A DNA stretch of 32,000 nt, taken from contig NZ_AP019769.1 in assembly GCF_023169545.1 (NCBI RefSeq), positions 636,962 through 668,961 on the forward strand. Reading direction: 5' to 3'. Made by a program: the position numbers and the translations under genes. This DNA is from Nanobdella aerobiophila. Lineage in GTDB: Archaea; Nanobdellota; Nanobdellia; Nanobdellales; Nanobdellaceae. Shown here piece after piece: positions 1-32,000 of the stretch. Below the pieces are notes generated by a model. It saw nothing but the letters and a program-made list of their open reading frames with translations. It searched no databases and was not told the DNA's origin. Numbering within the stretch: the first letter of the stretch is position 1; each line of letters begins with the position of its first letter.

Positions 1-509
1 ATAGAGTCCTCTATAGCTAAAACTGAATTTGGTACTATATTTAATAGATTTATTGCCTTAATATAACAATCAGGTTCTGGTTTCGGTTCCTTTACATCAT
101 CTCCAGTTATTATGATATCAAAAAGGTTTATTATACCAAGATTTTTTAATACCTCTACTGCCAACCTTCTGGTATTTGATGTAACTACCCCTATTTTTAA
201 CTTTTTATCTTTTAGATAATTTAATAAATTCTTTGCACCTGGATTAAAATGAATTTTATCAATATATTTGGATATAATAAGATCTTCTGATTCTCTCAAT
301 ATATCATCTACTGATGCATTTATATTATATTTATTCAATATATTTGATATCAATTCTCTTGGAGAAGCTCCAAAGGTATCAAATCCCTTTTCTGTGATAA
401 TATTATATCTTTCTAAGACAATTTTATGTACCTCATCATATACCTTTAAACTATTTATTAATGTACCATCAAGATCTATAATTACCGCCTTTAGATTATA
501 TATTATCAT
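1..509 (-). CDS. HAD-superfamily hydrolase (phosphatase / beta-phosphoglucomutase-like); N-terminal ~169 aa, 3' end outside the window
   Basis: Absent from the ORF track because it runs off the window edge. Manual reverse-strand translation from the ATG at 509-507 gives MIIYNLKAVIIDLDGTLINSLKVYDEVHKIVLERYN...KLKIGVVTSNTRR...IITGDDVKEPKPEPD...SVLAIEDS. HAD motif I (DxDGT), motif II (VVTSN), the Lys region and the start of motif IV (EDS) are all present. The + strand ORF 268-525 is its antisense shadow. Confidence 0.75.
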   Translation of the reverse strand, partial: MIIYNLKAVIIDLDGTLINSLKVYDEVHKIVLERYNIITEKGFDTFGASPRELISNILNKYNINASVDDILRESEDLIISKYIDKIHFNPGAKNLLNYLKDKKLKIGVVTSNTRRLAVEVLKNLGIINLFDIIITGDDVKEPKPEPDCYIKAINLLNIVPNSVLAIEDS

Positions 510-549
510 GAGAATAATATTTTAAGTAAAAACTATAAATTTATATAGA

Positions 550-1593
550 ATGGAAGATATAAGAAATATATTAAAAGAACGAATAATAAAAGATTATATA
601 AATACAGGAAAAGATCCTTTAAATAATATAATTGGACAAGAAAATTCAAAAAGACAAATATTATCATCTATATTGTCTGGAAGAAATATATTAATTATTG
701 GTCCTCCAGGTACAGGTAAGACAACAATAGCAAAGAATCTATCTTTATTATTACCAGATATAGATTTTCCAGCTAATATACCATTTTGGGCGTATCCAGA
801 ATTTCCTTTTGTCCCTGAAGAGTATAGAAAGAAGTGGGAAGAGGGACCATTCATAAAACTCCACGGAAATGATAGATTTATCAGAATTCAAGGTTCTTAT
901 GATATATCTGTAGAGGACTTAATTGGAGATATAGATCCTTCAAAAGCTTTAAAATATGGAATACATTCCATAGAATCCTTTATACCAGGTAAGATATTTA
1001 GGGCCCAACATGGTATATTATTTTTTGATGAGATAAATAGGGCTCCACCAAAAGTTCAAAATTTATTATTAGAACTATTAGAAGAGAAAAAGATAACGAT
1101 AGGTGCATATGAATTTCAGATTCCAATGGATATAATATTTATTGCCACTATGAATCCAGAAAATTATTATGGTACAGAAAAAATATCCGATGTGTTATTA
1201 GATAGATTCGATATAATAAATTTAAATTATCCAAAAAATATAGAAGAAGAAAAAAAGATAATATTAAAATATGGAAAGAATTTAAATATAGATTTTCCAG
1301 AAAATTTAATCGATCTATATCTAAATTTTATATTTGAATTAAGAAATGATGATAAATTAGATAAAAAACCATCTCCAAGATCTAGCATCGGTATATATGA
1401 GAAAGCTCAATCATTGGCAATATTAGATAAAAAAGATAAGGTAGAAATACAACATATATTCGAAGCTATATTATCTGTACTGCCGCATAGGATTAGATTA
1501 AAACCTGCATACAAAATAGAAGATAATGAAGAAGGATACATAAAAAATAAATGGTCCTCATTCAATATAGGAAAAGGATTTCGGAGTAGATAA
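550..1593 (+). CDS. AAA+ ATPase, MoxR / Mg-chelatase ChlI-like
   Basis: Walker A GPPGTGKTT, Walker B ILFFDEINRA, and FIATMNPE...LLDRFD sensor/arginine-finger region. A VWA-domain gene follows directly, which is the classic MoxR-VWA / ChlI-ChlD pairing. Confidence 0.8.
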   Translation: MEDIRNILKERIIKDYINTGKDPLNNIIGQENSKRQILSSILSGRNILIIGPPGTGKTTIAKNLSLLLPDIDFPANIPFWAYPEFPFVPEEYRKKWEEGPFIKLHGNDRFIRIQGSYDISVEDLIGDIDPSKALKYGIHSIESFIPGKIFRAQHGILFFDEINRAPPKVQNLLLELLEEKKITIGAYEFQIPMDIIFIATMNPENYYGTEKISDVLLDRFDIINLNYPKNIEEEKKIILKYGKNLNIDFPENLIDLYLNFIFELRNDDKLDKKPSPRSSIGIYEKAQSLAILDKKDKVEIQHIFEAILSVLPHRIRLKPAYKIEDNEEGYIKNKWSSFNIGKGFRSR

Positions 1594-1672
1594 TAATATA
1601 AATAGACCTGGAGAAAGCTTTAAGGAAAAAAGCAGGATAAATGATAATATAAAAGATATTGTAGAAGATATA

Positions 1673-2641
1673 TTGAGAGATGGAAATAGTATATTCGATA
1701 TAAATAAGTATTATGATAATAGAAAAAGATATTCTAAATTTATATCAAAGATTATAAACATAGACGAAAAGAGGATAAGAGACGATAAAAATGAAAGATT
1801 TGAAAAAGAACTAAAGAATTCACTGGAGAACATAAAAAATATAATGATAAGAGAAGGGTATTTAAAAGAAGACGGACAATTATCTGAACAAAGTTTAAGA
1901 TTATATGCAAAAGAGATAATTGGCGATATAGAAAAAGAAATATCTGGAATATTTGAGTATGGAAAATTTTATTCTAATAATATAGGAAAAGATGAATATC
2001 TATTCGGAAAAAACTTTGGCATAGGTGATAAATATAACGAAATTGATATTAAAAATACTATAAGAGAATATATTAAAAATAGAGATATAAAATTTATTGT
2101 AGAAAAGAAAAGAGAAAATAAGGGCGGTAAATATATAATATTGCTAGATATATCTGGAAGCATGATAGGAAAAAAGATATATGAAGCTAAAAAGGCACTA
2201 ATTGTATTGATAGAAAAAATATTGATAGATAATAACGCCGTCGATCTAATATTATTTAACGATAAATCAATAAAGAAATATTATAATATAAATAAAATAG
2301 AAAATATTATAGATATATTAAAGCTTGTTCCTAATGGTAGCACAGACATCGCCTCCACACTATATGAAGTATATAATGATATAGATAGTTTTTCACATAT
2401 AATAATCATTACTGATGCATTGCCTACATATGGAGAAAAACCTATTGATAGAACATTAGAAATTACAAAGATAATAAGTAATAAAGCATATATATCAATA
2501 ATTGGTATAGGATTAAATCAGGAGGGAGAGAGGATAGCAAAACTTATAACTAAATATGGAAATGGAAGATTATTTATAACTAAAAATATAGAAGACTTGA
2601 AAAAATTAGTTCTTATAGAATATGAATTGTCTAAATTATAG
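1673..2641 (+). CDS. von Willebrand factor A (VWA) domain protein, partner of the upstream AAA+ ATPase
   Basis: MIDAS motif in YIILLDISGSM (DxSxS), then GSTDIAS and IIIITDA, in the C-terminal half. The start is uncertain: the track start is a TTG, the frame is open back to 1571, and the first in-frame ATG is at 1844. Confidence 0.75.
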   Translation: MRDGNSIFDINKYYDNRKRYSKFISKIINIDEKRIRDDKNERFEKELKNSLENIKNIMIREGYLKEDGQLSEQSLRLYAKEIIGDIEKEISGIFEYGKFYSNNIGKDEYLFGKNFGIGDKYNEIDIKNTIREYIKNRDIKFIVEKKRENKGGKYIILLDISGSMIGKKIYEAKKALIVLIEKILIDNNAVDLILFNDKSIKKYYNINKIENIIDILKLVPNGSTDIASTLYEVYNDIDSFSHIIIITDALPTYGEKPIDRTLEITKIISNKAYISIIGIGLNQEGERIAKLITKYGNGRLFITKNIEDLKKLVLIEYELSKL

Positions 2642-3188
2642 ACTTTAATATGTCTTTTTCAGCTATATTTTCTCCCAAATATTTCTTATATTTTCCAGAT
2701 AATTTTTTCTTAGCTACCTCCAAATAAAAGTCTATATTTTTCATAAATTCTAGTTTATTGAAATATATAGATAATACAATATCTTTATAATGTATTTGGG
2801 CTGCTCTAGTATATGGTTTTCCAAAAGATAGTCTCATTCCTTGTGAAATCCTGTCCGCACCTGCACCATATACTAATGAATGCTCTCTTACCACATGATG
2901 CGGATATTTTCTTACAATAAATAAGAATTCTTTTACTTCTTCTTCTAGATATTTTGTTAAATTTGTTCTAACAGATTCTAAAGCATAATCAGATAATTGT
3001 ATTGTTTCTATAGAAATTATGTGCCCTGCATATTTCCATTGGTCTATTGGTACACTCTTCAATCCCATTATATTCATTCTTAATTTTGATACTGGAGATC
3101 CTGGTATTTTATTATGCTTCTTACTATATGAAAATCTTGTATATGGTCTTTCAATTTCTTTAAATATTCTCCAAGGCCTTTTTGCCAT
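2631..3188 (-). CDS. rpl10e: 50S ribosomal protein L10e (uL16)
   Basis: MAKRPWRIFKEIERPYTRFSY...IPGSP...YPHHVVREHS...GAGADRISQGMRLSFGKPYTRAAQ matches conserved archaeal L10e blocks. Its 3' end overlaps the convergent VWA gene by 11 nt. Confidence 0.9.
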   Translation of the reverse strand: MAKRPWRIFKEIERPYTRFSYSKKHNKIPGSPVSKLRMNIMGLKSVPIDQWKYAGHIISIETIQLSDYALESVRTNLTKYLEEEVKEFLFIVRKYPHHVVREHSLVYGAGADRISQGMRLSFGKPYTRAAQIHYKDIVLSIYFNKLEFMKNIDFYLEVAKKKLSGKYKKYLGENIAEKDILKSII

Positions 3189-3658
3189 TATAACATTCTT
3201 TTCAACAATATATTTATATCTTTGCCATAATAACCATAAGCGCCACCATGTTTATAATCGAACTTTATTCCCTTCCTTTTATAGCCTCCTTTTGGTGGAA
3301 CCAGTCTAAAGAATGGTTTTATATCTTGTATATCATTCATATTTATCTCTGAATTGTATAATTTTTCAACAAATTCATCAAAACTCATTTTTAACTTATC
3401 CTTTATATAATCTTCTGTCAATTTTTTATTTCCTTTTATTCTCCCTCTATTCAATAACAATTCTTTTAATGTATCTCTATCTATTTCCCCCCATGCTACC
3501 CAGGGTTCTACTTTTCTTACCATATTTACTATAGAATCTGTCTTATCAAGTATAACTGCATAGTTATTTCTTCTCAACCTTAGTAAATACAATGTATCCT
3601 TTATCTCTTTTTTCGCTTTATTTGTTCCTCTAATTCTTATAACTATGATCTTCTCCAT
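3188..3658 (-). CDS. rpl30p: 50S ribosomal protein L30 (uL30)
   Basis: MEKIIVIRIRGTNKAKKEIKDTLYLLRLRRNNYAVILD...WGEID...FRLVPPKGGYK...LLKRML is collinear with archaeal L30. I prefer the ATG at 3658 (1 nt after the S5 stop) over the track's upstream TTG at 3667. The stop overlaps the rpl10e ATG (TAATG). Confidence 0.9.
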   Translation of the reverse strand: MEKIIVIRIRGTNKAKKEIKDTLYLLRLRRNNYAVILDKTDSIVNMVRKVEPWVAWGEIDRDTLKELLLNRGRIKGNKKLTEDYIKDKLKMSFDEFVEKLYNSEINMNDIQDIKPFFRLVPPKGGYKRKGIKFDYKHGGAYGYYGKDINILLKRML

Positions 3659-3659
3659 T

Positions 3660-4418
3660 TTATGCAAATCCTATCTTTATTCCCGATATCTCTTTATATT
3701 CTGGCCTTATTCTATAATCTAGAGTCTTCTTTAGTGCATTATATGTAGCTACAGCAAAATTAATCCTCTTTCTTGTCTGACCAAATGATTTCATCCATAG
3801 ATCTCTTATACCTGCAAGCTTTAATATTTTCTTCATTTCTTCAGAGGCGACAAGACCGATACCTTTTGGAGCTGGCAATAATGTTACTCTAACAGAACCT
3901 GAACTTCCATCTACCCTATAGGGCAAAGAATGCGGTGTCCTACAAGAACATTCCCAAGAACCGCATCCCCTGGCAATTGGAATTATGTTTAATTTTGCAA
4001 TCCTCAATGCTTTCTCCATGGATAATTGAACATCCCAAGATTTTCCAACTCCAACACCTATATACCCATTTTCATTTCCGACTGCCGCGATAGAGACCCA
4101 AGATGTCTTATTACCCTCGGCAGTCTTCCTTTGAACCATTTTTACCAATTTTGGTCTCCTATATTTTCCCCTTGACAATGATAATTTTATATAATTATAT
4201 TTTAGATTTGGTAACAATATATCCACAACCTCTGGCTCTAATATCTTGTATCCTTGAGAAAATACCTGTTCTATTGATGTTATTTTTCCTTCCTTAACCA
4301 ATTTTCCTAATTTGGTTTTTGGATTCCAAGAATCTAAGTCATTATTCGTATTATCTATCTTTTTTAATGTTTCATTTTCTTTTTCTTCAGCTTTTTCTAA
4401 TATATCATTATCTACCAT
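3660..4418 (-). CDS. rps5p: 30S ribosomal protein S5 (uS5)
   Basis: AVGNENGYIGVGVGKSWDVQLSMEKALRIAKLNIIPIARGCGSWEC...VTLLPAPKGIGLVAS... covers the typical uS5 dsRBD and C-terminal domain. The conserved S5-L30 adjacency is kept. Confidence 0.9.
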   Translation of the reverse strand: MVDNDILEKAEEKENETLKKIDNTNNDLDSWNPKTKLGKLVKEGKITSIEQVFSQGYKILEPEVVDILLPNLKYNYIKLSLSRGKYRRPKLVKMVQRKTAEGNKTSWVSIAAVGNENGYIGVGVGKSWDVQLSMEKALRIAKLNIIPIARGCGSWECSCRTPHSLPYRVDGSSGSVRVTLLPAPKGIGLVASEEMKKILKLAGIRDLWMKSFGQTRKRINFAVATYNALKKTLDYRIRPEYKEISGIKIGFA

Positions 4419-4576
4419 TTTCTATCTAATTTATAACTCCATGAATATGCCCTTAATTTACTAGTCCTCCCGAAACCACAATGTGAACAGTATCCCTTAT
4501 CTGGATTATATGTCATTCTCCCACATCTTCTACATATAACATGATTCTTTTTATTTACGCCACCAGTCGTAGTCAT
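4412..4576 (-). CDS. rpl37e: 50S ribosomal protein L37e (eL37), zinc ribbon
   Basis: Below the ORF-track size cutoff; translated codon by codon by hand as MTTTGGVNKKNHVICRRCGRMTYNPDKGYCSHCGFGRTSKLRAYSWSYKLDRKW (54 aa). The CxxC...CxxC ribbon and the ...YSW... tail are typical of eL37. The stop overlaps the rps5p start by 7 nt. Confidence 0.8.
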   Translation of the reverse strand: MTTTGGVNKKNHVICRRCGRMTYNPDKGYCSHCGFGRTSKLRAYSWSYKLDRKW

Positions 4577-4664
4577 TTATCATGATATATATAATAAGTT
4601 TTATAAAAGATATTGAAAGATAAATTTTCAGTATAATTATGAATCTTTTTATTATAAAATTTTT

Positions 4665-5075
4665 ATGGAAAAAAATAAAAGTACATCATATAATATAAAC
4701 TTATATCCATTTATAGAACTTCTGGTAACGATTGGCGTTTTGATTGAACTTTATATTAATAACATGAGTTTTTATATGATTTATAGTATTTGCCTACCAA
4801 TAATGGCAATTATTATACTAATATATATAAATAATAACGGAAAATTTCGATATAACTTAAAATATATTTCAAAATTTTCGGATTATATATCTAATTTTTA
4901 TATTTACATATTTATTATTTCTTTATTATTAGCTATAATATTATTAATCTTATATTATTCTTTTAACAAATACATAGATATATTTTCATCTATAATAGAA
5001 TTATTATCCATATTAGAAGGCACGATTGTTATAAGTTTAATGACTAGCAAAGTAAAAAATTATCAAAAATATTAA
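4665..5075 (+). CDS. Small polytopic membrane protein, function unknown
   Basis: About four hydrophobic helices (e.g. YPFIELLVTIGVLIELY, ICLPIMAIIILIYI, IYIFIISLLLAIILLILYY). The stop is 1 nt before the start of the GT2 gene, so it is probably co-transcribed. Confidence 0.5.
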   Translation: MEKNKSTSYNINLYPFIELLVTIGVLIELYINNMSFYMIYSICLPIMAIIILIYINNNGKFRYNLKYISKFSDYISNFYIYIFIISLLLAIILLILYYSFNKYIDIFSSIIELLSILEGTIVISLMTSKVKNYQKY

Positions 5076-5076
5076 A

Positions 5077-6129
5077 ATGAATATATCTATTATAATACCT
5101 ACTTTAAATGAAAAAAATAATATCAAAGAATTAATTGAAAGGATAGAAAATACATTAAAGAATATTCCTTATGAAATTATTTTTATTGATGATGGATCAA
5201 AAGATGGAACTATTGATGAAATAAACAAATATAAAAATAATAATGTAATTTTAATTGAAAGAGGGAGTAAAAAAGGATTGGGATCTGCATTTATTGATGG
5301 ATTAAAGATATCTAAAGGTAAATATATAGTTTTAATGGATGCAGATTTACAACATCCTCCAGAATTATTAATTGAATTATATAATAATATAAAAGATTAC
5401 GATCTAGTAATTGCATCAAGATATATAAAAGGCGGATCTGTTGAAAATTGGAATATAATAAGAAAAATAATATCAAAAGGTGCTATATTTATTTCTCATT
5501 TATTATTACCTGAAACAAAAAAAATAAAAGATACAATGTCAGGTTATTTTATTATTAGAAAAGAATTATTAAATGATTTTAATGTAACGGATCCTCATGA
5601 GTATAAAGTATTATTAGATATTTTGGTAAAAATAAAGCCTGAGAAAATTTTAGAAATTCCTTATATATTTAAAGAAAGAAAATATGGAAAATCAAAATTA
5701 GGTAAAAAAATAATATTTGGATATTTAAAACAGGTATTAAAATTATTTTCCTGGGAACAATTTATTAAATTTAATTTGGTTGGTATATCAGGTATTTTTA
5801 TTAATTTAGGTTCTCTATATTTATTATACAATTTTTTACCATTTTATTTATCTTCATTTTTAGCAATTTTTATTTCAATAATATGGGTATTCATTTTTAA
5901 TGACATTTGGGTATTTAGAGAAGAGAGGAAATATAAAAAATTCTGGAAAAGATTTATTGAATTTGTAGGAGGTAGAAGTATTATATCAAAACCTGTACAA
6001 TATTTAATAGCTTTAGGATTTTATTATATATTCGGCATAAATTATATAATATCACAATTAATAGGAATAATTATTGCTGCAATAATAAATTGGTTTTATA
6101 CAAAAAATTATGTATATCGGATTTCATGA
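5077..6129 (+). CDS. GT2-family glycosyltransferase with C-terminal transmembrane (GtrA-like) region; dolichyl-phosphate mannose/glucose synthase-like
   Basis: IIIPTLNEKNNI...IFIDDGSKDGT...LMDADLQHPP (GT-A fold with DxD) followed by about four C-terminal TM helices. The architecture and ~350-aa size match archaeal DPMS-type enzymes. Confidence 0.75.
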   Translation: MNISIIIPTLNEKNNIKELIERIENTLKNIPYEIIFIDDGSKDGTIDEINKYKNNNVILIERGSKKGLGSAFIDGLKISKGKYIVLMDADLQHPPELLIELYNNIKDYDLVIASRYIKGGSVENWNIIRKIISKGAIFISHLLLPETKKIKDTMSGYFIIRKELLNDFNVTDPHEYKVLLDILVKIKPEKILEIPYIFKERKYGKSKLGKKIIFGYLKQVLKLFSWEQFIKFNLVGISGIFINLGSLYLLYNFLPFYLSSFLAIFISIIWVFIFNDIWVFREERKYKKFWKRFIEFVGGRSIISKPVQYLIALGFYYIFGINYIISQLIGIIIAAIINWFYTKNYVYRIS

Positions 6130-6461
6130 ACAATATCTCCATATGACCTCTGAAGTATAATATAAATTGCAATATCATTAGAGTTATTTGAAAATGATAT
6201 ACTAATACTATCATATCATAGTCATTCTCTAAATAAGCTATTATCTATCCTATTTACAGATCTTTTACTAGATAGATTGTTATTGTTTTGAATGCTTTAT
6301 TCATCTGCTAAAGATCCTTATTTATAAAGATTCAATAGTTCTGACAAGCCCTTACATGATTTTAAAAACCCATACAAGTCCCGCATACACTATAATCACA
6401 AAAAATATTTTTTACATAAGGTCATAGTTAACTTAAATATTTGTAAGTATTGTAAAAAATA

Positions 6462-6911
6462 ATGGACGAAGATTTAATCGTTATTAAAATTTATAATTAT
6501 ACGACCAGATCCTTAAGGTCCATAATGAGCATAATATCCTATATAATATTAATAGGCTTCATAATGTATTTATCAATCTATAATTACATTTTAATATTTA
6601 TATTTTCTGTCATAACTATAATATCATTTTATATTAAAAATATAATAAAAAAGGAAAGGCCAATAGATAAATTTGATATAGAAAGAAAAAATATAATAGA
6701 TAACTTTTCATTTCCGAGTATTCACACAATATTATCCATTTTTATATTCTTTATAACAATAAATCCCATAATATTAATAGTCCCTATCTTAAGGGTCTTA
6801 TCTCTAAGACATTATATTGTAGATGTATTATATTCTTCATTTATCGGAATTTCTATATATTTACTATATTATATTTTATATTATCAACATTTTATTATAT
6901 TTCGATGGTAA
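6462..6911 (+). CDS. PAP2-family membrane phosphatase (polyprenyl/dolichyl-diphosphate phosphatase-like)
   Basis: All three PAP2 motifs are recognisable: K(x)ERP (KKERPID), PSxH (SFPSIHT) and Rx5Hx3D (RVLSLRHYIVD). They sit in a multi-TM protein. Confidence 0.6.
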   Translation: MDEDLIVIKIYNYTTRSLRSIMSIISYIILIGFIMYLSIYNYILIFIFSVITIISFYIKNIIKKERPIDKFDIERKNIIDNFSFPSIHTILSIFIFFITINPIILIVPILRVLSLRHYIVDVLYSSFIGISIYLLYYILYYQHFIIFRW

Positions 6912-6953
6912 AAAATATCAAAAATTGTTATTATTCCATAACAAAATGACAGG

Positions 6954-8231
6954 TTATTTATAAATAATATTTTTAATATTATCTAGTTCTTCAATTTTTA
7001 TATTTATTCTTTCTTTTGTCTCTCTATCTTGTAATAATACAAAGCCATTTTTAATCTCTTTTTCCCCCACAATTAGCAGATATCTAATATCTTTATCTAC
7101 TGCATATTTTATTTGTTTATTAAAATCTCTACTCATAATATCTATATAACAATTTATACCAATAGATCTTAATTTATTACATATACTCCATGCGTCTTTT
7201 AATGTATTATTAAAATATACCACTACTAGATCTGTATATGTCTTTTTTTTCATCTTAAATATCTTTAATTCTATACCCGCATCAATTAACCTCTCTATTC
7301 CTATACTACCTCCAACTGCTGGTATATCTCTATTAGAAAATTTTCCTATAAGATTATCATACCTACCACCACCTGCTAAAGAACCGATCTTAGGTTCATC
7401 GACTCTTGCCTCAAATATCATACCAGTATAATAATCCAATCCTCTTACTAAAGATAAAGATAATTCTACATTTTTTTTATCTACTAATAAATCAAAGATA
7501 TTATTATTATAATTTATCAGTTCATTTAGATCATTAAATTTTGACAAATAATCGATTAGTTCCTGATCCTTCAGTTGTATTATATTTATTATTTTATTAG
7601 ATGTATCTGTATCTAATATAGAATTCAGTTCCTTTTCTACGTTTTCTATACCTATCTTATCTAACTTATCTATAATATTATATACTTTAAATATTTTATC
7701 CTGATTTATTGATAATAATTTTTCAAATATGTACCTTAAAAATTCTCTATTATTTATTATAATCTTGTAATTATTGAATTTAAATTCCTTAAAAACTTCA
7801 ATTACTAGATTTATTATTTCTGCATCACTTGTGTACTCCCTTGATCCTATTATGTCGAAATCCGCCTGATAGAACTCTCTATACCTCCCTTTTTGGGGAT
7901 TATCGTACCTATAAGACTTATCAATTACATATCTCTTAAATGGGAGTGGGAATTGAAATCTAGAATAGAATCTTGCCAAAGGAATAGTATGATCATATCT
8001 TAATGAGTATTCTTTATCAGAATAAGGTAGTCTAAATCTCCATATTAATTTATTTTCTGCTTCTTCGCCATATTTTCCTTTTAGTATATCCCAATATTCT
8101 ACTGTCGATGTCTCTATAGGATCAAAGCCGTATCTAATAAAAATTTTTTCTATCCTATTAAAAATTTTCTTTCTTAATATCTTTATCTCTGGAGTAAAGT
8201 CCCTCAAACCTGCAGGTGGTTCTAAATTCAT
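6954..8231 (-). CDS. hisS: Histidyl-tRNA synthetase
   Basis: Class II aaRS motifs and HisRS blocks: GLRDFTP, YRYDNPQKGRYREFYQADFDIIG, GGGRYDNLIG, AVGGSIGIERL, plus a C-terminal anticodon-binding domain. Confidence 0.9.
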   Translation of the reverse strand: MNLEPPAGLRDFTPEIKILRKKIFNRIEKIFIRYGFDPIETSTVEYWDILKGKYGEEAENKLIWRFRLPYSDKEYSLRYDHTIPLARFYSRFQFPLPFKRYVIDKSYRYDNPQKGRYREFYQADFDIIGSREYTSDAEIINLVIEVFKEFKFNNYKIIINNREFLRYIFEKLLSINQDKIFKVYNIIDKLDKIGIENVEKELNSILDTDTSNKIINIIQLKDQELIDYLSKFNDLNELINYNNNIFDLLVDKKNVELSLSLVRGLDYYTGMIFEARVDEPKIGSLAGGGRYDNLIGKFSNRDIPAVGGSIGIERLIDAGIELKIFKMKKKTYTDLVVVYFNNTLKDAWSICNKLRSIGINCYIDIMSRDFNKQIKYAVDKDIRYLLIVGEKEIKNGFVLLQDRETKERINIKIEELDNIKNIIYK

Positions 8232-8272
8232 TATAATATTTTAAAAATATTCTTTAATAAGATATTTCTATC

Positions 8273-8719
8273 ATGGTTGTTCATAGAAGGAAAAAATATA
8301 GGAAATCATTAGGATCAAGATATGCTAGAAGAGGGAATAGTGATAGAAATAGAGGAAAAGGAAATAAAGGTGGAGCTGGATTTTCTGGATGGAGATTTAA
8401 GAAACAGAAATATATAAAAATAATAAAAGAATTTCCAGAAAAGCTGGAGGACAAAAAAGGATTTACAAACCCAAGATATAATAAACAAAAGACCTACATA
8501 AATTTAAGAGATATTAATAATTATTTTGATTTATTATTAGAAGAGGGTATATTAAAAGAGGAAAATAATGTATATATATTAAATTTAAATGAATTAAATA
8601 TAGATAAATTATTAGGAACTGGAAAAATTGATAAGAAAATGACTATAATAGTAAAAGAAGCTTCAGAAAATGCAATAGAAAAGGTTAAAAATATAGGTGG
8701 AGAAGTTATAATTCAATAA
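8273..8719 (+). CDS. rpl15p: 50S ribosomal protein L15 (uL15)
   Basis: The basic Gly-rich N-terminus RRKKYRKSLGSRYARRGNSDRNRGKGNKGGAGFSG and the C-terminal KLLGTGKIDKKMTIIVKEASENAIEKVKNIGGEV are typical of uL15. Confidence 0.85.
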   Translation: MVVHRRKKYRKSLGSRYARRGNSDRNRGKGNKGGAGFSGWRFKKQKYIKIIKEFPEKLEDKKGFTNPRYNKQKTYINLRDINNYFDLLLEEGILKEENNVYILNLNELNIDKLLGTGKIDKKMTIIVKEASENAIEKVKNIGGEVIIQ

Positions 8720-9168
8720 TGGACTTATCTTCAAAGAAGAGGATAGCAGCGGATATATTAAATGTAGGTATAGATAGGGTTTGGATAGACCCTAATAAAC
8801 TAGAAGATGTTCAAAAGGCATTGAGCAGACAAGATATAAAGGACCTAATAGATAAGGGAATAATAAGGTCCAAGCAAATAAAAGGACAATCAAGAGTTTT
8901 AGCTAGATATAAGCAACTACAAAGACTTAAAGGTAGAAGGAGAGGTATAGGAAATAGAAAAGGAACAAAAAAGGCTAGAAACAACAAAAAAGAAAAGTGG
9001 ATGATAAAAATAAGGGCAATAAGGAGATTAATAAAACAATTAAAATCTGAAAACAAAATAGATAGATCGACATATAGAATTATATATAATAAATCGAAAA
9101 GTGGAGCCTTTAGAAACAAGAGACACATATTAACATATCTAAAAGAGACAGGTATATTAAAAGAATAA
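8719..9168 (+). CDS. rpl19e: 50S ribosomal protein L19e (eL19)
   Basis: SSKKRIAADILNVGIDRVWIDPNKLEDVQKALSRQDIKDLIDKGII...GQSRVLAR...GRRRGIGNRKGTKKAR matches eL19. The start overlaps the rpl15p stop (TAATG). Confidence 0.9.
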   Translation: MDLSSKKRIAADILNVGIDRVWIDPNKLEDVQKALSRQDIKDLIDKGIIRSKQIKGQSRVLARYKQLQRLKGRRRGIGNRKGTKKARNNKKEKWMIKIRAIRRLIKQLKSENKIDRSTYRIIYNKSKSGAFRNKRHILTYLKETGILKE

Positions 9169-9174
9169 TTTCTA

Positions 9175-9249
9175 TGCCCCCACCGGGATTTGAACCCGGG
9201 TCACAGGGGTGAGGACCCTGTATCCTTGACCGGACTAGAAGATAGGGGC
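9175..9249 (-). tRNA. tRNA-Glu (anticodon CUC) with an atypical anticodon arm
   Basis: The reverse complement GCCCCTA TC TTCT AGTCCGGTCA AGGA T ACAGGG TCCTCAC CCCTGT GAC CCGGG TTCAAAT CCCGG TGGGGGC A folds as a cloverleaf (75 nt, no encoded CCA). The best pairing gives a 6-bp anticodon stem, loop UCCUCAC (C at position 33) and a 3-nt variable region, so the isotype call is less certain than the tRNA call. Confidence 0.7.
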
Positions 9250-9281
9250 GATTTATTTTTTATTTATAATATATTTAAAAA

Positions 9282-9560
9282 TTATGGATTCTTAAATATA
9301 TACTCTGTTCCATTTTCCATAATAACTATATTAGTCCCATTATAATAACATATTATATTTTCCTCTAAACAGATGTTATAATATGTATTATTTATTATAA
9401 ATGATTCATTTGGATACAATAATAGCTTTACATAAAAATCCTGGCCAATATAATAACCAAAATTGTTTTTATAATAATAATTATTATCAAATTTTGACAA
9501 AAACACTAGAGTAATAAATAATATTAATACTAGATATAATAATATAAATTGAGATTTCAT
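9282..9560 (-). CDS. Small N-terminally anchored, Asn/Tyr-rich, sequon-rich secreted protein (third gene of a three-gene operon)
   Basis: MKSQFILLYLVLILFITLVFL is a hydrophobic anchor or signal. NxS/T sequons include NES, NNT, NGT and NGT. The ATG at 9560 overlaps the upstream stop as ATGA; the track's TTG at 9566 is less likely. Confidence 0.55.
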   Translation of the reverse strand: MKSQFILLYLVLILFITLVFLSKFDNNYYYKNNFGYYIGQDFYVKLLLYPNESFIINNTYYNICLEENIICYYNGTNIVIMENGTEYIFKNP

Positions 9561-9901
9561 TTCCAATAAATATTTACATAATATATTGTGCCATTTAATA
9601 TGAAAAAATCCTCTATGCCTTGATCAGTCTGATTAAGTGGAATATTATAAAAATATGTTATATTATCTATTTCCACATAATAATACGGTAATATACTGCT
9701 AACAATTTGATACAAAGAAGAATTCAACTGAATTGTATTATTCAAATCTTGATAATTTATAGAAATTAATGAAGAATATAGATCATCTTTAATATAACCC
9801 CTTGTATAATATACACTATAAAAGTTTGAGGTTAATAAGAAGTACATAATAATTATTAAAATTACCAATTCTATAAATATTGTAATATTAAATGACCTCA
9901 T
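9557..9901 (-). CDS. Small N-terminally anchored, sequon-rich secreted protein (second gene of operon)
   Basis: MRSFNITIFIELVILIIIMYFLL anchor; sequons NIT, NNT, NSS, NIT, NQT and NGT. ATGA overlaps with both neighbours. Confidence 0.55.
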   Translation of the reverse strand: MRSFNITIFIELVILIIIMYFLLTSNFYSVYYTRGYIKDDLYSSLISINYQDLNNTIQLNSSLYQIVSSILPYYYVEIDNITYFYNIPLNQTDQGIEDFFILNGTIYYVNIYWK

Positions 9902-10278
9902 GATACTAAAACCTCAACCAGGTATAACGAATGATCATAAAAACATACTCGCCTAAATTCTATATAATTATTAGTCACATTTTCCCCATAAAAAAATTTT
10001 TGACCATTACTTAGATTTTCATATATTATTTCATATGGTTGAGAACTCAAGTTATCTATATATAAAGAATTAAAATTGTTTAAAGTTAAATTACATGTAT
10101 TATCTGTTATATAATTAGTCAAATATTCCATTATATTCCTACCGGTCATAAATTGTATATAACTGTTTTGATAATTAAAATTTATTCTATATATAAATGT
10201 CAATTTATCCAGAATTAATAAACTAGCTAAAAATATAGTTAATGATACAATTAGCAATTCAAAAAATCGATCTAGCAT
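9898..10278 (-). CDS. Small N-terminally anchored, sequon-rich secreted protein (first gene of operon)
   Basis: MLDRFFELLIVSLTIFLASLLIL anchor (the FELLIV segment recalls pilin/pseudopilin N-termini); sequons NLT, NLS, NLS and NVT. Confidence 0.55.
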   Translation of the reverse strand: MLDRFFELLIVSLTIFLASLLILDKLTFIYRINFNYQNSYIQFMTGRNIMEYLTNYITDNTCNLTLNNFNSLYIDNLSSQPYEIIYENLSNGQKFFYGENVTNNYIEFRRVCFYDHSLYLVEVLVS

Positions 10279-10320
10279 ATAAATATATATCTTATAAATA
10301 TTTTTATATATAAGATCCTT
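10279..10320. promoter_or_regulatory. 42-bp divergent intergenic region with interleaved TATA-like boxes and an 8-bp inverted repeat
   Basis: ATCTTATA (10289-10296) and TATAAGAT (10309-10316) are perfect inverted repeats. TTATAAAT (about -26 from the rpl22p ATG) and TATATAAAAA on the minus strand (about -26 from the 10278 ATG) are placed as expected for leaderless archaeal mRNAs. Specificity is weak in DNA this AT-rich. Confidence 0.3.
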
Positions 10321-10896
10321 ATGAACTCAAAGATAGTATCATTATTAAAAGAGAATAAAAAGATAGTTACATTCAAAGCAACAAATGTTCCAATATCCAG
10401 AAAGGATTCTGAAGAAGTTGGGAGATTTATAAAATACCTCCCAATACCAAGAGCAAAGAAGTTATTAGAAGATGTACTAAGCTTTAGATTGGCCATACCT
10501 TATTATAGATATAATAAAAAACAGCCACATCATAAAAATGTATCAGGTAAGGTAAAATATGGTAGGTATCCTATAAAAACAATTAAATATTATTTGAAAT
10601 TTTTATCTTCACTAGAAAATAATGCCAAAGTATTAGGATTGGATCCAAGCAAGGTCATAATAGTATCCGTAGAGCCTTCCAAAGGTAATAAATATCCTGC
10701 CAGATTGAGAGTAACAAAATATAAAACAGGAGAGGGAGGAATAAAGAGAGTTCTTATATCAGTAAGAAAAAAAGTATCTCATATAAAGATATATGCTTTA
10801 TACATAGAGTCCATAGATACAACAAAAAAATTAAAGAAAAAGGCATTAAAAAATATTGTAAAAGAAATTATAAAAGAATGGCAGCAAAAAATATAG
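10321..10896 (+). CDS. rpl22p: 50S ribosomal protein L22 (uL22), with a ~35-aa Lys-rich C-terminal extension
   Basis: ATNVPISRKDSEEVGRFIKYLPIPRAKKLLEDVLSFRLAIPYYRYNKKQPHHK matches the archaeal uL22 N-terminal block. The L22-S3 adjacency is conserved. Confidence 0.85.
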   Translation: MNSKIVSLLKENKKIVTFKATNVPISRKDSEEVGRFIKYLPIPRAKKLLEDVLSFRLAIPYYRYNKKQPHHKNVSGKVKYGRYPIKTIKYYLKFLSSLENNAKVLGLDPSKVIIVSVEPSKGNKYPARLRVTKYKTGEGGIKRVLISVRKKVSHIKIYALYIESIDTTKKLKKKALKNIVKEIIKEWQQKI

Positions 10897-11561
10897 AAGG
10901 TGTAATAAAGGAAAAGAAAATAGAAGCTATATTGGATAGAGAAATAAAGAATGCATTAAGAGGCAAATTAATAAGTAGAGTTCATTATTTAAAAGTTTCA
11001 ATGGGAGATAAAGTCATAATATATTGTGCGAGACCTAGACTAATACTTGGAAGATCGAATGAGAACTTAGCGATGATTAGAGAAATAGCTAAAAAAATAA
11101 TAAATACAAATGACCCAATTATAGAAGTTTTACCAGTTGAGAACCCATTACTAGACTCCGAAATAGTAGCAGATCTAATAGCATCTCAAATAGAAAGATT
11201 TGGAAATAGAGCTGCTAGGAGGATAATACAGAAGATAATGGAAGAAGTCTTAAATGCTGGTGCACTAGGTATAGAAATAAGAATAACAGGAAAGGTAATA
11301 GGAGATAGATCTTCTACAATAAGAGAACAAAAAGGATATATTAAAAAATCAGGAGAATTGAATAAAATAACTGGTAAAAGTATAAGATATGCTAAACTAA
11401 CTTCCGGTACTATAGGAATACAGGTAAGGATATTAAGATCTGGAGAGTTATTACCTGATAGAATAAATATAAAGGATATATCGGAAATAAATCCCGAAGA
11501 ATTAGAAAAAATAGATCCTTCCTTACTAGAAAAATTAGCAAAGGATAATGGAGAACACTGA
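10878..11561 (+). CDS. rps3p: 30S ribosomal protein S3 (uS3)
   Basis: KH-domain region (VIIYCARPRLILGRSNENLAMIREIAKKI), NPLLDSEIVADLIASQIERFGNRAARR and GALGIEIRITGKVIGDRSS...GTIGIQVRI are collinear with archaeal uS3. It overlaps rpl22p by 19 nt. Confidence 0.9.
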   Translation: MAAKNIEGVIKEKKIEAILDREIKNALRGKLISRVHYLKVSMGDKVIIYCARPRLILGRSNENLAMIREIAKKIINTNDPIIEVLPVENPLLDSEIVADLIASQIERFGNRAARRIIQKIMEEVLNAGALGIEIRITGKVIGDRSSTIREQKGYIKKSGELNKITGKSIRYAKLTSGTIGIQVRILRSGELLPDRINIKDISEINPEELEKIDPSLLEKLAKDNGEH

Positions 11562-12468
11562 ATGTATAGCCTTTTATAAACTATTTTTGACGAAGAATAT
11601 AAATACAGATGGACGCCTCGTTTTAAACCTATCTCAGTATCTCTGTTATATATTTAATAATGATATATACAAAATAATGGATAAAATTGAAAAATTTGAT
11701 TTAGACGTCCTCATAGGTCACTTTAAAGATATTAGAGAGAATATCGAACAAATAAAGAGAATAATTAAAGATAAATATCCAGGTGAGGAGGCTGCAGAAG
11801 TATTAGAAACAAAATTAGAAGGATATGGATTAGAAGCTCTCAAAAGATCATTAAATTATGGGAAAAAGGTTTGTTTAACAGATATCCTAAATAAGCATTA
11901 TAATCTAAACCTATATGCACACTCTAATATTGAATTTATAATAGAAAAAGTCTTAGAGAGTGAAAAAACAAATATCTTTATAGAAACAAAAAGAGAAAAT
12001 GAAGAATACATAAGATATATAAAGGTAAACAAGGAACTTTTAGAAGTTTCGACACAAAAAAAATCTTTTAGTTATATAAATAAATATAAATTACCAAGAA
12101 AAGAATTTCTAGATAATGAAACTTCTTTTATTATATCTATATTTTTATACTATAAAGGCATAAAACCTCCCGAGTATATAAATGATATGGCAATAAAATA
12201 TATAAAAGAAAATAATATATCCAAAGCATTGATTTGCATTTATAATAATAAAGATTATAAATCTCTAAAAAATAAAAGAGTCTTAATAGAAGACATCAAT
12301 ACACATATTAAAGTAATAGATATAATAAGAACATATGAAAAGATTATCAATGGTATATATCGTTTTTTGGAGGATAATCTATCAACCATTAAAAAAATAT
12401 CAACAGAGGAAATAGAGGAAAAACAAAAAACAATAGAATATTATCTATATTCAATGCGAGAAGGTTAA
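11548..12468 (+). CDS. Hypothetical protein (306 aa), no family recognised
   Basis: A long ORF with coding-like Lys/Glu/Ile-rich composition. It overlaps the rps3p 3' end by 14 nt and shares a TTAA overlapping stop with convergent apgM. I could not identify any motif. Confidence 0.55.
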   Translation: MENTECIAFYKLFLTKNINTDGRLVLNLSQYLCYIFNNDIYKIMDKIEKFDLDVLIGHFKDIRENIEQIKRIIKDKYPGEEAAEVLETKLEGYGLEALKRSLNYGKKVCLTDILNKHYNLNLYAHSNIEFIIEKVLESEKTNIFIETKRENEEYIRYIKVNKELLEVSTQKKSFSYINKYKLPRKEFLDNETSFIISIFLYYKGIKPPEYINDMAIKYIKENNISKALICIYNNKDYKSLKNKRVLIEDINTHIKVIDIIRTYEKIINGIYRFLEDNLSTIKKISTEEIEEKQKTIEYYLYSMREG

Positions 12469-13700
12469 GATCCGTACATAATATATTTTCCTAATTTATC
12501 AAGATATATTTTTATTATATCTGTTCCTTTTAATCTTCCTAAAGTACCTTTTACACACTTTCTTTCAGAAAAATTCTTTACAAACCCATATCTATTATTT
12601 TCATAATTTAATATTACTGGAACAGGATCCGAAATATGTCTACCAAGTATTGATGATGTAGAGTGATCTCCCGTAATCAATATTAGATCAAAGTTATCAA
12701 CCAGCTTTGGTATTAATTCTCTATCTATTCTTTCTATAAACTTCTTTTTTTCCAGTGGTTTCTTATCATGAGATAAAGAATCTGTTCCTTTTATGTGTAT
12801 AAATACAATATCATATTTTTCCTTTAAACTGACTGCAGCTTCAGAAAAAGAGAATAAATTTTCATTTGATGTACCATTTGTACCTAGTGGTTTATATGTA
12901 TCCATCCCAACATATTTAGCCACACCCAGATACATTGGAGGATTTGCTAGGAATATAGATTTCACTCCATATCTATTATAAAATTTGTCTTCTTTATCTA
13001 GTTCTTTATATTTCGACGCAGATCTTATCAATAAATAATTTATAACTGGAATATTCTTTTCTTTTCTCATTTTATTTATATTGTTGTTATTGGCAAAACT
13101 ATTAAAATCCTGTATCAATTTATTTAATACTTCTGCAGTTTCTTTAGCTTTATCTTCTTTATATAATATTTTAGGTACCTTTACATTTTCTTCATGTAAA
13201 TCATTATCTGTAACTTTTTCAGATTCTAACCCCCTTATAACTAGTACTCCTCTATGTTCTACACCATGCTTTATTATAATATTTATCCCATATTCTTTCT
13301 CTATTTTTTCTTTTATAGATTCAAAATCTTTTAATAACTCTTCCAGTCCAAAATCATTTCTACCAATTCTTCTATCTATAATTACACCATTATCTACAGT
13401 TGAAAAATCTAATCTAAAAGCTATATCGCCTTCTTTTAACTCAATATCCGATCCTAAAGCTTCGAATATGCCTCTGCCTCTATAATATTTCTCTACTTCA
13501 TAACCAAATAATGATAGATGACCAGTATCACTACCTGGAACCAAACCTGGCCCAACTGTATCTAGAACACCTGCTTCAGAATATTTAATCAATTTATCAA
13601 TATTCTCTTTTTTTGCGGCTTCTAAAGGTGTTTTATTATTTAACTGCTTATTTACTTGATCACCCAATCCATCTAATATAATAAATACTCCATTTACCAT
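12465..13700 (-). CDS. apgM: 2,3-bisphosphoglycerate-independent phosphoglycerate mutase, archaeal type
   Basis: IILDGLGD, GSDTGHLSLFGY, FIHIKGTDSLSHD and ITGDHSTS are the metal/phosphoserine motifs of the alkaline-phosphatase-superfamily ApgM. The 411-aa length is typical. Confidence 0.85.
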   Translation of the reverse strand: MVNGVFIILDGLGDQVNKQLNNKTPLEAAKKENIDKLIKYSEAGVLDTVGPGLVPGSDTGHLSLFGYEVEKYYRGRGIFEALGSDIELKEGDIAFRLDFSTVDNGVIIDRRIGRNDFGLEELLKDFESIKEKIEKEYGINIIIKHGVEHRGVLVIRGLESEKVTDNDLHEENVKVPKILYKEDKAKETAEVLNKLIQDFNSFANNNNINKMRKEKNIPVINYLLIRSASKYKELDKEDKFYNRYGVKSIFLANPPMYLGVAKYVGMDTYKPLGTNGTSNENLFSFSEAAVSLKEKYDIVFIHIKGTDSLSHDKKPLEKKKFIERIDRELIPKLVDNFDLILITGDHSTSSILGRHISDPVPVILNYENNRYGFVKNFSERKCVKGTLGRLKGTDIIKIYLDKLGKYIMYGS

Positions 13701-13749
13701 ATCAAAATAAAAACCTTTATTATTTATAGATATAAATATTTATAAATAT

Positions 13750-13834
13750 GCGGCGATGCCCGAGTTGGACAAAGGGGATGGACTCAAGATCCATTGGAGT
13801 AGATCCGTCAGGGGTTCAAATCCCCTTCGCCGCA
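13750..13834 (+). tRNA. tRNA-Leu (anticodon CAA)
   Basis: GCGGCGA TG CCCG AGTTGGACAAA GGGG ATGGA CTCAAGA TCCAT TGGAGTAGATCCGTC AGGGG TTCAAAT CCCCT TCGCCGC A. It has a long variable arm, U33, anticodon CAA and discriminator A73; no CCA is encoded. Confidence 0.9.
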
Positions 13835-14387
13835 TTATTATATGGACTATCATTATAGATAAATATCTCCACTCTTAACTGAAATTTTCTGCTTCTTCTA
13901 GAAAATATATTATATACCAGATTTCATATCTCCATAGAGAATTCTCAATTTACTATCTAACTATATTTTCACATTTATCAGGTACTTGAAGTATTTTTGA
14001 GTCTCCCCCAATACCCTAGCTCTACTAGTCTTACAGAATATATAGTTCATAAATTTCCTTCACACAATGTCTTCCACATATTAGCTTGTCATATATTAAA
14101 TTATAGATAATTATGCAGATTTACTTCTATATAACTACTTGTGAATAACTTCATTTATATAGATCTATTTATAAACTATTCCAGTAAGATTTATATATTT
14201 TATTTATAAATTTTTCTAATAGAAAACTTTATATTTACCAAAAGCGTATCATAATATGTCCGATTATTTTTATAGAAAATTTTATATAAAAGATATATAA
14301 AGAAAGAATTAATCATAAAAAATAAATCTTATAAAGAGTATTACCTTTCAATCATTATACGTTAAATAATATTTATTAAACCGTATA

Positions 14388-14459
14388 TGGACCCGCCGGG
14401 ATTTGAACCCGGGATCCCCGGCTTGCAAGGCCGATATCCTACCGCTAGACTACGGGCCC
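14388..14459 (-). tRNA. tRNA-Ala (anticodon UGC)
   Basis: The reverse complement is GGGCCCG TA GTCT AGCGGTA GGAT A TCGGC CTTGCAA GCCGG GGATC CCGGG TTCAAAT CCCGG CGGGTCC A. The G3:U70 alanine identity pair is present. Confidence 0.9.
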
Positions 14460-14501
14460 ATTATAAAAATATAAATATTTAACTTTTAAACTTATAAAAA
14501 A

Positions 14502-17246
14502 TTATGCCAAGATACATTCGGACCAGCCGCAATCTAAACAGGTAATACATCCACCCTCATGCTTTAATCTTACACTTTTACAAACAGGGCAATTATCTGT
14601 AGATATATTATCATTAAAATTATTATTATTATTTAATTCCAACTTTCTAATTTCTAAATTTATTTTTATATCCCCAATATTCATCTCTGTATACCATTTT
14701 GGTAAATCTATCTTAAAGCTTTTTAATATACTTATAGTTTTATTCTCTATTTTTCCTTCCCTAATTAACCTAAAGTAATCCTTAAATCTCGATTTTGTTG
14801 CTTCCGCAGGTGCATAATATACTTGTACAGACTTTGAACCATCTCTATATATTGTAATTCCCTTACATCCCACTTTATATGCAAATAAATAAGCTAAATA
14901 TATATCTTCAGATGTTGCCCAGCTTGGCATATTTATTGTCTTAGATATTGATGTTGTTATCCATATCTGTGCTACTGCTTGCGCTCTAATATGGTCCCAC
15001 CATGGTAGATCTAATGCTGTAATAAATATCGCCTTTAAATCATCTGGTATTGAATCTATATTATATAAACTACCTCCATTATCAGATATTTGCTTCAAAA
15101 TTTCTTCTTTATATAAACCCTTCTCCTTTAACTGTCTTTCAAATTCTATATCCACATAGAAATAATTACCTGCAGTAACTCTTTTTTCATATACTAAAGA
15201 ATATGCAGGTTCTATACCAGAAGAAGTTTCTACTAGCATAGAAATAGAACCTGTTGGTGCTATCGAAGTAACTTCTACATTTCTTATACCATTTTCCAAT
15301 ATTTCATTCCTTATCTTTTCCCAATCTAGATTCCATAATTCTTTGTGGTAATATCCATCTACTGGCATCTCTCCATCTTTATAAGATGTTTCGTTATATT
15401 TTGGAAATACACCCCTTTCCTTTGCCCTATATATAGATTCTTCCATTGAATAGTATGTTAAATATTCTGTAATTTTCATTAAGAGTCTGTATCCTTCTTC
15501 TGATGAGTAAGGTATTTTTAGAGCAAATAATGCATCAGCTAAACCCATATAACCTAATCCAACTCTTCTTACTGCCTTAGAAGATTCTTCTATCTCTTTT
15601 AATGGATATTTATTCATATCTATTACATTATCCAAAAATCTGTACGACCATCTTATAGTTTCTATATACTTATCCCAATTGAATTCCGCTTTTCCATCTT
15701 TAAATTCTATCATTGCATATAAATTAATTGATCCTAAATTACAAGACTCATATGGATATAAAGGTTGTTCTCCACATGGATTGGTTGCTCTTATTGGACC
15801 TCTATATTTATATTGCATATTTCTTTTATTTATATTATCCATAAATAAACATCCAGGATCTGCTTTTTCCCATGCTACATAAGAAATCTCCGATAATAGT
15901 TGTTTTGGATCTATATAGTTTACTATTACTTCCTTATCAACTTTATCTATATCAAAGCCTTGTTCGTCTGGAAATTTTATATTGTGTTTCCTTAATAATC
16001 TTGGATTTAATAATGGATATGGTTTATTTTCTGCCAGATAATTCCAAAAATTCGAATCAAACATTACAGATATATTAAAATTTTCTAATACTCCTTCTTT
16101 CTCTTTAGCATGTACAAACTTCATAATATCTGGATGCCAAGATTCGATTATCCCCATATTTGCACCTCTCCTTTTGCCACCTTGCTTAACTACATCTGTA
16201 ACTGTATCAATTATTTTCATAAAAGATATTGGACCTGAAGCTATTCCACCTGTGGACCCTACAACATCACCTTCAGGTCTTAATTTAGAATAATTTATTC
16301 CTATACCCCCACCTGACTTAAATATCATTGCCGCATCTGTAGCAGACTTCATAATAGAAGCCATATCATCATCTATATCCAATACAAAACATGCTGATAA
16401 TTGCCCCAATCTTGCACCGGCATTAAATAGTGTAGGTGAATTTGGCATAAATTTCTTAGAAGCCATTAAATCAAAATATTTCAGATAGTTCTCATAGTAT
16501 TGATCAAAATCTCCATTATTTAACCTTTTTATAAATTCTGACCATGAAATCTTCATATGCCCCCTCTCATTTAAATAATCATAAAGATATTTCATTCTTT
16601 CAAGATGATATTTATTCCACTTTAATTTATAAGAATTTCCTTGTTTTTTTAGCCCAATCTCTCCTTCTTCTAGATTCAATTCTTCTTTTGGTTTTATATC
16701 TTGCTTTCCAGATTTGTCATATATCCTTTCATCATACAATATATCTGGTATTACTATCAATGCTGCGACCCTTTCAAACATTTGTTTAGGTCCTTCTAAT
16801 ATTTGTAATTTCTCGTCTTTTAATAGATATCTATTTACCATTAACCTTATTGAATTCAGAGAATATTTCTTCGCTACTTCCTCTTCATAAAAGCTTCCTA
16901 ATAAATTTATTTTTTCTTTTCTTATATTCTCTTTCTCTTTTCTATAAGTTATGTATGCTTTTGCCACTTCATATAAATCAAATTTAACCAGAGTTAATTC
17001 TACAATATCTTGTATTTCTTCAACAGAAGGGATAGAATTTCCATCATATTTATTTTCTATAATATTTAATATATAATCTAATATCTTGTCTAGAGTTTCT
17101 TTATCATATCTTTTTGTCGCTCTCATAGCTTTCTCAATAGCATTATATATTCTTTTTGGATCGAATTCATCTATTCTTCCATCCCTTTTTCTAATCTTTT
17201 TTACCGATATATTTGAAAAATTTTTTTGACTAAAATTGTTTTCCAT
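14502..17246 (-). CDS. nrdJ: Ribonucleoside-triphosphate/diphosphate reductase, class II (adenosylcobalamin-dependent), with an N-terminal ATP-cone and a C-terminal Cys4 zinc ribbon
   Basis: ATP-cone VKKIRKRDGRIDEFDPKRIYNAIEKAM; the active-site block TNPCGEQPLYPYESCNLGSINL; SACFVL; and the C-terminal CPVCKSVRLKHEGGCITCLDCGWSEC. The ORF is contiguous with no intein-like insertion. Confidence 0.9.
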   Translation of the reverse strand: MENNFSQKNFSNISVKKIRKRDGRIDEFDPKRIYNAIEKAMRATKRYDKETLDKILDYILNIIENKYDGNSIPSVEEIQDIVELTLVKFDLYEVAKAYITYRKEKENIRKEKINLLGSFYEEEVAKKYSLNSIRLMVNRYLLKDEKLQILEGPKQMFERVAALIVIPDILYDERIYDKSGKQDIKPKEELNLEEGEIGLKKQGNSYKLKWNKYHLERMKYLYDYLNERGHMKISWSEFIKRLNNGDFDQYYENYLKYFDLMASKKFMPNSPTLFNAGARLGQLSACFVLDIDDDMASIMKSATDAAMIFKSGGGIGINYSKLRPEGDVVGSTGGIASGPISFMKIIDTVTDVVKQGGKRRGANMGIIESWHPDIMKFVHAKEKEGVLENFNISVMFDSNFWNYLAENKPYPLLNPRLLRKHNIKFPDEQGFDIDKVDKEVIVNYIDPKQLLSEISYVAWEKADPGCLFMDNINKRNMQYKYRGPIRATNPCGEQPLYPYESCNLGSINLYAMIEFKDGKAEFNWDKYIETIRWSYRFLDNVIDMNKYPLKEIEESSKAVRRVGLGYMGLADALFALKIPYSSEEGYRLLMKITEYLTYYSMEESIYRAKERGVFPKYNETSYKDGEMPVDGYYHKELWNLDWEKIRNEILENGIRNVEVTSIAPTGSISMLVETSSGIEPAYSLVYEKRVTAGNYFYVDIEFERQLKEKGLYKEEILKQISDNGGSLYNIDSIPDDLKAIFITALDLPWWDHIRAQAVAQIWITTSISKTINMPSWATSEDIYLAYLFAYKVGCKGITIYRDGSKSVQVYYAPAEATKSRFKDYFRLIREGKIENKTISILKSFKIDLPKWYTEMNIGDIKINLEIRKLELNNNNNFNDNISTDNCPVCKSVRLKHEGGCITCLDCGWSECILA

Positions 17247-17355
17247 TCACAAGACTTTCAAAAAATCTTTATATAATTTTAATTTATAAGCTCCTATAAA
17301 TAATCAGAAACACGAATATAAAAGCTATTTTATGTTTATCTATTGATTAGTAACA

Positions 17356-17973
17356 CTAATACAAAACTTTTACATGACCTTTACATATATTTATTAATTT
17401 TACTTCTCTAGCTACATTTAAAACTTTTGCATTATTTATTATCTCCTCTAATCCACCCGTTTCATGCATATGTCCATGGATATTTAATATTACTTTATTA
17501 TTATTTTTAATAAAATTCATTAATTCTTTACTTCCAGATATATTTAATGAAGACATAGTACCAAAAGGCGGTTCATGAGATAATATAATAATATATTTAT
17601 CATTAAAATTTATAGTACTTAAGAATTTTTTAATTTCTTCTTCCTGTATCATGAATATTGGAACATCTGCCCCACCAAATGCTGCAATTAATAAATTATC
17701 TCTATATATTTTTTTCATATGCAGGTTCTTAATATTGTACTTCTCCATTAAATTAATATTATCATATGTATCATGATTACCTGGTATTATAAATATTTTA
17801 TCTTTGTTTATATGTTCTGTTAATAATTTAATAATTTTTCTATTCAGATATCCTGTATCAGAAATATCACCTAGCAAAAATATATAATCTACATTATTCT
17901 TCTTATACAATTCTATTATCTTATATATAATTCGGATATCATTATGTATATCTGATGATACAATTATATTCAT
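17356..17973 (-). CDS. Metallophosphoesterase (calcineurin-like, YfcE/MJ0936-type)
   Basis: Motifs SDIHND, LLGDISDTG, PGNHDT and NIHGHMHETGG. ATGA overlap with the upstream GTPase gene. Confidence 0.8.
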   Translation of the reverse strand: MNIIVSSDIHNDIRIIYKIIELYKKNNVDYIFLLGDISDTGYLNRKIIKLLTEHINKDKIFIIPGNHDTYDNINLMEKYNIKNLHMKKIYRDNLLIAAFGGADVPIFMIQEEEIKKFLSTINFNDKYIIILSHEPPFGTMSSLNISGSKELMNFIKNNNKVILNIHGHMHETGGLEEIINNAKVLNVAREVKLINICKGHVKVLY

Positions 17974-18917
17974 ATAAAAAGATTATCCTTAGTTTTTATA
18001 TATTTTATTAAATATTCTTTTAATTCTTCATAATTAGTAAAATACTTATATTTTATCTTATCTCTTATATATTGAATTATCTTATTTTCTCTATCTGTAA
18101 ACAAATCTGATTTAGAAAAATAAATAATTAATTCCTTGTCTAATATCTTTCTTATGCTCTTAAGGACATTTAACTGCTCTTTTATACTAAAACCAGATGT
18201 ACCAGTTATATCTATAACATATATTATTAAATTTGCTAGATAATTTAGTGCTAATATAGACTTTCTTTCTATATAATTTAATTCTTCTATATCTCTATCT
18301 AATATACCTGGTGTATCTATAATTTGAATCTTAAAATATGGGGTATCTATATATCCCAGCATTAAATCTTTTGTAGTAAAAGGATATTGATCAATTTTTA
18401 CTTTAGAACCTGTTAAATTCTTTAATAAGGTACTTTTACCAACATTTGGCAAACCTGCAATAACAACAGTTGGGTAGTTCTTAATATCTGGTAAATTACT
18501 CCTAAATTTTTCATAATTCTTATAATAATTAAATATTTTTTTATTTCTCTTAATAATACTTGATATTCTACCATAATATTCTTTCAAATATTTATAAGAT
18601 TGCTCTCTATCTTTTATATTTCTTAATTTCTTATTATATTCTTTAAATATATTCCTAATAAATTTCCTTAAATAACCAATTCTTGACCTTAGTTTTTTAA
18701 TATTTATTTCTGGCATAATTAATGAATATAACTCCTCATAAAATTTATTAGAAGGATCTATAATATTATTATATATTTTTTCTAATCTTGAATCTAAATA
18801 TTGATAAACAACTTCTGCTTTTTTTATATTTCTTTCTCTAAAATCATATATTGATAAGGTATCTCTCTTCGCTCTTCTAAATGCATTACCTAAAAATTCT
18901 TCAAAAAAACTATGCAT
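17970..18917 (-). CDS. NOG1-family GTP-binding protein (archaeal Nog1-like)
   Basis: An N-terminal helical NOG1-type domain, then G1 GLPNVGKSTLLKNLTG, G2 YPFTTKD, G3 DTPGILDR and G4-like FSKSD. Confidence 0.8.
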   Translation of the reverse strand: MHSFFEEFLGNAFRRAKRDTLSIYDFRERNIKKAEVVYQYLDSRLEKIYNNIIDPSNKFYEELYSLIMPEINIKKLRSRIGYLRKFIRNIFKEYNKKLRNIKDREQSYKYLKEYYGRISSIIKRNKKIFNYYKNYEKFRSNLPDIKNYPTVVIAGLPNVGKSTLLKNLTGSKVKIDQYPFTTKDLMLGYIDTPYFKIQIIDTPGILDRDIEELNYIERKSILALNYLANLIIYVIDITGTSGFSIKEQLNVLKSIRKILDKELIIYFSKSDLFTDRENKIIQYIRDKIKYKYFTNYEELKEYLIKYIKTKDNLFI

Positions 18918-19346
18918 CTATTCTATATTTACCTTTTTTCCTGGCGTACCTGGTTTCTTATTTATCTCTATTTTTAGTACTCCATCTTCATATCTCGCCT
19001 TTATGCTATTTTCATCCGCATCTTCAGGTAATGTTATTAATCTCTGATATGCAGAAAATATTCTTTCCGATCTGATATATCCTTCCTTTTCCTCTTTCTT
19101 TTCATTTTTTCTCTTTGCATGCACCTTTAATTTATTGTTTACAATTGATATATCTATATCCTTTTTATCCACACCTGGTAAGTCCATTTCAATTAAATAT
19201 CTATCTCCCTTATCTATTAGATCCATTAATGGTTCTTCATAATCTACATTAATTTTGTTATTTATTATAGACCCCATACCTTTCATAAATCTCCTCATTA
19301 ATCTCAGTTGCCTTTTCCATTCCCTATCAAATATGTCGTCATCCAT
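18918..19346 (-). CDS. hsp20: Small heat-shock protein, Hsp20/alpha-crystallin family
   Basis: DLIDKGDRYLIEMDLPGVDKKDIDISIVNNKLKVHAKR...ARYEDGVLKIEINKK is the alpha-crystallin domain. The stop directly abuts the GTPase start. Confidence 0.85.
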   Translation of the reverse strand: MDDDIFDREWKRQLRLMRRFMKGMGSIINNKINVDYEEPLMDLIDKGDRYLIEMDLPGVDKKDIDISIVNNKLKVHAKRKNEKKEEKEGYIRSERIFSAYQRLITLPEDADENSIKARYEDGVLKIEINKKPGTPGKKVNIE

Positions 19347-19377
19347 ATTTATATATTCGAAAAAATTAATTTAAGTA

Positions 19378-20238
19378 TTATTTATAAGATAATAATGAAA
19401 AATAATCTACAACATTGATTTCTGACCCATTTATTTCTGAAGAACTTATATGGCTATATAAATCAAATTTTCTATCAAATAATTTATTATATTCTATGAA
19501 GATTATAAATGGATATTTTCCACAAAAAACAAGACTATTAGTGTTTTTATATATAAAATTAGAATCAAGATTAATAATTTTATTTATATAATAATTATCT
19601 TCATCTTTTATGTTCTCTGTAATATTTTTCTCATATTTTATATAACTGTATTCTGGACCGTGGTGCAATAGATTTCCAGTAAATAATACAAATATTTTCC
19701 TCCCCAACTCCTCTGAGATTTCTTTTAATACCTTGGCAAATTGCTGAGCCTTATCTATATCTATTTTCTTAACTAATATCGTTAATATCTTTATATCATT
19801 AAATAAATACCTTATTATTGGTAGATTTACTTGTACAGAATGTTCATATTTAAATGGCAGTGGATCTTCATATATATCAAAACTATTAATTAATTTTCTA
19901 CCAAATAATATATCTGTTTTTAATGTTCCTATACTTGTATACCAATCATCCAATAATAATGATAAGCTTATACCCAGATTACTATGATTTGGCCCTATGA
20001 TTACTAATGTATCGAAATTGAAATTCTCATATATATCTTTATATAAATTTATAGAATTTGGCAATAAATAATTGTAGTTTGAATGTGGGACTATACCTGA
20101 TATTATATCTTTTTCTTTCTTTATCTCTTTTGGTATATATCCAGGACCATATTTTTTATTTAAAAATGAATACTCTATTAATGAAAGCAAATCTGATCTA
20201 TCATTAGGATAAAAACCTCTTGAATTTATAAATATCAT
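19378..20238 (-). CDS. MEMO1-family protein (AmmeMemoRadiSam system protein B-like)
   Basis: SRGFYPNDRSDLLSLIE, ISGIVPHSNYNY and LVIIGPNHS match the Memo-like dioxygenase-fold signature. No AMMECR1 or radical-SAM partner is in the window. Confidence 0.7.
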   Translation of the reverse strand: MIFINSRGFYPNDRSDLLSLIEYSFLNKKYGPGYIPKEIKKEKDIISGIVPHSNYNYLLPNSINLYKDIYENFNFDTLVIIGPNHSNLGISLSLLLDDWYTSIGTLKTDILFGRKLINSFDIYEDPLPFKYEHSVQVNLPIIRYLFNDIKILTILVKKIDIDKAQQFAKVLKEISEELGRKIFVLFTGNLLHHGPEYSYIKYEKNITENIKDEDNYYINKIINLDSNFIYKNTNSLVFCGKYPFIIFIEYNKLFDRKFDLYSHISSSEINGSEINVVDYFSLLSYK

Positions 20239-20289
20239 AAAAATCTATAGAAAAATTTATTTATTAATTTTTTTCTTTATCTTATTCTT

Positions 20290-21099
20290 ATGAAAATTGG
20301 TTTGGAGATACATCAGCAGATAAATACTAAAAACAAATTATTCTGTAATTGTAATACAGATCTAAAAGAAGATTATAAATATAGAATTGAAAGAAAATTA
20401 AGAGCTACTTTGAGCGAAACTGGAAAAAAAGATATAGCAGCAGAATATGAAACAATAAAAGATAAAAAATATATATATGAATATGATAAAGATTATGCTT
20501 GTTTAGTAGAATTGGATGAAGAGCCTCCAAAATATATAAATTTAGATGCATTAAAATTTGGAATATTAATTTCCACATATTTTAATATGTACATACCTAG
20601 AGTGTTACAAATTATGAGAAAAATTGTTGTAGACGGATCTAATACATCTGGTTTCCAGAGAACACTATTATTATCATTAGATGGAAAATTAAATTATAAA
20701 AATATAGGAATTGGAACTCTATGTATTGAAGAAGATGCAGCTAGAAAGATAGAAGAAAAAGATGATTATATAATATATAGGCTGGATAGATTAGGAATAC
20801 CATTAATAGAGATATCTACAGATCCCGATATAAAGGATCCAAAAGAAGCAAAAGAAGTAGCCGAATATATTGGATTAATATTAAGGCTATCTGGAAAAGT
20901 AAAAAGGGGTTTAGGAACGATAAGACAAGATCTAAATGTTTCAATAGAAGGAGGGAATAAGGTAGAGATAAAAGGTGTACAGAACTTAAAAATCATTGAT
21001 AAAATTGTAGACCTTGAAGCAAAAAGACAAGAAAAAATTTTAGAACTAATAAATATTGCTAAAGAAAGAGGCATAGAAGGATATGTATTAGAAGAATAG
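20290..21099 (+). CDS. gatE: Glutamyl-tRNA(Gln) amidotransferase subunit E, N-terminal fragment only (269 aa; split gene or truncation)
   Basis: MKIGLEIHQQINTKNKLFCNCNT...CLVELDEEPP...MRKIVVDGSNTSGFQRT...IEEDAARKI...YRLDRLGIPLIEISTDP...KVKRGLGTIRQDLNVSIEGGNKVEIKGVQNL...EAKRQ is collinear with the GatE catalytic cradle. Full-length GatE is about 600+ aa. A TAG at 21097-21099 ends the ORF and the next gene (21132) is unrelated. Confidence 0.85.
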   Translation: MKIGLEIHQQINTKNKLFCNCNTDLKEDYKYRIERKLRATLSETGKKDIAAEYETIKDKKYIYEYDKDYACLVELDEEPPKYINLDALKFGILISTYFNMYIPRVLQIMRKIVVDGSNTSGFQRTLLLSLDGKLNYKNIGIGTLCIEEDAARKIEEKDDYIIYRLDRLGIPLIEISTDPDIKDPKEAKEVAEYIGLILRLSGKVKRGLGTIRQDLNVSIEGGNKVEIKGVQNLKIIDKIVDLEAKRQEKILELINIAKERGIEGYVLEE

Positions 21100-21131
21100 A
21101 CTTATATTTTTTAATAAATTTTATTTAAAAT

Positions 21132-21611
21132 ATGAAAAGTCAATTTGGTACTATAATAGTAGAGGTAATATTATTTATAGTAGCTGCTATAGCTGCATAT
21201 ATCTTTGTATCTACTGCTTATACAAATTTAAATGATATAAGTAATGCAGCAACCGCAAACTCAAAATCTTTGGAAAGTCAATTACAAACCTATATAACCA
21301 TAGATTCTTGCGCATATAATAGTTCTACAGATTTATTATATATATATTCAACCAATAGAGGAAATAATGTATTAAATCAAAACTTAACATTATTATTTAT
21401 TAATGGAGTTTTAATAAATAATACAATAATTACCATAGCAAATAGTAATACTGGTACAGCTGCATGGGGTCCTTATGATACTATATTAATAGAATCTAAT
21501 ATAACTCTTAATTCAAATTTTTATAATATAAAGCTAGTTACAGACACTGGTGCTTCTGCAGAAAATATAATATATGTAAATACAACAAGTAATATATGTA
21601 CAATAGAATGA
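21132..21611 (+). CDS. Class III signal peptide protein (type IV pilin / archaellin-fold-like), 159 aa
   Basis: MKSQFG-TIIVEVILFIVAAIAAYIFV has a short charged leader ending in Gly, then a hydrophobic helix. Next comes a sequon-rich beta-type domain (NSS, NLT, NNT, NIT, NTT), and LLYIYSTNRGNNVLNQNLTLLFINGVL resembles archaellin/FlaF/FlaG-type sandwich strands. Confidence 0.6.
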   Translation: MKSQFGTIIVEVILFIVAAIAAYIFVSTAYTNLNDISNAATANSKSLESQLQTYITIDSCAYNSSTDLLYIYSTNRGNNVLNQNLTLLFINGVLINNTIITIANSNTGTAAWGPYDTILIESNITLNSNFYNIKLVTDTGASAENIIYVNTTSNICTIE

Positions 21612-22054
21612 GATCAGACTTAGGATCAATAATAGGAGCAATAATAGGATTTGTTATATTTTCATTATCTTTATTTGCTTTATATTTTATATTAAATAAC
21701 TCTTTTGCATCATATAAATATACTGCAAATTCTATAAATGAAGAAATAAGAAATATTATAGGAGAGAATATTGAATTTTTAGATAATCAAACTACATATA
21801 TAAATCCAAATATTACAATATATAATAATGGAAATAAGGCCTTAGATTTATCTTGTTTTCAATTATATGTAAATGGTTATTATACATCCTTTAATTATAG
21901 CATAAATTATTTATATCCATCAAATTTATTATTACCTGGAGAAAATGCTACCATATATTTTTCAAACAACTATATAGAGAATAATTCTTATAATTATATA
22001 ATATTTATGAGTTGTTATGGAGACAGGTTTCAAACTTTAATATATGTAAGTTGA
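21608..22054 (+). CDS. Class III signal peptide / FlaF-FlaG-like small anchored protein, ~148 aa
   Basis: MRSDLG-SIIGAIIGFVIFSLSLFALYF leader plus helix. ITIYNNGNKALDLSCFQLYVNGYY resembles the archaellin-family beta-sandwich. The ATG at 21608 overlaps the upstream TGA (ATGA); the track's alternative ATG is at 21596. Confidence 0.6.
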   Translation: MRSDLGSIIGAIIGFVIFSLSLFALYFILNNSFASYKYTANSINEEIRNIIGENIEFLDNQTTYINPNITIYNNGNKALDLSCFQLYVNGYYTSFNYSINYLYPSNLLLPGENATIYFSNNYIENNSYNYIIFMSCYGDRFQTLIYVS

Positions 22055-22064
22055 TATATTTAAA

Positions 22065-24032
22065 ATGAGATTACAAGGAGAATCATTAGCGGTAATAATA
22101 TTATTCATTATTGGAGCTATATCAGCTTTTATGCTATATAATATATTAAGACCAAATTATAATTCTTTAACCCCCACTGGAGAATCTATCGCAAATTCAT
22201 TAAGTATTAATTTTCAATTATTAAATTATTATATAACAAATAATACTTTATTTGTATATGTAAAACCATCAGAACCTGTAAATGCATCTCAAGTATTTGC
22301 TATAGTAAATAATAACTCTGCTCTTGTATACCCATATAATTCAAATAATGATATTGTTAATCCAAATCAAAATCAATTATTGTTAATTGTTGATAATTTA
22401 TCTCAAACTTCTTTGGATCAAAATGGCAACTATAAGATAACCATAGGTTTATCAAATGATATAATAGGAATATTTAGTATTAAATATGAATCAAATCCTT
22501 TACAAAAATTCTTTCACCCTATAATAGAAAATAATATTACAAATATAATTAACAATGTAACGACAAACGTAAATAATTATTATGAATTAATATTATATAA
22601 TACGCAATCTATTCCAACTCCAGCACCATTTCAACAAGATATAGCTATATGTAATGGATCTACATCATTAGTACAGAATCCTTATTTTAGTATAGTTGGT
22701 AATGCATCTTCGACAGGTTCAACATCTGCCTCAGTAACATTACCTACAGGTGCTAATATTTATTTATGTAATGGAGGTGATGGAAATGGTGCTTTATCTT
22801 CATATTCCTGGACTGCTCAAGAAACAACACAAAATACTTATGCAAGTTTAGGATATCAAAGTTCTAATGTGTGTTCAGATTCTTCAGGATCTACTGATAT
22901 TGTAGTTGGAGGTGTTGCCATAAATACTAATGAATATGAAAATTTTGTTGGAACAACATTTAATGGTGTAAATTCTTTCTCTTATACATATAATGTAACT
23001 AATACATCTAATGTTGTCATTTCTGTTGCATGTGGATGGTATGCATGCACATCCGTAACATTACCTTCTGGATGCCAAAAGTTATTTGATACCATAGGAG
23101 GAGATACATATGAAACTACGGTAATGGGTGTATGTTATAATCAAACAGCAGGTAGTTATACAGTTTCTGGATCATTAAATGGAGGAGGCTATGTTTCTGT
23201 AGGTATATATGAATTTAGTACAATCCCTCCAAGGTTGAATACATCCCTATCTTATGTAAATAATATTACTTTATATAATGAAATAAATTCTAATGGATCT
23301 AATGTATACTTTTTTTCTAATCCTTCTAATCCTACAGGATCATTATTATATTCTTGGTACGAAGGACAAGAAAATACTAATGGAGTATCATGCGACATTT
23401 GGTGGGTAAATATTAGTAATGGAATACCTGCAAATAGTAATATAACAATATATATGGATATAGGAAATACAAGTACAAATTATTATTCACAATATTATCC
23501 ATATGTAGGTGTATCTTATAATGTTTTAGGAACATTTAATTATGATAATGGTAATTATGTATTTAATTATTATGAAAAATGGGGGAATTTAAGCTCTTTA
23601 CCAGTAGGGTGGAATAATTTAGATTCTGTAAGTGTATCTTTTAGCCAAAATTATACATCTTTTGTTCAAACAAGTTCTAATAACTATTGGTATGGTTTAT
23701 ATTATCCATTATCGAATTCTAATTTACAAAATAGACCTTTGTTATTATTATCATATTATTACTCCTATCCTAACGGAAATACAAACTATTTTGGAATCAC
23801 AAGCCAAACACCAGTAGTCAGTAATACAAATTATTATACATACTATGTAACACAAACATCCCCAGGTTATTATAATAGCTTGTTATATGTTTCTTCTGGA
23901 ACTGCTACAGATACAATAGGATATTTAGTATATGTCCCCGGCAGTATAACTGGTTCTTATTTTAATTTATATTGGACTGCTGTTGCTTCATATCCTCCTA
24001 ATGGAGTTATGCCTGAAGTCTTTATACAATAA
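22065..24032 (+). CDS. Pilin-like N-terminus fused to a large extracellular DUF2341/lectin-like module (655 aa); candidate filament-borne adhesin
   Basis: MRLQG-ESLAVIILFIIGAISAFMLY is class III-like. There are ~180 unique aa, then 472 aa identical to residues of the 25217-29179 protein. These include NVYFFSNPSNPTGSLLYSWYEGQENTNGVSCDIWWVNISNGIPANSNITIYMDIGNTS (the DUF2341-like pattern as I recall it), followed by a ConA/LamG-like Tyr/Asn-rich region. Confidence 0.7.
   Translation: MRLQGESLAVIILFIIGAISAFMLYNILRPNYNSLTPTGESIANSLSINFQLLNYYITNNTLFVYVKPSEPVNASQVFAIVNNNSALVYPYNSNNDIVNPNQNQLLLIVDNLSQTSLDQNGNYKITIGLSNDIIGIFSIKYESNPLQKFFHPIIENNITNIINNVTTNVNNYYELILYNTQSIPTPAPFQQDIAICNGSTSLVQNPYFSIVGNASSTGSTSASVTLPTGANIYLCNGGDGNGALSSYSWTAQETTQNTYASLGYQSSNVCSDSSGSTDIVVGGVAINTNEYENFVGTTFNGVNSFSYTYNVTNTSNVVISVACGWYACTSVTLPSGCQKLFDTIGGDTYETTVMGVCYNQTAGSYTVSGSLNGGGYVSVGIYEFSTIPPRLNTSLSYVNNITLYNEINSNGSNVYFFSNPSNPTGSLLYSWYEGQENTNGVSCDIWWVNISNGIPANSNITIYMDIGNTSTNYYSQYYPYVGVSYNVLGTFNYDNGNYVFNYYEKWGNLSSLPVGWNNLDSVSVSFSQNYTSFVQTSSNNYWYGLYYPLSNSNLQNRPLLLLSYYYSYPNGNTNYFGITSQTPVVSNTNYYTYYVTQTSPGYYNSLLYVSSGTATDTIGYLVYVPGSITGSYFNLYWTAVASYPPNGVMPEVFIQ
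22598..24013 (+). repeat. Copy A of a 1,416-bp perfect direct repeat (in-frame coding)
   Basis: Line-by-line comparison with 25321-26736 (offset 2,723) found no mismatch. The boundaries are set by the first differing bases: 22597 a vs 25320 c, and 24014 t vs 26737 a. Confidence 0.9.
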
Positions 24033-24059
24033 AAATATTTTTATTCATATTTTTATAAT

Positions 24060-24132
24060 GGTCCAGGTAGCCTAGCGGTAAGGCGTCGGGCTGTGGACCC
24101 GAAGATCGGGGGTTCAAATCCCCTCCTGGACC
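24060..24132 (+). tRNA. tRNA-His (anticodon GUG) with genome-encoded G-1
   Basis: G(-1) GTCCAGG TA GCCT AGCGGTA AGGC G TCGGG CTGTGGA CCCGA AGATC GGGGG TTCAAAT CCCCT CCTGGAC C. G-1 lies opposite C73, the tRNA-His hallmark. The 3' end abuts the stop codon of the convergent gene at 24133. Confidence 0.9.
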
Positions 24133-25050
24133 CTAATGCGTTTCCCAGCTAACTGAATATTCATAACCTAATAATTTTTTCATATAATTTTCTATAGAAA
24201 ATTTTTCCTTATTAGTAATCTTACATAGATTATGCGCTAATTTCAAAAATTTAGGATATTGAAAATCTTTATATATTTCTTCCTTTATAATTTCTTTTAA
24301 TTTATTTATATTTATATTATCTAAGCTTTCTAATCTATATATATGATCATTTACTCTGGCTCTAAAATATAATATATTTATGTTCCTATCAAATATATTA
24401 TCATTAATTTTAGACATTAAATACTCTTTCAAATTCTTTTTTACGATATCTGTATAAAATATTTGATTTGGATATATTTTCATTAGGGCAATCATATCTG
24501 ATCTTTCTAAATTATAAATATTCAAATTTAATATTCTTTTAGCTATAGCAATTATTTTTCCGTTATTTATTATATATTTAAAGTTATTCAAATATTCCTC
24601 TTTCCTTTTTTCTATAAGTTCATCGTATATTTTTGTATTAAATTTAGAAAATAATATTGAATCGGATATTATAGATCCATCAAAAAATATATAATTATCA
24701 ATATATTTTGAAGCTAATTTATATTCTAAATTTTTTGCAAATAATGAAGAAACGTCATTTATATCTATTGTATCATTATCCGTCTTAAAAAATATATTTG
24801 GTAATATTTCTATATCATCAATTTTTTCATATATATTATCCGAAACTATTACAGCTCTTGAATATATATAAGAAAAAGGACCTATAATTCCATTTATAAA
24901 TGAAGAATCTATAAAACCATAATTATTCTTATTAATATCTACATCATCTAGATCTAATAATTTTATATTATTTTTTATATAACTATAATCATCAATTTTT
25001 AATTTATTTATCTTTTCTTCTATATTTTTTATTAATTCTCCAGAAATCAT
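24133..25050 (-). CDS. nurA: NurA-domain-like nuclease (tentative), 305 aa
   Basis: GFIDSSF, IFFDGSIISD, KIIAIAKR, ERSDMIALM, ILYFRARVNDHIYRLES and FQYPKFLKLAHNLCKI line up in order with the conserved NurA blocks as I remember them (..DgS.., ..lDGSL.., ..vgv.K.., ..fY.r...v.R.E.., ..YP..L..AH...). This was not verified with an HMM. No herA, mre11 or rad50 is nearby. Confidence 0.55.
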   Translation of the reverse strand: MISGELIKNIEEKINKLKIDDYSYIKNNIKLLDLDDVDINKNNYGFIDSSFINGIIGPFSYIYSRAVIVSDNIYEKIDDIEILPNIFFKTDNDTIDINDVSSLFAKNLEYKLASKYIDNYIFFDGSIISDSILFSKFNTKIYDELIEKRKEEYLNNFKYIINNGKIIAIAKRILNLNIYNLERSDMIALMKIYPNQIFYTDIVKKNLKEYLMSKINDNIFDRNINILYFRARVNDHIYRLESLDNININKLKEIIKEEIYKDFQYPKFLKLAHNLCKITNKEKFSIENYMKKLLGYEYSVSWETH

Positions 25051-25085
25051 AATTATATATAATTATTTAATTATATAAAATATAT

Positions 25086-25144
25086 CCCTGTCTTAGACGA
25101 ACCAATAAGAAAATATGAATATTGGTATCGAAAGACAGGGTACA
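25086..25144 (+). ncRNA. Extended imperfect hairpin followed by ACA; candidate small structured RNA or leader element
   Basis: CCCTGTCTT (25086-25094) pairs with AAGACAGGG (25132-25140). After an internal loop (AGA / A), CGA (25098-25100) pairs with TCG (25128-25130). After a bulged A127, ACCAATA (25101-25107) pairs with TATTGGT (25120-25126) around a 12-nt loop AGAAAATATGAA. T-ACA follows at 25141-25144. This is the most GC-rich stretch of the 166-bp divergent intergenic region. Confidence 0.25.
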
Positions 25145-25216
25145 GAATATAAACAATTTCGTTAATCCAAATTGATAATTAAACTTTTATATTAGCGGAA
25201 ATATTCCTAAGAATTT

Positions 25217-28200
25217 ATGACGATAAAATATAATATCCTTAAATATAGTATATTGTTATTTTCTATTGGATTTATAAGTTTGAGCATAAATTCTCAGAAT
25301 TATTATGCAGTAACATTAACTAATACGCAATCTATTCCAACTCCAGCACCATTTCAACAAGATATAGCTATATGTAATGGATCTACATCATTAGTACAGA
25401 ATCCTTATTTTAGTATAGTTGGTAATGCATCTTCGACAGGTTCAACATCTGCCTCAGTAACATTACCTACAGGTGCTAATATTTATTTATGTAATGGAGG
25501 TGATGGAAATGGTGCTTTATCTTCATATTCCTGGACTGCTCAAGAAACAACACAAAATACTTATGCAAGTTTAGGATATCAAAGTTCTAATGTGTGTTCA
25601 GATTCTTCAGGATCTACTGATATTGTAGTTGGAGGTGTTGCCATAAATACTAATGAATATGAAAATTTTGTTGGAACAACATTTAATGGTGTAAATTCTT
25701 TCTCTTATACATATAATGTAACTAATACATCTAATGTTGTCATTTCTGTTGCATGTGGATGGTATGCATGCACATCCGTAACATTACCTTCTGGATGCCA
25801 AAAGTTATTTGATACCATAGGAGGAGATACATATGAAACTACGGTAATGGGTGTATGTTATAATCAAACAGCAGGTAGTTATACAGTTTCTGGATCATTA
25901 AATGGAGGAGGCTATGTTTCTGTAGGTATATATGAATTTAGTACAATCCCTCCAAGGTTGAATACATCCCTATCTTATGTAAATAATATTACTTTATATA
26001 ATGAAATAAATTCTAATGGATCTAATGTATACTTTTTTTCTAATCCTTCTAATCCTACAGGATCATTATTATATTCTTGGTACGAAGGACAAGAAAATAC
26101 TAATGGAGTATCATGCGACATTTGGTGGGTAAATATTAGTAATGGAATACCTGCAAATAGTAATATAACAATATATATGGATATAGGAAATACAAGTACA
26201 AATTATTATTCACAATATTATCCATATGTAGGTGTATCTTATAATGTTTTAGGAACATTTAATTATGATAATGGTAATTATGTATTTAATTATTATGAAA
26301 AATGGGGGAATTTAAGCTCTTTACCAGTAGGGTGGAATAATTTAGATTCTGTAAGTGTATCTTTTAGCCAAAATTATACATCTTTTGTTCAAACAAGTTC
26401 TAATAACTATTGGTATGGTTTATATTATCCATTATCGAATTCTAATTTACAAAATAGACCTTTGTTATTATTATCATATTATTACTCCTATCCTAACGGA
26501 AATACAAACTATTTTGGAATCACAAGCCAAACACCAGTAGTCAGTAATACAAATTATTATACATACTATGTAACACAAACATCCCCAGGTTATTATAATA
26601 GCTTGTTATATGTTTCTTCTGGAACTGCTACAGATACAATAGGATATTTAGTATATGTCCCCGGCAGTATAACTGGTTCTTATTTTAATTTATATTGGAC
26701 TGCTGTTGCTTCATATCCTCCTAATGGAGTTATGCCATCTATAAATATTTTTTACGCCTCCCCGATATTAAACAGTTTAAATTTCAATCAGAGTATTGTA
26801 AATAGCTATCCTGGACAAAATGCAACAATAGAAGGAACCATATATATAAATAATCCATATAATATTGAAACAAGTATATCATTATCTTGTATTTCTTCGT
26901 CAACTGTTAACTGTTATATACCAAATTATTGTATAACAAACACCAATCAATGTAATTTTAACATAAATGCAAACTCTAATAATATAAGCAATTATTCTAT
27001 AGAAGTTTTAGGAAAAAACCAATTTTCTTCTGTACAAAACAATTTTACTCTAGAGATATTGTCAGCACCTATTAGTATAACAAATATATCTATTAGCCCA
27101 AACACAGAAACAATTGTATCTGGACAATCCCTAACATCAAATATAACAATATATCTAAATAATACATATCAAGGAAATACAATAATACATCTATCTTGTA
27201 ATTCTCCTTCCCCAAATATATATTGTAATATATATCCAAATATAATTACAACAAATAACAATATTACATATTCTGAATTATATATAAACACTTCAGAAAA
27301 TACAACTATGAACAATTACACAATAACAGTTACAGCAAGTAATAGTTATTCTAGTATAAATGGATACGAATATTTAACTGTATATCCATATCCTATTATA
27401 TATATCATATCTCCAAATAATAATACTATAAGTAATTATTATGGACTAAATTTAACATTCTATACAAATTATCCAAATGTAAATATAACAATTAATGGAA
27501 ATACATATAATATAAATGTAACTCCAGGAACAAATACCGTATATTTAAGATATAATAATTCATCAAATGGACTACCTTCATTATATAATATTATACCAAA
27601 TGGAGGAAATATTAGTATAGAATTAAATATAGAATCTCCAACAGGATTAACAAATAATACAGGAATATATAATTACCAACTACCTGCACCAATATTTAAT
27701 GTATCATATACATCTCCAACTCCAAGTAATGGATATATAAGTAATCTATGGTTATTACAAATATATGGAAATGTATATGATAATACAGAAGGTATAGATT
27801 ATTGTAATATACAATTCTTGAATCAATCAAATAATCAATGGGTAACTATATCTAGTTCTACAGAATGTAATGATGTATTTTATAATGGTTTATTACAAGA
27901 ATATTCTAAATATAATGGACAATATTATCAATTATATTATAGAATATATGGATATAATAATTATGGATTATATAATATAACTCCAGAACAAGTTATATAT
28001 TTCTCTCCTAATTCACAAAATATAACTGTAATAAATAATTCATTAACTAATAATCAAATAAATAATATAATACAAGGATCAATAAATAATAATATACCAA
28101 TTGTAGTATTCCCTCAAGGAATATATTTAGTTAATTTAAATATAAATCCACAAGGTAAAAATATAGAATTATTAGGATCTGGAAATGTACTATTTGAGCC

Positions 28201-29179
28201 TGCTAATCCAGGACTACCTGTAATAAATATAGAATCTTCAAATGTAAATATAACTAATATAAATATACAAACTAATTTATTTGCATTAAGATTAACAAAT
28301 GGAACAGTAAATATATATAATTCAAATATAAATTCTGGATTATTTGGTATACAAGTAGAAAATCCATCAATATTAAATATATATAATAGTACAATAAATG
28401 GAAATATAGGAGCAATATATGGAACAGGTACATTCCAGAATTCTACAATAGAGAATTCAAATATACAATCAAGTGTGTGGGGTATATATGATAATAATCC
28501 AGAAAATATTATAATAAATAATAATAATATTAATGCGAATATATTTGGTATAGATTTAGATGGAAATGCGATAAATAATACGATAAATAATAATAATGTT
28601 GATAGTAATATATTTGGTATAAAATTAAATAATGGATATAATAATTATATAGAAAATAATAATATTGATAGTAATATATTTGGTATAGATTTAGGATCAG
28701 GAAATAATTATATATTAAATGATTTAATAAAAGTAGGATCTGTATTTGGATTATATGAAACAAATAATAATTATATTAATAATGTTACAGCATATGGAGG
28801 AATATTCGGACTTAATATATATGGTAATGCATCAAATATATATGATTATAATTCACAGTTAGGTGTAGCTATAAATAATAATGGAACTATAAATAATTTA
28901 ACTGTATCAACAGGAACTATTGATATAAATTATATAGGTTCAGGATTTATTAATAATGCAAATAGTTTTGCAAGTTCAATAATAAATAATACTATACAAT
29001 ATAACTTTGCTTCTGGAATATTATTAATAGGGTCATTAAATGCTAATATTACATTTACAAATATACCTACAGGTAATTATATAATAGAAAAGATAGTAGG
29101 AGGTTCAGGAAATATAATATCTACAAATAATACATTTAGTCCATCCGGTTTTGGTATTTATGCATTGTATTATTCATAA
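25217..29179 (+). CDS. Giant secreted surface protein (1,320 aa): Sec-type signal, DUF2341/lectin-like module, two Ig-like Cys-containing modules, and a parallel beta-helix (PbH1/NosD-like) C-terminal region
   Basis: MTIKYNILKYSILLFSIGFISLSINS-QNYY is a Sec-like signal. Residues ~36-507 are identical to the 22065-24032 protein. Two ~100-aa modules share the pattern PGQ.xT...I.(I/L)NN.Y...I.LSC.S.S...C...NY(S/T)I.V. There are eight or more 22-23-aa repeats of type NNNI(D/N)SNIFGI.L....NN.I. It carries dozens of NxS/T sequons and has no C-terminal TM anchor. Confidence 0.8.
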   Translation: MTIKYNILKYSILLFSIGFISLSINSQNYYAVTLTNTQSIPTPAPFQQDIAICNGSTSLVQNPYFSIVGNASSTGSTSASVTLPTGANIYLCNGGDGNGALSSYSWTAQETTQNTYASLGYQSSNVCSDSSGSTDIVVGGVAINTNEYENFVGTTFNGVNSFSYTYNVTNTSNVVISVACGWYACTSVTLPSGCQKLFDTIGGDTYETTVMGVCYNQTAGSYTVSGSLNGGGYVSVGIYEFSTIPPRLNTSLSYVNNITLYNEINSNGSNVYFFSNPSNPTGSLLYSWYEGQENTNGVSCDIWWVNISNGIPANSNITIYMDIGNTSTNYYSQYYPYVGVSYNVLGTFNYDNGNYVFNYYEKWGNLSSLPVGWNNLDSVSVSFSQNYTSFVQTSSNNYWYGLYYPLSNSNLQNRPLLLLSYYYSYPNGNTNYFGITSQTPVVSNTNYYTYYVTQTSPGYYNSLLYVSSGTATDTIGYLVYVPGSITGSYFNLYWTAVASYPPNGVMPSINIFYASPILNSLNFNQSIVNSYPGQNATIEGTIYINNPYNIETSISLSCISSSTVNCYIPNYCITNTNQCNFNINANSNNISNYSIEVLGKNQFSSVQNNFTLEILSAPISITNISISPNTETIVSGQSLTSNITIYLNNTYQGNTIIHLSCNSPSPNIYCNIYPNIITTNNNITYSELYINTSENTTMNNYTITVTASNSYSSINGYEYLTVYPYPIIYIISPNNNTISNYYGLNLTFYTNYPNVNITINGNTYNINVTPGTNTVYLRYNNSSNGLPSLYNIIPNGGNISIELNIESPTGLTNNTGIYNYQLPAPIFNVSYTSPTPSNGYISNLWLLQIYGNVYDNTEGIDYCNIQFLNQSNNQWVTISSSTECNDVFYNGLLQEYSKYNGQYYQLYYRIYGYNNYGLYNITPEQVIYFSPNSQNITVINNSLTNNQINNIIQGSINNNIPIVVFPQGIYLVNLNINPQGKNIELLGSGNVLFEPANPGLPVINIESSNVNITNINIQTNLFALRLTNGTVNIYNSNINSGLFGIQVENPSILNIYNSTINGNIGAIYGTGTFQNSTIENSNIQSSVWGIYDNNPENIIINNNNINANIFGIDLDGNAINNTINNNNVDSNIFGIKLNNGYNNYIENNNIDSNIFGIDLGSGNNYILNDLIKVGSVFGLYETNNNYINNVTAYGGIFGLNIYGNASNIYDYNSQLGVAINNNGTINNLTVSTGTIDINYIGSGFINNANSFASSIINNTIQYNFASGILLIGSLNANITFTNIPTGNYIIEKIVGGSGNIISTNNTFSPSGFGIYALYYS
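25321..26736 (+). repeat. Copy B of the 1,416-bp perfect direct repeat (in-frame coding)
   Basis: Identical to 22598-24013. Both the main-frame proteins and the shadow ORFs (26355-26540 vs 23632-23817) are identical. Confidence 0.9.
28319..28862 (+). repeat. Tandem 66-69-nt (22-23-aa) parallel beta-helix repeats inside the giant surface-protein gene (approximate bounds)
   Basis: Successive units are NSNINSGLFGIQVENPSILNIY / NSTINGNIGAIYGTGTFQNSTIE / NSNIQSSVWGIYDNNPENIIIN / NNNINANIFGIDLDGNAINNTI / NNNNVDSNIFGIKLNNGYNNYIE / NNNIDSNIFGIDLGSGNNYILN / DLIKVGSVFGLYETNNNYINN / VTAYGGIFGLNIYGNASNIYD. At DNA level, aatatatttggtata recurs at about 28549, 28608 and 28673. Confidence 0.7.
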
Positions 29180-29247
29180 TTTTTTAATTTCATTATTGAT
29201 ATTATTAATATAAGTTTTAAATTCAAACTTTATAAGTATAAATATAT

Positions 29248-29331
29248 GCCGTGGTGCCCGAGCGGCCCAAGGGGATGGATTGCTAATCCATTCTCCGTAA
29301 GGAGACGTGGGTTCAAATCCCACCCACGGCG
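29248..29331 (+). tRNA. tRNA-Ser (anticodon GCU)
   Basis: GCCGTGG TG CCCG AGCGGCCCAA GGGG ATGGA TTGCTAA TCCAT TCTCCGTAAGGAGAC GTGGG TTCAAAT CCCAC CCACGGC G. It has a long variable arm (CTCC/GGAG stem) and discriminator G73. Confidence 0.9.
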
Positions 29332-29379
29332 TAAAGAACTTATATTAACTTTTAAAATCTTTTAAAATATTTATTACCT

Positions 29380-29982
29380 ATGGCTCATGGTCCTATATAT
29401 ATAGTCAAATATAGAAGGAGGAGAGAAAATAAAACAGATTATAGGAAAAGATTAAAATTATTAAAATCTAGAAAATTAAGATTGGTTGTAAGAAAATCTT
29501 TAAATAATATTCAATGTCAAATAGTACAATATAATAAAGATGGTGATAAAACCTTATTAACAATACATTCAAAAATATTAGAAAAAGAATTTGGATGGAA
29601 AGGCCATAGAGGAAATATTCCAACTGCATATTTAACAGGTTTACTAACAGGTTTAGAAGCTAAGAAAAAAGGAATCGAAGAAATAATACTAGATATAGGA
29701 AGATATAATAAAACAAAAGGAAATTTATTATTTGCTGTACTAAAAGGTGCCATAGACTCTAACATTAATATAAAATATAGCGAAGATCTATTACCAACAG
29801 ATGACAGGATAAAAGGAGAACATATAAAGAAATATGCAGAATTATTAAAAGAAAAAGATGAAAATTTATATAAAAAACAATTTTCAGAATATTTAAAAAA
29901 AGGGTTAGAACCGGAAAAGATAGTTCAACACTTTGAAGAAGTAAAGAAAAATATATTAAATAAATATGGACTGGAAAGATAA
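29380..29982 (+). CDS. rpl18p: 50S ribosomal protein L18 (uL18 / L5e)
   Basis: MAHGPIYIVKYRRRRENKTDYRKRLKLLKSRKLRLVVRKSLNNIQCQIV...TAYLTGLLTGLEAKKKGIEEIILDIG is collinear with archaeal uL18. Confidence 0.9.
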   Translation: MAHGPIYIVKYRRRRENKTDYRKRLKLLKSRKLRLVVRKSLNNIQCQIVQYNKDGDKTLLTIHSKILEKEFGWKGHRGNIPTAYLTGLLTGLEAKKKGIEEIILDIGRYNKTKGNLLFAVLKGAIDSNINIKYSEDLLPTDDRIKGEHIKKYAELLKEKDENLYKKQFSEYLKKGLEPEKIVQHFEEVKKNILNKYGLER

Positions 29983-30211
29983 TTTAGATCCGATTCTAAA
30001 GGATTTTTTGAAAGCGCTATTATCAGAAACAAAAGAATATAAAGACATATATATAAAATCTGAAGATCCTGCAAAGGCACAGATATGGATAGCCTTAGCT
30101 TTATTATATAGAAAATATATATCTTTAGAATCAAAAATAAATGAGCTAGAGAATATATTAAATGATAAGGAAGCTAAAGAAAAATTAGAAGAATTTTTAA
30201 AGAAGCTTTAA
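29966..30211 (+). CDS. Small helical/coiled-coil hypothetical protein (81 aa)
   Basis: It exactly fills the gap between rpl18p (17-nt overlap) and convergent rps8p (TTAA overlapping stops). The composition is coding-like and Lys/Glu-rich. No family was recognised. Confidence 0.45.
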   Translation: MDWKDNLDPILKDFLKALLSETKEYKDIYIKSEDPAKAQIWIALALLYRKYISLESKINELENILNDKEAKEKLEEFLKKL

Positions 30212-30582
30212 TATATAACTGCCAATAAAGCCCCTCCGTTTTTCTCTTTTTTACATTCTACATTCGTTTTAATTCCTTTGTTTGTTGTTAAAAATAGTAA
30301 TCCCATCCCTCTTGCAGGTAAAAATCTTTTCTCATATTTGTCTATATCTTTATATGATATTGGAAACCTTGGTTTTATTGCTTTACCAAAATTAAACCTA
30401 TCTGAAAATTTTACTATAATTGATTTTCCATCTATATTATAGTTTTCTATATATCCATTGGATTTTAGCTTCTCTAATATAGATAATAATAATTTATTAT
30501 AATAACCGAATCTAACTTCTTTTTTTCCCACATTTATTGAGTTTGTTGCATGTGAGAAGAAATCATTAATTATATCTACCAT
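30208..30582 (-). CDS. rps8p: 30S ribosomal protein S8 (uS8)
   Basis: VGKKEVRF...LLSILEKLKSNGYIENY...GKAIKPRFPISYKDIDKYEKRFLPARGMGLLFLTTNKGIKTNVECKKEKNGGALLAVIY matches archaeal uS8. The conserved S14-S8 order is kept. Confidence 0.9.
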   Translation of the reverse strand: MVDIINDFFSHATNSINVGKKEVRFGYYNKLLLSILEKLKSNGYIENYNIDGKSIIVKFSDRFNFGKAIKPRFPISYKDIDKYEKRFLPARGMGLLFLTTNKGIKTNVECKKEKNGGALLAVIY

Positions 30583-30944
30583 TATTCTCCAGAAACTCTA
30601 AAACCCATTGTCTTTGCCATTTCTCTGAAGCATCTTCCACATATATAAATATTATATCTCCTTATCACTCTATCATGAGAATTGCATATTATACACCTAA
30701 CTGAACCTTTACCAAATTTTCTTTCCTTATTTTCTATACCATACTCCTTTAAAACTTCTATTATAGTTTTATTTTCTTGTATAGACTTATTTACTAGTTC
30801 TTCTATATTTTTTATCTTACCTTCTTTTATTAATTTTCTTATTTCCTCCCTTACGTATTTTGGTGAATTACTCTTTATTATTTTAGTCAATGTTCCTTTT
30901 TTATTTCTTTGTAATTCTACTAAGTATGACCAACTGTTTGGCAT
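30582..30944 (-). CDS. rps14p: 30S ribosomal protein S14 (uS14, zinc-ribbon type) with a ~65-aa N-terminal extension
   Basis: The C-terminal ~55 aa KERKFGKGSVRCIICNSHDRVIRRYNIYICGRCFREMAKTMGFRVSGE is a canonical archaeal S14 (CxxC...CxxC). The ORF continues upstream to the ATG at 30944, with no in-frame ATG/GTG/TTG near the usual start position. Confidence 0.8.
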   Translation of the reverse strand: MPNSWSYLVELQRNKKGTLTKIIKSNSPKYVREEIRKLIKEGKIKNIEELVNKSIQENKTIIEVLKEYGIENKERKFGKGSVRCIICNSHDRVIRRYNIYICGRCFREMAKTMGFRVSGE

Positions 30945-30998
30945 TTATTATTTTTATATAGTAAAATTTATAAAAAAGATATATACATCTTTTATATC

Positions 30999-32000
30999 TT
31001 GGATGCATATATTGCAGGGATTGATCCTGGGACTAATTTCGCTATAGTTGTAATAAATGAAGATGGTTATATAGTTGATAAAATGAGTGGAAAGAATTTA
31101 GAAGATAAAGATATTATACAGTATATAAATAAATTAAATAATGTTATTATTATATCTACAGATAAAAAAGATATACCGAAAAAAATAATCGAAATAGCAT
31201 CTAAATTGAATATAGGTATATACTATCCTAAAAAAGATATAGATTTAATTACAAAAAAGAAATATTATGAAGATAATAAATTAAAAAATGTATTAGAATC
31301 TGATCATGAATTTGATGCATATATATCTGCAATGGAAGCATTGAAAAATATAAAAGGTATAATAGAAAAAGCAAAGAAGGTAGCTGAAAGCGATGATGAA
31401 TATATAAAAATATTGAGGATAAGCTTCAAAAATAGAAATATAGAACCTGTATCTGCAAAAGAAAAGATAAAAGATAATGAAAGTAAAAATATAGTATATA
31501 AAAAAAGAAAAAAAGTTAGAAAGATAATTAATAATTATGATAGTATTAAGATATTAACAAAAAAGTATATAATTAAAAAAGATGAAGAAGAAATAAAAGC
31601 ATTAAATAAGAAGTATATAGATTCTCTAAATTATATAAATAAACTTTCACTAGAATTATTAAATAGATTAAGAATTAATGATAATATTATACCAAAGGCT
31701 TCATTTTTATACAATAATAATATATCATATAATAAAGTATATATAGATATATATGATACAGATATTAGTAAGATATTATCTAGTAAATCAATGATATATA
31801 TTGAAGAACCTAAAAAGGAGTATATCTCTAAATATAATTATAATTCTATATATATTGTAAAAAATTTTGAAGATCTTAGAAACTTTGTATTAATTAAAGA
31901 ATATTATAAATATGATATTACAGATGTTAAAGAAAATGATGATATTGAAAAAATAAAAAAGTTTATAAAGTTATATAGAAGTACACCCAATTCAAACTGA
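30999..32000 (+). CDS. DUF460 / COG2433-like RNase-H-fold (RuvC/YqgF-type) putative nuclease, 333 aa
   Basis: YIAGIDPGTNFAIVVINEDG, VIIISTDKKDIPKKIIEIASKL and SDHEFDAYISAMEA match the DUF460 N-terminal pattern (GiDPG..., atD..p.P..v.kia, HeRDAlaAa). A Lys-rich coiled-coil follows. The start is a TTG in the track, and the TGA stop is the last three bases of the window. Confidence 0.6.
   Translation: MDAYIAGIDPGTNFAIVVINEDGYIVDKMSGKNLEDKDIIQYINKLNNVIIISTDKKDIPKKIIEIASKLNIGIYYPKKDIDLITKKKYYEDNKLKNVLESDHEFDAYISAMEALKNIKGIIEKAKKVAESDDEYIKILRISFKNRNIEPVSAKEKIKDNESKNIVYKKRKKVRKIINNYDSIKILTKKYIIKKDEEEIKALNKKYIDSLNYINKLSLELLNRLRINDNIIPKASFLYNNNISYNKVYIDIYDTDISKILSSKSMIYIEEPKKEYISKYNYNSIYIVKNFEDLRNFVLIKEYYKYDITDVKENDDIEKIKKFIKLYRSTPNSN

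Follow-up and report, generated by a model that had tools for sequence, protein, structure and literature searches.

The 32,000-nucleotide stretch of the Nanobdella aerobiophila MJ1 genome analysed here (the window) contains a run of three genes, MJ1_0772, MJ1_0773 and MJ1_0774, referred to below as genes 1, 2 and 3. The trio and the tRNA gene that follows it are arranged as listed:

21132..21611, + strand: gene 1 (MJ1_0772), 159 aa; monotopic and ArlF-like, a membrane helix at the N-terminus followed by a beta-sandwich
21608..22054, + strand: gene 2 (MJ1_0773), 148 aa; monotopic protein with the ArlG/ArlF fold
22065..24032, + strand: gene 3, 655 aa, 100% identical to MJ1_0774; ArlF-like N-terminal domain and DUF2341-type head
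24061..24133, + strand: tRNA-His(GTG), found by ARAGORN and Rfam (71.8 bits)

Genes 1 and 2 overlap in an ATGA (ATG of gene 2 at 21608, stop TGA of gene 1 at 21609-21611), a 10-nt spacer lies between genes 2 and 3, and the tRNA-His(GTG) starts 28 nt past the gene 3 stop, closing the operon. The tRNA occupies the same position in YN1, N. acidilobi, Nst1 and one Nanopusillaceae MAG. The start of gene 2 is placed at MRSDLG, as in most orthologues; the mechanical ORF begins 12 nt upstream. Each product has one hydrophobic segment, at its N-terminus (19-residue Kyte-Doolittle averages above 1.6 are found essentially nowhere else). The initial annotation had described three ORFs with N-terminal hydrophobic helices and an ATGA overlap in a tightly coupled operon, and all of this is seen in the sequence. 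The order of the trio is identical in 14 Nanobdellales loci, with each gene at 40-80% identity; these are genuine genes and not chance ORFs. In Nanoclepta-type loci the genes overlap by 4 nt and 1 nt. A Pfam scan of all window ORFs of at least 80 aa revealed no ArlH/I/J or PilB/C (T2SSE/T2SSF) gene, in agreement with the earlier statement that no assembly ATPase or platform gene is nearby.

Gene 1 resembles archaellum proteins at the sequence level. The family HMMs used for ArlF/ArlG were Pfam PF01917 and NCBIfam NF052590 and NF052591. Specifically, gene 1 scores 36.4 bits against Arch_flagellin (PF01917; gathering threshold 29.5), a match that the initial annotation had proposed to look for. 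It matches NCBIfam ArlF at E 1.3e-14 (54.5 bits; equivalog cut-off 110) and ArlG at E 1.5e-9 (38 bits, well under the cut-off of 110). Its orthologues include ten at 69-80% identity and two from Nanoclepta-type loci (L008 and L010) at 42-43%; homologues carry the JGI label 'archaellum component FlaF (FlaF/FlaG family)', and an archaellin-like structural model was reported for the gene 1 product (Kato et al.). The sequence signal of gene 2 is weak (NCBIfam ArlF, E 6.5e-4). Its AlphaFold model (pLDDT 80.6) consists of a helix at residues 3-51 followed by a beta-sandwich. In Foldseek the top PDB matches of this model are Sulfolobus acidocaldarius FlaF 4p94 (E 5.9e-5), FlaG 5tuh (TM 0.64, rmsd 3.2) and two further entries of FlaF/FlaG, 6pbk and 5tug. 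The pilin-like topology of helix and sandwich is present; the gene 2 model is closest to FlaF/FlaG (4p94, 5tuh). Judging from the comparison of gene 2 with the gene 1 family (hhalign probability 88.6%, E 2.6e-6), genes 1 and 2 are paralogues. Profile or sequence searches of the PDB with gene 1, gene 2 and the N-domain, insert and head of gene 3 gave nothing significant.

The ArlF/ArlG proteins of S. acidocaldarius (4P94, 4ZBH, 5TUG, 5TUH, 6PBK) resemble the products of genes 1 and 2 in being monotopic proteins of about 150 aa that have an N-terminal helix and a beta-sandwich but lack a class III signal. Their genes are likewise adjacent and coupled, and the likeness is supported by HMM for gene 1 and by fold for gene 2. 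In contrast, genes 1 and 2 stay under the equivalog cut-offs and do not lie beside arlH/I/J. The order of an F-like gene followed by a G-like gene matches the euryarchaeal order flaF-flaG (PMC4425475). The earlier suggestion that genes 1 and 2 encode FlaF/FlaG-type beta-sandwich proteins agrees with these results.

The trio is present in Nanobdella, YN1, Nanopusillus, Nanobsidianus Nst1 and Nanoclepta, and it is syntenic in every Nanobdellales lineage that carries it (the loci of relatives were scanned with the gene 1 alignment). Archaella or arl genes have been reported for several of the trio-bearing lineages (PMC11104419, PMC11420986, PMC10117864). In N. equitans, which lacks arl genes, the trio was not found. 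Among the few lineages sampled, the trio tracks archaella. No arl gene is adjacent to the trio, either in this window or within the 10-kb flanks of those related loci that were read, and according to the literature arl genes are unclustered in this lineage. N. aerobiophila swims with archaella, and its annotated set is ArlB/H/I/J only (Kato et al.); FlaF and FlaG are reported to be universal single-copy components, also in Nst1 (PMC4858521). A swimming organism needs both ArlF and ArlG, for which no other genes have been put forward; this supports genes 1 and 2 as the candidate pair.

The initial annotation had assigned class III (prepilin-peptidase-processed) leaders to all three products. 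Our results do not support this. At E ≤ 1, neither TIGR02537 (arch_flag_Nterm) nor Pfam Pilin_N matches any of genes 1-3, whereas two pilin fusions encoded by this genome, MJ1_0547 (= P0064) and P0098, served as positive controls and reach 25 bits on TIGR02537 (cut-off 20); both also match UpsA at E ~1e-16. Residue −2 of genes 1, 2 and 3 is F, L or Q instead of K/R. At the position of the Gly proposed as the cleavage site of gene 3, 34 of 36 orthologues have Ser and one has Asn; this Gly is specific to this strain. In gene 1 the corresponding Gly is Ser in Nanoclepta, and in the alignment with an archaellin chain from the PDB it falls on the internal motif IGT and not on the end of a leader. 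A FlaFind-style pattern was negative in genes 1-3 and in the 36 gene 3 orthologues; this pattern is approximate and also missed true pilin-type proteins, so that by itself it counts for little. FlaF has been described as monotopic and without a class III signal peptide (PMC4425475), and no signal peptide was detected in MJ1_0772 or MJ1_0773 (Kato et al.). The name 'pilin-adhesin fusion', previously given to gene 3, suits other genes of the organism better, for example MJ1_0547, which passes TIGR02537.

Gene 3 consists of three parts, which were mapped from the structure model, BLAST coverage and hhalign:

22074..22484, + strand: N-terminal module of gene 3, membrane helix at aa 4-31 and beta-sandwich at aa 50-140; paralogue of gene 1
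22491..22571, + strand: Asn/Thr-rich linker of gene 3, aa 143-169, low confidence (pLDDT 31-43)
22575..24014, + strand: extracellular head of gene 3, aa 171-650, DUF2341-type jelly roll with a nested insert

The same kind of N-terminus joined to a large extracellular region, as first described for gene 3, is recovered in the model as helix, sandwich and head. The sandwich at aa 50-140 is modelled with pLDDT 85-92, and a low-confidence linker separates it from the helix. The N-domain family aligns with the gene 1 family over 110 columns (hhalign probability 90.6%, E 1.3e-6); there is no direct match to the ArlF, ArlG or Arch_flagellin HMMs. Only 11 matches to the N-domain profile were found in 1.84 billion representatives, and the two multidomain ones whose loci were read belong to Nanoclepta-type trios. 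In a Foldseek search of the PDB with the whole model, archaellin 9eq7_A is matched with probability 1.0 through the N-terminal part, and the remaining matches are uninformative because the multidomain model confounds the search. The Asn/Thr-rich linker differs in length and sequence between orthologues.

The jelly roll of the head is formed by aa 171-204 and 395-650 and is split by a nested insert (aa 205-394, about 190 aa), which is beta-rich, contains conserved Cys and has pLDDT above 90. The Nanoclepta orthologue P0145 scores 86.7 bits on PF10102 (DUF2341), and it is collinear with the gene 3 family (hhalign probability 96.9%, E 2e-10), with the insert left as a gap. The DUF2341 affiliation that the initial annotation had suggested testing is supported by the orthologues, since P0017, P0034 and P0113 are above the threshold together with P0145, but not by MJ1_0774 itself, which has no PF10102 match at E ≤ 1, its domain being too diverged for Pfam. 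Neither the insert nor the MJ1 head gives any match in Pfam or NCBIfam. When the fold of the head is compared with viral proteins, a DUF2341 protein of Sulfolobales Beppu rod-shaped virus 1 ranks first (E 1.5e-8), ahead of minor-tail and tip proteins of phages. These receptor-binding proteins share the predicted fold with the head; the likeness is at fold level only (10-25% identity), and the context of gene 3 is cellular. Gene 3 looks like a previously undescribed ArlF-like protein with a sugar-binding-type head.

Most of the head is present a second time in the window, as an exact direct repeat that had escaped the initial annotation:

22598..24013, + strand: repeat copy A, exact 1,416-bp direct repeat in gene 3 (repeat family D1)
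25321..26736, + strand: repeat copy B, the same 1,416-bp repeat, within MJ1_0776
25217..29179, + strand: MJ1_0776, 1320 aa; hydrophobic N-terminal leader, head module, more beta-rich domains and a beta-helix

A base-by-base comparison at offset 2723 gave zero mismatches between the two copies. Residues 179-650 of gene 3 are encoded with 100% DNA identity at the start of the 1320-aa ORF 2.7 kb downstream, and in BLASTP MJ1_0776 is 97.6% identical to gene 3 over 490 aa. MJ1_0776, termed pectin-lyase-like by Kato et al., is found at this locus only in N. aerobiophila; at the other four loci no gene lies between NurA and tRNA-Ser. It also contains 66-nt periodic repeats at 28241-28705. We considered an assembly artefact as the origin of the long repeat and rejected it: independent Logan short-read contigs break off about 30 nt into the repeat at each of the three boundaries that were recovered (contig L001 ends at window position 22627, and L026 covers 23984-25350). 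The head module has many paralogues with mosaic similarity. On this sequence evidence, the head is a shuffled cassette that was recently copied or gene-converted between gene 3 and MJ1_0776.

In Sulfolobus, ArlF/ArlG-type proteins make up the stator, which holds the rotating motor to the S-layer. Our preferred explanation, which we give a slightly better than even chance of being correct, is that the trio encodes a periplasmic complex of the ArlF/ArlG type whose third subunit bears a lectin head. Genes 1 and 2 would then be the ArlF- and ArlG-type members of the dispersed archaellum gene set of the organism, and their products would be uncleaved, single-pass proteins with the beta-sandwich located between the membrane and the S-layer. 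Gene 3 would be a third, lineage-specific paralogue with the same helix and ArlF-like sandwich, and this sandwich may dock onto the ArlF/ArlG assembly. The flexible linker would carry the concanavalin/receptor-binding-type DUF2341 jelly roll outward, where it would bind glycans. The likeliest target of the head would be the heavily N-glycosylated S-layer of the cell itself, thereby anchoring the motor, although it might instead be the surface of the host. Several observations weigh against this explanation: the ArlF and ArlG scores lie well under the cut-offs, the sequence signal of gene 2 is weak, the loci examined have no adjacent arl gene, DUF2341 proteins of other archaea are part of pilus loci, and the head evolves like a recognition cassette. 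None of the canonical arl operons in the literature read has a third paralogue or DUF2341-bearing gene, whereas here gene 3 adds a 480-aa extracellular head, and for this reason the motor role of gene 3 is putative.

A host-attachment role of gene 3 is possible, and a fast-evolving, recently converted head fits host recognition better than it fits a structural anchor. In a second explanation, rather unlikely in our view, the trio is a membrane-anchored surface complex with no tie to a filament or motor, in which ArlF/G-like sandwiches were recruited as stalks and the lectin head on display serves to recognise the host or to build the attachment organelle. Such a role would suit a head that is common to MJ1_0776, with its pectin-lyase-like region, and to many paralogues, that shows mosaic similarity and recent gene conversion, and whose fold is like that of viral receptor-binding proteins; moreover, the motor genes are not adjacent. 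It is, however, at odds with the distribution of the trio, which goes with archaellated lineages and did not turn up in N. equitans, an organism that also attaches to a host, and with the need of a swimming cell for ArlF and ArlG.

It is also conceivable, though quite unlikely, that, in line with the initial annotation, the products of the trio are cleaved prepilins of a separate filament, with ATPase and platform encoded elsewhere and gene 3 acting as a tip or minor-pilin adhesin for the host. The pilin-like topology of the trio agrees with this, Nanoarchaeota have extra pilus ATPases without assigned pilins (PMC4858521), and the cells bear a second, rough 15-nm appendage of unassigned composition. 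In Nanoclepta-type loci a FlaI-like ATPase gene and a half-size platform (T2SSF) gene lie 5.5 kb downstream of the trio and could be a pilus system. For DUF2341 proteins a role as tip adhesins in Epd-type pili of archaea has been proposed, and pilus-dependent transformation requires one of them. These proteins (arCOG03508; M. maripaludis MMJJ_08210; proposed to be PilY1-like) resemble gene 3 in having a jelly roll, an association with type IV filament-superfamily genes and a predicted extracellular location. Their loci differ in holding pilins, EppA and ATPase/TadC genes, and no ArlF-like N-terminal domain is mentioned in the published descriptions read; the gene 3 domain differs in being too diverged for Pfam and in having the nested 190-aa insert.

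Against cleaved prepilins stand the non-canonical −2 residues, the unconserved Gly, the signal peptide results of Kato et al. and the best alignment of gene 1 to ArlF, a family documented as uncleaved. Moreover, the trio has no pilin or class III HMM match, whereas the UpsA-like pilin-DUF2341 fusions of Nanopusillaceae/Nanobdella (MJ1_0547 = P0064, P0098, P0110) do. These fusions have the same head as gene 3, preceded by an N-terminal stalk of 170-190 aa. Unlike gene 3, they begin with M[KR]SISPII, pass TIGR02537 and match UpsA, and by profile search the ArlF-like N-domain of gene 3 is unrelated to them. It is very improbable that gene 3 is sporadically inserted in the archaellum filament by its N-terminal helix with the 500-aa head forming thorn-like densities: thorn-like decorations and an unusual corrugated proximal segment have been reported on N. 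aerobiophila archaella and the N-terminal part of gene 3 does match an archaellin structure, but its N-terminus is unmatched by the archaellin/pilin N-terminal domain model, the linker between helix and sandwich is of low confidence, and a filament-borne head is more plausibly sought in the DUF2341 fusions of pilin type, MJ1_0547 among them.

The archaellum stator with a lectin-headed subunit also has a more far-reaching form, which we regard as distinctly doubtful. Here the Nanobdellales stator would have been rebuilt as a three-part complex with an exchangeable glycan-recognition head, and gene conversion would swap the head among the motor anchor, pilin-type stalks and secreted pectin-lyase-like proteins; or else the trio would build the 15-nm rough appendage or the archaellum thorns. 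If this is true, an obligate ectosymbiont would have a cassette system by which its swimming apparatus is linked to recognition of the host or of the S-layer.

Few DPANN archaea are in culture; N. aerobiophila is among them, and its free cells swim by archaella. MJ1_0772 and MJ1_0773 as ArlF and ArlG would complete the core motor gene set in a genome of roughly 0.67 Mb. Gene 3 is conserved across the order, yet the literature read contains no discussion of it. The exact 1.4-kb cassette common to gene 3 and a pectin-lyase-like surface protein shows that surface-protein heads are being exchanged at present in this tiny genome, which bears on host specificity.

The three-gene operon studied here lies in DNA with several hallmarks of Nanoarchaeota: a G+C content of about 25%, scattered ribosomal-protein genes and a GatE N-terminal half that stands alone. 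Gene 3 matches MJ1_0774 of Nanobdella aerobiophila MJ1 at 100% identity. The three ORFs are the following:

21132-21611, + strand, gene 1 (MJ1_0772, 159 aa)
21608-22054, + strand, gene 2 (MJ1_0773, 148 aa)
22065-24032, + strand, gene 3 (MJ1_0774, 655 aa)

The start of gene 2 is best set at MRSDLG, as most orthologues have, and this creates an ATGA overlap with the stop codon of gene 1; the spacer between genes 2 and 3 is 10 nt. Each product has one hydrophobic segment, at the N-terminus. The initial annotation had described the trio in this way, and the description stands. Its remark that assembly ATPase and platform genes are absent nearby also holds, since no ArlH/I/J- or PilB/C-type gene turned up when every window ORF of 80 aa or more was scanned with Pfam. 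Its interpretation, a pilin-like operon with class III signal peptides and a pilin-adhesin fusion as gene 3, is partly supported.

The part that lacks support is the signal peptide. None of the three N-termini matches TIGR02537 or Pfam Pilin_N at E<=1. As a positive control of the same composition for these N-terminal pilin models we had two proteins of the same genome, MJ1_0547 (P0064) and P0098, which start M[KR]SISPII... (MRSISPIIATILIIVITVAIAG), pass the archaellin/pilin model TIGR02537 and match the pilin UpsA at E ~1e-16. At position −2 the trio has F, L or Q. The sequence M[RK][LI]QS opens 34 of 36 gene 3-type N-termini and MKLQN opens one; Gly occurs in this strain only (1/36). The Gly of gene 1 is replaced by Ser in Nanoclepta, where the N-terminus is MRGFSTII. 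Moreover, FGTIIVE of gene 1 aligns with IGTLIVF, residues 16-22 of a PDB archaellin chain, a segment that we infer to sit within the mature helix. FlaF has been described as monotopic, with an incomplete archaellin domain and without a class III signal (Banerjee et al., PMC4425475). Judged from sequence, the trio N-termini do not appear to be class III signal peptides. MJ1_0547 and P0098 combine a pilin N-terminus with a DUF2341-like head as in gene 3 and are therefore true pilin-adhesin fusions; the NCBI name 'RNA-binding protein' of one of them is probably a misannotation.

Genes 1 and 2 belong to a known kind, which was partly noted before: JGI already names homologues of both as FlaF/FlaG family, and MJ1_0772 and MJ1_0773 were termed 'archaellin-like', with no signal peptide detected, in a study that lists only ArlB/H/I/J as arl genes of the genome (Kato et al., bioRxiv 10.1101/2023.10.27.564410). 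Gene 1 exceeds the Pfam Arch_flagellin threshold (36.4 vs 29.5 bits). In NCBIfam, ArlF (E 1.3e-14) fits it better than ArlG (E 1.5e-9), and neither score reaches the strict equivalog cut-off. For gene 2 the sequence signal is weak (ArlF, E 6.5e-4). The AlphaFold model of gene 2 (pLDDT 80.6) consists of a helix, residues 3-51, and a beta-sandwich, with S. acidocaldarius FlaF 4p94 and FlaG 5tuh (TM 0.64, rmsd 3.2 for 5tuh) as best fold matches; the FlaF/FlaG entries 6pbk and 5tug and archaellins match as well. The two families are paralogous (hhalign 88.6%, E 2.6e-6). Every archaellated archaeon has one FlaF and one FlaG, the nanoarchaeote Nst1 included (Makarova et al., PMC4858521), and the same trio is present in Nst1.

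The model of gene 3 (pLDDT 72.6 overall) predicts the following parts:

aa 4-31, helix
aa 50-140, confident sandwich
aa 143-169, disordered linker
aa 209-385, very confident beta-rich domain
aa 395-655, region of moderate confidence

The N-domain is a paralogue of gene 1 (hhalign 90.6%, E 1.3e-6, 110 columns) and shows no detectable relation to gene 2 beyond the helix. Among 1.84 billion representatives its profile finds only 11 proteins. Besides the orthologues, these comprise three stand-alone proteins (134-138 aa) and a pair of fusions with canonical DUF2341, P0145 (86.7 bits) and P0143 (129.9 bits). The gene 3 family is collinear with P0145, the Nanoclepta orthologue, across N-domain and DUF2341 core (hhalign 96.9%, E 2e-10), and in the same alignment the Cys-containing domain of 190 aa shows up as an insert within the jelly roll. 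Typical Nanopusillaceae orthologues, of ~520 aa, do not have the insert. The best viral fold match of the head is a Sulfolobales rudivirus DUF2341 protein; phage minor-tail and tip proteins come next. The main text of the Kato preprint makes no mention of MJ1_0774, and the architecture and order-wide conservation of gene 3 appear undescribed in the literature consulted on this group.

The order GatE-N, genes 1 to 3, tRNA-His, NurA (opposite strand) and tRNA-Ser is kept in YN1, N. acidilobi, Nst1 and a Nanopusillaceae MAG. A genome scan placed the gene 1 family in 14 loci, all Nanobdellales, including Nanoclepta minutus (42% identity); the Nanoclepta-type trio encodes 153, 146 and 463 aa with overlaps of 4 nt and 1 nt. 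No search for the trio recovered N. equitans, which according to published reports has neither archaella nor arl genes, while arl genes or archaella are reported in Nanoclepta, Nanopusillus, YN1 and Nanobdella. Homology, fold, operon structure and this distribution support best, and make fairly probable, an ArlF/ArlG-type periplasmic archaellum complex to which this order has added a third subunit, ArlF-like and with a head of lectin type. The three proteins would form a complex and escape cleavage, and the head may bind the cell's own glycosylated S-layer or the host surface.

No arl gene adjoins the trio at any locus examined. A surface complex independent of the motor is unlikely in our view, given the reported arl distribution. 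Slightly less probable is a separate pilus with gene 3 as its adhesin: DUF2341 proteins do occur in archaeal Epd pilus loci, which keeps the idea alive, and the N-termini lack pilin matches. In Nanoclepta-type loci, unrelated genes separate the trio from two genes 5.5 kb downstream, which may belong to an archaellum or a pilus. One encodes a FlaI-like ATPase of 519 aa, whose 371 bits fall short of the cut-off of 550, and the other a T2SSF platform protein of half size, with 279 aa:

contig L008, 16894-19289, FlaI-like ATPase and T2SSF protein
contig L009, 15583-17978, FlaI-like ATPase and T2SSF protein

That gene 3 forms the 'thorns' on the filament is very improbable.

Other features of the window were also noted. 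The GatE half (20290-21099, 269 aa, profile positions 11-276 of 630) is a separate 271-aa gene in all related loci and thus a split gene. The ribonucleotide reductase large subunit (14502-17246, − strand, 914 aa) is intein-free; orthologues with intein and LAGLIDADG domains have 1649 aa in YN1, 1307 aa in N. acidilobi and 1299 aa in Nst1. A von Willebrand factor A protein comes after a MoxR-type AAA+ ATPase at 550-2641. Pfam has no match for a set of three small ORFs that overlap (94, 114 and 126 aa) or for an ORF of 306 aa, all located among ribosomal-protein genes (9282-10278, − strand; 11548-12468, + strand). The 3' end of tRNA-His (24061-24133) abuts the final base of the convergent NurA ORF (24133-25050) with no spacer.

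The initial annotation missed a direct repeat of 1,416 identical bp (22598-24013 and 25321-26736). Because of it, the 1320-aa protein MJ1_0776, labelled pectin-lyase-like by Kato et al. (bioRxiv 10.1101/2023.10.27.564410), repeats residues 179-650 of gene 3 close to its own N-terminus. Between NurA and tRNA-Ser the loci of YN1, N. acidilobi, Nst1 and the Nanopusillaceae MAG contain no gene, so MJ1_0776 (interval 25051-29246) is an insertion specific to N. aerobiophila. In its 3' part, repeats with a 66-nt period (28241-28705) would fit the coils of a beta-helix. Independent Logan short-read contigs stop ~30 nt into the repeat at each of the three recovered boundaries, the signature expected of a true two-copy repeat in k-mer assembly, and an artefact of the deposited genome was therefore rejected. 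The gene 3 head is a mosaic: in its insert it resembles the paralogue YN1_6470 (60%) more than the orthologue YN1_3250 (45%), while the DUF2341 core is closest to YN1_3250 (74%). The same head is borne by pilin-type stalks and by proteins without such stalks, e.g. MJ1_0776. Live cassette exchange appears to be undescribed in the literature consulted on this group. The exact copies flank tRNA-His and NurA, and recombination between them would remove NurA and join the ArlF-like stalk of gene 3 to MJ1_0776 in its full length.

What the first reader, a model, noticed from the sequence alone, without database searches (positions are those of the whole stretch)
22598..26736. Perfect 1,416-bp direct repeat puts the same 472-aa extracellular module into two neighbouring surface-protein genes
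Regions 22598-24013 and 25321-26736 (offset 2,723 bp) read identically base for base in every line I compared. The main-frame products are identical over 472 aa (NTQSIPTPAPFQQ...ASYPPNGVMP), and so are the out-of-frame shadow ORFs (23632-23817 / 26355-26540). Identity starts and stops abruptly inside both reading frames. About 30 nt upstream the copies are homologous but diverged (NNYYELILY vs QNYYAVTLT). Downstream they are unrelated (EVFIQ-stop vs SINIFYASP...). Zero synonymous divergence, in a compact genome segment with no other long repeat, points to very recent duplication or ongoing gene conversion of an exposed, probably host-facing module. The diverged flank next to a sharp identity boundary looks more like a conversion tract than a simple new duplication. 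Unequal recombination between the copies would also create a pilin-leader::giant-protein chimera while deleting tRNA-His and the NurA-like gene.
Basis: partly seen in the sequence, partly recalled or inferred. Interest (0 to 1): 0.85.

Follow-up and report, generated by a model that had tools for sequence, protein, structure and literature searches.

The report
Adhesin module copied between surface genes
In the tiny genome of the host-attached archaeon Nanobdella aerobiophila, a 1.4-kb stretch coding for a probable host-binding module has very recently been copied from a pilin-like gene into the neighbouring giant surface-protein gene, whose other end is an exact protein-level copy of a third gene, so recombination is actively reshuffling this symbiont's surface proteins.

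Summary
Window 22598-24013 and 25321-26736 are identical over 1,416 bp. The window is Nanobdella aerobiophila MJ1. The two genes are MJ1_0774 (655 aa, archaellin/pilin-like N-terminus) and MJ1_0776 (1,320 aa, signal peptide, Ig-like repeats, right-handed beta-helix).

The shared 472 aa form a composite module. It is a DUF2341-family, lectin-like domain that carries a nested 188-aa cysteine-rich beta-sandwich. The predicted fold of that insert resembles domains in predicted structures of phage proteins, including minor tail proteins.

The best explanation is recent gene conversion from MJ1_0774 into MJ1_0776:
- The insert-bearing module is native to the syntenic orthologues of MJ1_0774.
- Each gene keeps its own subtype-specific residues directly outside both ends of the tract.
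- DUF2341-plus-beta-helix proteins exist in related organisms.

There is also a new result. The C-terminal 494 aa of MJ1_0776 are 100% identical to the distant paralogue MJ1_0451. So 73% of MJ1_0776 is an exact copy of parts of two other genes. Paralogues in the related strain YN1 show a similar mosaic, including a 545-bp perfect tract.

Reads could not be checked, so consensus collapse may exaggerate the "perfect" identity. This is a new example of a known process, not a new mechanism.

The parts
21132..21611 (+). MJ1_0772, an archaellin-like / ArlF-like small protein. First gene of a conserved three-gene cluster.
   Evidence: Pfam Arch_flagellin, E 8e-9. NCBIfam ArlF, E 1.3e-14, below the curated cutoff. 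Same position in YN1 and in MAG KM4331-08.
21596..22054 (+). MJ1_0773, second small protein with an N-terminal hydrophobic helix.
   Evidence: Weak ArlF match, E 7e-4. Conserved in synteny. Kato et al. predicted an archaellin-like structure.
22065..24032 (+). MJ1_0774 (655 aa): archaellin/pilin-like N-terminal helix, a domain of about 150 aa, then the 472-aa module, ending EVFIQ-stop. Inferred donor gene.
   Evidence: 100% match to MJ1_0774. N-terminus similar to MJ1_0772, E 3e-5. Syntenic orthologues P0004 and P0010 have the same architecture and the same ending, PE[IV]FIQ / PQVYIS.
22568..22597 (+). Diverged homologous flank upstream of copy 1 (..NNYYELILY), with the pilin-subtype signature.
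   Evidence: 19/30 nt identical to 25291-25320, empirical P 8e-4. Y at position -1 occurs in 56 of 59 pilin-type family members.
22598..24013 (+). Repeat copy 1 (1,416 bp), encoding the 472-aa module.
   Evidence: Perfect identity with 25321-26736.
22671..23234 (+). Nested 188-aa cysteine-rich beta-sandwich insert (module residues 25-212). The same sequence lies in copy 2 at 25394-25957.
   Evidence: Present only in a subset of the family: P0002-5, P0010, P0037, P0090. Six invariant Cys. AlphaFold model pLDDT 81.6. Foldseek matches to predicted structures of phage proteins, some named minor tail protein, E down to 1e-7, TM about 0.6.
24061..24133 (+). tRNA-His(GTG), lying between the two repeat copies.
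   Evidence: ARAGORN. Same position in L002.
24133..25050 (-). NurA-domain gene, lying between the two repeat copies.
   Evidence: Pfam NurA, E 4e-14. Syntenic in L002 and L005.
25217..29179 (+). MJ1_0776 (1,320 aa): signal peptide, module, Ig-like repeats, right-handed beta-helix. Inferred recipient and mosaic gene. Absent from this position in YN1 and KM4331-08.
   Evidence: P0121 is MJ1_0776. Described as pectin lyase-like by Kato et al.. In L002 and L005 the NurA gene is followed directly by the ribosomal L18 gene, with a tRNA-Ser between them confirmed in L002 only.
25291..25320 (+). Diverged homologous flank upstream of copy 2 (..SQNYYAVTLT), with the signal-peptide-subtype signature.
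   Evidence: T/S at position -1 in 12 of 13 and A/Q at -5 in 11 of 13 Sec-leader family members. Leader resembles P0098, P0013 and P0076.
25321..26736 (+). Repeat copy 2 (1,416 bp).
26737..27694 (+). Part of MJ1_0776 with no exact copy found elsewhere: linker SINIF... and Ig-like repeats. Its last ~107 codons are homologous to MJ1_0451 but differ at scattered sites.
   Evidence: Collinear with Sec-type family proteins across the repeat end. Essentially unalignable with MJ1_0451 up to about residue 720, then 19-29 identical residues per 30-column window with scattered differences.
27695..29176 (+). Second identity tract: residues 827-1320 are identical at protein level to MJ1_0451 residues 639-1132. 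Includes the beta-helix.
   Evidence: Longest identical run 494 aa, reaching the C-terminus. Pfam Beta_helix PF13229, E 1.2e-7, above cutoff. 66-nt periodic repeats at 28241-28705.
29247..29332 (+). tRNA-Ser(GCT), the downstream boundary of the MJ1_0776 position.
   Evidence: A syntenic tRNA-Ser is present in L002.

Best explanation
The repeat is real and records a very recent, non-reciprocal homologous recombination event (gene conversion). The 472-aa extracellular module of the pilin-like gene MJ1_0774 was copied into the neighbouring gene MJ1_0776, 2.7 kb away in the same orientation. It overwrote an older, diverged module of the same DUF2341-type family.

The module is a lectin-like DUF2341-family domain with a 188-aa cysteine-rich beta-sandwich inserted in its first loop. 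It is most likely a host-surface (glycan or S-layer) binding unit.

After the event the same binding unit sits on two scaffolds. One is a protein with an archaellin/pilin-type N-terminal helix, so it is filament- or membrane-anchored. The other is a secreted, heavily glycosylated beta-helix (pectin-lyase-like) protein.

The event is one of several. The C-terminal 494 aa of MJ1_0776 are an exact protein-level copy of the beta-helix end of MJ1_0451. Related genomes also show mosaic paralogues and swapped N-terminal modules.

Shown: the identity, the boundaries, the flank signatures, synteny, the donor's orthology, the second tract, and the domain predictions.
Inferred: the recombination mechanism, its direction, the binding function, and any selective benefit.
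For: 1) Perfect 1,416-bp identity with sharp ends.

2) Diverged but homologous sequence lies just outside the tract. Upstream, 19/30 nt match (P 8e-4). The residues are subtype-specific: MJ1_0774 has ..LILY|NTQ, and Y at -1 occurs in 56 of 59 pilin-type members. MJ1_0776 has SQ.YYAVTLT|NTQ, and T/S at -1 occurs in 12 of 13 signal-peptide-type members. Downstream, MJ1_0774 ends PEVFIQ-stop like its syntenic orthologue P0004 (PEIFIQ). MJ1_0776 continues PSINI like the Sec-type and tandem-module members (PSISI, PSINI, PSIYI).

3) Direction. Among proteins with a complete N-terminus, the 188-aa insert inside a DUF2341-type module occurs only in pilin-type ones. These include the positional orthologues of MJ1_0774 in YN1 (L005) and in MAG KM4331-08 (L002). 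The Sec-type members examined lack it.

4) The recipient architecture is plausible. P0129, P0132 and P0136 combine a DUF2341-type module with the same beta-helix C-terminus.

5) Recombination is recurrent. MJ1_0776 residues 827-1320 equal MJ1_0451 residues 639-1132, and that tract is preceded by about 107 residues that are homologous with scattered differences. YN1_6470 and YN1_8890 share a perfect 545-bp tract followed by alternating blocks of 50-98% identity, in a hybrid Nanopore+Illumina assembly. Different segments of the module have different closest relatives.

6) Function. 10 of 61 family members hit Pfam DUF2341, 9 hit Pilin_N and 5 hit Arch_flagellin. Makarova et al. 2016 proposed DUF2341 proteins in archaeal type IV pilus loci as pilus-tip adhesins, by analogy with PilY. 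The insert model is confident (pLDDT 81.6) and resembles domains in predicted structures of phage proteins, some named minor tail protein. The module contains 13 N-glycosylation sequons and 8 Cys.
Against: - No reads or long-read data could be examined. If the MJ1 genome was closed from short reads, the two copies would be identical by construction, and a few true differences could be hidden.
- The closest beta-helix paralogue (MJ1_0451) and its orthologues (YN1_0200, Nps_01900) have no DUF2341 domain. A pre-existing module in MJ1_0776 is therefore inferred only from 8-9 flank residues upstream and 4-5 downstream.
- The downstream DNA shows no detectable homology, 7/30.
- The module itself gives no Pfam hit, and its DUF2341 half is poorly modelled, pLDDT 30-45.
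- No PDB match was significant.
- MJ1_0776 is missing at this position in both syntenic relatives. Those two are closer to each other than to MJ1, so gain versus loss is unresolved.
Confidence: 0.65

Rival explanations
1. Fresh domain acquisition. A 1.4-kb piece of MJ1_0774 was duplicated and inserted by illegitimate or microhomology-mediated recombination into a beta-helix gene that had no DUF2341-type module before. The family-like flanks are coincidental or come from another source.
For: MJ1_0451, YN1_0200, Nps_01900 and most beta-helix relatives carry a Cys-rich N-terminal domain and no DUF2341 domain. MJ1_0776 is absent from this position in two relatives. No DNA homology is detectable downstream of the tract.
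Against: Both junctions sit exactly at the edges of the family domain, and each is followed or preceded by the family's first or last strand in a diverged, subtype-specific form. The 19/30 nt upstream match is unlikely by chance, P 8e-4. Beta-helix proteins carrying DUF2341-type modules exist elsewhere.
Confidence: 0.17
2. Assembly or consensus artefact. The two copies are truly similar but not identical, or MJ1_0776 is wrongly threaded through collapsed repeats.
For: Reads were not available. The Kato preprint's methods mention MiSeq sequencing done as in the original description, and I could not read how the genome was closed. 73% of MJ1_0776 is identical to other genes. Short-read metagenome contigs of this family break at such repeats; for example, P0007 sits on an 891-bp contig and P0006 lies at a contig end.
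Against: - All four junctions are in frame and give complete, family-typical proteins.
- Direct repeats flanking a unique segment (tRNA-His, NurA, MJ1_0776 leader) have only one traversal that keeps a single chromosome (inference).
- Gene order on both sides of MJ1_0776 matches YN1 and KM4331-08.
- The parts of MJ1_0776 with no exact copy elsewhere (25217-25320 and 26737-27694) must connect to something.
- A comparable perfect tract exists in the hybrid-assembled YN1 genome.
Confidence: 0.08
3. A dedicated, programmed cassette-variation system, like pilE/pilS, vlsE or MgPa. Conserved boundary motifs (NTQ..PFQQDIAICNG and YPPNGVMP) would serve as recombination sites for switching host-binding modules.
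For: The family is large. Its variable interiors lie between two highly conserved motifs, and the tract runs exactly from one motif to the other. Mosaic relationships are seen between segments. Module swapping recurs on beta-helix proteins.
Against: - Both copies are in full-length, apparently functional genes, and no silent cassettes were seen.
- Codon-level conservation of the boundary motifs is no higher than that of internal conserved motifs.
- Adjacent family modules in metagenome contigs are ordinarily 79-86% identical.
- No recombinase or special initiating element lies near the tract among the genes examined.
Confidence: 0.07

Closest known systems
Helicobacter pylori babA/babB/babC adhesin gene conversion (from my own knowledge)
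   Same: Full-length paralogous adhesin genes exchange internal segments by RecA-type gene conversion. This produces chimeric genes in which a binding region is moved onto another gene backbone, and the flanks stay locus-specific.
   Different: That system is bacterial, and the paralogues share their overall architecture. Here the two genes have different scaffolds (pilin-like versus beta-helix), the organism is an archaeon, and no phenotypic switch has been shown.
Mycoplasma genitalium mgpB/mgpC - MgPar recombination (from my own knowledge)
   Same: A host-dependent organism with a very small genome devotes repeated DNA to recombination that reshuffles its attachment proteins.
   Different: MgPar copies are truncated silent donors that generate sequence variation. 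Here the partners are complete genes, and the visible outcome is homogenisation (identity), not variation.
Neisseria pilE/pilS pilin antigenic variation (from my own knowledge)
   Same: Non-reciprocal transfer into a type IV pilin-family gene, bounded by conserved sequence blocks.
   Different: That system needs silent pilS cassettes and a G4-forming initiator and works at high frequency. None of these features was found here.
DUF2341-domain proteins in archaeal type IV pilus loci, proposed as pilus-tip adhesins by analogy with PilY (Makarova et al. 2016, PMC4858521)
   Same: A DUF2341-type domain on proteins encoded next to pilin- or archaellin-like genes, with a predicted adhesin role. The family here is linked to DUF2341 through 10 of 61 homologues.
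   Different: The MJ1 module itself does not reach any Pfam threshold. It carries a nested Cys-rich domain. It is attached directly to an archaellin-like N-terminal helix rather than being a separate large protein.
Diversity-generating retroelements in Nanoarchaeota (Paul et al. 2015, PMC4372165)
   Same: A mechanism that targets surface or ligand-binding proteins of DPANN archaea through repeated sequence pairs.
   Different: From my own knowledge, DGR repeats are about 100-150 bp, differ at adenines, and need a reverse transcriptase. Here the repeat is 1,416 bp with no mismatch.
'Pectin lyase-like' surface proteins MJ1_0451, MJ1_0701 and MJ1_0776 of N. aerobiophila (Kato et al., bioRxiv 10.1101/2023.10.27.564410)
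   Same: It is the same gene. It was already described as a 1,320-aa glycosylated protein with Ig-like folds and a beta-helix, possibly acting on the host cell wall.
   Different: That text does not mention MJ1_0774, the shared module, or the identity with MJ1_0451.

Membership tests
Gene conversion tract between paralogues | A block of identity embedded in older, diverged homology on both sides | tested here: met
   5' side: 19/30 nt, P 8e-4, with subtype-specific residues. 3' side: homology at protein level only, EVFIQ versus SINIF against the family consensus SIYI, so the 3' evidence is weaker.
Gene conversion tract between paralogues | The donor keeps the sequence type of its own orthologues, and the recipient departs from its relatives | tested here: met
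   The insert-bearing module is present in the syntenic orthologues of MJ1_0774. The Sec-type members examined lack the insert, and most beta-helix relatives have no DUF2341-type module at all.
Gene conversion tract between paralogues | The recipient had a homologous segment before the event | tested here: inconclusive
   Inferred from flank residues, and from P0129, P0132 and P0136, which combine a DUF2341-type module with the beta-helix. The nearest paralogue MJ1_0451 lacks it. No close Nanobdella relative is available; the best outside match is 63%.
Gene conversion tract between paralogues | Both copies verified by reads that span the repeat | not testable with these tools
   No read data, and the original genome paper is not in the library.
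DUF2341 (PF10102) / concanavalin-A-like lectin domain | Significant match to the Pfam model | tested here: not met
   The module gives no hit at E <= 1. It is linked only transitively: 10 of 61 homologues hit PF10102, best E 2e-7.
DUF2341 (PF10102) / concanavalin-A-like lectin domain | Beta-sandwich lectin fold | tested here: inconclusive
   The DUF2341 half of the model has pLDDT 30-45. No significant PDB match by fold or by profile.
Archaeal type IV pilin / archaellin-like protein | N-terminal class III signal-type hydrophobic helix recognised by Pilin_N or Arch_flagellin models | tested here: inconclusive
   MJ1_0774 itself gives no hit. Its first 56 aa resemble MJ1_0772, E 3e-5, and MJ1_0772 hits Arch_flagellin. 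9 and 5 of 61 homologues hit Pilin_N and Arch_flagellin respectively. The prepilin-peptidase site was not tested.
Right-handed beta-helix (pectin lyase-like) protein | Match to PF13229 above the gathering score, plus periodic ~22-aa repeats | tested here: met
   PF13229, 31.9 bits against a cutoff of 25.9. 66-nt periodic repeats at 28241-28705.
Programmed cassette-type antigenic variation (pilE/pilS, vlsE, MgPa) | Silent, truncated donor cassettes and many variant copies | tested here: not met
   Both copies lie in complete ORFs with start, leader and stop. No further copies in the window.
Programmed cassette-type antigenic variation (pilE/pilS, vlsE, MgPa) | DNA-level conservation of the boundary sites beyond what the protein requires | tested here: not met
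   Codon homozygosity at the two boundary motifs is similar to that at internal conserved motifs. This test was not corrected for phylogeny.
Diversity-generating retroelement | Template and variable repeat pair differing at adenines, with a reverse transcriptase nearby | tested here: not met
   0 mismatches over 1,416 bp. No reverse transcriptase among the eight neighbouring ORFs scanned.

The most novel reading that the evidence does not exclude
Nanobdellales use general homologous recombination as a routine way to move host-recognition modules between filament-associated proteins and secreted beta-helix (possibly glycan-cutting) proteins. In this reading, what the filament protein binds and what the enzyme attacks are kept matched, and they can be re-matched quickly when the host surface changes. 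MJ1_0776 would be a living example, assembled from a module of the pilin-like gene cluster and a beta-helix from the archaellum gene cluster.
Probability: 0.2. Interest if true: 0.7.

Novelty: new member of a known kind. Interest (0 to 1): 0.5.

Why it matters
How DPANN ectosymbionts recognise and hold on to one specific host is unknown. N. aerobiophila is one of the few cultivated systems in which this can be tested. This locus points to a concrete candidate binding module that is present in two proteins, and so it suggests a direct experiment. It also shows that a 669-kb, host-dependent archaeal genome still actively homogenises and reshuffles parts of its surface-protein genes.

There are two practical consequences:
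- RNA-seq or proteomic quantification of MJ1_0774, MJ1_0776 and MJ1_0451 that discards multi-mapping reads or shared peptides will be biased.
- Short-read MAGs of this group will break or collapse at these genes.

Tried and rejected
- **Fold search of the whole module against PDB, and a profile search of PDB sequences:** nothing significant.
- **DNA of MJ1_0451 and MJ1_0547:** the MJ1 genome is not in the gene-position index. The second tract could therefore be checked only at protein level.
- **Composition as a clue to direction:** GC3 is uniformly 0.04-0.20. The higher GC of the module reflects its amino-acid content, so this is uninformative.
- **Test for special DNA conservation at the two boundary motifs:** no excess over internal motifs.
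- **Search for perfect repeats between adjacent family genes in 87 related loci:** the best were 79-86% identical over 0.35-1.3 kb. Short-read assemblies would not retain perfect repeats, so this is a weak negative.
- **Remnant of the extra family gene of L002 in window 13836-14386:** none found.
- **DGR and integrated-element explanations:** rejected. There are no mismatches, and no reverse transcriptase or integrase among the neighbouring ORFs scanned. MJ1_0776 sits upstream of tRNA-Ser as a single gene.
- **Literature:** no paper found that reports this repeat or gene conversion in Nanobdellota. The original genome paper and the J Bacteriol version are not held.

Full report
**1. The observation**

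At an offset of 2,723 bp the window contains one uninterrupted run of 1,416 identical bases, 22598-24013 = 25321-26736. No other repeat in the window exceeds 66 nt. Both copies lie in long ORFs on the + strand: 22065-24032 (655 aa) and 25217-29179 (1,320 aa). They are read in the same frame and give 472 identical residues. The identical out-of-frame 61-aa ORFs are a by-product of the identity.

The 30 nt directly upstream match at 19/30. Random 30-nt window pairs from the same region average 9.5 matches, and P(>=19) is 8e-4. The 30 nt downstream match at 7/30, which is chance level.

**2. Where the window comes from**

The 655-aa protein is MJ1_0774 of Nanobdella aerobiophila MJ1, a 668,961-bp genome. 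The 1,320-aa protein is MJ1_0776. N. aerobiophila is a cultivated thermoacidophilic ectosymbiont of Metallosphaera sedula.

Kato et al. (bioRxiv 10.1101/2023.10.27.564410) listed MJ1_0776 as one of three "pectin lyase-like" glycosylated surface proteins, and MJ1_0772/0773 as archaellin-like. They mention neither MJ1_0774 nor any shared sequence.

**3. Anatomy of the locus**

The gene order in the window is:
- Memo (-)
- GatB_N
- MJ1_0772, with an Arch_flagellin hit (E 8e-9) and ArlF-like
- MJ1_0773
- MJ1_0774
- tRNA-His
- NurA (-)
- MJ1_0776
- tRNA-Ser
- ribosomal L18, S8, S14
- DUF460

The first 56 residues of MJ1_0774 resemble those of MJ1_0772 (E 3e-5). Among 61 family members scanned, 9 hit Pilin_N and 5 hit Arch_flagellin. 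So MJ1_0774 has an archaellin/pilin-type N-terminal helix, although it gives no Pfam hit itself.

MJ1_0776 has a signal-peptide-like leader, then the module, Ig-like repeats, and a right-handed beta-helix (PF13229, above cutoff). It contains 50 N-x-S/T sequons.

**4. What the module is**

Homologues are very numerous in the Nanopusillaceae, Nanobsidianus and YN1 group: 325 proteins at E <= 0.001 among the candidates scored, and 341 metagenome stretches.

The family domain starts with [YW]Y.[IV].[IL].NTQ..PTP.PFQQDIAICNG. It ends with YPPNGVMP followed by a short SI.I strand. Ten of 61 members hit Pfam DUF2341. The MJ1 module itself hits nothing.

In most members, ICNG runs straight on into ...NFAYINN.TLFN. 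In the MJ1 module, 188 residues are inserted at that point (module residues 25-212). The insert is shared only with P0002-5, P0010, P0037 and P0090, and it has six invariant cysteines.

The insert is modelled confidently as an all-beta sandwich, both inside the whole-module model and on its own (pLDDT 81.6, pTM 0.82).
- Foldseek against predicted viral structures gives 44 matches at E <= 1e-3. These are uncharacterised proteins of tailed phages and "minor tail proteins" of actinophages, with best E 1e-7 and TM about 0.6.
- PDB matches are weak: collagen-binding domains and Tuc2009 BppA.

The C-terminal half of the DUF2341 part is hypervariable between orthologues and is poorly modelled.

Makarova et al. 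2016 proposed DUF2341 proteins in archaeal type IV pilus loci as pilus-tip adhesins. I therefore read the module as a composite binding unit. This is inferred, not shown.

**5. Synteny**

Two relatives keep the same neighbourhood gene for gene: strain YN1 (L005, a complete hybrid assembly) and MAG KM4331-08 (L002). This includes the three-gene cluster that ends in an orthologue of MJ1_0774 (P0004, 743 aa; P0010, 718 aa). In L002, tRNA-His and tRNA-Ser were also confirmed at the same positions.

In both relatives NurA is followed directly by L18, with a tRNA-Ser in between in L002, and there is no MJ1_0776. These two relatives are more similar to each other than to MJ1. So gain in the MJ1 lineage and loss in the other lineage are equally parsimonious.

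**6. Conversion rather than simple duplication, and its direction**

The orthologues P0003, P0004 and P0010 carry the insert and end ...YPPNG[VI]MP[EQ][IV][FY]I[QS]-stop. MJ1_0774 has the same kind of ending (PEVFIQ-stop). The module, with its insert, is therefore native to MJ1_0774.

Outside the tract each gene keeps its own subtype signature:
- The residue before NTQ is Y in 56 of 59 pilin-type members, and MJ1_0774 has Y. It is T or S in 12 of 13 members in which a signal peptide leads straight into the domain, and MJ1_0776 has T.
- The consensus of the signal-peptide-type members is SQ-G-W-Y-A-I-T-I-T. MJ1_0776 reads SQ-N-Y-Y-A-V-T-L-T.
- After the tract MJ1_0776 reads PSINI, like PSISI, PSINI and PSIYI of the signal-peptide-type and tandem members. 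It stays collinear with P0076 for about 60 further residues.

So the identity block sits inside older, diverged homology, and the interior is of the MJ1_0774 type. That is the signature of non-reciprocal recombination from MJ1_0774 into MJ1_0776.

The weak point is that the nearest beta-helix relatives (MJ1_0451, YN1_0200, Nps_01900) have no DUF2341 domain. Their N-terminal domain is instead a distant homologue of the 188-aa insert. However, P0129, P0132 and P0136 in other Nanopusillaceae do combine a DUF2341-type module with the same beta-helix C-terminus. Their sequences diverge from the Cys-rich versions right after a shared ...YYC[VI]AAS. Module swapping on these proteins is therefore recurrent.

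**7. A second tract in the same gene**

Residues 827-1320 of MJ1_0776 (window about 27695-29176) are identical, residue for residue, to residues 639-1132 of MJ1_0451. The preceding ~107 residues are homologous with scattered differences, 19-29 identical per 30-column window. Further upstream the two proteins are essentially unalignable.

MJ1_0451 lies between the archaellin genes MJ1_0449 and MJ1_0453. Its positional orthologue YN1_0200 is likewise flanked by archaellin genes. So MJ1_0451 is the conserved copy, and MJ1_0776 is the extra paralogue.

In total, 966 of the 1,320 residues of MJ1_0776 are exact copies of parts of two other genes. I could not obtain the DNA of MJ1_0451.

**8. The same behaviour elsewhere**

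In YN1, the dispersed paralogues YN1_6470 and YN1_8890 share a perfect 545-bp tract from the start codon. It is followed by alternating blocks of 50-98% identity. That genome is a Nanopore+Illumina hybrid assembly.

Different segments of the MJ1 module have different closest relatives:
- the insert is closest to YN1_6470 (60%);
- the conserved core is closest to YN1_3250 (79%);
- the variable end is closest to P0006/P0007 (57-64%), whereas YN1_3250 reaches only 30% there.

Adjacent family modules on metagenome contigs are 79-86% identical. Perfect repeats would not survive short-read assembly, and P0006 and P0007 do sit at contig ends.

**9. Is it a dedicated system?**

I found no silent cassettes. 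The boundary motifs show no extra synonymous-site conservation compared with internal motifs. There is no reverse transcriptase or recombinase among the neighbouring ORFs scanned. General homologous recombination is sufficient to explain the data. Jarett et al. 2018 note that Nanoarchaeota retain a full recombination and repair gene set, and that their surface proteins carry excess non-synonymous variation.

**10. Artefact?**

I could not inspect reads, and the paper describing the MJ1 assembly is not held.

Arguments for a real structure:
- all four junctions are in frame;
- a direct repeat around a unique segment has only one traversal that keeps a single chromosome (inference);
- synteny holds on both sides of MJ1_0776;
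- MJ1_0776 has stretches with no exact copy found elsewhere.

What remains possible is that a collapsed consensus hides a few true differences between the copies. That would not change the conclusion of a very recent event.

**11. Consequences**

Recombination between the two direct copies would delete 2,723 bp, including tRNA-His and NurA. It would leave an in-frame 1,463-aa fusion gene (logic only). If this tRNA-His is the only one in the genome, which I did not check, such deletions would be lethal, and that would help both copies persist.

**12. Verdict**

This is a new example of a well-known process, gene conversion among paralogous surface or adhesin genes. It occurs in an unusual setting, a 669-kb archaeal ectosymbiont, and I found no published description of it.

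The added findings make it moderately interesting for DPANN biology:
- the donor has been identified;
- the binding module is nested;
- there is a second tract shared with MJ1_0451;
- module swapping recurs in related organisms.

It is not a new kind of system.

Noticed in passing
window 27695-29176: The C-terminal 494 aa of MJ1_0776 are 100% identical at protein level to MJ1_0451, a gene in the archaellum cluster elsewhere in the genome. This is a second long identity tract in the same gene, and it is not visible from the window alone.
   Followed up: partly
window 21132-22054: MJ1_0772 matches NCBIfam ArlF (E 1.3e-14) and ArlG, and MJ1_0773 weakly matches ArlF, all below the curated cutoffs. 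They may be the ArlF/ArlG-like stator proteins, which are not among the ArlBHIJ genes the preprint lists for this genome. The trio with MJ1_0774 is conserved in YN1 and KM4331-08.
   Followed up: partly
L001 10001-12286 and L004 20-2353: The YN1 paralogues YN1_6470 and YN1_8890, about 200 kb apart, share a perfect 545-bp tract from the start codon and then alternate between 50% and 98% identity. The upstream extent could not be read because the gene lies at the end of the record.
   Followed up: partly
They share the leader and about 50 residues, then diverge after 'YYC[VI]AAS' into either a Cys-rich domain or a DUF2341-type module.
   Followed up: partly
window 29247-29332 versus L002 13298-13383: The tRNA-Ser at the same syntenic position has anticodon GCT in MJ1 but GGA in the MAG KM4331-08.
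   Followed up: no
L002 1147-2256 (-); window 13836-14386: KM4331-08 has an extra 369-aa member of the module family between tRNA-Leu and tRNA-Ala. The matching 550-bp spacer in MJ1 holds no trace of it. Family genes seem to come and go next to tRNA genes.
   Followed up: yes
window 20290-21099: A 269-aa ORF holds only the GatB/GatE N-terminal catalytic domain. An ORF of 271 aa holding only this domain is present in both syntenic relatives. It may be a split gene.
   Followed up: no
L005 1-1149 versus window 14502-17246: The ribonucleotide reductase gene of YN1 carries an intein (LAGLIDADG and intein-splicing domains, 1,649 aa). The corresponding position in the window holds a 914-aa ORF, which I did not scan.
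   Followed up: no
window 30582-30944 (-): The ribosomal protein S14 ORF is 120 aa here and in YN1, with an N-terminal extension of about 65 aa. It is called as only 51 aa in KM4331-08.
   Followed up: no
The homologue search with the module did not list MJ1_0776, although that protein is in the database. A third copy of the module elsewhere in the MJ1 genome therefore cannot be excluded from that search alone.
   Followed up: no
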